Below are positions 1 to 58,046 of a stretch of DNA of 58,046 nucleotides, in pieces. The position numbers and the translations under genes are program-made. The notes beneath the pieces are model-generated. The model had not been told where the DNA came from. It saw only the letters and a list, made by a program, of their open reading frames with translations, and made no database searches. The stretch is from Ionaspis alba. Lineage: Eukaryota. The DNA lies in contig CAXUUL010000029.1 of NCBI GenBank assembly GCA_964255285.1, positions 1 to 58,046 on the forward strand, written 5' to 3'. Within the stretch, counting starts at the first letter, position 1. Every line of letters begins with the position of its first letter.

Positions 1-1338
1 CGCCGTTCGCGGCAGCCCCGCCACATACCAAAACGGCTGTCGTCGATTGGAAGCGAAGCGTCTGAAGCGTCGAGGTCTGCCTCTCGCAACAAACTCGAGT
101 CTTTCTCTTCTCACCTCGATCTCCTCCTAGTCACATGGTTTTCTGTACCACATTTCTGTGGATGGCATGAGCAGTAGCTGTTTGTCATAGGGGCAGAATC
201 AATGCACGAGGGATCAACTTCGTGTTTTTGTTTCAGTCTTTGCTTTGACCTGCGCCGGTGGTTCTAATTAATCTACGTTCCGCATGGCCAGCTTACCATC
301 TACAACGATTGACCAACAATTTTGCATCTCGAACACTCGATCCGATAGAGAGCCACAATGAACTCACCGGATCCGTCTATCGTCAAGAGCACGGAAAGAA
401 AATGAAGAGCAGCGGCAATATCGTCCGCGCATTGGATTTGCCAATGAATTGGCCTGCGGCTATGAGAAGCTCACGTCTTGACCATCTGCTGCCATATCAT
501 TTGGCGACACAGGAGTCTGAAACAGCCTGATGTATGAAAACTATCTTGTCCAGCCGCTTAAGTCCATCGGCTGGTAGCTTTCGGGGAAACTGTTGAAGAA
601 TGGCCATACGGCTGTCGGGTCTGGCGTCGGGAGCGTGGAGCGGCATATTGCCATGCTGCAGGTACAGATCCGGGGTAGATCCGGGGTAGATCTGGTAAAA
701 TCTGGGGAAGTCGAGGACAGAGAGGTCCAAGAGCCTGGGGATAAAAGCAGGTGTATAAAGGACGGGTCAGGCTGGCAATATCGCAGATTTTGGTTCAAGA
801 CCAGCAACAGCAGACGAACTTCCTCTATAGCTAGCTCAAGGCATGTTTCACTGCTATTGTCACTCTCCATCACTGGCCCTCCAGTCGTAGTAGCGCTGTC
901 CATCAAACATCAAGCCTGGTGGCACTCTCTGCCTATCAATCCGTCACGAGTGCAACGTTAACGAGGCAGAAAATGCCCCACCGCCTCGATCGAGTAGACG
1001 GGCCCGCCAAACGAACCCGACACGTTTATAGCCTCCCTAACCACGGCCACCACAGCCGCCACGGCCACCATAACCACCAACAACCTTGCAAGCAGAATCG
1101 TCCTAGAAACCTCAACAGCAATCAGCACCAATATCACTATTATTCCGACGGCTCCTGGAAGCATCCTTCTTCTGTCCGAGAATCACGCTACTCGGATTTT
1201 GTGCCTTGCACCTACGACGAGCAAACCATCCTCACCCGACTGTACAAATATGCCCTCACCTTCATCTCTCAAGCCAACTCGACTAGTCTCTCACAGCGGA
1301 AGCTATTTGGCGGCAGTCGCAGCCAGCTGGATATTGAG

Positions 1339-2451
1339 ATGATAACTTCCTCTCCCTCGCCAACTCTCCACTCCCGAACGGCGTCGCCCTCACCGCGCAA
1401 CGCTTTGCACTCTCGTCCCAATAATGGACCGTACCGTTACTCCGTCTCTAACTCACCGCGTCCATACGTCAAACCGCCGTCTCCCGCTGCCTTCCCCCGC
1501 AGGCCATCGCAATCCCCAAACCTTGTTCAGAACTCTCATAAAAGGTCACATTCCTCAATTAAATCCGCTCACTCCCCGCCAAAGCAATCGGTAGATGTAG
1601 GTACCCAATACTCTCCACCCTTGCCACCCAAAGACTCAGGTTCCGAGGGCCTCAAGGCTCGGGGCAAGAGGAAGGAAAGATCGCCGTCTCTGCCAGGGGC
1701 TGCTCCCCCACCAGAGCCTGAGATCCCACCGCAGATGCCTTACAAGCGTGCAGAGCCTTCCACGACAAGCTCTCAACCTACACTCGCCTCCACAACGACC
1801 CTTGCGAACAATTCCTCGGCGGCCTCATCCTCTAGCCAGGGCTCCTCGCCCAAGCGAGCCCGACCTCCAAAAGCTGCCACAAAGATCATGCCAGCCAAAT
1901 ACGAAACGTGCGACGTAAAGGACCTGGTAGTTATAATCAGCAACATGCTCAATGAGCTTATTCGCTTCAACGACGAAATCCCTCTTAAGGACGGCCGTCT
2001 CACCCGCTTTCATTCTCGCGCGCCTCCAGGCATCAGTGTGAAGGACTACCTGCAGCGCTTGACGACACATGCTACTCTTCCACCTCCGATTTTGCTTAGC
2101 ATGGTCTACTACATCGACCGTCTCTGCGCCCTATATCCGGCTTTCACCATTTCCTCTCTAACAGTCCATAGATTCTTGATCACAAGCGCCACAGTCGCGA
2201 GCAAGGGGCTCAGCGATTCTTTTTGGACGAATAATACGTATGCCCGGGTGGGCGGAGTCAGTCTCAAGGAGTTGGCTCTTTTGGAGTTGGAGTTCCTATG
2301 GCGGGTGGAGTGGAGGATTGTGCCTAAGCCGGAGGTGCTAGAGGATTACTATCGGAGTCTGGTGGAACGAAGTGACGGCTTTGAGATTGGGTCAATGGTT
2401 GACGACACGGTGCAGATCAATCTAGGGAAGAACGACTCCGAGGGCTCATGA
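1339..2451 (+). CDS. Pho80/PREG-type cyclin (negative regulator of the PHO/NUC-1 pathway)
   Basis: The C-terminal cyclin box (LTRFHSRAPPGISVKDYLQRL...YYIDRL...TVHRFLITSATVASKGLSDSFWTNNTYARVGG...LELEFL) is typical of the Pho80 family and follows a Ser/Pro-rich N-terminus. Start taken at MITSSPSP (1339); an upstream in-frame ATG exists at 973. Confidence 0.88.
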   Translation: MITSSPSPTLHSRTASPSPRNALHSRPNNGPYRYSVSNSPRPYVKPPSPAAFPRRPSQSPNLVQNSHKRSHSSIKSAHSPPKQSVDVGTQYSPPLPPKDSGSEGLKARGKRKERSPSLPGAAPPPEPEIPPQMPYKRAEPSTTSSQPTLASTTTLANNSSAASSSSQGSSPKRARPPKAATKIMPAKYETCDVKDLVVIISNMLNELIRFNDEIPLKDGRLTRFHSRAPPGISVKDYLQRLTTHATLPPPILLSMVYYIDRLCALYPAFTISSLTVHRFLITSATVASKGLSDSFWTNNTYARVGGVSLKELALLELEFLWRVEWRIVPKPEVLEDYYRSLVERSDGFEIGSMVDDTVQINLGKNDSEGS

Positions 2452-3639
2452 AACCAATCCCTTCTTTGTGGACATCATACCAGCATCCTCGTTCTGCTCA
2501 GTATCTATATCTCACGCAGAATGGACAAGGAGCGTGAAGCGTGAGGAAATTTAGAGGGCATGCACAAGGGCTTTAGTTAATGGGTAAGAGCAATGTGAAG
2601 CTCGCAATTGCATGGTGCGGAGTTCAATCTAGTGGTAGTATACATATGAAAGAGGCGGTCCTCCGTAGCGGGACTGGTGAGAGCTACGTCGGCGCAGAGA
2701 AGAACGGGGTCTACATACTCTATTCCGAGATAATCAGCCCCTGAAAATGACATGGCAATAATCGTATGCAGAAAGTGAATGTCAGATCCATAATTCGAGA
2801 CATATCTTGATCTAAGTGCGAACTACGGGCTCTGATGCTTGCCTTCAATACAAGCTATCGTTGTTTCTACCTGCTGCTATCTCGAAAAGACAAAAGCGCT
2901 ATTGTGAGCTTCAATAGTTCAATTTACCTCTTTCACCTAGTACCACAACCCTAAAAAAAACCATTCGGTTCAAGTCACATAAAACGGCGATTAACCATGT
3001 GGAACCAGTAGGTATCGACATCTGCTTCTGAAGTCGATGACGGCGACCGCAAGAAAAAATTCCAGGGATGGCCTCACTGTGGTATCAAACAATGTATTTG
3101 CGGTGTCACTGAAGCCTGAGTAAAGACCTTTCAAAGCCTAAAAAAACTTTCAGTAGAGTGAAAAGAGCATTACCGATATGAGTTACAACTGTGTGTTCCT
3201 ATTCGTGGCCCATTGCAAGACCTAGAGCGTGCACAAAGCAGATACCATACCGGCAAAAGATCGACGCCGACCGTACGTTGTTCAGAAAACGGGATGGCTC
3301 GGAAAGTTGTGACTGTGATATCCGACAAGCATTCAGGGAGTGTAAGTGAATGCAAAACCTTTATGTAGCATACCGCCACAAGCTCCAACCATTCATCTGC
3401 GCTTTACTGCGACAAAGCATATTCCATATACTCATTAATGGTCAAGAGAATGTTCGTCAAACATACGTATTCATGTATAACCCGGCTCACATGTTTGAGC
3501 AACGCTGTAATTGGGAAGGCTATGGTAGAAGCAGCAGTATATAAACATAGTAAAGAGAGTGAATCGAGAGCTGATGGTGACGTGGAAACTAAGTTCTATT
3601 CTACATGTCCTCGGAATCCCGGGCGCTTCCACCCCCATT

Positions 3640-5836
3640 CTACCTTAGTACAACGACTGATACACACACGGCATACGCCCCTCTCACTGCGCAAGTAACA
3701 CAAGTCTGGTCTACCTCAACAACAATCGCCGACAGACCCATATGCGAGCACCATGCCCGTGCAAAAATTTCCAAATCCGCATTCCCAAAGGTCTCAACCA
3801 CAAGTACCTCCTTCGGGTCCTCAACAAATGGCTCCGAATCCAGCGAACTCTTGTTAGCGGACGATAGATGGGTCAGCCCCAAATCGAGGGAGGCCCCCGC
3901 CCACTCATGGATGTCAAGTAGCTCATCCGGTCTGACGAAGTTGTGGGCGTAGTCGTAAAAGAGTGGGTGGGGCCCAGAGTGGCAAGGTGGAGCGGAGATA
4001 AAAGAGACATCGAAGCGGAGGCGGACCGGCCACGATTCACCATCTATGGCAAAGACGACTGCCGCGTTATAGGTGTCGGGCTCCTTCTCGGTATCGCCTT
4101 TCGTCCACGGGAGGAATGCCAGCTTCTCAATTCGAATATTGTCAGTATAGGATGTGCGGTTGGGTAGCGGGAGGACGTATTCCTTCACGCGGTAGTATTT
4201 ATAGGGAGGCCCCAGTGGAGCCGTTCGTTCAGATATAGTGCGGATGTCGTTGATGTGCATTCTGTGGCTAACATGTGTTTGGCGGATCCGGATGAGCTGG
4301 GTGCGAGCCAGGTCGGGAGTTGGCATGCAAGGTCCGATCCAGCCGTTGACCTCTTTCACACCTTTCGCTGCTCCTAAAATCTTGCCGACAATGCAATCTG
4401 ATGCCCAATAGGAATTGTCGAGATACTGAAATCCGGTATTCGGATACAGGTGGTCGAGGCGAGCCAGCTTTGTAGCAGCATCGTCGTCTACATCGATCAG
4501 ACACTGCATAAGGAGCCAGGGAGCAGAAGGTCCAGGGAGAATCAATCCCGAGGTCCAAGACAGAGAGTAAAAGCTCTTCAACTCGATTGGAGATCCTTCA
4601 TTGTCAGTATTCCCTAGGCATTCTTCGACCTGTCTAATATGTGGCCACTTGATCTCGGACGCGAAATCCTGGAGGAGGGCGATCTGACGAGACTTGTTGC
4701 GGAAGTTAAACTGGTAGGGAGGCGTATCATCATCTTCGTCATATATTTCGATCCAGACGTTCTCGAGCCAGCGTGACGCAAGAGCGATGGTCCAAGAGAC
4801 ACGTGGAGCAAAATTGATGAGAATCTCATGTTTTTCCTCGTTTCCTAGACTGCCGAGATTCAGACGCAAGTAAAGCTCGACGCTCAGGAGAAGTTGGTGA
4901 TAGAATAGAGATGCCAGCTCACTATCTTCTGTTGAGAGGTAGTCGGCGATAATCTGATTGGACCTTTGGCCAAAATCGATCCACTTTTCCGCTTGTAGAA
5001 CCGTAGCTAAGCTTTTGATCTCCCCGGCAAGGCCATCATATCTACCCGGATCGAATATAATGTATGAATAGAAGTAGTCATATCTTTCCAAGTCCTAACA
5101 CACCTCTTAGCTGATTGGTGCCATAAGAGCATGATTCCCGTCACTTACATCTGTCTCTAAGCCCTCTTGAATAACGCCTAATCGTCGAATGATCCACGAC
5201 GTATCCAAGTCTCGATCAGCGGCCCTTGTGTAATCACAAGGATTGAGTTTGAATGAGGCGGCAGAGGTTGAGACCCAGTGATTCAGTGAAATAGTTCCTG
5301 GAAGTCTGCCATACAGCTTTATCATGCTTGGCTGTTCAACAGTTTCGTCGGGTGCGGAATTGCTGACTTCCAGGCTAAGAGTCATGTTCGCCATCGCTGA
5401 GGAAAGCTCACGGGCCCCGTCTTCGTCTGATTCATCATTTCCAGCGCGAGCATAGAACCAATGTCTACCGGTGGTAGCGTGGCGGTTCCTGACAGTATAA
5501 CCTTCAAAACCTATGGCTCCCTTGCAGATATGCGCGAGAGCCTCATTATGGGAGAGCTTCGTATGTTTCGTGAGCCCTGAAGAGGGCCAAGTGGGTATCT
5601 CGGCAGGAAAGCAGTAACTGTTCGAGATAGCATGGAAAGACGGCAAACTTGGAGACGAGGACGGGGACGGTTTCGAAAGAATTTGTCTCGAAAGTGACGA
5701 AAGGGGAGAACGTCGCTGGCGACGATTCCTGGACTTGTGGTACCCTGGCTCCGTCACACACTCATGGGGATGCTGGTGAGATCAGAAGCTGTACGATCAC
5801 AGAAGGACAAGGATAGCTTACCTTTGAACTAGACAT
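3640..5836 (-). CDS. Fungal protein of unknown function, 3 exons
   Basis: Exons 5836-5822, 5772-5149 and 5094-3640 join in frame through GT-AG introns 5821-5773 and 5148-5095 (MSSSK|HPHEC...ETD|DLERY). Long globular-looking ORF ending with a CxxC (TCVTCAVR). No family recognised. Confidence 0.75.
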
Positions 5837-6734
5837 GTCGGAAATGCGCTTATCAGCATTGACTACTCGAGTGAATGCGCCTTCTCTGACGTTTGACAGG
5901 GCCTTGAAACGAAGACTTGACAGAGACTGAGCACAATACAGCTAATGAAAGGCGGTACAAAACGACAGGAGTAACGGCAGTCTAGAGAATGGAGACTTTC
6001 TGCATCAGGCACGAACGTGTAGGAAGACTCCTACAAAAGGATCAGAGCAAGAGGAAAACACACTGTGATCATTAGTGCAGAATTTGGAACTAGTGAAAGG
6101 CTAGAAACCCTAGCCTTCCGGGTTCTTTGAGGAGTAAATAGATCCAAAAGCATGTCGCCAAAATGACAAGCCGTGCTCCGACAACCACAGAAGCTCGATA
6201 ACCAAGCCTGCATCTGCGCTCTTCCCCTGCTAGAGATTGCTAATCTCATGCAGGCAATGCAAATTGATGGTATCTTAGGTGAGTTGTATTTTCACGTCAG
6301 ATTCATGGTGTCGAACAAAAGCTTTTCGTGGTAGAAGCTGCGAGCATATACAGACAACTGCATGACATTGTAAGAATTCTACCACCAATTCAAGGGCTGA
6401 TCCTTCTGTAAGGTTAGGTTTTTATCACATGGTCGACGGTCAGACTGTGTTACCCATCCTATTACTGCGCCGTCCATGTAATGAAGAAACTGGTTGAGCG
6501 CTTCGCATAGTCTTTATCAGTGAACAGATTAACAATGCACAACGCAAAATGAGCCGGTAGCCTGTCAAATGGAGCTGGCTGTATTGCGCACATGGTATTT
6601 GCGAGACGCATCACCTCCTTTAATGCTTACTCTTCGACGCCAAGCCAAGATTCCCAAAGTAAATTACAGCCAAGGCAACAACCAGAGAACACAGGCAATA
6701 ATTGAGTATGTTGAGTTTATGAAAGGACTGTAAG

Positions 6735-9297
6735 TCATTCATCTAGGCTGCTGAGGTCATATGTCTGTTGCAACAATTCGCCTGGCTGATCGAGCGGTAA
6801 TGCTGGCAAGTCCTTACTGCTCATTGCGGCGCGGTACTGACACCGTTAGCAATGTACGATAGGTTCACGAAGTCAATCATCCTACCTTGAAGCCAAAATT
6901 GAGACCAAGGGCGACGACCAAGCTTATGCACACTATAATGGGTCCCAGGATATTGTCGAAGTCCTTGCCACTTCGCCGTTCGATCATTCGACTCCGAACT
7001 ATATACATACGCCAACCCCAGGCACCTGCGAAGATGGCGATGACCGTGTAGACGATGGCAAGGGCTCTAGCAACTTTGTTGTCAATGCCCGCACCATTAT
7101 AAAGACTCAGGGATAGAGATGCGAGCAGAACCGAAATGTGTTGCCATTTGATGAAAGTTCTGAAGGCAATGGTCAGCTAACTTTCATACACAGAGCGGTG
7201 AACTACAAACCTCTGGTTCGCTAGCCAAACCTTTGGCTCGACACGGACAGGACCCATATCTTTGATGAGCTGGCCAGGATGTCGAACACCTGGAGGCAAT
7301 GTGACATGGGACTGGCGACGGGCGCGAGCATACTTCGATGTTGAGAATGAAGGGAACAAAGATCGTAGACCGCCTGCTACGCCTCCAGCACGATTGCCCA
7401 GTTCACCATCGTTCTCAGACGTGTGCGCTTCTGCGACAGTATCATCATGGTCTGGAACCTTGAGAGGTTTATCATCGATCCCATCAGTATCATAATCATT
7501 TGTAGCAGACAGGAAAGCCGACGTCTTGCCCACGGGCGATCCAATGGCAGCCTTGAACGAAAAAATGGACTTTGCTCCGATAAAGCTGCCCACAGCAACT
7601 TCGTCTTCGACTTGCTTGGCTTTCTTCTCTTGCTCTTCTTTGAATGCTACTCCAGGATCTTTCCGAATATCTGTTTCCAGGGAGCTTATCCAGAATGGAA
7701 GAATGTTTACGTTACTTTCGAAAAGTGAAGCGATTCCGTGCGCAAATTTGGAAAATCTGGGCGCCTCCCTCACCAGGTGGGAGGACATGAGATCGCCGAT
7801 CCATTCGCTGGTACTCTTGGATGCGCCGTCTTTGACCTTAATTTCTAAAATTGCGTAGGGAAAACGTGAAACTTCGCCCTTCTTAATACTTGCAAAGGGA
7901 AATTCCAATTGGGCATCATCGATGTCGGAGCGATGCCATTGCTGAGGGTCACGACATGGTCGATCCGCATCTAAGCAGTCTTCGCGGATCAATGCCAGGT
8001 TCGTATCAATCGAAATCCGGACCCGGTTGTCTCCTGGGATTTGGAAAGCAGTTCTTGTATAGTTTGCCCGAAGCATGGGTTGAAGCTCGTGTTCTTGAAT
8101 GAATTGCTGGATTTCGTCTACGTTTTTCTCGAATTCCCAAATTTCCTCTGAGTTTTCTCCTTTACGATCTCGGAGCTTTTGCAAACTTTTGTCCATCTTA
8201 TACTCACCTTTGATGAACGACGTGACATATTTATCCTTGACTGAAAAGCGAACCTCTTGGCTCGAATTGTTCTCACCAAGGGTCTTCTTCTCCAGGAGAA
8301 TCTCTGGTTTCTCAGCTAATTGTCCGAACCAGCGAAGGCGTAAAGATGAGGCTCCGGCCACTTTTTCAATCTTGCGTGTGTACAAGGAAAAGTTCGAATT
8401 GTCGAAATAGAGTGAATTAATAGTTGGGTCACTCTGGCTACCCTCCACAACCTTCGCTGTCTTAGGATTATAGACGAGGACCGGCAGTCGTCTGAGAATG
8501 TACGTTTTCACCTCTAGCAGGTTTTCTGGGTGGACGAAGACTGGAAGAGATTTCAGCTCGAAGCATTTTCCTAATACAAAAAGCAGCTCACATTTGTTTG
8601 TTGTATATGTCGCTCCACCATTTTTGGACTCCGAAAACGAAACTGTCCGATCCCCATCGTGGTCGAGATGTTGTTGTACAAAAGAATACATTGCAGAAAG
8701 CCTTTCGGCAATTAGTGATAACCTCATGCTGCGAGGAAAGCAGTGCAAGCTATACCTATACAAGAGTGGCGAATAATCTTCTGAGTTGAAGGGCAGTGCA
8801 GCCAAGCGTACTTGAAGCAGAGGCCGAACTTTGTAATTAGAACCCCTTCGACGATCATGTTTCTTTACAGCCTTCAGAAATCCAGTGTAATTCACACGAC
8901 TGTATTTTTCGAGCTCGTTCATCTCCCTGCTGATACCATCAAGCTCTTTGAGAATCTCATGCTGTACTTGTTGTGTCGATTGCTTTTGCGAGCCGTCGCT
9001 CTCCTCATTATCGCTTTTCCCTTCTGTGGATGATCTGGAAGTCTCCAATTTCGATTCACAAGCGGCAGTCCTGTCTCGAAGGGTTCTGATGGTGTCCACA
9101 TGAAAAGCATTGACTTTCTCCAACTGCACATTGATGAGCTCCTCGACGAAACGTCCGTCGTCTTCATCTGTCCAAGGAATTGTGTCTCCATCTCCAGCTT
9201 CATCCTCACGGAGTAAGGCTTTAAGCTTTCCGTAATCGATGTAATTGCCATTCCATGGCTGGTATATGGAATTTTTGAGGGTTTTCCCGAACTTCAT
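6735..9297 (-). CDS. Vacuolar transporter chaperone (polyphosphate polymerase complex) subunit, Vtc2/Vtc3-type: SPX + VTC + DUF202 TM domain
   Basis: SPX start MKFGKTL and YIDYGKLK, NYTGFLKAVKKHD; VTC motifs SLYFDN, LRLRW, YTRTAFQIPGDNRVRISIDT, KFAHG; then VEPKVWLANQR|TFIKWQH and 3 TM helices. Introns at 8755-8702, 8591-8541, 7210-7160, 6885-6837. Confidence 0.92.
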
Positions 9298-9813
9298 AGT
9301 CCCATCGAGGATGCTCTCGAACGAAGTAGAAGGGACGTGCTGGATCTGTGGACGGTCATGAGCAGGACTACCAGCTGGTCTCTATACCCAAGCACGTTTC
9401 GTGTCATGACATGCCAATCACGGCAGCGTTGCTTGTGCTAGGAATCGTAAGCCTGTGTCGCAAGACGATCAATCGTACTCTGCCAGAACTGAAGATTGGC
9501 TCCATTCAAGCTGGGAAGGCTCTTGCCGAAACAACGACTCCATAATTTGGAGTTGGCTATGCTAAACGCCGATGTCGACTGACTAGCCGGACCTCGCTAA
9601 AAGTCAGTGCCAGCTAAATTGATTCGGACTTCGCGAAAGTCCCACCTAAACTCCCTGGAACGTACCCCTAAATTTTGGGGGATCTAAGCGAAAATAATTT
9701 TTGNNNNNNNNNNNNNNNNNNNNNNNNNNNNNNNNNNNNNNNNNNNNNNNNNNNNNNNNNNNNNNNNNNNNNNNNNNNNNNNNNNNNNNNNNNNNNNNNN
9801 NNNTTTTGCAAAC

Positions 9814-9819
9814 CACGTG
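9814..9819. promoter_or_regulatory. CACGTG E-box (candidate Pho4/NUC-1 site) in the divergent VTC/Nudix promoter
   Basis: CACGTG at 9814-9819 and CACGTT at 9393-9398. VTC genes are established PHO-regulon targets, but other bHLH factors bind the same motif. Confidence 0.4.
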
Positions 9820-9925
9820 CTAGCCAAAAGTCGGATGAGTTGTTCAACCTCGGTCCGAGATTTCATATCGAAAGTTTCACCTGTGCTATACGATACATAT
9901 TTGCCCTGCTCGTTTTTATCACAGC

Positions 9926-11254
9926 ATGGATGAGGACATCACGACACCGGTATCATCACTAATCATTCATCTCCAAGCATTACTATTAGATATCAATGAA
10001 CACCCATATCCCATGATCTCAAACCCACCAAATTGCAAAAAGCGAGCTTCTGTTGCTCTGATAGTCCGAATCAGACCGACTTATCCAGATCAACCCGTCT
10101 GCTCGCCGACAGAAGCTGACTTTAGAGAAACACCGTTCAAAGATACTTTACGGTCTTTTTTCAGGCAAGAATGGGTCCAGCGTGGTGATCCTGAAGTACT
10201 GTTTATCAGAAGAGCGGCGAGAAAAGGAGATCGTTGGACGAGCCATGTCGCCCTTCCCGGAGGGAAACGTGATCCATCTGATGAGAGCGATCGCGTCACC
10301 AGTATTCGAGAAACAGTAGAAGAAACAGGCCTTGATCTTGCTGCTCCACATGTACTTCAGGCGGGCAATCTACCCGAGCGTGTCGTGACTACCGCATGGG
10401 GTACTGTGCCACTGATGGTTCTCTGTCCCTTCGTGTTCCTTCTCACAAAATTCGATATCCCTCCCTTGCGACTTCAGCCAACCGAGGTGAATTCCGCTCA
10501 TTGGGTATCTCTACGCGCTTTGCTTTCTCCTTCCCTAAGGACATACGAGAGGTGCGATATTTCAGATCGTTTAGCTCGACAAGGAGATTGGTTTGTGCGA
10601 GGTTTCCTACGGGCTTCTCTCGGACAGATGCTTTACGCTGCGACATATCTCATTCCATCCGAGAGTGTTTTTTGCAGCTCTGTGCCCGGCTTCGTCCCCG
10701 AGAAGGCCCCACCATCGCCTATCGGTATTATTAAAGGCCAGATCATGGCTCCCTTTCTTACAGATCATGCGGGATCGAGTAATCCAGGAAGACCACTACT
10801 TCTGTGGGGGTTGACACATGGTATCATCGCAGACTTCCTCGACCTGCTTCCAGCACATGACACATTCAAACTGTGGCATTGGCCCACTCTCTCTGCCCCG
10901 GACATGCGCCTAGTGATCTGGCTTGTGACATACCGCTTCAGGAAACAAAAATTGGAAAAATTAAAGGCTCTGATCGGTGTCAGGAGCACTATAGAAGAGG
11001 GTCTGGACATACTTGACCCGTCAATACAACAGAGCTATATCAAGGAAAATTTCGAAGTCGAGGAAGACGGGGCCGGCTTCATTGGAGCTCATCGTTCCTT
11101 GACAAAGATATCTCGATCAAGTGCTGTTGGCCATATGCTCGAAGGATATTATAGACTCATTAGGAGAGCAGTGCTGATCGCAATTTTTCTTCGTCTTGGC
11201 CTAGGATCCGCACTGCTAGGCGCACTCATTAGAGGTTCTCGTCGAAAGTGCTAG
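9926..11254 (+). CDS. Nudix hydrolase family protein with C-terminal hydrophobic segment
   Basis: Intronless 442-aa ORF. RASVALI...EVLFIRRA..KGDRWTSHVALPGGKRD...IRETVEETGL is a Nudix box of the CoA-pyrophosphatase-like subgroup; also LLWGLT. Confidence 0.88.
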   Translation: MDEDITTPVSSLIIHLQALLLDINEHPYPMISNPPNCKKRASVALIVRIRPTYPDQPVCSPTEADFRETPFKDTLRSFFRQEWVQRGDPEVLFIRRAARKGDRWTSHVALPGGKRDPSDESDRVTSIRETVEETGLDLAAPHVLQAGNLPERVVTTAWGTVPLMVLCPFVFLLTKFDIPPLRLQPTEVNSAHWVSLRALLSPSLRTYERCDISDRLARQGDWFVRGFLRASLGQMLYAATYLIPSESVFCSSVPGFVPEKAPPSPIGIIKGQIMAPFLTDHAGSSNPGRPLLLWGLTHGIIADFLDLLPAHDTFKLWHWPTLSAPDMRLVIWLVTYRFRKQKLEKLKALIGVRSTIEEGLDILDPSIQQSYIKENFEVEEDGAGFIGAHRSLTKISRSSAVGHMLEGYYRLIRRAVLIAIFLRLGLGSALLGALIRGSRRKC

Positions 11255-11687
11255 ACAGCACAATTTACATAGATTGGGATAATGGGAACACGCGTTGGGA
11301 CGACGACAACGATAGAATTGTACACAGGCGTTGGGAATTCTTTGGCGGATAGTCTTAAATGATAGATGGTGACTTGCTCTGAGAAAGGGTTGTTCCATGG
11401 CAGGTACAGTTTTGTCGATTCCCACACACGGCATGGGAAAACACGCATGTGCATAGATTTTGACATCGATGACATCAGGATACAAGTGCAACAGCTAACA
11501 ACGATTCGCTGAGCGTTGTGTCCAAACCCAGAATCAGTAACTCCTATGGATATGGGGTATAGGTCTTTCTTACGTATATACATTAGAACGAGCCTCGCTA
11601 TAATGGACATACTTGTTGGGTAGTGACCGCAAGTGCCGTTGAAACGCCGACGGTATGAAGAATGAAAAAGAGAGGGAAGCGAAAGTC

Positions 11688-12828
11688 TCAAGCCCGTAAC
11701 TTTTTCTGCGTATCATGTTCCATATCTGCATGATCGTCGCCTATTCTTTCCGGTGCATCATCAAACACTTCCTCCTCGGTCATGACCCTCCGAACAGGAA
11801 CACCTTCTCCAATCTTCTCCGCGTTCCGGCCGGAATAATCCCCAGGCCCTTTGCTGCCGTTAGGAACATAAAATCTCCTGTCCACTCTCACAATCACGTA
11901 GAGCCAGGTAACCACGACTTCGATCGCAAAGTTGAAGACGTAGAAGCAAGCCTTCGAGTGGTACCAGGCGGGATCATTGCGCGGTCTCGGTTCCATGTAT
12001 TGGATTCCAACCCGGAACCAGGCTCCGAGAGCTAGCAAGACGGCTGCGGTGATCAGTATGTAAATCTTAGTTCTGTACCTCCCGCTGCCAAACTTCTCGA
12101 CTCGAGTCTTCCGAGGGATTATTAGGCCACCAAGAACGAGAAAGATTGGGAGGATAGCTACGACAGCGAAATAGGTGCCGCCGTAGAGTTGAACATCTCG
12201 GGCAATCCGCCTCAAGTTCAGGTCGAGCGTGTAAAAGCTCAACACGACAAAGGCTATGAGCAGGAAAAGGCTGACGACGATGATCACGTATATGGCAACG
12301 AAGAAGGCTGAGAAGAGAGGATGCCAAGCGCTGTTCGGGTGCGAAGCCCTCAGAATCCTTTGTGCGAAGATCAAGTTGATGATGAATAGCAGCACCACGC
12401 CAGCAGCGACAAGAACGCTGGCTGCAATCGCGATGCGCACATTGTCGAGGCGGCAAGCCCAGACAATGCGCATTATGCAGGTTGTGATTCGTGCCATACA
12501 GAAACCGAACATCAAGCCCGACATGATAAACTTGTGACCACGTCGGCGATTGAGTTGGAAGATGGTCATGTGCGCGACGGCGCCGCAGATGAAGAGGAAG
12601 AGGAAGACGGCGGTGATGGGGACGTCGAGGTTGACGGTGGGAGAGCCTCCGAGAGCGGCCGCTGTCGGAGCATATGGAGGACCTTCATCTTGAGGAGGCT
12701 GTGGGGCAGCTCGCTGTTGGATGTCCTGACATGCCGTTAGACTTGTGTCTGCATAGCTTGGGTCTGTATAGCGTTGCGGAAGCTTTATTTGGCGTGTTTT
12801 TACTTACTCTTTGCAAAACGGTATTCAT
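11688..12828 (-). CDS. DUF3112-like multi-pass membrane protein
   Basis: Exon 1 12828-12808 (MNTVLQR), intron 12807-12726 (GTAAGT...CTAAC...CAG), then GPPY...LGGSP..DVPI...HMTIFQLNRRRGHKF and about 7 TM segments; PAWYHSKACFYVFNF...RVDRRF.VPNG. Confidence 0.78.
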
Positions 12829-13956
12829 CTTTGCGGTGGGACGGAGACAGGCAAACACGTGATGTGAATAGGGCGATCACCCGCGAATAGCTAGAAGATG
12901 AGTTGGACTTCGTGGAGAGTCCTCGCGTTTTTCATCCTGAACGTGAACGATGAAGCAAATGAAGATACTAGGAAGGTCGGTTTGGCAGCTGGCACGGCTA
13001 TTTAAGTATATGACAAGCTCGGGAAAAATGAGCCCAAGGCAAGCGACCACAAAAGTGCTAGATTGTGGAGTAATTAGAGAATGATTGGAGTGCAAAGGGG
13101 TGGTATTCTACACGGGACCATACGAGAACCTCCATCACTCATCGTCTGGATGCGGAGGTTCGGTATTGCGGTGAGTCCACAAGTCCGAGAGCGACGCTAA
13201 GCTGTTTTGCATACATTCTCGTAAAAAGCTCTTATCGACACCAACAGATGCCAAGCCTGAAGCCGCTCTCGGTTTGTTCGGCCTTATCATACTTGTAATT
13301 TCTGATCGTGCAGGCGGCTTGGAAGAGTGACTTGGAAGTCAATAACGCTGACTAAGCAGTCAGCTGCGTCACATCGCATATGCAGATCATGTCAGATTCC
13401 AATCCAGATTGCGATCGAGATGCCGATCCCGAGTCTGCAGCTCCAGGACCTTAGTAACAACAAGACCGGACATGCAACGTATACTGATGATGATAGAAGG
13501 ACATCCTAGGTTTTCACATCAAGGATGCCGGGTAGCCATAGCTCCAAAATACACTCACATAGAAATCCCCCCCAGGCGGAGTATCACGATGGCCCAGTCG
13601 TTGTGCCAGGGCTGGTCGACATTACCTGCAAGACGGTCTGATTATGCATATGTATGGATGCATCGTAACATCCAGACAAACTACATCATAGGCGTCTTCC
13701 GCGTTGGGCCATACCATTTCAGTATCTTATGGAGATTATGGAAAAGGTTCATAGCTTCTCGAAACCACACTCCCTTACGGACCCGCCAACGCGATATATT
13801 TACAGCAGATTATCTCCCCATCCGTCATGATATATTCAAAGTTAGACTTTATTACCAACCAGCTCATGCCATCCTCTTGTCTGACTCGAAACTCCCATGG
13901 ACCTTGAATGCAATACTTACCTGACTCCGAGCTGTTATGCATAGACAGACCGACGT

Positions 13957-15729
13957 TCATTTGTAAAATAAAGCTTCTACCAAGTAGATCAAGCCAAACA
14001 CCAGGAAGGCAAAACCACCACCAAGAGTCACTACGTTTCTCGTTAGCAGCAGCTGATGACATATTGGAAGGAGGAAGCACTCGCCGACTCTCAGGCTGAC
14101 ACGCCCAGCAATCGCTCTTCCACCAATCACTGCCACCATGAGGCAGATTGCATGTCCGCTCAAGACCCCTCCTGTAACCCACCAATAATCCTGACCGGCA
14201 GCCATAGCAATAGTAGCGATCTGACTGCGGTCACCCCACTCTCCCAGAAATGTCATGACAAAGGTTTGCACCCAGGCAGGACTCAGGAGAAGCGAGAATA
14301 GATTATTGACTCCACTTAAAGCATTGGAAATGCCCGACCCTCTATTTGGCGAAGGCGAGCGGGAGTCTGGCGACGAGGGAGGTGAATCAGGAGGAGCGGG
14401 CAATCGCGAATTGGACCGAGACTTGCGAGATCCCAGTCGACCCGATTCCAGCATGTAGGGTGTGATGGAGGATCTTCGTCGTCCCATCTTCCGCGCCAAT
14501 TGTTCCTTCTCTTCGAGCTCCATCTCCACCTCTTTCATCTCTTCGCTGACCCCTTCGTGCGGGCTGATTGCATAGCCCTCTCTCAGCATCTTGATCCCGA
14601 AGACGAGGAAGAGCGCTGCTGCTGCAAAATTGGTGAAGCGTACGGGTATCAGTGTCGGAACAGCGTGGCCAAGAACTGCTGACAGAATAGTCATCACTAT
14701 CAAAGCCGGAAAGGCGGCTGAGAAGACGAATAGAGGAGGATGTTTCATGGCCATAAGTGCGGCAATGAGGAAGGTTTTATCTCCAATCTCAGAGAAGATG
14801 ATCATGGTGAAGGAGAGAAGGAAGGAGTGTAACGGTTGTATCAGAGTGGCTGATTCGACAAGAGAAGGTTTGGCATATGGCCCAGCAGGCTTCGTTATCT
14901 CAAGATGATCTTCTTTTGAGGCGCTCGCAGGAATTGGATGTGGGATGTCGTGGGGCTTTTCCGGAAGATCACTTGGTTTCTACAGAATCCATCAGCACGA
15001 CGTTTGGCGACACCCCATCAAGACAGTGTCACATACCTCAAGACCTCCTATCTCCTTCTCCGCCGTCTTCAATTTCTCCACATCCTCCTTTCCAAGATTT
15101 TTGTCCGGCTCGTGTGACTCCTTTACCTCCTTGTGCGCAAGCTTCTCCTGCTCACTATGAGGCAAAGGTGGCGCTTCTTTCGGTTTCTCTGGAGTTTTCT
15201 CGGATTTTGTACCATCCTGACCTGCTTGCGCTTTCCTGTCTCTGTTCTTCTCTGATATCCCACCTTCTGTTCCCCTCGTGCCTTCTGCTGGACCAACTCT
15301 ATTAGGATCATCCATCACCCCGTCATTGGATTCCGGCAAAGCAGAATCCCACCCTTCCGAGTGTGATGTTCCTTTCGGTGCAGCCTTTGGAGCTGGCTTC
15401 TTGCTTGTCAATGGAGCCTCTTCGTCGCCACTCCCCTTCGCCTTCTTTCTATCTCGCTCTGCCGCTGTCTCGACGAATGGTCCTTCATGAGGTCTACCAT
15501 CCTTCCCATCGACCGGTGCATCATGGGTGCCAATCACGATAGGTGATGTAGGTTTTGCGAGTAGACTTGCGGCCGGTGTGGGATTAGGGCCTTGTTTGGA
15601 CTGAGGGTCCCTTAAAGCCTTTCCCTCCGCCAAGTCAGCAACATGTTCGAGAGTAACGTGCGCATGGATTAGTGGAATAATTCGAAATAAAAGTAGAGGT
15701 AAATGTAGTCGTTGTTGTCTTAATCTCAT
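13957..15729 (-). CDS. GDT1: GDT1/UPF0016 family Golgi Ca2+/Mn2+ transporter with long fungal N-terminal extension
   Basis: Two EXGDK/R motifs (SEIGDKTF, GEWGDRSQ) and a signal-peptide-like N-terminus. Introns at 15036-14980 (GT-AG) and 14084-14031 (GC-AG). Confidence 0.9.
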
Positions 15730-16157
15730 GGCGTTGGCCTGAGATTGTCAAAGCTGCGGTCTGGCTCGAAAAACAGGCAGATGAAGCTGAAATTTGTGGA
15801 AGGCGTAAATTTGTGTCATGTGGCAGTCACTATGGTACAGAGAACGAATCGTGACATGTGGAAGATCAGATTGTTTTGCTGAGAGGCTGTACTTCACGGA
15901 CCTTTGTGATTTTGGAAAGCATCAGCGTTAGTTGGAACTTGGCTCAAAGAAGTCGCTCTTAATGGGGCGTGAGAGCGTAATCACGTGGAAATCAGGCGCT
16001 AATTTGCCGCAGGGTCCTGATGCCAATCCCGTCGCAATCAGCCACAACAAACACTGCCTCCTGGAATCATCAATTTTTGCATTGACATGATACTCCCTTG
16101 GAGCAGGCATCCGAGAGGTTTACTGTGTCCACACTCTCTACACTGCACCTTCTTGTA

Positions 16158-18962
16158 ATGGCTGAACGTCAGACTGCACGCTCCTCGAGTCGGCGCAATA
16201 CTCCTCAGTCTCCTCCAAAAACTGCTCCTCCACACACGACGGCCCGCAGCCCGCAAGTACAAATCAGACGAAACACAAGGAGCCATAGTCGTGATCTCGA
16301 CGGCTCCGAAGTTGATCTTCCCCGGCCTCGACGTGGTGTTCGTGGAAAAAGTGCGGAACTTCCTGACATACACGCGAGCAATAAAGCTGGATCAACCAGA
16401 TCTACGCAGCTTGGGCGAGGTACGTCACTCGCCAGTCCCTTTTACAAGCAAGACTTACAGATTGCTTGTAACAGGCCTATCTACAGTACCTGAAGACTCT
16501 GATAACGGAGACCAAGATGGAGGCAAGCACGAACTGAACGCCGGGGATGCCAATGTCAGCACCCACCAAACGAGCTTTTCCAAGAGCAAATCGCCTGGAG
16601 CGCTGTCGGTCATCTCCGGAACAACAGCTCAAACCTCTCATTCTGCCCTAGAGCTGCAGGACCTGAGTAAATATGAAATGCTGGCTCATCTACCCGAACT
16701 ATCAAATGCCTCTGACGGTATTCTGAGTTTTCTTGCACCTAGGAGTGTCTCCGAATCACGCTACGAGGACTTGGTGAAGGAACTTCAAGACGCCAGGTCC
16801 TTGGCAAGTACGATTCTCGATCGTTTGGCGAGAAACTTTTGGGATCAGAAGGAGGTGTACGGTAGTGACTCGTACATCAATACTAGCATAGCTCTTCGAA
16901 GCTTGCTTACTGTCAGATCTCTCTCTGACGTCGGTGAAGGGCCTTGGCGACCTGACGAGTTCTTCTACAAGGCCAATCTTGCTATTTTGGTCAAAGACCT
17001 ATATTCAGCGCGTTTTATGTCCAGGAGTATTAACACTCCTCTGGATAAGTTGGAGCGAGACTTTCCAGCACCATTTCTTTCACACATTGTCAAGACGAGA
17101 ATAAGAGAGGCACAGCTTCCTGGGGAAAGTAACATGTTGAAAGCGACTTTTGAACTGGCGCTTGATCTTAGAACACAGTATTTCTTAGCTCTCGCGAATC
17201 ATCATTCTCGTGCAGAAAACTTTGATCCCGATCTACTGCTCAGGAAACTGTTCTATAGCAATTCAAAATCACTCAAGGGCTGGGATGTGGAAGGGATGCG
17301 GATGACGGATTTGTCGAAGCAACACTGCGACTTGATCATCCAGAGAATGAAGAGCATTAAGCAATGCTTCAGGGAACTCAGAACAGACATTCCAGACGTG
17401 GCCGGTGAACAAGTGGTCAACTTCGAACAGTTGGAGGATCGTTTTTCTTGGATAAGTTTCGTCGCTGGACTTGTGTCCTGGGCCAGGCTGCGTGACGACG
17501 AAATCAAAGCTCACATCGATACCCATAACGGAATTTACGGAATTCAGAAGGCTCTCGAGGTAAAGGTCAAAGAAGGAGTTGCCAGGTCTGAACAATCGGG
17601 TCGTGGTGAAAGTCCGGTTATCCAACTTGACTATCCAACACTATCTGATCTATTAGACCATGGTCGTTCCGATCAGCCCGAGATCATTGTCCCAGATCAA
17701 TCCCACGTACAATCAACGGGAATTCAGAATTCCCTAAAAGCCTCTTCGTGAGTCAAACCTGACCATAATATCAATACACCTTGTATAACACTACTGACGT
17801 GCTGCTCAGTTTCGACTCGCCCTTCTCCATACAGCATGTCAAAAAAAAAATTCGAGGATCGAAATCGAAGGCTCAAAAGCTGACGACCTCTTCCGCAAAC
17901 AACGGGATAATACGACCGTTTCCTTCCACCGCCCCTCCATCATATCAAACTCGACAGCAAGTGGCAAGTGGCAAAGACATTACGCCCAAGGTCCCCGGTG
18001 CTGCACCTGTATCTCTGTTGGCAAACAGAGCACTTAATGCTGACGTTGATGACGGGTGGCAACCCCCTATTGAAGACGACGGGACGGATTTAATTTCAAA
18101 GACGGGGAATACGACAGCCCAGGAACAACGGCTCATAGTGGAGGCATATAGTCAGAACCTACTAGAGGGCGATAAGGAGAATCATTTCGACTCCGCGGTA
18201 ACGCCAGCCGTACCTCACAAGTCACGAACCTTCATCGACCCACAACCTAATGCTCAGAAAATCTCCTTTGACACTCAAAGTTCGAGCCAGCAACACAACC
18301 CGAGCAGTTTGCGAGCTAAAAGACGTCGAGACGAAGAGAGATCATCCAGTCCCTCGGAGGACGAAGGCTTTCAGAATGATAACAGACAAGAAATAATCAG
18401 GCGAAAGCCGATATCTTCCATTTCCGCCACAAGACCGAACGGGAAACGACCTCGTGTCACGGAAGCAGCACTTACTACCGCGAGAGCGTCCAGCTCTCAC
18501 GATGCCTTAGAGGCCGAGGCTGACGAACCTGCAATGACTCCTCTAGAGACCATTCAAGCATCAAATGATGGAGCAAGGAATAGGATGCGAGCAATGCTGT
18601 CCACTAGACGACCGCAGAAGAGGTATCCCTGGACCGCCGAAGAGACCGAGGTCCTGCTAGATCTCATTACGGAGCACGGAATCAGTTGGTCTTACCTCAA
18701 GAAGTTGGATCGCGACGGAAACAATGTGTTGGAAAGGCGTGACCAGGTAGCTCTCAAAGACAAGGCAAGGAACATGAAGATGGATATGTTGATGTAGGTC
18801 CGATCCCGGCGTTTTTGACATCTTGGGTTGCTGACGATGCGCTCCCGCAGCAATGGCCAGACGCTCTTGGAAAATTTCGATCTTGTCCCGCTCAGAGCTA
18901 GTGACACTACGAAGCTCAGGAGAATGGGTGTTGAGCTCGATGAAGACAGTGGAGAAGCTTGA
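16158..18962 (+). CDS. Large protein with C-terminal telobox-type (Tbf1/TRF-like) Myb domain, 4 exons
   Basis: Introns 16420-16474, 17748-17809 and 18794-18850 join ORFs 16098, 16291 and 17781 in phase. C-terminal RYPWTAEETEVLLDLI..HG.SWS.LK..D...L.RRDQVALKDKARNMK matches the telobox Myb signature. Confidence 0.8.
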
Positions 18963-21460
18963 ATCTTTGGCTCTGTGTAATGGCTTTCTGGTTGCAAGGA
19001 GGCCGTCTGAGGTGATACCTTGTTCTTTCTGTTCGATACCCCTCCCTTGCGACAGACTCTGAAAACTGGAATGGCATAATTTTAGCTTTGGCGTTCGTTG
19101 CGAATGATAACGATCGGAGCTGGTAACAGCGACCTGGATTTCGTCCTTTATCGAGCAGCTGTCTTTCTTTCCTGTCGTAAGACCTTATCTACAGAAGAGG
19201 ACATCAAGGCAGAGGTACGGTACTGAGTGAGAGGGAGCCTCTTCGCGATGGCGCGACGTTCCCCATTATATCTCTGGAGATGCAGTGAACTTCTGCCTGG
19301 CCGCCTTGGACCCTCGTCCTGGTTCTTAAAGTACCAAGGCGGGTTATATGTCCCTTCCGCTCCCACCCCATTTGAGCCCTCGGATCGAAAATGTGCCCTT
19401 CTGGAAAGCCTTTAGCCAGTACGCTCGAACTTTTTCAACCATCGATAATACCGTCACCCATGAATGATCTGCAGCCGTTGAATCATCCCTGCATGAGCAC
19501 TGTCGGAAGAGATGTTCGCTTATCTTCGAGCCTACGTTGCACCTGATTGCATAAAATGCGTTACCTTCAAATGATATATCTCTTTCAAGTAGTCCGACAG
19601 TTCCAGACATGTATCGCGCCTTCTTAGAGAGCGGAGCCGAAGACAATTATTGGGATTCGGGAGCAAGGTCGGCACACTCGACTTTGTTGAGGTGGCTCGA
19701 ACACAGTGACCAGTGAGGGGTTCTCCTTGCGCCTCACACTGATCCGACGACTTACTTGATTGGACCACAGAGCTTGTCACTGAGTTGTTCTGAGCTAAGA
19801 TACGCATGGTCTCGCGGGGAAATCTCAAGAGCATCATGAAGTAAATTTATCAATTCGAGAACAAAAATTTCCAAACCGATACGAGCAGAGGAGCCCAATT
19901 CCACCCCTTGAACCCCATCAACCCCTCCAACCACCCTGTCACCCTTCCTCCTCACCAGAGCACCGCAAGCTCTTCCCTCCACGCCTGCACCCCCAGGGTG
20001 AACAGTACCACAGCTGCAACACCACCAACACCAAGGTTGTCCCTGACAGCACCCCCGGACGCCCACCGTGGACCGGCACGCTGGGGCTCGGGGGGCGGAG
20101 GAGGAGGAGGACGATGATGGCGAGGGCGAGGGCGGGCGAGGGAGGTTGAAGAGGTGGAGGAGGAGGAAGAGCCGAGGAACTTGCAGATTTTGGTTGTTGG
20201 GGACATTTTTCTCTATGTATTAGCTCTTTGCTATCAAACTTTCAATTATTGAAGTGCAATTGCATAACTTACACTTCGAATTCCGTCAAAAGACTGAGGA
20301 AGAATTCCACAGCTGGGGCATCTACGATTATAAGCTGACTACGCTTCACGTGGGCATCGGCTGCCGTGCAGTACGTCTCTACTGCCTTTGTCATCTCCTC
20401 GGCTGGGAGCAGCCAATGCGAGTTGTAGAAGCCCGTTAAAAAAAGTCGAATGGGATTGTTGAGCTTCGACGAAAGCCTGACGTTGACGATATCTCCGGCT
20501 TTGGCCCCTTTCTCCGCCCGAAGCGGCCGATCGACGCATCTCCAGACCCACGAGCAAAGGCGATCGCCGTAAGCGGATCTATGTGAGATACCCCCGTTGG
20601 CAGAGATTTCTATTCCCTCATCATCATCATCATCATCGGGTGGAGCAGCCAATTGCAAGCTAAAGGTCACATCCGCAAGCAAAGTCAATCGACAGCAGCT
20701 GACCTTGAAGAGCTCCATAGCTCACGGAGACTCCTACATGGCGGTCAAGCTGAAGATCAATCGGATGCGAGCTCCAGCACATTGACTTTGTGGTCCGGGA
20801 TGGAAGCTCAACAGCGAAGGCCTCGATTGGCTCGGACCATGGCGTCTCTCGCAAAGAGCTTGAGCTTGGGCCCGAGGTTCGTGTCTAGCTCCATGCCTTC
20901 ATTGGAAAGGTGTGTCACGTCAACGACTTTCTGACAGCTAGCGAATGTCCGAAAGCTTCGATTGCGGGTACAACCGTCTTTAGTGGATGGAACAGTCCGT
21001 TTGGAGCACTAGCGTGTATCAATATTGACTTTCCAGGGTCCTTCCGTCGCCTTGGCGCTCAATTTTCCCTAGTTCGAACTTGTTTGGCGAGCGACCTCGA
21101 GATCGCACCGGCCGAGCCGATTGCCAAGCAGACCCGCGCCCGGCTTCACGTGCAAAACGTGCGTTGAGTACCATCTCCGCAATCATCCTTTCCGCGTCGT
21201 CGACATCATGATGGAGCGGAACACAAGCTTCCTCGGAGGCCAATGTTTGATGAGTTTGATGCCTGAGAGCATTGGGCTCCTAATCCCTTTCCTCCCCTCC
21301 CATTCTCCTTTCCTTCTCCTCACACATTCCAACAGTGTTCTTTGACTTCTCCTGAAGTCTTCCTCTTTCCTCACATTTTCCACAGTTTCTCACATCTTTC
21401 ATCACTCTACCAGCACTTGACTGTCTGTACTGTCAATCTTTCCACTGACAACGGACCCAC

Positions 21461-23909
21461 AATGCCTTCGCAGGGGGAAAGACGTGCCTCTGGATTCGAC
21501 CTCTCTCCTCCGGAGGCGAGGTTCCCTCGTCTTGGTGAAGTTGTCTCTTCACCAGCTGCCTCTTCCTTTCCTTCTTCGTCTAGTCCTGTTTCTGGGCTTC
21601 TGTCTTCCAATTTCACTCTTGTCGCTGGCTCCTGTGATGTCCCTTCTGGTCTTGGCTCGCGTTCCGGTGCGGGCAACTCCTCAATCCCTTTTCCTGTCCC
21701 GGCCCCTTCCTCAGGCTGTGGGCTTGCTGAGCTTACTTCTGTTGACTCCGTTCCTGGTTCTGGTTCTGCTTCAGCATTTCCTTCGTCTTCTGCTTCTGTT
21801 TTCTCTCATCTGGTCCATGATCATTCTTCCGCTGTTCTTTCAGGTTCTGATGCTGCTCCTGCTCGTATGTCTGCTGGTTTGTCCTTGATCACTCCGTCAT
21901 CTTCTCTTCCTTCAGCTTCTTTGATCTCTCCAGTTTCGTTGTCTTTGCAGCCTGAAGCAGGCCCTTATCCGTGGAGAATTTGAGCCTACCGATGTTCCAA
22001 ATGCCCGGATCTATAGGCTCCAACTGTCTGAAGATGAAGGCGAGACTACCGAAGAAGAAGACTGGACTCCTCGATCTGTGCCAGCTGCCAGCGGCCAGAG
22101 GTCCACGCACACCATCCGCCAGGAGCCTAAGGACAAGGAACTCACTGATGATGATGATGATGATGATGTTGATGATGATGCAGGAGATCTCTTGTTGAAT
22201 CGCGCCGAGTCAGAGCTGGTGTTGCCAATGCCGAAAGCATTGAGATCGGGAGTGTCAGGCATGTATTGTCTACTTGCTTACAATTGCCACAGAGCTGACT
22301 GAAAATAGTTCCTACGCCTGAAATCCAGCAGCATGATCGCTGGTATGCTCGGATTGTCCATTCTCTTCTTGACGGCGCATTCGAGATTGAAGTGACTGCA
22401 CCTTTCCACGATCGAGTCAATGTGTCAATGACTCATGGTATGTGGCGATTCCTTCGAACTAAGTCGAAACCAGAGCAACGAAAAAAGCTAGTGGCTACTA
22501 TTCTCCATCCAGATGTCATCGACCGAGAGGTCAAACAGAGACTTGGTTCTCGAACTTGGACCAAGGAAACTTTCCTTGGATTAGCAGCTGAGATCCCTCC
22601 CCGTCACTTTGGCATTTATGCCATCTTCAGGATTGGTCCTGGTGTCGCTAATAAGTCTGGTGTAGATGGATACGTTGGTTTCACAAGCCGTCGACCACGT
22701 AAGAATACCGATGGCACTCATAGCAGCATGGCTGACTGCGAACTAATTGTCAGGATTCGAGAGCATCAGCGCTTCATTGGCCTCGGCGAGGCGGAGATGA
22801 AGAGAAGAAAGCAAGAGAGGTTTGGGGATTCGGATATCCTGACGGTTCACTTCCTTTGCGCGAAGCCGAACACTACGTTTCAATGTCATACAATAGCTAA
22901 GTTTCCTGCGATTCTTGATGATAGCTATGCTTTGCCCCAATTGCAATGCTTACTCTCTCCAATGGAGACAGTCAGTATGATCTATACTGAATCCCTCAAT
23001 TGGATCGGAACCGCAGCTTGGAAAATGGCCTATGTTTCTCGACCCGATGACATGCCGGATTCCCTATTCGCTGGTATGAATTATGCCCTTCCTCTCCGCC
23101 AGGGCGTCAATGGTCTTACTCCGGAGAACCCTTGGACTCCCAGAGAAGCTGCTTCTCTTCGCAACTGGTTTTTGGATCACTTCCAGGAGTCCAAATTTTT
23201 GATCATCAATGATTCTTTGTTTGCCCTGGCTACCAAAGCCCATCTGGAAAGGGGACATGCCACTAGGACGGAGTATGCCATCAGATCCCAATGGCGCAAA
23301 ATACGAGAAAGTTTCAGGCAACAACATCCGGATTGGTCTGGTGCAGATGACTGGACACCCGAAGAGACAGCTGCCTTTCGGCACCAAGTGGAAAGGAAAC
23401 TCATGGCCGACAGAGATCAAGGCTCTCACTACGACTTGCTGAAACTTCCATATGCTTTCTTCCATGGCCAGCTCGAGGATGCCTTCCCAAGCAGGACCTT
23501 GGATGGAATTTGCAAATTCTGGAGGACCTACCAACGGACCTGGATAGCTATTGATGCTAATGGCTGAACATTTCTCAATCGACGTTGGAGCAAGGCTACG
23601 CAACAGACCCATCTCTACGTGCCAAATGGATGGATCATTGCTAGGAGGACTACTCTATTGGACACCGTGAACGCCAAACAGCAACGCCTGCAGCAAGAAG
23701 GGACTTTGGTATGTGTTCCCAGCCCATCTCATTGTGTTTTTGAAGATATAGCTGCTGTGATGAACCGGCATTTCAAGCCCGTAATAACCCGATCTCTTGC
23801 ATATCGTCGGAAGAAGGTGAACACGAGGTCTTCTGGGCCGTGGGTCAAGAATCTCGGTTCGGGTTGGGAGTTGATGGGTCATCGATACCCTAAGCCATCA
23901 AATAAATAG
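21461..23909 (+). pseudogene. Disrupted gene: Ser-rich N-terminus, acidic tract, GIY-YIG-like nuclease domain, tandem Myb/SANT-like repeats
   Basis: GIY (22611), YVGFT (22671), RIREH (22752), a later E and GMN; WT..E...RT......W repeats at about 23130-23294 and 23349-23522. GC-AG intron 22259-22308 joins the acidic exon in phase. An in-frame TGA at 23565-23567 is followed by the same open frame to 23909. The junction near 21870-21960 is unresolved. Confidence 0.6.
22147..22180 (+). repeat. (GAT)n microsatellite encoding a poly-Asp tract
   Basis: gatgatgatgatgatgatgatgttgatgatgatg seen directly. Confidence 0.9.
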
Positions 23910-24863
23910 GTGTAAGTACATATCCTTCCTGTATCGCTAATAGCTCCTTAGGACTATTCTTTTGGAGCATTGCTCCCTTGCTTTTCATCATTTGAAAAGC
24001 TTGTCTGATCATGTGGAGAAGATCTGGTCCTTCAATCGATCACTATTACATGGAGATATGTGAGTTAGGAGATGCCTTCCGTCATATTTGGGCTGGTCGG
24101 GTGTAAGTTCTACTTCTATGTGCCGTAAAGTTTTGCTCGTGCGCCTCAATCTCGACTTCTACGATGAGAGAACGGGGGCTAAAGCGAATAGGCCCAGTGT
24201 CTTTGTATATCAGCTTACTTCAGGAGGTGAATCCTCCATCCATCTTCCACAACAATTGCAGACCTTGCCTCCGAGAATACCCGCGCTCTTCTCGATCGAG
24301 CTCTCGATCGATCAAACCTCTCAATCTCTACGAATCCATATTTCGGCCCAAATGGTCATTTCGGGAAACAATTTTTAATGAACAACAACATTTTGGAAGC
24401 GGAGAGCCAATATTTAAACGATGCATTCGTCTCAAATTGAGAACTAGGATTTCCGATCCCGGAAGAGCATGGAGCAGAAGCTTCGGTCATGGAGAGGACG
24501 ACTTTCGGTCTTACTGTCAACAACATAGACCTCTCCCGATTGCCATGGCCACGTGATGTTCCAGAATTCTCTTCAACAGCTTTCGCGTTCTTGGACAGCA
24601 CTATCTTCAACTTTTTGAGAGAGTTTAAAGACGAAGCTCCCATTCCCAAGTCAAGAACATCTCACCACAGGCCCGAAGGATTTTTTGCGGAAGCATTAAA
24701 GGCATGGCAAACATTTCCAGGACTCCAAAGGGTGTCTGGCTGACTTGGCCACCGGGGGAGAAGTGTTTTCTGTGGCACGTTATAGTCGAATAGTTGTTGA
24801 TGTCGAGTGCACTGATGTTAAGAATTGATTGACGAGGACAGTCGGAATCTGTATGTCCTGAAG

Positions 24864-25025
24864 GACGGTTTTCTTATGTAAGATCATATGTCAACCTTGG
24901 TGAAATGACTGGCTCTGCATTTGCATGCAGTAATGTGACTTCGGTGTTCGGATCTATATTCGAAGTCTATCATAATATTAGGACTTTCGAGCCTCTACCC
25001 TACGCAGGGCCGAAGGTCCGGAGGA
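24864..25025. repeat. Dispersed repeat, short copy (shares three blocks with 45426-46076)
   Basis: GACGGTTTTCTTATGTAA (24864-24881), GTGACTTCGGTGTTCGGA (24935-24952) and CGAAGGTCCGGAGGA (25011-25025) recur identically, in the same order, at 45426, 45486 and 46062. Confidence 0.85.
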
Positions 25026-25538
25026 GGCGAAACAAATACGGGCAAAATGCCTATACTGTGTAGAATATACAACGAATCACTGGATCATTGAGGAAAGGAG
25101 GGTATCCCTCCATAAATGTAAGAACTGATACAAAATCACCGTAGGGATCCGCCCAATACACACATACACAGACATGAATGTAAAAACGAGGGATGGATCC
25201 TCAACAAAATATTCGCTCGACAAACCGCTACCCCCGGCCTTCTCGCTGTCGAGAATGTGGTCCCCTAGTCTATGTAGTACTGAGCAAAAGTATTCGTTAT
25301 GGAATTTCTCATATCAGCCTTGGCGAAATGATTGGCTCCCTTTTGCGTGAAGTAGCGCGACTTCGGGGTCGGAGGAACTCCCGGGTTGTCCCGCCAAGAA
25401 ACGATGTCGAAAGGCGGAAGCATTAGGAAATCTTGAGACGATAGGACTGTGCATCCAACCTCCCAATCATTGTTGCACAAGAATATCTACGCGACTTATG
25501 GAGAATACAAGCAGAAACTCGATCTATGCTCTTACACA

Positions 25539-26839
25539 ATGCCTCCAGAGGATTATCTGTCCGATGATTTCGTTGCAAGTCTTCTGAGCAAAGACGCAAA
25601 AGATGGCACGATTAAGTACTCGGCCTGCGGCCTGCAGGGGCTGCTTCCAAAGAGGTCAGTCTATCGCCTTGTAGTGCAATAGGCATATCAATATCAAGTG
25701 TTCGCAGGCCGACAACGAACGCACCTCGGCCGAATACGAGATTCCTGAAAAATATCATTCGCGAGACCGATAACCATAATGCCACACTCAAAGCCAGAGA
25801 AGTCGAGGAGTCCCGAGCACGGCTAAGAAAGCTCCGTCATGGGCCGGACTCCATAAATGATACATCCAATCACCGACGTAATGACCATCGCAGACAGGTG
25901 GTTGAGGACGACCGACATCGAAAGCGGAGGCGTCTGGATACTCGGGAGGATGAGGATTTAGAAAGGCGACCAAGACATTCTGAGCGACGAATGTGCTCCT
26001 ACGAGAAAAGAAACGAATCCAGAAGAGTCGGGCGCAAACACTCCTACCGACACCGAAGACGTGAAGTAGACGAACATGAGCCCGAATCGGACCAATCCGA
26101 CAGGTACCGGCGGCGGCACCGTCGCAGCCGAAAATATGCCAGTCGAAGCCGAAGTCGAGATCGGAGTCGGAGCCGGAGTCAATCTCGAATAGACTACCAG
26201 CCAGAGCAGCGAATCAGCAAGGAACGACGTGTGGAGCAGCGACGGTCACGTTCAGAGACCCGCCAACGAGACTATGGCGACCGGAGGGTTCAACGCAAGA
26301 AGCGACGGTCTCAGACATCGCCTTCTCAAAAGAACTCACCTCCTCAACCAAGTCACGAATCCAGCAAAACATGTTCTTTGAGAAAATCCGGCGAATCATC
26401 AAACAGATCGCCCAGCGACGCCGAGTCAGATCCACTGGATACAATCATCGGCCCAGCACCGCCACCCCGACCGCCCAAAGTCCGTCCGCGTGGTCGAGGC
26501 AAGTTCGCCTCACCATCTGCCATCGACTCACATTTCTTTTCGAACTACGACCCGACGGTTGATATACATCCAAACAGTGGCTCGGAAGATGACTGGGATC
26601 AAGCTCTCGAAGCTCTTCGGGACCGTCAGCGGTGGAAACAGCAGGGAGCGGATCGACTACGCTCAGCCGGGTTCACGGAGGAAGAGGTGAGCAAGTGGGA
26701 GACAGGTGGGGAGAAGAGAGAAGAAGACGTCAAATGGCGAGGACCTGGGGAGGGAAGAGAGTGGGATCGAGGAAAGGTGGTTGACGAGTATGGCGGTGTG
26801 GATACTAAGCCTGAATGGGGTCGATTGAAGGGAACCTAA
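25539..26839 (+). CDS. Conserved fungal Arg/Ser-rich nuclear protein (possibly splicing-associated)
   Basis: Exon 25539-25654, intron 25655-25707, exon 25708-26839. N-terminus LSDDFVASLL...PRPNTRFLKNIIRETDNHN, central RS/RD repeats, C-terminus DDWDQALEALRDRQRW...REWDRGK. Confidence 0.78.
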
Positions 26840-27230
26840 GAGGGAGCTCAATCATAAGATGTGAGTCTATGTAGCCTCAAGCTACTATGCAGTCAACGTT
26901 ATCACATAATTCTACAATTTTTCCAAATCGCAATCTCGCCGAGTCCTAGGATGGCCGAATTCGCGTAGTGTTCATGCCCAGAGAAACCCACAGCTCAACC
27001 CCTGTCTCAAGAGGAGTGGCATCATTTAGAGCTTAAACATGACCACAACCATTCTATGTCACGAACGAACCGAACGGTCGTAGAGCAGGTGGAGTCAAAT
27101 TTAGACACGGCTGCCACACGACGGCAGGAGACACGATTTTATTCCTTCGATTGTCACATAAAATACACGACAAAAAGCATTGTCTATTGTGTCTCTACCG
27201 ATTGTCCACCGGACTAGAATGCCCCCCATA

Positions 27231-28722
27231 CTAGAGTGCCCCTTCAAAGCTATTCCGCCGGCCCCAATTCCTAGGCTGTCTCTTCAGAAAAGCGCCGACA
27301 GCACCAAGATACCCTTCGTGTCTTAGAAAGTAGGCTTTCTTATTCCCTCCCGACCAGAACTTGATAGCATAGGACAACGTATTCATGGTCTGGTGATGGC
27401 CGCGAATGAAGGATCCGCCAAAGTAGATGTGCTCGAGATTGTGCTTTTCCGACTGTAGATATGCTATTTGACCGATATTGTTGCTAGCAAATGTGAGCTT
27501 TGACCGCGGAGTTCAAATAGATCGACCGACTTACCTGACAGCGTACAAAAGACTCCGGCTCACATCCTCAGGTCGAAATCCCTGCTCGTGGCTGTTCTGG
27601 CCGTCGAACTGGGCGCGATCGCCATTGACGAGTCCGCCGCCGTCCTCGGCATCGTTTTCTGCTTGGCGCTTCATCTTGAACACTTTGCCGAAACTGCTAG
27701 CGATTGTACTACTTTTGAGTCCGATTTTGCTGTAGTCGGTCCCATAAATGTCGCCGACCAGCATATCGACAGCACCGTTGTCGCCTCTGTCAGCCATACT
27801 CAGCATCTCGTCGAACGTCCGTGCTCCAGTCAGCATCGACAAGAGACCCCATAGCGTACCACCACCTAGAGATGTCCCTCCAATACGTTCATATTTCTTG
27901 GAACCTGACACCTTGACCATGGATACTCCAGACCCAATGTTGACGAGGAGGTAGGGGTATATGTTGGTGCGGGGCTCGGCGAAGTGCATCGGGTCGGTCT
28001 CGCTATAAGTGAAGACCTCACTCGGGATCTCTGCCATGAAGAAATCGAGACCTACCTAAGGTAATTAGTCACCTGTTGGCAGGAGAACTGCAAGATCGGT
28101 ACGCCACTGACCTATGATCAAACACTCCATCTCATCTTCCCTCAATACCTCAACCCCGAGCACTTCTCTCATGCGGTCGTAGTACTTGTACGCTCCCCCT
28201 CCCGTAGCCATGACGCACAGCTCTCCAGGCTTCGATCCATTGAGTTTCTGCTGCTTGGTTTTCAATTGCTCTATGAACTCGAGGCACTGCTCGATCCGAT
28301 CCGTTTCGAACTTGAGAAAATTGAGTCGACCACCGAGCTCCTTGGAGTCGGGTTCACGGGAAAAGTAAACAAGCTTGGCCAACGATCCCCCAATCTGTAG
28401 GATCGTCGGTCAGCCATGTTGGCGATGCGGGATAGAGAACATCTCATACGTCTATCGCGACATGGCTCACAACGGAGGTGTGGTGGGGAAGGCGAATGTC
28501 GCTGGTCTCATGGACCGCACCGTCTTGGTCAGATACATGCGGTGTGACTGTGCCTTCATCGACAATGAACGCCCCTTTAACATTGATGCGTACTGCGCCA
28601 GGCCGGGTAATGGTATCGTGAATTGCGGTATTGGTGAGAGAGTCCTGCCTGACGTGATTGGATGGTACCTTAGACACTGAGGTCACTTCGTCACAATCCA
28701 CTTCTGTCAGTATGGCCGACAT
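27231..28722 (-). CDS. CAB1: Pantothenate kinase (type II, eukaryotic)
   Basis: Motifs AID|IGGSLAKLVYF, ATGGGAYKY, EDEMECLIIG, YPYLLVNIGSGVS, GGTSLGGGTLWGL, VDMLVGDIYG, NNIGQIA, FLRHEGYLGAVGAF. Introns at 28449-28395, 28111-28052, 27534-27484. Confidence 0.95.
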
Positions 28723-29156
28723 GCTCAGTCATGGAGTGTTCAGGCTTGATGGAGAGTAGGACATGCTGCCGCTGAAAAACTGTAAGGGAGAGTTGCGTTC
28801 GACTTGGAGTAAGCAACCGCTCCCTTTAGCCCGGCTGATAGGTGACATATGGTCTCGAGCTTGCGAAGGTCGGACTCCACTGTAAGATTGATCAATCCGA
28901 AAGCCGCCCCATCATCAAATATATTATGTTTTCTCAAAGTGCACGTTTGGTCAACATTAGCTGGCACTTCTTATGCTTGGGCAGCAGTGAATCTTGGTAT
29001 CGCAGGGTTCTAGGATATTTGCTACCGCGTTAATGTACTAGGAATACCCTCTCTCGACAGCGAGAACAATGGAGGGCGTGGCAATTCGTCAAACAAATAT
29101 TTGTTACCCTTATTGGGGTGGGTGCCCCCCAACCAGCCGCCGCCCTCAAGGGGTTA

Positions 29157-29283
29157 GAGAGGTTCAGTAACCAAATTGAAATTGAAACTGAATTCCCAAC
29201 CAGGTAATCCGCCAACGAGATTAAGCAAGCGCTGACACGATTTCGATTTCAGTTTCAATTTCAATTTGGTTGCTGAACCTCTC
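29157..29283. mobile_element. MITE-like element, 36-bp TIRs, flanked by TA
   Basis: 29154-29192 TTAGAGAGGTTCAGTAACCAAATTGAAATTGAAACTGAA is the reverse complement of 29248-29286 with one mismatch. TA at 29155-29156 and 29284-29285. Confidence 0.75.
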
Positions 29284-29492
29284 TAAACGTTAACGTCTAT
29301 GTTTTTACATATATTGGGGGAGGATAAAACTGTTATTGGGGCTTGGTGCCTCTCCCAGATCGCCTCCCGCCAAACTCCGAGACCCATATCCTTTCCGCAG
29401 GCCTCGCTAAACCCTACCTCGCAGGACGCGTTCCAAGGCGCGTAAAGTAAACAAAGCAGACCACCCCAAGACACACAGTAATATCGTCTACT

Positions 29493-30453
29493 ATGGCGTA
29501 CGATCATGAAGAAGTGCTATCGGCGCTGTCTAATCTCCAGAAGCAAGAACTCTCCATAATCCGACTGAGCGAGCCCATCGCTACGCCTTCCACGTCGAAT
29601 GCCCCGAAGCGGGCATCGGACATCTCGTGCGATGCTTTTGAAAATCCCTCGCCGGCCAGTCTAGGGGCAGATTTAACCCATTATAAGGTTGGCAGTCCAC
29701 AAACATGAGGAGAGGTCTATTGCTGAATTTTTCTCTCATAGGAACTGTTCTCTAAACTCCGCTTCTCCTACCTCGAACAAGTGACAAAAGAAAGGTTTCT
29801 CCGTGCTATCGTGGGTGATCCACCTCACATAATCGAGCACCAAGACAATGTCGAGCTGGAAACACAGCTGGTGAAGGTCAAGGCAGATCTTAAGTTGCAG
29901 AAGATAGAGGTTGGCGGCATAGTGGAGGAGCTCGAAGCAAACGCAAAGGAGCTTAGTAGAAGTCAGTGCCATTGACTGTATATTCTGGCTCGTTCTTGCG
30001 GTCTGTGCTGAAAATTTCGGTGAAGGATACGACAACATAACCCTGCAGACCGTACAGCTCTCCAGAATACCAGGTCAAATTTCAAAGGTCCAAGAAAGCC
30101 TAGCGACGATCCTAGCAATACACACGACTCGGTCTCCTAATGCATCAATGTCTCTCCCTCTACCTGCCACACATGAGCTACTCTCTGTTCGCCAAGCAGA
30201 GCTGAATGAGCTAAATCAGCAGCTAAAGACCTTACAACAGACTCTTCCCAGGAAGACCAGGGAGCGAGAACGAATGGAGAGCGAGCTAAAGCCATTGCAA
30301 GCACAGAAGTCTGGCGCAGTTTCTGCGGCGAAGGAAGCGCAGAGACGCAAGGAAGACGGCGAGAAAGGTATCGGAGATGATTTAGAACTCAAAGGTCGAT
30401 GGTATACTAGCGTTGAGACTGGGTTGAAAGAAATGCTTGGAGTCGAAGGCTAA
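29493..30453 (+). CDS. Kinetochore protein, Sos7/Kre28 family
   Basis: ADLTHYK|ELFSKLRFSYLEQVTKERFLRAIVGDPP followed by coiled coil, LPLPAT and GRWY. Introns at 29688-29741 and 29962-30025. Confidence 0.85.
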
Positions 30454-32732
30454 GCTGCTCACAACTGTACTGGAAATGATGGAGTATGGGAGTCATAATC
30501 GTTTTATCATGAACCCGTTGAGCTTGTGCCACCTATTCCAGCTAGATTGCCATGCAAAGAGCTCGAGCAGTCTTGCAACTAACGACAAGCTAGCAAGTTG
30601 CTCTGTAAGTATTATTAGGTCGTATTGCTCGAGCTATTGTCCCAGGACCATTTGATGTCTTCTTTCGAGTCGAACTTAGGAGACTATACGGCATCTTCGC
30701 GTATCACGCGCGTGGCTAGTTCTTGGTTTGTTTTTTTCGGAAGCTATTGTACACCAAGTAAGGTAGGTATGTAGCATATTCGTACGTCATTGGACACCTC
30801 AGTTTCGGCTTGGCAACTTCCTCCATATACCTAGAAGCTACATACTCTTACCATCTGCACCACCCCATCAGATCGACCATGTAATTCCACATCCTGAAGA
30901 CTGGTGGGCCCACGTTCTGGATAGAGATCGTGAAGCTGAAGTGTTGCAACTCATTAGACCCAATGGACAACGTGGTGCAATGAAGCTATTCAAGCACCTT
31001 GGACCTTTCTTAGAATCCTTCTAGTATCGCGTCGTTGCCAGACCTCTTTACGGTGGTGGGCTGACCACAAACTTTGCTCTGACAGGGTGAAACCTGTTTG
31101 TCAATCATTCAATCCCTAAGACACCAGAGGCTCTTTTTCGCCATCCTCAACTATCCTAAGCAGCCACATGCTTGTTTGTTTTGTAATCTGATCCCTCTAC
31201 TTGTTCACTAGGCAGTAATGCTATGCTACTTGAGCGCTTGGAACACTTAGTTCACGGGACGAAGCAAATTGGATTTAATCGAATCAGCTCCAGCCTTCAG
31301 CACTTGGCGATTGATGGAGTTGGTTTATCTTCGAACCCCTTGAACAAAACCTTTGCCCATAAGACTATAAGTCGAAGCAAGGTCAAACCTAAGTACGAAC
31401 GCGACTTTCGTTTCCTTTGAATCCTCCGAAGCAGGTGCTCGTGCCTTTAACCCGTTTCGCACAGGCAAACATTACAAGAAAGAAGAAGCGAAGTAGCATT
31501 TGTTTGCCAGAGGCAACATACATGTCTTACCAGGCTCTCGATTTGCAATCCTTCAAATCACTTTTCTCGGTTGTGTCATCACAGGAGCTCAGAGTGATGG
31601 ATTTCTCCAGATTGACGGTCCTGCCAGATATGCGGGAACAGTGAATAAGACGATGTTCCTACATCCAGTGAATGCTCGCCTACCACGTTCACTGCCGTCA
31701 ACACATATCGCAAGCGTGTTACGCTGTGGTCACTCTTCTCCAACATTCCTTCATGCACTTTCCGACTATGATGATACCTAAACAAAATTTTCCACGACAT
31801 GTCGCCAGCACTGAGAACCGAAAGGTCAGCTTGAAGTAGCGGCACTTCGACTTTAAGGTGTCCAGCTCAGCAACATCAATGGTAAGCACTGCAGGTCCTC
31901 CTTTCTTTATGCATTCGGCAGTTATTGGTCTGACCGCGAAGCTCGATCGAAAGGTTCTAGCATCCAGGCGGAGTTGGTCTACATCTCCTCCTAGTGGCTG
32001 CAGGGTCAATCATCTACCGACCAAGAAACATCGTGGGAATGGCCACTGCTAGAGATGAGTCGTATCCCAGCGAGGTGCTTCCGTGCGTCCGGTTGCCCAA
32101 GATTGACTCCAGAAAACCTCGGCAAGGGCGAGTGCTCACCGAGGCTCCGATTCCTTCATTTGCTGAGACAGCAAAATCGCTCCTTCCTTGTTCTCGGACT
32201 ATATCAACAACACCTGCGAAGTATCGTGCCTTGGTCAACATACCTAAACTATCAGGACGCATGTCAACAGCGCACAGCAGTGATTCAGATGACAATGTCA
32301 TTCGTCACCCGTTAGGTCGTTGCAATAAGGTACGAATCCAGATGCCCAGATGACATGGTCTGAAAGCGCAGTCACTAAGAGACAATCTTATTTAGGAACG
32401 TGTCTCGTCAACTCGAATACATGCGAGTGCTGGGAGAACGCCACCTTCAAAGAAACAGTTCGTCTCAAACCTAGTTTGTTTGACGAAGGACTGACAAATG
32501 AGTGAACAGTGTTGATGAGAGTTCAACGTCATCTTCAAACCCAGTCGCTGTGAGCCGTCTTGGCTCTCTAAGGACAGTCTCACCTCTGTCCAGTAAGAAA
32601 TCGACAAGGCTACAAAAGTCGCGTACAGTCAATACCCAGCCACGTATCAGGGCCGGAGTTACTTCAAACACTGTACATGGCCAATCATCTTTGACTGGAA
32701 GAAGGAACTTCATTTCCATATGTCCTCCGCCT

Positions 32733-35700
32733 ATGGCTTCAAGAGCTCTGCCAACTCATGGGAGAGGACCGATCTACGCAAGAAACGAGGACTGGCGGAA
32801 TTGGACTGAAATTGGTGTGAGATTCTTTGGTTTCTCTGCCGATGTAACCACGAAAGACGTGTGGAAGATATTCAGTAAGGAGGGTGGAGTGAGCACAATT
32901 GAGCTATATCACAGCGAAGGGAAGTTGAGTGGCAACGGCAGAGTATGGTTCAGGTAAATCGCTCATCAGTGCCTGAAGTAGACCCCAAAAAGAATGAGCC
33001 TCTGACAATATTGCATAGACCTCCGCCAAAGAATGCATTCTGGCAAGCACCGTCATATCAGATTAAGAGTGAAGACCAGACTTCACCACTCAATCTTGAG
33101 GTGAGGCTTGAACCGCCTCGAAGATCGTTCCATTGCCAAAGCCCAGTCAACCCGAAAGTCAGCTACCCCGAGGTTATGGTAAGACAGTAGCATAGTCGTG
33201 TTTCCACGAACGCGAGCTAAAGATCTTCCTAGACGCTACATGCAGATTGCCTCGACTTTGGTCTCATGTATGACCCAACCACCATGATGGGCATGTACCG
33301 AACTCGACCTACGAAATCTACTGGCATCCGGTTTCAGCAAGACATGACCCATCGAGAGATTGAAGTCAGCTTTCCCATTGTGGTTCCCGATCCTAAGCCT
33401 GGAAACCCCAGTCGAATGGAGGATTATTGCTTCGTAATTCCCCTTGCCCAGCCCGTGGCAATGCATCAAATCGAAACTGGCCGACGCTGTGTTTTACTGG
33501 TTTCGCTGGAAGGTCCTCCAAATTTCTACCGGAAGTACGATGAGGGAAAAACACACCAGGAAGAGGCTACCTCTTGGAACCGTAGAGAGGCTCTATTTCG
33601 CCAGACGGACATTATGTTCGATCCCCGAATTCTCCGCACTGCTCCAGTGACATTGAAGAAGTCCAAGCCGATCATTGATATAGGTGAGGTTGCGACAACC
33701 GAGAACGAACGTTCAAAATCTGACAAGAACTATCTAGGACGGTGGACAACATACCATTTAGTCTTTGATATGACTAGAAACAATGCGAAGACTTACTCGA
33801 CCATTTGCGATGCACTTCGTGATTACAATATCGAGATACTCCCTCTGGAAGGTTTTAAGCTCATTACCGACCGCGAGCCTGCTGTCTGGGACTACATTGA
33901 TCGACCAGTTCCTCGTCGGAAGAAGAAAGCGAGCACAGCGTTGGATGACTTACAGGCTGACGACGCTCCGAGGCTCCCCTTCCCAGTGCGCTACCAGCTA
34001 GAAGTTTGCATCTCAGAAGGTTATCTGAACGAGCACAACATGACCAAGGAGTTTGTCGACAAGTTGATAGAGATGGAGCCTCTCAAGGCGCAGGATCTCC
34101 TGGAATATGTTGCAAACCAGAAGACTCGGATCTACAACCCAACGGACATCTTCAATTTCAAGATTGTCAAGGGCTCAGCCTCGAGACTTATGATACCTCA
34201 TTATTGCACCTATGTCCGGTCTGCAACCATAACACCTAGTACGATCTACTACAGTACCCCGACCGTGGAGACCTCGAACCGAGTCGTTCGACAGTACGCC
34301 GAATACGCCGACCGTTTTCTCAGAGTACGTTTTGCGGATGAGAAATTCCAGGTAAGATTATTTTTCGGATGCCATCATTGATTAGCGCTGATCCAATAAG
34401 GGGAGGCTCAATGCAACTCAGGGAGAATCGATGAATGAGATATATACGCGAGTTCACCGTGCTCTCATCAATGGGATCACAATAGGTGACCGACACTTCG
34501 AATTCCTCGCCTCTGGAAACTCTCAATTTCGAGAGCATGGTGCATACTTCTTTGCCCCTGTAGAGCACGTCAGAGTGACGGATATCAGAACCTGGATGGG
34601 TGATTTCCACGATATACAGGTCGTGGCACTCTACATTGCAAGACTCGGACAGTGCTTCTCGACGACTAGGGCCATTCATGGAGCGAGAGCCAGAATTGTT
34701 GAAGATCTTCAAGACAACGTTCTCACAGTGAGCCCAAAGCAGAGCTACAACTTCACGGATGGCGTTGGTAAGATATCCAAATTCCTAGCTCAGGTCGCAG
34801 CCTCCGAAGTTGGTCTGACAATGCTTAACGGGGAACCACCTTCTGTGTTTCAATTTCGTCTCGGTGGATGCAAAGGCGTTCTGACTGTATGGCCTGACGC
34901 AAGAATGAGAGATATCCACGTACGACCAAGCCAGTACAAATTTCCTTCGAAGTTCGAAGGCCTTGAGATTATCCGCTGGTCGCAATTCTCAATAGCGAAT
35001 CTCAACCGTCAGCTCATAATGATACTGTCTGCATTGCAGGTTCCCGACAGTGTATTCGTTGACATGCTAAAATTGCAGCTTTCGAATCTCGCACAAGCTA
35101 TGGGGGATGAGACGATGGCTCTCGGCCTGCTGCAGAAAGAAATTGATCCCAATCAGATGACACTCACCCTCGCTGGTATGATATTGGATGGATTTCAGAG
35201 GATGCGTGAACCATTCATGATCTCGTTGTTGCAGCTGTGGCGAGCATGGTCAATTAAGTATCTCAAAGAAAAGGCCAAGATTGCTGTGCACAAAGGCGCC
35301 ATTTTACTTGGATGCGTTGACGAGACTTTGACTCTTCAAGGTCATTTCGACAAGCTTCAAAAACTCAGGTCGCACGAATCGGAAGAGATGAGGTTGAAGT
35401 CCCTTCCAGAAATCTTTGTCCAGCTTTCCAAGGGTGCGAACGACAAGCCCGAGGTAATTACGGGTCCGATGGCTCTAGCCCGGAATCCATCATTGCATCC
35501 AGGTGACGTGCGAGTCGTTCGTGGTGTAGATGTGGCAGTACTACGGCATCTGAAAGATGTTGTAGTTCTGCCACAGACTGGAGACAGGGATATATCGAGT
35601 ATGTGTTCAGGAGGTGATCTCGACGGCGACGACTATGTCGTAATCTGGGACCGAGCGTTACTGCCACGTGAGTGGAACAACGATCCCATGGATTATAATG

Positions 35701-37469
35701 TGGAGAAGCCGCCGAAGCTAGGTCGTCCAATCACCACTCCCGATATTACGTCGTTCTTCGTTACCTATATGAAGAACAATTCCTTGCCAAGCATCGCTAC
35801 AGCTCATTTAGCCACTGCTGACTGGGAAAAGGAGGGTGCGAAGAGCCAGAAATGTCTTGAGCTGGCTACATTGCATTCGAAGGCCGTGGACTATGTCAAA
35901 ACTGGCGAAGCTGCGACGATTCCGCGGCAACTTCGACCACAAAAATGGCCTCACTACATGGAAAAGGACCACTTACGCGCCGAAAAGCGATATATTTCGA
36001 GAACGGTGCTGGGCCAACTGTACGACCAGGTTGAGAGGGTCGACTTTGTACCTGAATACGATGCTCCGTTCGACAAACGTATTCTGGACGCATATGAGTT
36101 GAGCGACAAATTGCTGGCTGATGCTGAGGAAGTAAAAGAGTTATATGACGCTTCGATGCACCGCATCATGGCTCAGCACGCAATCCATACTGAGTTCGAA
36201 GTGTGGTCTACGTTCGTTCTAAGCCACGCGAATCAGAGCAACGATTACAAATTCCACGAGGAAATGGGAAATATTGCCACTGTCTTGAAAGATCGATTCC
36301 GACTTCTTTGCTACGAAAAAGCTGGTGGAAGAGACTTCGAAAAGCTGGGACCGTTTGCCGCAGCCATGTACAAGGTCACAAGGAATCAAATGGCAAGGGC
36401 CTTGAAGGAGTGCCAGCGGGTCAGATTTGTGGGTGGCAGGGAAGAGAAGGTCGGGAGGAAGAGTGCCCAGACCATGCCGTTGATGAGTTTTCCATGGCTC
36501 TTCCAGGGCGTTCTGGGCAAGATCGCGAACGGTGAATTATCGGGACCTACGGCTACTAATTTAGATCATACTGTTACAATGCAAGGACATCAGAAGAAGA
36601 CTCCTTTCAAGAAGAAGCATATTGGACTGAGCGTCGAGGAAGAAGATGTCGTACAGACATCGGAAGGTATCACTCATCGTGGTGAGCTTTTGGAGCTCTT
36701 CCACGACAGCGGAGAGAAACTGGACCAGAAGAGAGACCCTAGCAGAACGTCAGACATGCCTGACTCGATCGCATATGAGAGACACAATCTTAAATATGAG
36801 GACCCGAGCAACCTCGATCAGGCGAAACCCTTCTCACGCGTCACCAATCCTGCGACGAGTCGAGCAACTTTGATGGCAAGGGGAGCTCCAATCGACGGCC
36901 ATATCATTGGTCCACAATCTGCTCTTACTCAGCACGGCGCCGAGGCTGGTCCGAAAAAGACACCCCAGTCCACAGCCGATCAAAAGGTAGACTCTGGGGG
37001 ACGAAAAACTGGTAATCTCATCGATTTCGACCTAGACACCGTCGTAGAGGATCTGAGCCATCTCACTTGTTCTACCGAGCTCCGACACACGCAAAAAGAC
37101 ACTTTATTCAATGATCTTCTGGGGCTGGAAACGGTAAACACGGTCAATGCTGATGGACGTGAACTGATGCATAGTCTCAGCTCCGGCGTCATCATCGAGA
37201 ATCCAATCGACGCTCCTGCTGAGATGGAAGTGATTGTGGCCGGAGGCGTGGAGGCCTTGACCAACAGCCAATCGGAGGGTATTCCCAAACCACGAAAAGA
37301 GTCTAGCATCCACCAAGAGAAATCCTCTGATCAAGGCTTAGAGGACTTTGTTGATGCAGATGACAAGGTTGTTGACATGAGCGAGGGCGAAGAGGACGAC
37401 ACGGAAATGGTCGACCTGAAAATAAGGCCATCGTTGCTAGAGAGGCTTGAGAACCTCGTTTTTGCCTGA
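32733..37469 (+). CDS. Eukaryotic RNA-dependent RNA polymerase (RNAi/meiotic silencing; SAD-1-like architecture)
   Basis: Catalytic CSGGDLDGDDY plus FTDGVGKIS, FQFRLGGCKGVL, ARNPSLHPGD, HSKAVDYVKTG, and an RRM-like N-terminus. Introns at 32954-33019, 33179-33232, 33684-33737, 34352-34400. The start codon is uncertain and may lie further upstream. Confidence 0.93.
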
Positions 37470-37747
37470 GATTGCGTTTGCGGATAGTCAGTTCACGAGA
37501 TGGTGCTTTCACCCGATTTGGCTGTTTTGTAGTCTGTCTGTGACCAGCTAGGTAGGATGGCGTGAGGATAGCATCAGCATAGCTCCAGATCAACTCGGAT
37601 ACAGATTCTTTCAAAGCTTTATACTGTACGAGCACTCCTCGTGATGTTTTATCACAACCGACCCTTTAGTTGATCATTCACCGGCACTGCCTAGCCCGTT
37701 TTGAAACTTGAGACATTACTTACCGTAACTCGTTGCCTAAAAACGAC

Positions 37748-38760
37748 ATGTCTTCCTCGGGACGGCTTCCCAAGCTCCTTCTCTCATATCTTGCTCTCCC
37801 ACCACCCACTTCACTTATCCTCCTCACTTCGGTCTTGGGGGCGAGTGTCAATTGGCTCGTTCTACGAGTCTTGAGCTCGGTCATGGCACCACAGTTATCT
37901 AAAGATGCTCTATCGCCACATGACGGAGAAGAGGCAGTCTTTTCAAGAGATGCCGATCACCCTGGTGAGACGAAGGTAGTTCTCGTGAGCTTCCTAAGGG
38001 ACTGGGAATTTTGGAACGGAGAGGGCCGGCGGGCTGTAGGTGCAGGACATTTTGCAACGAGGACAGGGGCTGATCAGCTGCTAGGGTATTGATATCGCCC
38101 GGCTGGGACGACAAGGTCGCCTGGTCTACCTAGATGGACTACGGGGACTGTACCGGAGTAGTACTATGAATAGTAGTGGGAGCGAGATAGAGGCCTCGGG
38201 AGCGAAATCGGACGGCAACCATGCAATTCTCCGAGATGCTAGACTTGAGGTTACAGAAACAGAAATTCTCAAGGCAATCAGAAGTCTGCGGAGCGGTAAG
38301 GACAGAGGAAGAGTGCTATTGGTGGTGGACGGGCTAGACTTCCTGCTTGCTGCTACAAATGCGAGTGCTGCAGCTATCGACGACATGATCGGGGAATTGA
38401 GGGAGGTAGGCAGGCATAAGTCCTCCCTCTGTACTGGATGTGTTGTATACACAACTGATCATAACGGAATAGCACGTCTACGCAACTATCGTTACGGCCT
38501 CCGCAGATTCCCCATTCATCCAATCTCCTACCACGCCGCTAGAAACTGCCCACGCCGCCTTTATCATTTCAATGGCGCACCAGGCGAGGCTGGTGATGGC
38601 GCTGAGAATGCTGGACACTGGCACGGCGAGAGACGTCAGTGGAGTGTTAAGAATATCTCCAGGTACTTCGTGGGAGGATAAGGAGCATTTTGAGGAGAAG
38701 GAACTTCTATATTTGGTGGGTGCAGATGGTGGGGTCAGTGTCTTCGAGAGAGGTGCTTGA
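37748..38760 (+). CDS. ELP6: Elongator complex subunit 6-like
   Basis: LILLTSVLGASVNWLVLR, VVLVSFLRDWEFW, LVVDGLDFLLA, AHQA...LRMLDTGTARDVSGVLRI, ELLYLVG.DG.VSVFERG. Introns at about 38036-38084 and 38406-38471. Confidence 0.88.
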
Positions 38761-39195
38761 GATATTGAGACTCTACGTGATGATGAGAGCAGCAGTGATT
38801 AACAGTCCTGATCCATTTTAATCTGTAGATTATCAATCACCTGGAGACTTAAGGCATCACCACCTCTAGCTAGACGAATAATCGTAGATGAACTAGGAAG
38901 ATAGTACAAGCAATCCTCTCTCTTTCACAAGGTCATTGATCAACAAGGTTAAGATGTTGTTGTTGATTGATGATCATGGCCATTCCCATTGCGCGAGCTC
39001 TGTTGCCCTAGCAGGGGAGCGTCCACGCTAGCTCCACAAAATTAAGCGAATGTCGAAATAGAGACCGCTGACAGACAATATCGGCATCAGCTTCATCGTA
39101 ACGAACTATCTCAACGCGACACGGTAAGCAATCTTCAAACTCTTCATCGATACGCACTACTGATATTATCTTGCGATTAGACGCCCTAATTCACG

Positions 39196-39687
39196 ATGAG
39201 TAGGCTCTCCTACCCTTCGTCGATGACTTCACGACCATCCCATTTACCTTGTACTGACCTCTGGAACAGCGAAGGGTACCTCGTCTTTTGGCAAGCGCCA
39301 CAATAAGACGCACACTTTGTGCCGAAGATGCGGTCAGTCTTCTTTTGCGACGACAGATTCGGTCACGAAATTCGAGCAGCAAAGTATGGAGTCAGCTAAC
39401 AGAGGCGATTAGGTCGCCGTTCCCTTCACATCCAAAAGCACACTTGCTCCTCGTGTGGCTATCCCGCTGCTAAGATCCGGCAATGTATGATTCCGCACTA
39501 TTTCTCTAGTCCTCCAGAGGAGTCTACAGGTCTAATTGATAGTTCCAGACAACTGGGGGGAGAAGGCGAAGCGGAGAAAGACCACTGGCACTGGCAGAAT
39601 GCGCAGCATGAAACTTCTACCGAGAAAGTTCAAGAACGGGTTTCAGATTGGGACACCGAAGGGGGCAAGGGGGCCACCAACTGCTAG
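39196..39687 (+). CDS. RPL37: 60S ribosomal protein L37 (eL37), missed by the ORF track because of micro-exons
   Basis: Exons 39196-39199, 39270-39332, 39413-39484 and 39549-39687 give [64 protein letters not shown]... A probable 5'UTR intron lies at 39124-39180. Confidence 0.96.
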
Positions 39688-39908
39688 CTCGTGAGCGGCG
39701 TTTTGTTATGAAGAATTTGTGACGGGAGGCGCAAGCATGGCTAGAAACCTCACTTGCTAGCTATGCAACAGCCACAGAATGCAACAGATTCTTCCATTTG
39801 GCACAGACTCTCAACATTGCGAAAAGAAAGGTGAAGGGTGTCTGGCTGACTAGTCATCGGATGAGAAGCTTTGCCATCGAGGCTTCTACGTAGCCTGGGG
39901 TATCATTA

Positions 39909-41272
39909 TCATGCAAAACCCTTGAGCACCGCAGCCTCTTTTAATATCGATGAGCCAGCAGCTCCAATGACCGCTGAAGCTAGAGTCAGTGCAATCGGAT
40001 GAAAACATAAAGTCAGAGAACTCACTGTTGTGACTCAATGCTACAAATTTGAAATCAAATATCCGACTCTCATCTTCCCGCACTCTCCCTACACTAATCG
40101 TGTAGCCCTTCTGAAGGTCCCGATCCAGCGGTCGATCGTCTTCATCAAAGACAAAAATGGCATTCTCGGCGCGGACGGGCACTCCAACTTCTGTGCTTCA
40201 GAGACATATTCCCTCACAGCCTCCTCGGCCTCTCTCGCGCTAGGAGGTGGCCTCTTCTCAAATCGTGAAGAGACACGCTGTATGCCCGTCCAGGACCGCC
40301 AGACGATTACAAGCCGCAGAAATCTTCAGCTTACACTGGTTCTGGAAAGAAGTGGCAGCGCTGCTGACCGATCCCAAGATCTTCGGCACTTCGCTTTCAA
40401 GTTTGTCCTCCTCCCTTGATATGAAAGGAACCACATTGTCCCGGATATCCATGCTGCTGACTCCCGGATAACCAGCCCCAGAGACCGCTTGCTTAGTGAC
40501 GACAGACGCCTGATCCACAGGGCCGAATTTCGCCTGGATTGCGGCGAAAGGTATGACTATGCCGATGACAGCGCAATTTGAGCTGCAAACCAAGAACCCT
40601 TTTTTTGCCCATAGAACCCACGTTGGTAAGGTATGACATCTAGATGGGTGAGGTTGACCGTAGGTACGACGAGGGGTACATGAATATTTCTGTGGTGGTT
40701 TTTGGCGTTGGAGAAACCGGGTAGATTGGCTTTCAGGAATTCGATCTCTAGCATCTCCTTTGTCCGACCGACAAGCCTTCTGCTGCAATTGTTTCATATA
40801 ATACCAATGTCACCAGCAACATCACTATCAAGGCCCGAGAAAACAAGATCACAGTCTCGGAANNNNNNNNNNNNNNNNNNNNNNNNNNNNNNNNNNNNNN
40901 NNNNNNNNNNNNNNNNNNNNNNNNNNNNNNNNNNNNNNNNNNNNNNNNNNNNNNNNNNNNNNGAAAACAAGATCACAGTCTCGGAAGTTCTCTACTTTAC
41001 ACTCCTTCACCACCAACTCCCAAAGCTCCTTCGACACGGGGACGTTCTGCTTCCACCGAACCACATGTTTGTATTTCTTGCCAGCCGATCTCGAGGAAGC
41101 TTCTATGGCATGTAACTTGAAGTGTGGATGGTGGGCGAGTAGGAGAAATCGTTGTCCGACGCTGCCTCTGTAGCCCAAGACAGCTACGAGGTTGCAATTA
41201 GTACGCGGGTACTCCGATCATGCCGAAGTACCTACCGCACTGCTTTGGAGTAAACTCTCGAGCAATTGCAAT
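39909..41272 (-). pseudogene. HOM2: Aspartate-semialdehyde dehydrogenase, disabled copy
   Basis: Recognisable segments ([80 protein letters not shown]) are split across frames. Frameshifts near 40600, 40272 and 40170; no in-frame ATG (ATT at 41272-41270). Confidence 0.88.
40863..40962. other. 100-N scaffold gap with a duplicated 24-bp flank (probably a negative gap); other gaps at 9704-9803 and 43424-43523
   Basis: GAAAACAAGATCACAGTCTCGGAA occurs at both 40839-40862 and 40963-40986. Confidence 0.9.
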
Positions 41273-41493
41273 GGATCTTGTGGTCGGTGAAAACTGTTGG
41301 TAGAGAGGGAGGAAGATGCGATATCGGAAGGCTACATTTTTAGGGTTTCAAGGGAGGACCGAAATAAAGGGAAGCTCGCTTGAAGCTCGTATCTGCTTCG
41401 TCATGCCTTCTTTTGCAGAAGATCATTATCTACGAAAGAGTGCTCGTTCGATCTCCGTCCCCACTCGTAGGATAATGTCTTGAGCCAGATGAA

Positions 41494-43419
41494 CTATGTA
41501 TAACTTGTAGGTGAGCTGTTGGACATACTATGATTAGACAGCTTGTTCTTTATCTGAGGCTTCGGTAACTCCACAGTCGACGCTGCTGCTGCTTTGACCG
41601 AGCCATGAGGCTTCTCGAAATGTACCGCTTCAAAGATCTTACCAGGATTCATTAACCAGTACGGATCCAGCGATCTTTTAATGCTCCTCATCACGTCAAC
41701 GGTATCAACGCCAAGTTCATGCAGCAGCGATTCCTTTTTCCCAAGCCCGATGCCATGTTCGCCCTACTTCAGATCAGCGATGGGGGGCTTATCAGCGGTC
41801 GATTCCATGCACTAACGGTACAAGTGCCATCCATCTCGAGGGCCCTTTCCACCATATTGTGCACACAGCTCTTCACAGCCTCTGTTTCTTCTGGATTAGT
41901 ATTATCATAAAGTATACTTTCATGGAAATTGCCGTCTCCAATGTGTCCCAGGATACTTGCAAACAAGCCCAGATCATCCATCTCCTTCTTCGAAATCTCG
42001 ATGATATCCGCTAGTCGAGAGAGGGGCACGGCAACATCTGTGGACCAAACTTCATTCCCTTTCTGCCTCAAGGACAGCATACTCCATAACGCTTCCTTGC
42101 GTGCCGACCACAGAGTCTTCGCCGATTTTGCATCCTTGGCAAACTCGAAATCACCGCCTCCATGAGCCTTTGCAATGGCTTTGACCGACTCGATGTTGTC
42201 TTTCACTCCGGACGTTGTGCCTGAGAATTTGAGGAAGAGCGTGGGGGCTTCTTTCCAGGTCTGGCCCGTTGCCCCGGCACGGTTCACTACGCTCATCTGA
42301 ACGTCGTCCATGATCTCAATAGCCTGCACGGGAACCCCTGCCCGCATGACTTTAGCTGCAGCAGCAGCGGCATCCCGGATCGACGCGAACGTCACAACCC
42401 CCACGGCCTCCGCCTGTGGGATGACAGCCAGTTTTAACGTGATCTCGGTCACAATACCGAGGGTGCCTTCCGACCCGACAAACAGCCCGGTGAGATTATA
42501 CCCGGCACTTGATTTTCGAGGTCTCTTTCTTGTCTTTACGATTGTACCATCAGCCAATACCACAGTCAGATTGACAACCCACTCTTTCATTGTTCCATAA
42601 CGGACCGCGTTTGTCCCACTGCAGCTTGTTCCAACCATGCCTCCGATCTTTGCGCTTGGTGCAGGGTCTACTGGAAAGAAAAGCCCGGAAGATTTGAGCT
42701 CCTCATTGAGTGTCATCCATTGCATACTTGGTTGGACTACAACGTCCATGTCCTCTTCATGGAAGGCTACTATCCGATCCATGTAGGCAAAATCGATCGA
42801 AACACCGCCGTAAGGGGCGGAGAAGTTTCCCTCGAGGGAAGTGCCTCCCGAGTAAGGTACCATGGGCAAACGGTATCTGTGGCATGTACGGGCAATCTCG
42901 GAGACCTCAGCGGTAGATTTGGGATAAACGACAATGACCGGAAGCTGTTCAATATTGATCGATGACCACTCCGAATAGCCATGAGCTTTGAGATCTTCGT
43001 CGTCAGTGCTGATTGAATCTTCGCCCAGCGATTGCCGGAGCTCAATCACTGCCTTGCAAGATGCTGTGAGTAATCCTGCTTGCATCAAGTTCGTCTGGAC
43101 CAACCTTCTCGAAATCTTCGACACTCCCATACTGTGGAGATTTGTCCACCTTCCGAAGCCGGTCAAAGTGGGAGCTCGCATCTGTGATGCCGTACGCATA
43201 TGCTAGCGAGCTTGCAAAGGATGCAAAGAGTAGAGCACGTCCCGTCGACCAGAACGACCGATATGGGAACGGTCCATCGTGGTTCGTCTGAAACCCAGCG
43301 CTGAGACCTCTTGACTGGATTGGCGAAAGCCGAGCGGGATAGAGCGACTTCGGTGGCGATGGCAATCGTACGACATGCCTGAGAGTGGATCTAAGACTAA
43401 GTATGGGGAGTCTGGGCAT
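41494..43419 (-). CDS. DLD1: Mitochondrial D-lactate dehydrogenase (cytochrome), FAD-linked oxidase family
   Basis: Arg/Leu/Ser-rich presequence; PYSGGTSLEG, FFPVDP..SAKIGGM, SGTNAVRYGTM, SSAGYNLTGLFVGSEGTLG, GHIGDGNFH, GTCT|GEHGIG, MNPGKIF. Introns at 43101-43053 and 41816-41764. Confidence 0.93.
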
Positions 43420-44892
43420 GATTNNNNNNNNNNNNNNNNNNNNNNNNNNNNNNNNNNNNNNNNNNNNNNNNNNNNNNNNNNNNNNNNNNNNNNNNNNNNN
43501 NNNNNNNNNNNNNNNNNNNNNNNGGACGCTGCATTGAAAATTTCCATTTACTGTTTGGCACACCTCACTTGGTCTTGTAAGGATTTGGGGGCCAATGTTA
43601 CGCAGCTGTATCAGTGACTAATTGGCCTGCCAAATCCCTTTTCGGGTTGTGGATTCATCCACTATTCACCGCCTGCACGGTTCCTGCTTTCTTTCAACGT
43701 GGAATTTCCGGCTGTGCTTCAAGCCATTACTAAAGCTTTCCCCTCGTCCAAATAAGTCGATGTTGTGCGTCTGACATGTGGCATACTCTAGTTAACGTGT
43801 ACCATGGTTCGGCCGCTTCCTTCCAAGGCCCATTCCTATCAAGCCCTTACCTGGTTTGCTTCTAGCAGCAGCAAGTTTCTGATTCGCAATGATCTGAGGT
43901 TTGGGCTTGACGTTTGTTCCGTCAGCGCTCGGAAAACTGATCACATTGTCTGGCGGTGAGGAATTCAGGCTGCCAGGAAGGTGTGGGGACCAAGGGCGGC
44001 ATGAAAGGAAGGCTGGCATTCCCACAAACTGGTCACGGGCCCTGGCTCATAATGGGCCAGAAGAACTAACCGATGAGTGCGCCGACCCTGCCGTATTTTG
44101 TCATTTCTGGAGCCTGTTAGGGTGCGGAGCATAAGCCATTGGACACATCCTAAAAAATCCTCAATCCCTCACATCACTATCGACCATCTACGACTGGTAA
44201 CACAATGTAGATCATAACGACGAATATTGGAAAGTTATCGTTCTTGTCATGTTATTTTGAAATTGCTCGCGATGTACTGATGATCAGAATAGATTGATCA
44301 GGTGCGGAGGAGGTTGCCTATCCGAAACAAAAAACCTCGATATGAGAAAGGTGTTCAATGACTTGTGCAAGATACTCTTATTTCCGGAGTATTGAGACAG
44401 ACCGAGTGGAAGGTGATGGAGGGTTTCAAAGTAGCAACAGTTGGAGTAATTGTAGGGTATACTTCAGTCCAATACACTTTCATTGGTGGTACGTGAATTA
44501 GAGATCAAACAGAACTTTGAAAATAACCATAATTGGGAGCATGCTTGTTGACAGAAGCAAACATCCGTACATCGTCCATGATAGCCCAAATGATGTGCCC
44601 ATGGCCATCGATCACGTTACTGGTTGGATGAAAACTCTGGTCCGCTCGATTCAGATCACGAAGGCCTTGCCCAGAGTACTTCTACATTACATGTCACAAG
44701 TAATCACAAAGACGACAGTGAAGAGCAAAAGGCTGAGGGGAGATTTCCAGGTTCGAGTAAAACTGCTTATAGTTGGCGCCAGGATAGAAGAAAAACATCA
44801 TCGGTGATCTAACCCCTGTCATCTCGAAAAACACTTTGGTCACGACATGATCACTGATAGTCAACGACCCTTAATAGATCCACGGGAGGTCC

Positions 44893-45261
44893 CCACACGG
44901 GCGCCAAAATAAATGGTACACCAAAAAGTGGATGTTCTCATAATTGCACAGCCGGGTGAACGTTTACAACAGGGGAATGCCTTAACTCTTCTACCCCCAC
45001 ACCTGACAAAAAAGTAATACATTGAAACATGGTGTTTCTATAATCGCACAGCTGAGTGAACATTTCCAAGCACCGCAAACGATTTATCTAGGATCGCTTT
45101 GTTAAAAGGATTTAGAGGGTGATCCCGCTAAATATCTCGTTTGATATAATATTTATTTTGTGAGCCGCGTGCAGCCTATAATTTCCGACTTTTAGGTTTT
45201 ACTAAGGTAAACTAGTCATATATCTTGTTTGGTGTACCACTTATTTTTGGCACCCGCGTGG
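44893..45261. mobile_element. Degenerate MITE / Tc1-mariner-like relic with ~33-bp imperfect TIRs
   Basis: Left arm CCACACGGGCGCCAAAATAAATGGTACACCAAA versus reverse complement of the right arm CCACGCGGGTGCCAAAAATAAGTGGTACACCAAA (3 substitutions, 1 indel). Interior is AT-rich and noncoding. Confidence 0.65.
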
Positions 45262-45425
45262 CCGCTAGGTTGTGTTTACAGCTTGTTTAAACCAGTCAAA
45301 ACCTGCCGGTCACAATGACGGTCAGGGTTAATGTCCTTTTCACAAAACCACGCAGAGGCCGCCGCAATAGTAGAATACATAGAGGAGGCCTCGAAAGACT
45401 AAATTTCTTCTACATATTACTGAGC

Positions 45426-46076
45426 GACGGTTTTCTTATGTAAATCTTATATCAGTTTTAGCAGCTCTTTTTTGTGTGCAGTAGCGTGACTTCGGTGTTC
45501 GGAAAAATATTGAAAATATTATCCACAATAAACCCACCGCTTGCAAACTAGTTGGCAGTCCCAAAGTTTTTGTGCCAGCAATTATGTAAAATGTAACAGT
45601 TTTGAGCACCTGGAGGCCGCCCAATACGTAGTTGTCCTAAAGATTCTTATAGTCCACTCCTGTTCTGATCACATGATTAGGTGTCCCTTGATTCAGGGGC
45701 TCATTAGGGTTGCCTACTGTTTGTATATAGGCTACGCCTTCCAGTTTCCTGGATCAGTAGCTTTTACATACATTTTTTTACTATGATTATTCTATCATTG
45801 GTAGCCCGCATGTGCAGCTCATCCAGTTATTTGTGATAACTCCCACCTAAATTGCGGTTTTGGTTTGGCGACTCTTATGCAAGTCGCGTGACAAGATAAA
45901 CCGCATGTTGTAGCTACTAATGATGAATAAATCGTGGTAATAAAATGTATTTGAAGTTTGCATCCTCTAAAAACTGAAAAGCGTAGCCTCTATAGACGAA
46001 TACAAAAGCTACTCTTGAGTCGTATGATCAAAACAATTAGGATTTTAAACGTCTACCCCTACGAAGGTCCGGAGGA
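45426..46076. repeat. Dispersed repeat, long copy (shares three blocks with 24864-25025)
   Basis: Identical blocks at 45426-45443, 45486-45503 and 46062-46076, with about 500 bp of extra AT-rich sequence between blocks 2 and 3. Confidence 0.85.
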
Positions 46077-46223
46077 AGGATTAATGAGTTGATCGCGCGC
46101 ATTCGGGCGTGAGCGCTAGCGCAGAATTGGACTAGCTTCCACCCACACCCACACATCGCACTTCATTTTCTTCTCTACATCACCTCAATCCACTAAATTT
46201 GACATCAACCATCTGTTTTCATC

Positions 46224-47216
46224 ATGGGCCGTGGGATCAAGAAGCATCAAAAACGCTTGAGTGCTCCGTCTCATTGGTTGCTTGATAAATTGAGCGGAGC
46301 CTACGCCCCTCATCCTTCTCCTGGTCCTCATAAGCTGCGCGATTGTCTGCCGTTGATCATTTTTCTCAGGAACCGGTTGGTCAAAGAACTGAATGAAACC
46401 CAAATTTATGTGTGAAGGTACTGACACATAAGTCTTTACAGTCTCAAGTATGCTCTCAACTCTCGAGAGACCAAGGCCATCGTCATGCAACGTCTCATCA
46501 AGGTCGATGGCAAAGTCCGCACCGACGCAACCTACCCAGCTGGTTTCATGGATGTGATTTCGATTGAGAAGACCGGCGAGAATTTTCGTCTGGTCTACGA
46601 TACGAAAGGCCGCTTCACCATTCATCGAATCACTGCCGAAGAGTCGGAATACAAGCTGGGAAAGGTCAAAAGAGTCCAATTGGGCAAGGGCGGGATCCCA
46701 TTCTTGGTTACGCATGATGCACGAACGTAAGCTCGCTGCACTCTTTCAGTCGTTGGATCAAGTTTTGGCTGTCTCCATTGAAGCTGATGGTTTTGGGAAT
46801 TACCAGGATCCGCTACCCCGACCCAGCCATCAAGGTCAATGACACAGTGAAGATCGATCTCTCCACGGGAAAAATCGCCGACTTCATCAAGTTCGACACT
46901 GGGGTTATTGCAATGGTCACTGGTGGACGTAATATGGGTCGTGTTGGTGTTGTCACACATAGGGAACGTCATGACGGTGGCTTCAACATTGTGCATATCA
47001 AGGACGCCATCGATAACTCCTTCGCCACACGTGAGAGCAATGTGTTTGTCATTGGCAGCGAGAAGCCATGGATCAGTCTGCCCAAGGGCAAGGGCGTTCA
47101 GGTATGCATTAGTTGGAACCTCTCCATCTTAGGCGACCTGTTCCTGACTTGTATCACAGTTGACGATCGCCGAAGAGAGAGACCGCCGCAGGGCTTACGC
47201 TATCTCTGGTCACTAA
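46224..47216 (+). CDS. RPS4: 40S ribosomal protein S4 (eS4)
   Basis: [23 protein letters not shown]...[10 protein letters not shown]...RLKYAL...THDARTIRYPDP...[19 protein letters not shown]. Introns at 46376-46441, 46727-46806, 47102-47159. Confidence 0.97.
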
Positions 47217-47810
47217 AGGGAAGAAGAACCCGCATACTGTGGATGCTATTGGGCTCAGTGGCTAGGGCGATAGAGGTAGAAGAATGCAGATGGAATGATA
47301 GGTGAAGGAATTTTGTGCTAGCAAATCCATAACCATCTTATCTTGTGTGGCTGCTTCTCGTTCTTTCTTGCTGGAGTATCTCGTAGCTCGATGGATTTGA
47401 AAGTATTGACGAACCTGCGCAAGCAGTGAAATCTACTCGACGCTGTCGGCTCCATCTGGAAGTAGCGGAAAGACATGAAGTAGAGCTTTGTCTACGAGCC
47501 ACTAAATCGTTCCCTGGATTATGGCGCTGTACAGATAAATGCAGCCAAGAACCTTTGGGCCTCGCGCTGATGGAATGTCCACTCTCCGTAGGGCTGATCT
47601 ATGAACGTACGCTTCGCCAAAAATTTTGAAGGCTTGACGCAACTCTCATGTGAAGATGTAATGGACATATTTCTCACGTCGACCCACGCAACACCTGATC
47701 AAACCAATATTTTCGTCCCTTTTATCATTTCGTCGATGCCAAATACATAAGAACATGCTTCTCTATGCACAGAACCCTTATCCTGCTACTGTCCTGCTGG
47801 ATACTCGTTC

Positions 47811-49066
47811 ATGAGTTACTCGAACGCGTCACAAACCATAGCGCAGGCGCAAATTGGAAAAGGTTCTCCAAAATGGAGCGGTGCCTCGCTCACCCAGTCC
47901 CAAGAGACTGAACGACTTTTCTCTGGTGATGAAATTGAGCACTCCCCACATACAGAGCCTCACGAACCTGTGGCGAAACCGTGGGCGCACTTCGTCGCAG
48001 GAGGGTAAGTCATTCTTTGAATGTGTTGATCTAGACTAATCGGCTTTCAGCATTGGTGGAATGACATCGGCCACCCTCACATCCCCACTTGATGTCTTGA
48101 AAACTCGACTACAGTCGGACTTCTACCAAGCTCAGATCACCGCAAACCGAGCTGCTCGCGGCATACCTCCTCCCTCTTCCATGTCGTTGCCCCGAAGTGC
48201 ATTGCTACATTTCCGCGAAACTTTTCAGATTCTTTTCTCGATTCACCGCGTGGAAGGCTGGCGAGCATTGTTCAAGGGGCTCGGTCCCAACCTGACCGGC
48301 GTGGTCCCGGCAAGAGCTATAAACTTCTATTCATACGGGAACGGAAAGCGAATCATCAGCGAGAAGCTGAATGGCGGCCAAGAAGCAGCATGGGTACATC
48401 TGTGTGCAGCGGCCTCGGCAGGCATTATCACTGGCACAGCGACAAATCCCATTTGGTTGGTCAAGACTCGATTGCAACTCGACAAGTCGAATGCCGAGAA
48501 AACTGGCCTGCAGGCAGTGAGGCAGTATCGGAACTCTTTTGACTGTGTCAGGCAAACAATACGCGCGGAAGGCATCCGAGGTCTATACCGAGGCTTGAGC
48601 GCAAGTTATCTCGGTGTCTCGGAAAGTACGTTGCAATGGGTACTCTATGAACAGATGAAGCTCTACCTTAGCAATCGCCAAAAACGACTGGTTGCGTCGG
48701 GCCGCGACCCGTCCATATGGGATCAGACTGTGGACTGGAGCGGAAAGCTTTGTGCCGCTGGCAGTGCAAAATTCTTTGCAGCTGTGGTCACATATCCCCA
48801 TGAGGTCGTTCGGACACGTCTTCGTCAAGCACCATTGCAGAATGGGCAACTAAAGTATACAGGACTTGTACAGTGTTTCAGGACCATCTTTAAGGAGGAG
48901 GGCATGGCTTCATTGTACGGGGGCCTTACACCGCACCTTCTGAGAGTGGTCCCTAGTGCGGCTATCATGTTCGGAATGTGAGTCAGCTCTCAGCCTTGTG
49001 ATCACTTGATTGCTCATAGGCTACAGGTACGAAATGATATTACGTCTTTTTGGCACTCAGGCATGA
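47811..49066 (+). CDS. RIM2: Mitochondrial carrier, pyrimidine nucleotide transporter
   Basis: PWAHFVAGG; three PX[DE/W]XX[KR]XRL repeats (PLDVLKTRLQSDFY, PIWLVKTRLQLD, PHEVVRTRLRQAP); GLGPNL.GVVPARAINF. Introns at 48005-48050 and 48978-49026. Confidence 0.9.
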
Positions 49067-49560
49067 GCCGGTTCTAAAAGTTGTACATCAGGATGTTACT
49101 CTCATCCTCCCGGGCTGAGGCGGAGCTACATTCGGGCTTCTCTCCTCGTTATAACTTTGCTAAGGACAACGGCTATACCTTTTGTTCTCTCTGCTGTACT
49201 CATACATCAACGGCCTCATAATCGTCCTTGTAATGGCGGGTATAGTAGATAGCGTGGACAGTACTTCGTATAAATCAGAAGGAGCCGGCGCAATGTCGTC
49301 GAGCAATTGTACATATATTGAAAATTTCCTATCAAAACCGGGTGCCACATCGATGAATGTTTGCAACCGCCTGAGTGATTCCCCACCAGCAAGTCGTCCG
49401 GGGGCCGCCCATGCCCCACATCCGTCACGAGTTTATATCCGGCGTTTTCTCCGAACCTCGGGATCGACAAGTAAGATCTCGCCTATCCACATCTTGATAT
49501 CATCAGCAGCCTTAGCAATTATTCAACCACACACCGAGACCCAGGTGTCACACTGGTCTG

Positions 49561-51939
49561 ATGAGTACTCAAGCTTCTGGCAATACCCATCGAGGTAGTT
49601 CTCCCGATCCCGCAAGCCATGCACTGAATATCTACGACGACGAGGCGGAGTGGGAGGATCAAGATGACGACATGGACTACGAGCAGTCGACCGATCACGA
49701 CGACAGCGAAATCGAATTCTTTGAACCGAATGAAGAAGACGAGGATGGTGAGTTTCATGGTATGACACCTGCGAGTCACTGAACTTTCATCGATCCTGCG
49801 TACTGATCCGGAGATTCTGGTACAGATGCCGTAGACGGTCTGAGCGGTGTCGAGATCGAATTCTCTATCCAAGGTGGAGAAAGCGCCTCTGAGAATGGAA
49901 GTGACGAAGCCATTAGTGCCCAGGCGCACACGCCTGTTGGTTCACGTCAGTCACTCCCGGTGCAAGGTATGGTTTTACACGAAGACTATAGCTCCGGCTT
50001 ACAGTCATTGGTAGTCTCAAGGAATCAAATTCTACAGCTTCTTGGACATGCCGGTCTTCGTAGAATTTTCGCGACCCGCCGTCAAGCTGGCATAATCGTT
50101 GAGAATGACGATGATGAAGATCTCGCCGGTGGGTATGGTAGATTCGTAGGAAGACACATACGCCATCGAAAGAGTTCCAAAGCCCTTTATCCGCCGGTGC
50201 CTAGCAAAGAAGGTAGGAGATTGATGGACTCTGGGACGTTTGGCAGCAACGAGTATTACAGGGATATGTTAAGGAAAAGGAAGCAAAGATTGTCTAGGCG
50301 ATTGATGAGCAGAGAACTCGGCTTAGATAGCGTGCAGGACAGAAGGGGAAATCGTCTAATCTCTCAGGTTTGTATCCACGCGCAAGGGAAACATAAATGT
50401 TAACTTGTCTCAGGGACTCATTCCCTCTTCCAGTGCCGATACTATCATTCACTATAATTCTCGATGTTATTCTGGCCAATTTTCTGATGATGGAAATTTC
50501 TTCTTCTCCTGCGCTCAAGATTTCAAGGTACGCATGTATGACACCTCGAACCCGTATGACTGGAAATACTACAAAACCGTTGTTTATCCATTTGGCCAAT
50601 GGACCATAACGGATGCCACTTTGAGTCCGGACAACAAATTCCTTGCCTATAGCTCGATCAGGAGTACAGTCTGCTTAGCACCAACGGATCCGGGAGAGAC
50701 CGGGGAGCCGTGGATGCTAGATTTTTCGGATATGGGAGGTAGGACTGGTCGGCGTGGCTACGGAGGATACACGCATTTTGGAGTATGATACTCGCTTGAA
50801 TAGTATCTACCGAATCGTCAGACTGACTCGAGCGTAGATTTGGTCGATAAGGTTTTCCGGCGATGGTCGAGAAATCGTTGCTGGCACTTCAGACCGCTCA
50901 GTTTATGTCTATGACATAGAATCCCGACGATCAATACTTAAGATTCCGGGTCACAGCGACGACGTTAATGCTGTCTGTTTTGGAGATACGTCCTCCCCGC
51001 ACATTCTCTATTCCGGTTCTGATGATACACTCATCAAGGTGTGGGATCGTCGGAGCATGAGCGACAATCGGGAAGCAGGTGTTTTTATGGGTCATACGGA
51101 AGGACTAACATATGTCGATAGCAAAGGCGATGGTAGATACGTATTGAGTAACGGCAAGGATCAAACTATGAAACTGTGGGACTTGAGGAAAATGATGTCA
51201 ACAGAGAACGCAGCAAAGCTAGACCCATCAGATTACACCACGAGCTTCGACTACCGCTTCTCGGCTTTCCCCGAGGAAACTTACGAGCCGCATCCTCACG
51301 ACTGCTCCGTCGTCACTTTTAGGGGACACAAGGTGTTAAAAACGCTGATTCGATGCCACTTCTCTCCACCGGGTAGCACGAACTCGCGATACGTCTATTC
51401 TGGCAGTGAAGACGGTTCTATATATCTATACAACCTAGATGCTACCTTGGCAGGCAAAGTCAACGTCAACAAGGCGACGCGAGACTCCCGACGGCGGGAT
51501 CCCAGCCTCTACACTGCCTCATATGAAATGGACGATCGGAATGCTCGTGGCGAATGGAAAACCTGCGTCAGAGATGCAAGTTGGCATCCAAGCGCTCCAG
51601 TCATAGCTGGTAAGCAGAATCTCTTTAATTTATATCCCAGGATCCATCTAAGCAGAAGAGACCTATTCCTCTGACTGACTCACCATAGCAACGTCCTGGA
51701 ACGGATGGGGCATGTCCACAGGAACCTGTTCGATCCATAGTTGGAATGATGGCAACGAAGATGACGAGGGCGAGCCTAAAATGGGCAGAAGGGTCAATCA
51801 AAGATTGGAAGAAGATGAAGACATGTACGGGGATGTTTCCCTCAGTGGCAGGACAAGAGGAAGTCGGTTGAGGTCGCAATTGAGAAGTCGAGGTGTTGCG
51901 GCTGCCGTGGTCGATAACGATGATGACGATGGCTGGTAG
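49561..51939 (+). CDS. WD40-repeat protein, WDR23/DCAF11 (LEC14B)-like
   Basis: Acidic N-terminus; CYSGQFSDDGNFFFSCAQDF, WTITDATLSPD, IWSIRFSGDG, GHSDDVNAVCF, WDRRS, GHTEGLTYVDSKGDGRY.LSNGKDQ.MKLWDLRKM, TLIRCHFSP, VRDASWHP. Introns at 49760-49825, about 49946-50014, 50368-50413, 50783-50837, 51610-51688. Confidence 0.9.
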
Positions 51940-52999
51940 AAGATCTCCGCTATACAATATCTGAATGAGCCTGCATTTTGGGAGTTGTGCATGCTATTTT
52001 CATACAGACAATCTAGAAAGCCTTCATGACCTGTGATGAATGACGAGGATTTGCTTCCACGAGAGGACTTGGTGTTCCGCGTTGTGGAATCAAAAACAGA
52101 TTGGATATGGCGCACGCAATCTACATCACTCCCAGTATCACTTAGTATAAAGAGCACTATATGGGGACCCTTTTCCATTACCTCTGAGTGAAATGGACAG
52201 TGAAGTGGCAGGGTCGAAAGTCTTCAAATAGCATACTGCAATAAACGCAGAGCTAACAGTATATTTGAGAACGTTTTTAGAGCTTCGACCTTACTCATTA
52301 CTGTATTGCCCAGCTCAACCTCAACCTTCTCCATTGTCACTTCATCAACCGGACCCGAAGTCTTGAGATATTAGTCTTTCCTTTTCTTCTCAACCCATCT
52401 GATCGTTCAGCCTTGTCATGTATACTCTTCGCTAAGGTCTCACGCAAACATCACACAGCTCTCCTCATTTACAACCATTAAGGCTGACATTTGACTGCCT
52501 CGTTTTGATTGAGGTTGCCCTCAATCCCTTGAGCCACCTTGAACCTTCTCGCTCCGAGGAGGGGAACCGGATATATCGGAGTTCTTAGCCCAGAAATAAA
52601 AGTCTCTTCAAGCTATACCTTTTGTCCTTGTTGCAAAGCCTAAGCGTGCGTTTCCGAGAGGGACTTATCGCGCAAGACTGCTTGTACTCAGATTCACTTG
52701 CTGAAGACTTTGATTTCGTGTCACTTGGTTTGCATGTACGTATGTCTGATTGGCATTCCGAAATCCGCTGCCTATGAACTCCGTCGTGTTCCAGTAAGGC
52801 CCTTCGGGACATAGGGTCCGTGAGCAGGAGAAACACTGGTGGCAGCACTTCATGTCAGGGTTTCCTTCAAGGCTAATACCAAATCTTGTGCTTTGCAGAC
52901 CTGTACTTCTACGTCGAGCTTTGTCAAGACAAATCCTGTGTATAAAGACAAATACAAATCAGGAATTAAACCTCAAGATCTTTGATCTCCTCATTCGCA

Positions 53000-55096
53000 A
53001 TGGCTACTGAAGAAGACAACTTCGACATTGACATTTACGGAGATGGCGGTGAGGACTACCGAGAGGAAGGACAGGTGGAGCCTGATGAGGCAACTCAGAG
53101 CGGAGAAACAACCAATCAGGCGGAGGTGGCAGAGCCAACCTCAGGTGCCTACCCACGTGATGAATCGATACCGAATGGTAATGAGGCACATAAAGATATT
53201 AAGTCCGAGCCTGAGCATGATGAGGCCGATGTAGCGCACAAAATTGGTAGCACGGACGAGTTGGCACTCGACCCTGTACAACTCCCCAAACAAGCCCCAC
53301 AAACCCAAGGTCTGAAGCGCAAAGAGGGAGCTGATGACAGGTTTGTTGATCCTGGAGCAATGCCTGCCTTGTACATATCAGAATTGCCGTGGTGGATAAC
53401 GGACGATGACATCCGTGGGTGGGCCAATCAGAGCGAGTGCGAGGATGAGCTTGAAGACATAACTTTTAGCGAGCACAAGGTCAATGGGAAAAGCAAAGGG
53501 TATGATGAACCACTAGGCTTACAGCTCCACAGGCTGACCCTCTTGACATCGTCACAGGCAGGCATATATCGTCTTCAAGACTCCTCAAGCGGCGACGGCA
53601 GCCAAGCACAAAATCGAAGGCTTCGGTGAAGGCCAAAAATACCGACAGAAGTTTCTAGTCAATTATACGAATCCCTACACCAATCCCTTCAAGACATTAC
53701 CAAAAGATGGACCGATGCGAAGTGGTGCGCAATCGAACCGATCGTCGTCTGCGAGTTACAGCAACCCAGGAGGTATTGGGAGCACATCACAGCAGACAGG
53801 CTACAGTTCGAATGGCGGTTACCGAGGTCGGGGTGGTGCTTATACTAATCGAGGCGGCATGCCCAGCATGGGCGGCTATAATAGGGGCGGCTTCCAGCAG
53901 CCTATGCCGGGCAGCTACCAAGGAGGAGGAATGAACAGTTACCAATCGACTCCAATGGGCTCCATGCCACAATACGGAGGTTTTCAGAATCGTGGAGGAA
54001 TGATGGGAGGGATGCGAGGTGGATCCATGGGTATACGCGGCGGGCGAGGAGGCATGAACAGTGGTGGTATGATGGGAATGCCGATGGGAGGCATGGGCAT
54101 AGGAACTATGCCTGTGCAGATATCCCAGATGCCCATGAATATGCCGCAAATGGGCACTGGTATGGGCATGCAAGGTATGTCAAGCCACACTTTTCCTGCC
54201 TCATCTCTGCACGATTTCGGCCCTTCATTAGTCCCATCAGCATCCCATACTCTGTACCATAATCCACAGGAATCAAAAAGCCCCAATCCTCCAACGGTCC
54301 ACGTGCCGGACGGACTGCCTCGCCAAGGAGCCTATGGTCCCCGATAAGCATTACGCCATTGCCATTCACACTTTCACTTCCAAATGTATCATTCCCGGGC
54401 ATGCAATTCAAACCGAGCAAACGATCTACCCTCCTTACTCATCTCAGTCTTGGCATGAAGCTCGCCTTCCACAGGAGCCTCGTGTCATGAATCAGACTTT
54501 CGAGACTCCGCTGTATCTGTTGCATTCAATTTCCTCCACAACGATAGCCCAGCAAGGTGGAGACTCCACTCCTATCATGAGTACCGGGTCTGATTGGGAG
54601 GTCGAAATCGCAATTCCCGCCGCCCCAATTCACCAAGCAAGGGACCACCGGTATTCCTTCTATGGATACAAGGATCTCTAGCGGAAGTGGACAAATTGCC
54701 TTTTCTGCAGACAAAGCAACGTCTTCGGCTCTCAAACCAGAAGATGTTGGCTTCCCTTTGGCTTAAACCGAGTCCACCAGCGTGGCTGAAAACATGTCAA
54801 GCGAGAGTCCTGGCCTTGAAGAGTCCTTTATATCAAGCAGAACATCAATGCGATCGAACATACCCACCTGCTTAAACAATTTCATAGCCTTGGCACCACT
54901 CCCTGTCGTCCAGCGCGAATCCGCATTGCGCAGCACACTGCGTAGTTCATTCACTGACCGATGCCTAGCAGGATTCCAAGGAGGTCAGCCGCATTATAAT
55001 CCTGCCTTCTTCTCTCAGCAGCAAGCTGCACAGAACGCCGGCATTGGCGATGCTAGCTGGAACCCTCATGGTGCTAAACGGACACGGCAAGAATGA
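53000..55096 (+). CDS. RRM protein with RGG/Met-Gly-rich low-complexity tail, CPSF6/CFIm68-like
   Basis: N-terminal DIDIYGD; RRM ALYISELPWWITDDDI...ITFSEHKVNGKSKG|QAY; YNPAFF and WNPHGAKRTRQE C-terminus. Introns at 53500-53557 and 54175-54968/54971. Confidence 0.82.
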
Positions 55097-55778
55097 GCTC
55101 ATTGTTTGTCTTGGGAGTTTATGTCAACTAGTACAGGTACGGCCGCACGGTTCCTCAGAATTGGAATCTCGATATGGTGCAGCAGGCGTTGTCTGCAATT
55201 TCTAGTTGGCTAGCTTTCCGTGCCGTCGAAGTCTGTTTGCAATGGCGCCAAGAAATGGCCTCGAGAAGTAAAGTTCCTCTTCAATACACTGTATTACCTA
55301 CCCTGTGGTACTCGGAGCATCATGTGAAAGCGATCTAAAAGTTCGTAGCAAACAAGGGCTAGATCAGCTGAATCTGCTTCTATAGATCCGAAGAACGAAC
55401 GAATTGGTTCTGACAGAGCTTGTCGAGCGTTCTTACTCTGGCTAGTCCTTTGTCCATCAACGGCACACCCCTTTCCCTGGCAACTGCCTGTACTAGTTGC
55501 ACTTGCGGTCTCGAGCTTACATCTTTACTCACGTCCTTTTAACACACATCTCGGTCTGTCATTTCAACCATATGGATTCTATGCCAGCTTATCTGCTCGT
55601 TCCCATTCTTTTGGCTTCTACCACAACCGTACGCCCTCTTCCTACGTGATAAACTGGGGGGATTCCCACCCGAGCCTCATTTACTGATCTCTGCACACTC
55701 CACACGTATCCTGTTTTAGCACCTGAGTCGAAAGTCGTAGCCAACACCGGTCGCGATCCCTTGTTACACTCCCGTGTA

Positions 55779-56819
55779 ATGGCTCTCTCAGACATTGCCC
55801 TGGCTTGCGCACAGCCTACGCAGGTCAGCGGCGCGATGTGGTGGGTAATGGGCTCCTTTGCGCCTGTCCTCGTTTTGCTCACCGGATTTTTGGCCGGATT
55901 GGCATTGGGTGTGAGGTGTGTCGATATGGCAGTCCTGAGAGTATGGATGAGGGCGGGATCGGCCTAGAGAAGGTTCGTTACAGCTTTTGTATTGTCCGAG
56001 CGCTCCGGTACACAGCGCGCTTACCGTTTAACTTTTACCCAATATACCTTTGGAAAACTGAAACAACAACAATGGACACAGCCAGAGGAAGATCATAGCT
56101 GACTTTAAGAATATTGCTAACATTTCTGAAGGCAACAAGCCTGAGTTCTTTTCGCGGCCCGGCGTCATCCCGACTTGCTTCTCACATGTCTAGTTCTCGC
56201 CTCTGTCGCAGTGACCGACGCGCTTCCCCCGAATCTAGATCGCCTTTTTGCCACAGGGTCGTGAAAGACGTTCGCTCTTAGCACTACTGTCGTTGCCGTT
56301 TGCGGCGAGCTGGTTCCTTAGGTTGTGGTACCATTCTTTGTTTTGTAGGTATATCATGCGCTGATAATGCGATCTATAGAGGTATGAAGGTAGAATAAGC
56401 ATAAAAACGAGGCAATATATTGCGGAGGCTGATCTCAAGTGTCGGCCTGATTTGCAGGACGTTGCGCATGAATCATGAAGGGAGTGATGTGGATAACTGC
56501 TCCTCTAAGTATTCCTGTTGCTTGGGTTTTTCGTTCTATAAGGATCTGGACAGAGAGTAGACGACCTTTCCGTAGTGAAGGAATCTTAAAGAACGAGGAG
56601 CTTGTCGAGCATCTGCGACTACATGAGCGCGGCGCTGGACTGGGTGGGTGCGTCTGTGACGACGTCGGAGCTATTGCTAGGACGCTCTTGATGTGTCAGG
56701 AACTTACTGCGGCTGAGCGCGCCAGGAGCTGGCAGGGGAGTACTCAAATTGAAGCAGGAAGAACTGTCGACGACCATCTGAAAGACGTGATGAAGAAGGT
56801 CGGCGGGCCATTGGAGTGA
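55779..56819 (+). pseudogene. DUF21/CNNM (Mam3-like) domain gene, apparently disrupted; 3' end uncertain
   Basis: VLVLLTGFLAGLALG...D..VLRV....G resembles the CNNM TM-domain start, and MWITAPLSIPVAW...EEL...LRLHE...GG...DD...I resembles its end. An in-frame TAG at 55965-55967 precedes the first plausible donor; the middle exons cannot be assembled cleanly. Confidence 0.5.
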
Positions 56820-58046
56820 GAAGTGAGGATGGTGGGCCCCTAGCAGGCTGTTGGACTAGTGTGGAGAGAAAGGGTGTACTCTTGGGTTGTGTCGGTATGG
56901 TCTGGAGCCACGGTGGCTCAGGCATACAGATCACGCTGACTGTCCTTAGGCTGCATTGAATTATGGCAATACCAATGATTCAGTGAAAAGACCTTGTCGG
57001 GGATATGGATATCCAACCTGTGCCCATTGTGCAAGAATCATGTGGACTGTTTGCCCTGGCGGAATGATTTCTTGCGTCTGATGATTCCTGGTATGATGTC
57101 GATTAAATTGCGAGACCACTTCTGACCAGTGGCGATGATAGCATTGCCGTCGTTGTTTCCTCCAAACAGTCGATCGGAAACGGAGTTATATGGACATCAG
57201 GCACTGCCAGTACACTTCTCATCGGTCCCAACGACAGCCACGTCAAGGGTCACCACGTTGTCCCAAAGGCCGTGTTATCAGTGGGGTTGGTGGCCTTCCG
57301 AGATTTCGTGAGTGGCATCCTGTTAGGTAGCACCAGAGGAGCTCAGTGACCTGGAGCTTTGACAGAACTCCAAGCAACTACACCCGTAAGCACTGTATCG
57401 GGTCGATGCTCCATCCCACAAATCACTATCCAGAGACACAATTCCCTCAAGGCTCAGCGAGTGTTCTCTTCCTCATCCATTCGCGAGCCACAGCACTAGG
57501 GAGATTGGAGCACCGGAATCTAGAGTAAGCAGTCATAGCAGCTTGCGCACAACAAGCCTGGGCAGACTGTCGGTTCAATCGATGGCTGCTCAGAGTGTCC
57601 GGAACAGAGCTTCTTCCACTGCCAGCACACCGCGGGCTGACGTCTTGAGAAGAAGACTGCCATCAGCAACGGATGAGGTAACAGCTCGGATCGTAAAGAG
57701 ATACGAAATCTTTACAGACCCAGTTGAGGATTGAGCAGTAGCTGAAGTCGTGCGGAAAGCTATCGATGGGGAAACAAATCGAGAGAGGATGTTGAGTTAA
57801 GTAAGAGTGTAGTTGAGGCGATTGCAAGTTTTGGTTCCCAGCACCGCTTCGAAAGCTTGCGGGGCGAGTGGAAACCTGGATATACATTCCGATTGAACGC
57901 TGTGGATTCCGTGGCAATCATAAGCATCGGATTCACGAAAGTATCATTTGTCACCCCGACCGGTCCATCTGTAGAAGGTCTTGCGAGCACAGCGTTGTTA
58001 CTTTCCAGAAGAAGCGGAGACGCGAGTAATTCGTGTACAGCCATAT

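Follow-up and report, generated by a model that had tools for sequence, protein, structure and literature searches.

Decay of the native HOM2 gene in a lichen fungus and its probable displacement by a HOM2 from another fungus

HOM2 and its neighbours in the window

The window, i.e. the whole stretch of fungal DNA that was analysed, is 58,046 nt long and corresponds to contig C29 of an 18.3-Mb assembly of 1282 contigs. It carries the native A-type HOM2, the gene of aspartate-semialdehyde dehydrogenase, in four exons (Table 1). According to part of the text of PMC8241756, Hom2 supplies the aspartate semialdehyde step in the synthesis of Thr, Met and Ile. The neighbours DLD1, RPS4 and RPL37 are read as intact, as the initial annotation had described for the flanking genes. 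The name RPS4 comes from the translation and the Pfam domains of the fused gene model P0092, and the region that we take to be RPL37 was named from its translation. A gene of an RNA-dependent RNA polymerase (PF05183) with open frames lies near the HOM2 locus at 33233–37469, and VTC4-like, GDT1, TRF-like and mitochondrial-carrier genes are located elsewhere in the window. A second N gap is present at about 43424–43523, just upstream of the DLD1 start.

Table 1. Features of the HOM2 locus and its neighbours (window coordinates)
Feature	Position	Strand	Basis or remark
RPL37 (presumed), intact as read across frames	39200..39700 (approximate)	+	name assumed from translation
Native A-type HOM2 pseudogene (aspartate-semialdehyde dehydrogenase), 4 exons	39909..41272	-	frameshift-aware alignment
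One-codon deletion (~39938) and N-to-K change, ILNAEAA to ILKEAA	39934..39942	-	alignment
Intron 3, 52 nt, GT-AG	39974..40025	-	not in the C760 copy
9-nt in-frame deletion (3 codons, ~40128); conserved QPR gone, DRPLDR left	40124..40132	-	alignment
Frameshift 3, -1 (~40166)	40164..40168	-	alignment
Frameshift 2, -2 (~40272)	40270..40274	-	alignment
Premature TAG after frameshift 1, 160 codons from 41272	40557..40559	-	translation
Frameshift 1, -1, in a homopolymer (A7), 5' of the catalytic Cys codon	40600..40607	-	alignment
Intron 2, 57 nt, GT-AG	40748..40804	-	not in the C760 copy
Scaffolding artefact: 100 N (40863-40962) and duplicated 24-nt flank	40839..40962	.	X1 contig joins 40838 to 40963
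One-codon in-frame deletion (~41145), just past the GxxG motif region	41143..41147	-	alignment
Intron 1, 52 nt, GT..AG	41184..41235	-	position as in the first intron of the C760 copy
Start codon lost: ATT GCA ATT opposite the aligned Met (ATT at 41272 and 41266)	41264..41272	-	alignment
DLD1-type FAD-linked oxidase, intact neighbour, open frames	41494..43419 (start approximate)	-	
RPS4, intact ancestral neighbour	46224..47220 (end approximate)	+	83-92% identical pieces adjoin HOM2 in other fungal loci

For the lesion calls, the spliced locus was aligned in a frameshift-aware manner with the intact Hom2 proteins of Pleopsidium, Icmadophila and Bachmanniomyces. With the breaks read as X, it is 73–77% identical to these three lichen-fungal proteins over 363 columns. 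The initial annotation had noted the lack of an in-frame ATG at exon 1, three frameshifts, the substitutions GYRG, VTKQ, DIRDN and ISREED, and the shortened motifs DRPLDR and ILKEAA. All of these are present in the alignment. The list had missed the one-codon deletion near the GxxG motif region and the N gap with its duplicated flank. The lesions had been placed mostly outside homopolymers, and this holds for two of the three frameshifts, the exception being frameshift 1. None of the first six ATGs after splicing lies in the reading frame, and the frame from 41272 stops before the catalytic Cys motif is reached. Conservation is 95% or higher at 160 columns of 110 intact A-type Hom2 proteins, and the locus deviates at 17 of these columns (12 substitutions, four deletions and one frameshift); the control rows show a median of 0 deviations at the same columns, and five rows reach 12–20. 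At 129 universally conserved columns, 13 deviations are found at this locus and one in the intact copy described below. HOM2 at 41272–39909 is a real pseudogene. Recoding by a near-cognate start and programmed frameshifts was rejected, because three shifts would be needed, and the deletions and the substitutions at conserved columns would remain.

The reading of these lesions as assembly or sequencing errors, to which the N gap inside HOM2 and the frameshift in the A7 run might lend themselves, deserves hardly any credence, since a separately assembled 128.5x contig of the public run X1 spans 38800–40838 and 40963–42400 with 0 other letters and 0 gaps, contigs of run X2 (about 3x) are identical to the window at the lesion-bearing stretches 40417–40662 and 39687–39986, and the 12 substitutions fall at conserved columns. 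The initial annotation had argued in the same direction. X1 is possibly the run behind the window, so that its agreement excludes assembly error without representing a second individual. As a HOM2 lesion, the 100-N gap was rejected; it is an artefact, because the X1 contig joins its two sides with an open frame, and an X2 contig also joins across it. A 2.7x X2 contig, otherwise identical, lacks 9 nt at 41017 in the pseudogene, and may represent a second, still-decaying allele or an error.

In a metagenome scan, 73 HOM2 loci were collected, and 16 of them are of the B type described below (12 from 11 JAABU-prefixed assemblies and four from JGI contigs). Nine of the 57 non-B loci have DLD1 next to HOM2, and RPS4 is likewise a neighbour in many of them; many of the 57 end before any neighbour would be seen. 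None of the 16 B loci has DLD1 there. Fused gene models agree with this arrangement: DLD1 and HOM2 domains are joined in the Oleoguttula model, and RPS4 and HOM2 in the Candelina model. According to these comparisons, the pseudogene sits at the ancestral HOM2–RPS4–DLD1 locus with its three introns kept, and is neither a processed nor a relocated copy. The order RPL37–HOM2–DLD1, which the initial annotation had named for comparison with relatives, is not the ancestral arrangement.

The intact HOM2 on contig C760

A Hom2 family search of the full assembly, as proposed in the initial annotation, gave two matches, the window locus and contig C760. A recent duplicate of the native gene was rejected as a candidate; the DNA search of the assembly matched only the window locus itself. 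The copy on C760 (HOM2-B, C760:4189-2957) is intact and encodes 366 aa, with two GT-AG introns, a GATG loop and an intact DRPQPRLD motif. Its exons carry PF01118 (NAD-binding) and PF02774 (dimerisation), and P0356 and P0362, which are closely related to it, score above the TIGR00978 cut-off. A unitary pseudogene is one without a functional homologue elsewhere, and here an intact HOM2 is found on C760. A functional duplicate or a replacement elsewhere was one of the two possibilities offered in the initial annotation. The replacement is there; the C760 copy is not a duplicate but a distant and probably acquired xenolog.

The C760 copy and the pseudogene are 57% identical, and one-third of the intron positions of the pseudogene are common to both. 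Both belong to the fungal Hom2 family (TIGR00978, asd_EA); the nearest structure of the pseudogene is PDB 5jw6, and those of the C760 copy are PDB 6c85 and 4zhs. In trees of 83 and 36 rows, made by a quick method with SH-aLRT support only, a split with 100% support separates the two copies. On one side, the pseudogene is placed with Icmadophila, Hypocenomyce and other Lecanoromycetes at a moderate support of 89–92, and on the other, the C760 copy falls in a shallow clade that is sister to the Onygenales enzymes. A common clade of the two is rejected (p-AU 2e-78), and the HOM2 tree conflicts with that of the organisms. In the openly accessible main literature that was searched, there was no report of two deeply split fungal HOM2 types or of HOM2 transfer or mobility; supplementary cargo tables on Starships may list it. 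The GC3 of HOM2-B is 0.48, that of host genes is 0.47–0.56 and that of SGL is 0.76. Composition is thus uninformative, since GC3 fails to separate HOM2-B from host genes. Upstream of HOM2-B (L004:~4270-4285), C760, L011, L034 and L017 have retained a TCACGTG motif, which presumably resembles the yeast Cbf1 site.

C760 is a separate contig of 8.3 kb, and it ends inside the putatively transferred block. No other HAS1 than the one on C760 was found in the assembly, the next DEAD-box match being 46% identical. The best named matches to this HAS1 are those of Lasallia, Lambiella, Xylographa and Icmadophila. In a quick tree with SH-aLRT support only, it groups with Ostropomycetidae (88, moderate), which agrees with the placement of the pseudogene, and lies apart from Chaetothyriales and Onygenales. 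The assembly contains 13 proteasome and 10 chaperonin loci, which is no surplus over the 14 and 10 loci that we assume to be expected. Two TRP5-like (tryptophan-synthase) loci, G000:C91 (L096) and G000:C386 (L098), are 70–78% alike as protein and 68–73% alike as DNA over longer pieces. They may reflect an ancient paralogue, another xenolog or contamination, and some foreign DNA in the assembly is therefore possible. From these sequence comparisons, we infer that C760 is this organism's DNA.

If C760 came from another fungus, the present fungus would be a true Thr/Met/Ile auxotroph without HOM2, HOM6 and THR4, fed by its partner or host. This alternative is unlikely. In the incomplete assembly, HOM6 was not found with three queries and THR4 was not found with five queries, though the proteasome and chaperonin loci are nearly all present on the numbers assumed above; the source sample is a mixed community, and the two TRP5-like loci are also in keeping with this alternative. 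However, open frames are present for HOM3 (480 aa), THR1 and a MET2-type gene, C760 bears the only HAS1, which is Lecanoromycete-like, and the decay clocks on the two contigs, given below, match. AFG1, which is outside the pathway, is also not found, indicating that the assembly misses genes. By our count, about nine in ten of the expected single-copy genes tested were found, and at that rate the chance of missing two of five pathway genes is about 8%. As the absence of HOM6 and THR4 is unexplained, auxotrophy stays a minor rival. The auxotrophy branch of the initial annotation is thus unsupported by the open pathway genes and the intact HOM2 on C760, yet these two genes of the pathway were not found.

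The B type in other fungi and the block around HOM2-B

Named carriers of the B type are Cudoniella, Hyphodiscus and Stipitochalara; Rhinocladiella and three Fonsecaea; Geoglossum, Glutinoglossum and Trichoglossum; and Brigantiaea and Flavoplaca, and their proteins are 87–94% identical to the C760 copy. We take these carriers to be Leotiomycetes, Chaetothyriales, Geoglossomycetes and two Lecanoromycetes, and with these presumed assignments, the B clade appears to occur patchily across four fungal classes. Protein identity alone is weak evidence for transfer, because A-type enzymes from different classes are up to 86% identical. Divergent HOM2 proteins from several Trichoderma species and Bathelium (P0174, P0184, P0152) are located at the base of the B side. 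The HOM2 proteins of Circinaria, Lignoscripta and Xylographa (P0179, P0190, P0225; 370 aa) group with Dothideomycetes or outside the 99%-supported set of other Lecanoromycetes.

At the DNA level, C760:1-4377 aligns at 92% to the metagenome loci L011, L013 and L015, and the match stops before HAS1, which is present in none of the 73 loci of the scan. The difference from these three loci is even, 3–8% per 400-nt bin, coding or non-coding. Between C760 and L011, the introns of HOM2-B match at 123 of 129 positions, and the dS of HOM2-B is 0.14. In the case of the neighbouring SGL of L011, the best match in this genome is 64–67% identical with a dS of 1.42, and the upstream 1001-aa ORF of L011 matches this genome only in patches of 30–65%. 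For L019, the dS of HOM2-B is 0.42, and the neighbour NFX1 is saturated. These dS controls comprise one or two genes per host, with orthology assumed from best matches. AFG1, as a host control for L011, was not found in the assembly of this genome, and the class III aminotransferase of L017 was rejected as a control, having no orthologue in this genome (best 36%). No further copies of the C760 block were found in this genome. In L017/L018:1-20549, the B copy lies in very AT-rich DNA (GC 0.19–0.35) with dispersed repeats, 4 kb from this aminotransferase.

The A and B types might also be ancient vertical paralogues, both long kept, of which A was lost recently here (reciprocal loss with no transfer). 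Such a history would fit the depth of the B lineage, with its sister position to Onygenales and the basal Bathelium and Trichoderma copies, and the presence of B in each of the three genera of Geoglossomycetes that came up; nor do the data reject monophyly of the B copies of the three Lecanoromycetes (p-AU 0.43). It is nevertheless quite unlikely, given non-coding DNA as similar as the 92% above, and a dS of 0.14–0.42 against 1.4 or saturation in neighbouring host genes. The B loci have no surroundings in common, the 12 JAABU loci sitting in three unrelated ones, and among the matches listed, two named Lecanoromycetes have B and many have A.

The block carries two passenger ORFs, exonuclease-like and zinc-finger-like, with open frames in L011 (416 and 423 aa) and disrupted ones in C760. 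The pair, with C2H2-like repeats and an RNase T-like exonuclease, is located at L011:11567-14332 and L004:1-2530. The label 'C2H2 zinc finger' is based on repeats read by eye, and Pfam named neither ORF. From the Atlas came RNase T-type exonuclease clusters (0.90; 144–147 features in common), a result used as a lead only, and the exonuclease is described as DEDDh-like. Whole or partial, the exonuclease accompanies HOM2-B in L012, L015, L017, L020, L023 and L024. Along the C760 branch, 13 synonymous and 36 non-synonymous changes and four new stops accumulated in the exonuclease; its pS of 0.046 against a pN of 0.042 indicates neutral decay. On the same branch, HOM2-B has 15–19 synonymous and 6–11 non-synonymous changes, depending on which of three outgroups is used (pS 0.056–0.073, pN 0.007–0.014). 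The contrast in selection between HOM2-B and the exonuclease gives Fisher p values of 2e-5 to 9e-4. These counts show that HOM2-B is under purifying selection on the branch of this genome. The unconstrained change is about 0.034 per non-synonymous site (95% interval 0.017–0.059) in the native HOM2 and 0.042 (0.030–0.057) in the exonuclease passenger. Because these intervals are wide and overlapping, the order of events is consistent with displacement, though unproven.

As for the vehicle, no DUF3435 captain was found on C760 or in the 11 larger ORFs scanned of L011, L017 and L019. The only DUF3435 match in the assembly is a broken 52-codon piece (G000:C638:295-450). No element ends or transposase were found, and the upstream homology of the block ends at differing places in L011, L017, L019 and L016. 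On these findings, HOM2-B cannot be classed as Starship cargo.

Probable displacement of the native HOM2

We regard a fungus-to-fungus xenologous displacement of the core gene HOM2 as the probable explanation for what the analysis shows: the native gene is broken, an intact second copy exists, the two fall in separate clades, the DNA of the block and that of host genes diverge to discordant degrees, and selection acts on HOM2-B but not on its passenger. A lichen-fungal ancestor (Lecanoromycetes, near Ostropomycetidae) would have taken up a block of DNA of another fungus, 4.4 kb or more in length, which would now adjoin HAS1 on C760. The block would have brought the B-type HOM2 with its own promoter and introns, together with the C2H2 zinc-finger ORF and the DEDDh-like exonuclease ORF. 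With two aspartate-semialdehyde dehydrogenases, one would be redundant. The incoming HOM2 would have been kept under purifying selection and would now make aspartate semialdehyde for Thr, Met and Ile. The passenger would have decayed at once and the native HOM2 at HOM2–RPS4–DLD1 would have followed, both neutrally. In this reading, the acquisition would have preceded the native loss, and the B copy would be expressed and active, for which the purifying selection on it gives indirect support.

A variant accepts C760 as native and the transfer as real, and supposes that HOM6 and THR4 are truly lost, so that HOM3 and HOM2-B would feed another product, e.g. diaminobutyrate. It takes up the two genes that were not found and the class III aminotransferase located 4 kb from the B copy in L017/L018. 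However, that neighbour is present in only one of the three JAABU contexts, the best match to it in this genome reaches only 36%, and THR1 and MET2 would lack their substrate yet have open frames. We consider this variant very improbable.

Documented fungus-to-fungus transfer concerns mostly accessory cargo. A closely comparable case is xenolog gene displacement of the FSY1 fructose transporter among ascomycetes, as described in part of the text of PMC3688497. As in the HOM2 case, a homologue moved from fungus to fungus into new sites with different introns, and the resident was lost; the FSY1 displacement was repeated in one family. Unlike HOM2, FSY1 is an accessory transporter, and its resident is simply absent, whereas HOM2 is a core enzyme with a datable pseudogene at the ancestral locus. 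The Tangerine Starship of Xanthoria has cargo in common with Chaetothyriales (PMC13486527, in part). Its high-identity genes common to lichen-forming Lecanoromycetes and Chaetothyriales resemble the HOM2-B case, and make it a plausible kind of vehicle. In contrast, its cargo is an NLR and a methyltransferase, the main text of that paper contains neither 'aspartate' nor 'HOM2', and C760, which ends inside the block, shows no captain or element ends. What is unusual here is that the gene apparently replaced belongs to core metabolism, and that the native fossil can be seen together with its replacement and an internal clock. Because the intact xenolog, the neutrally decaying passenger and the native fossil are all present, the steps can be dated relative to one another.

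More tentatively, the B-type HOM2 may be a core-metabolism gene with a mobile history: it would have been transferred several times between Leotiomycetes, Chaetothyriales, Geoglossomycetes and lichen-forming Lecanoromycetes, together with the zinc-finger/exonuclease partner, and would have been kept, or have displaced the resident, by an advantage (e.g. in regulation or inhibitor sensitivity), not by drift. This wider proposal is possible but doubtful. Inhibitor resistance as the motive was considered and is unsupported, as one naphthoquinone inhibits the Aspergillus and Blastomyces enzymes alike, with Ki of 0.88–2.5 µM on both in the part of PMC8241756 concerned. The HOM2 of Circinaria, Lignoscripta and Xylographa is a possible second displacement, as suggested by its position in the trees. 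If the mobile-gene proposal is true, HOM2 would be a fungal housekeeping gene particularly prone to replacement, and these three genera would be the second case.

From a broken core gene alone, dependence of a lichen fungus on its symbiont cannot be concluded. HOM2 is unsafe as a single-copy phylogenetic marker. The Onygenales-type and the Aspergillus-type enzymes, each under study as a target for antifungals, represent two forms separated by a deep split.
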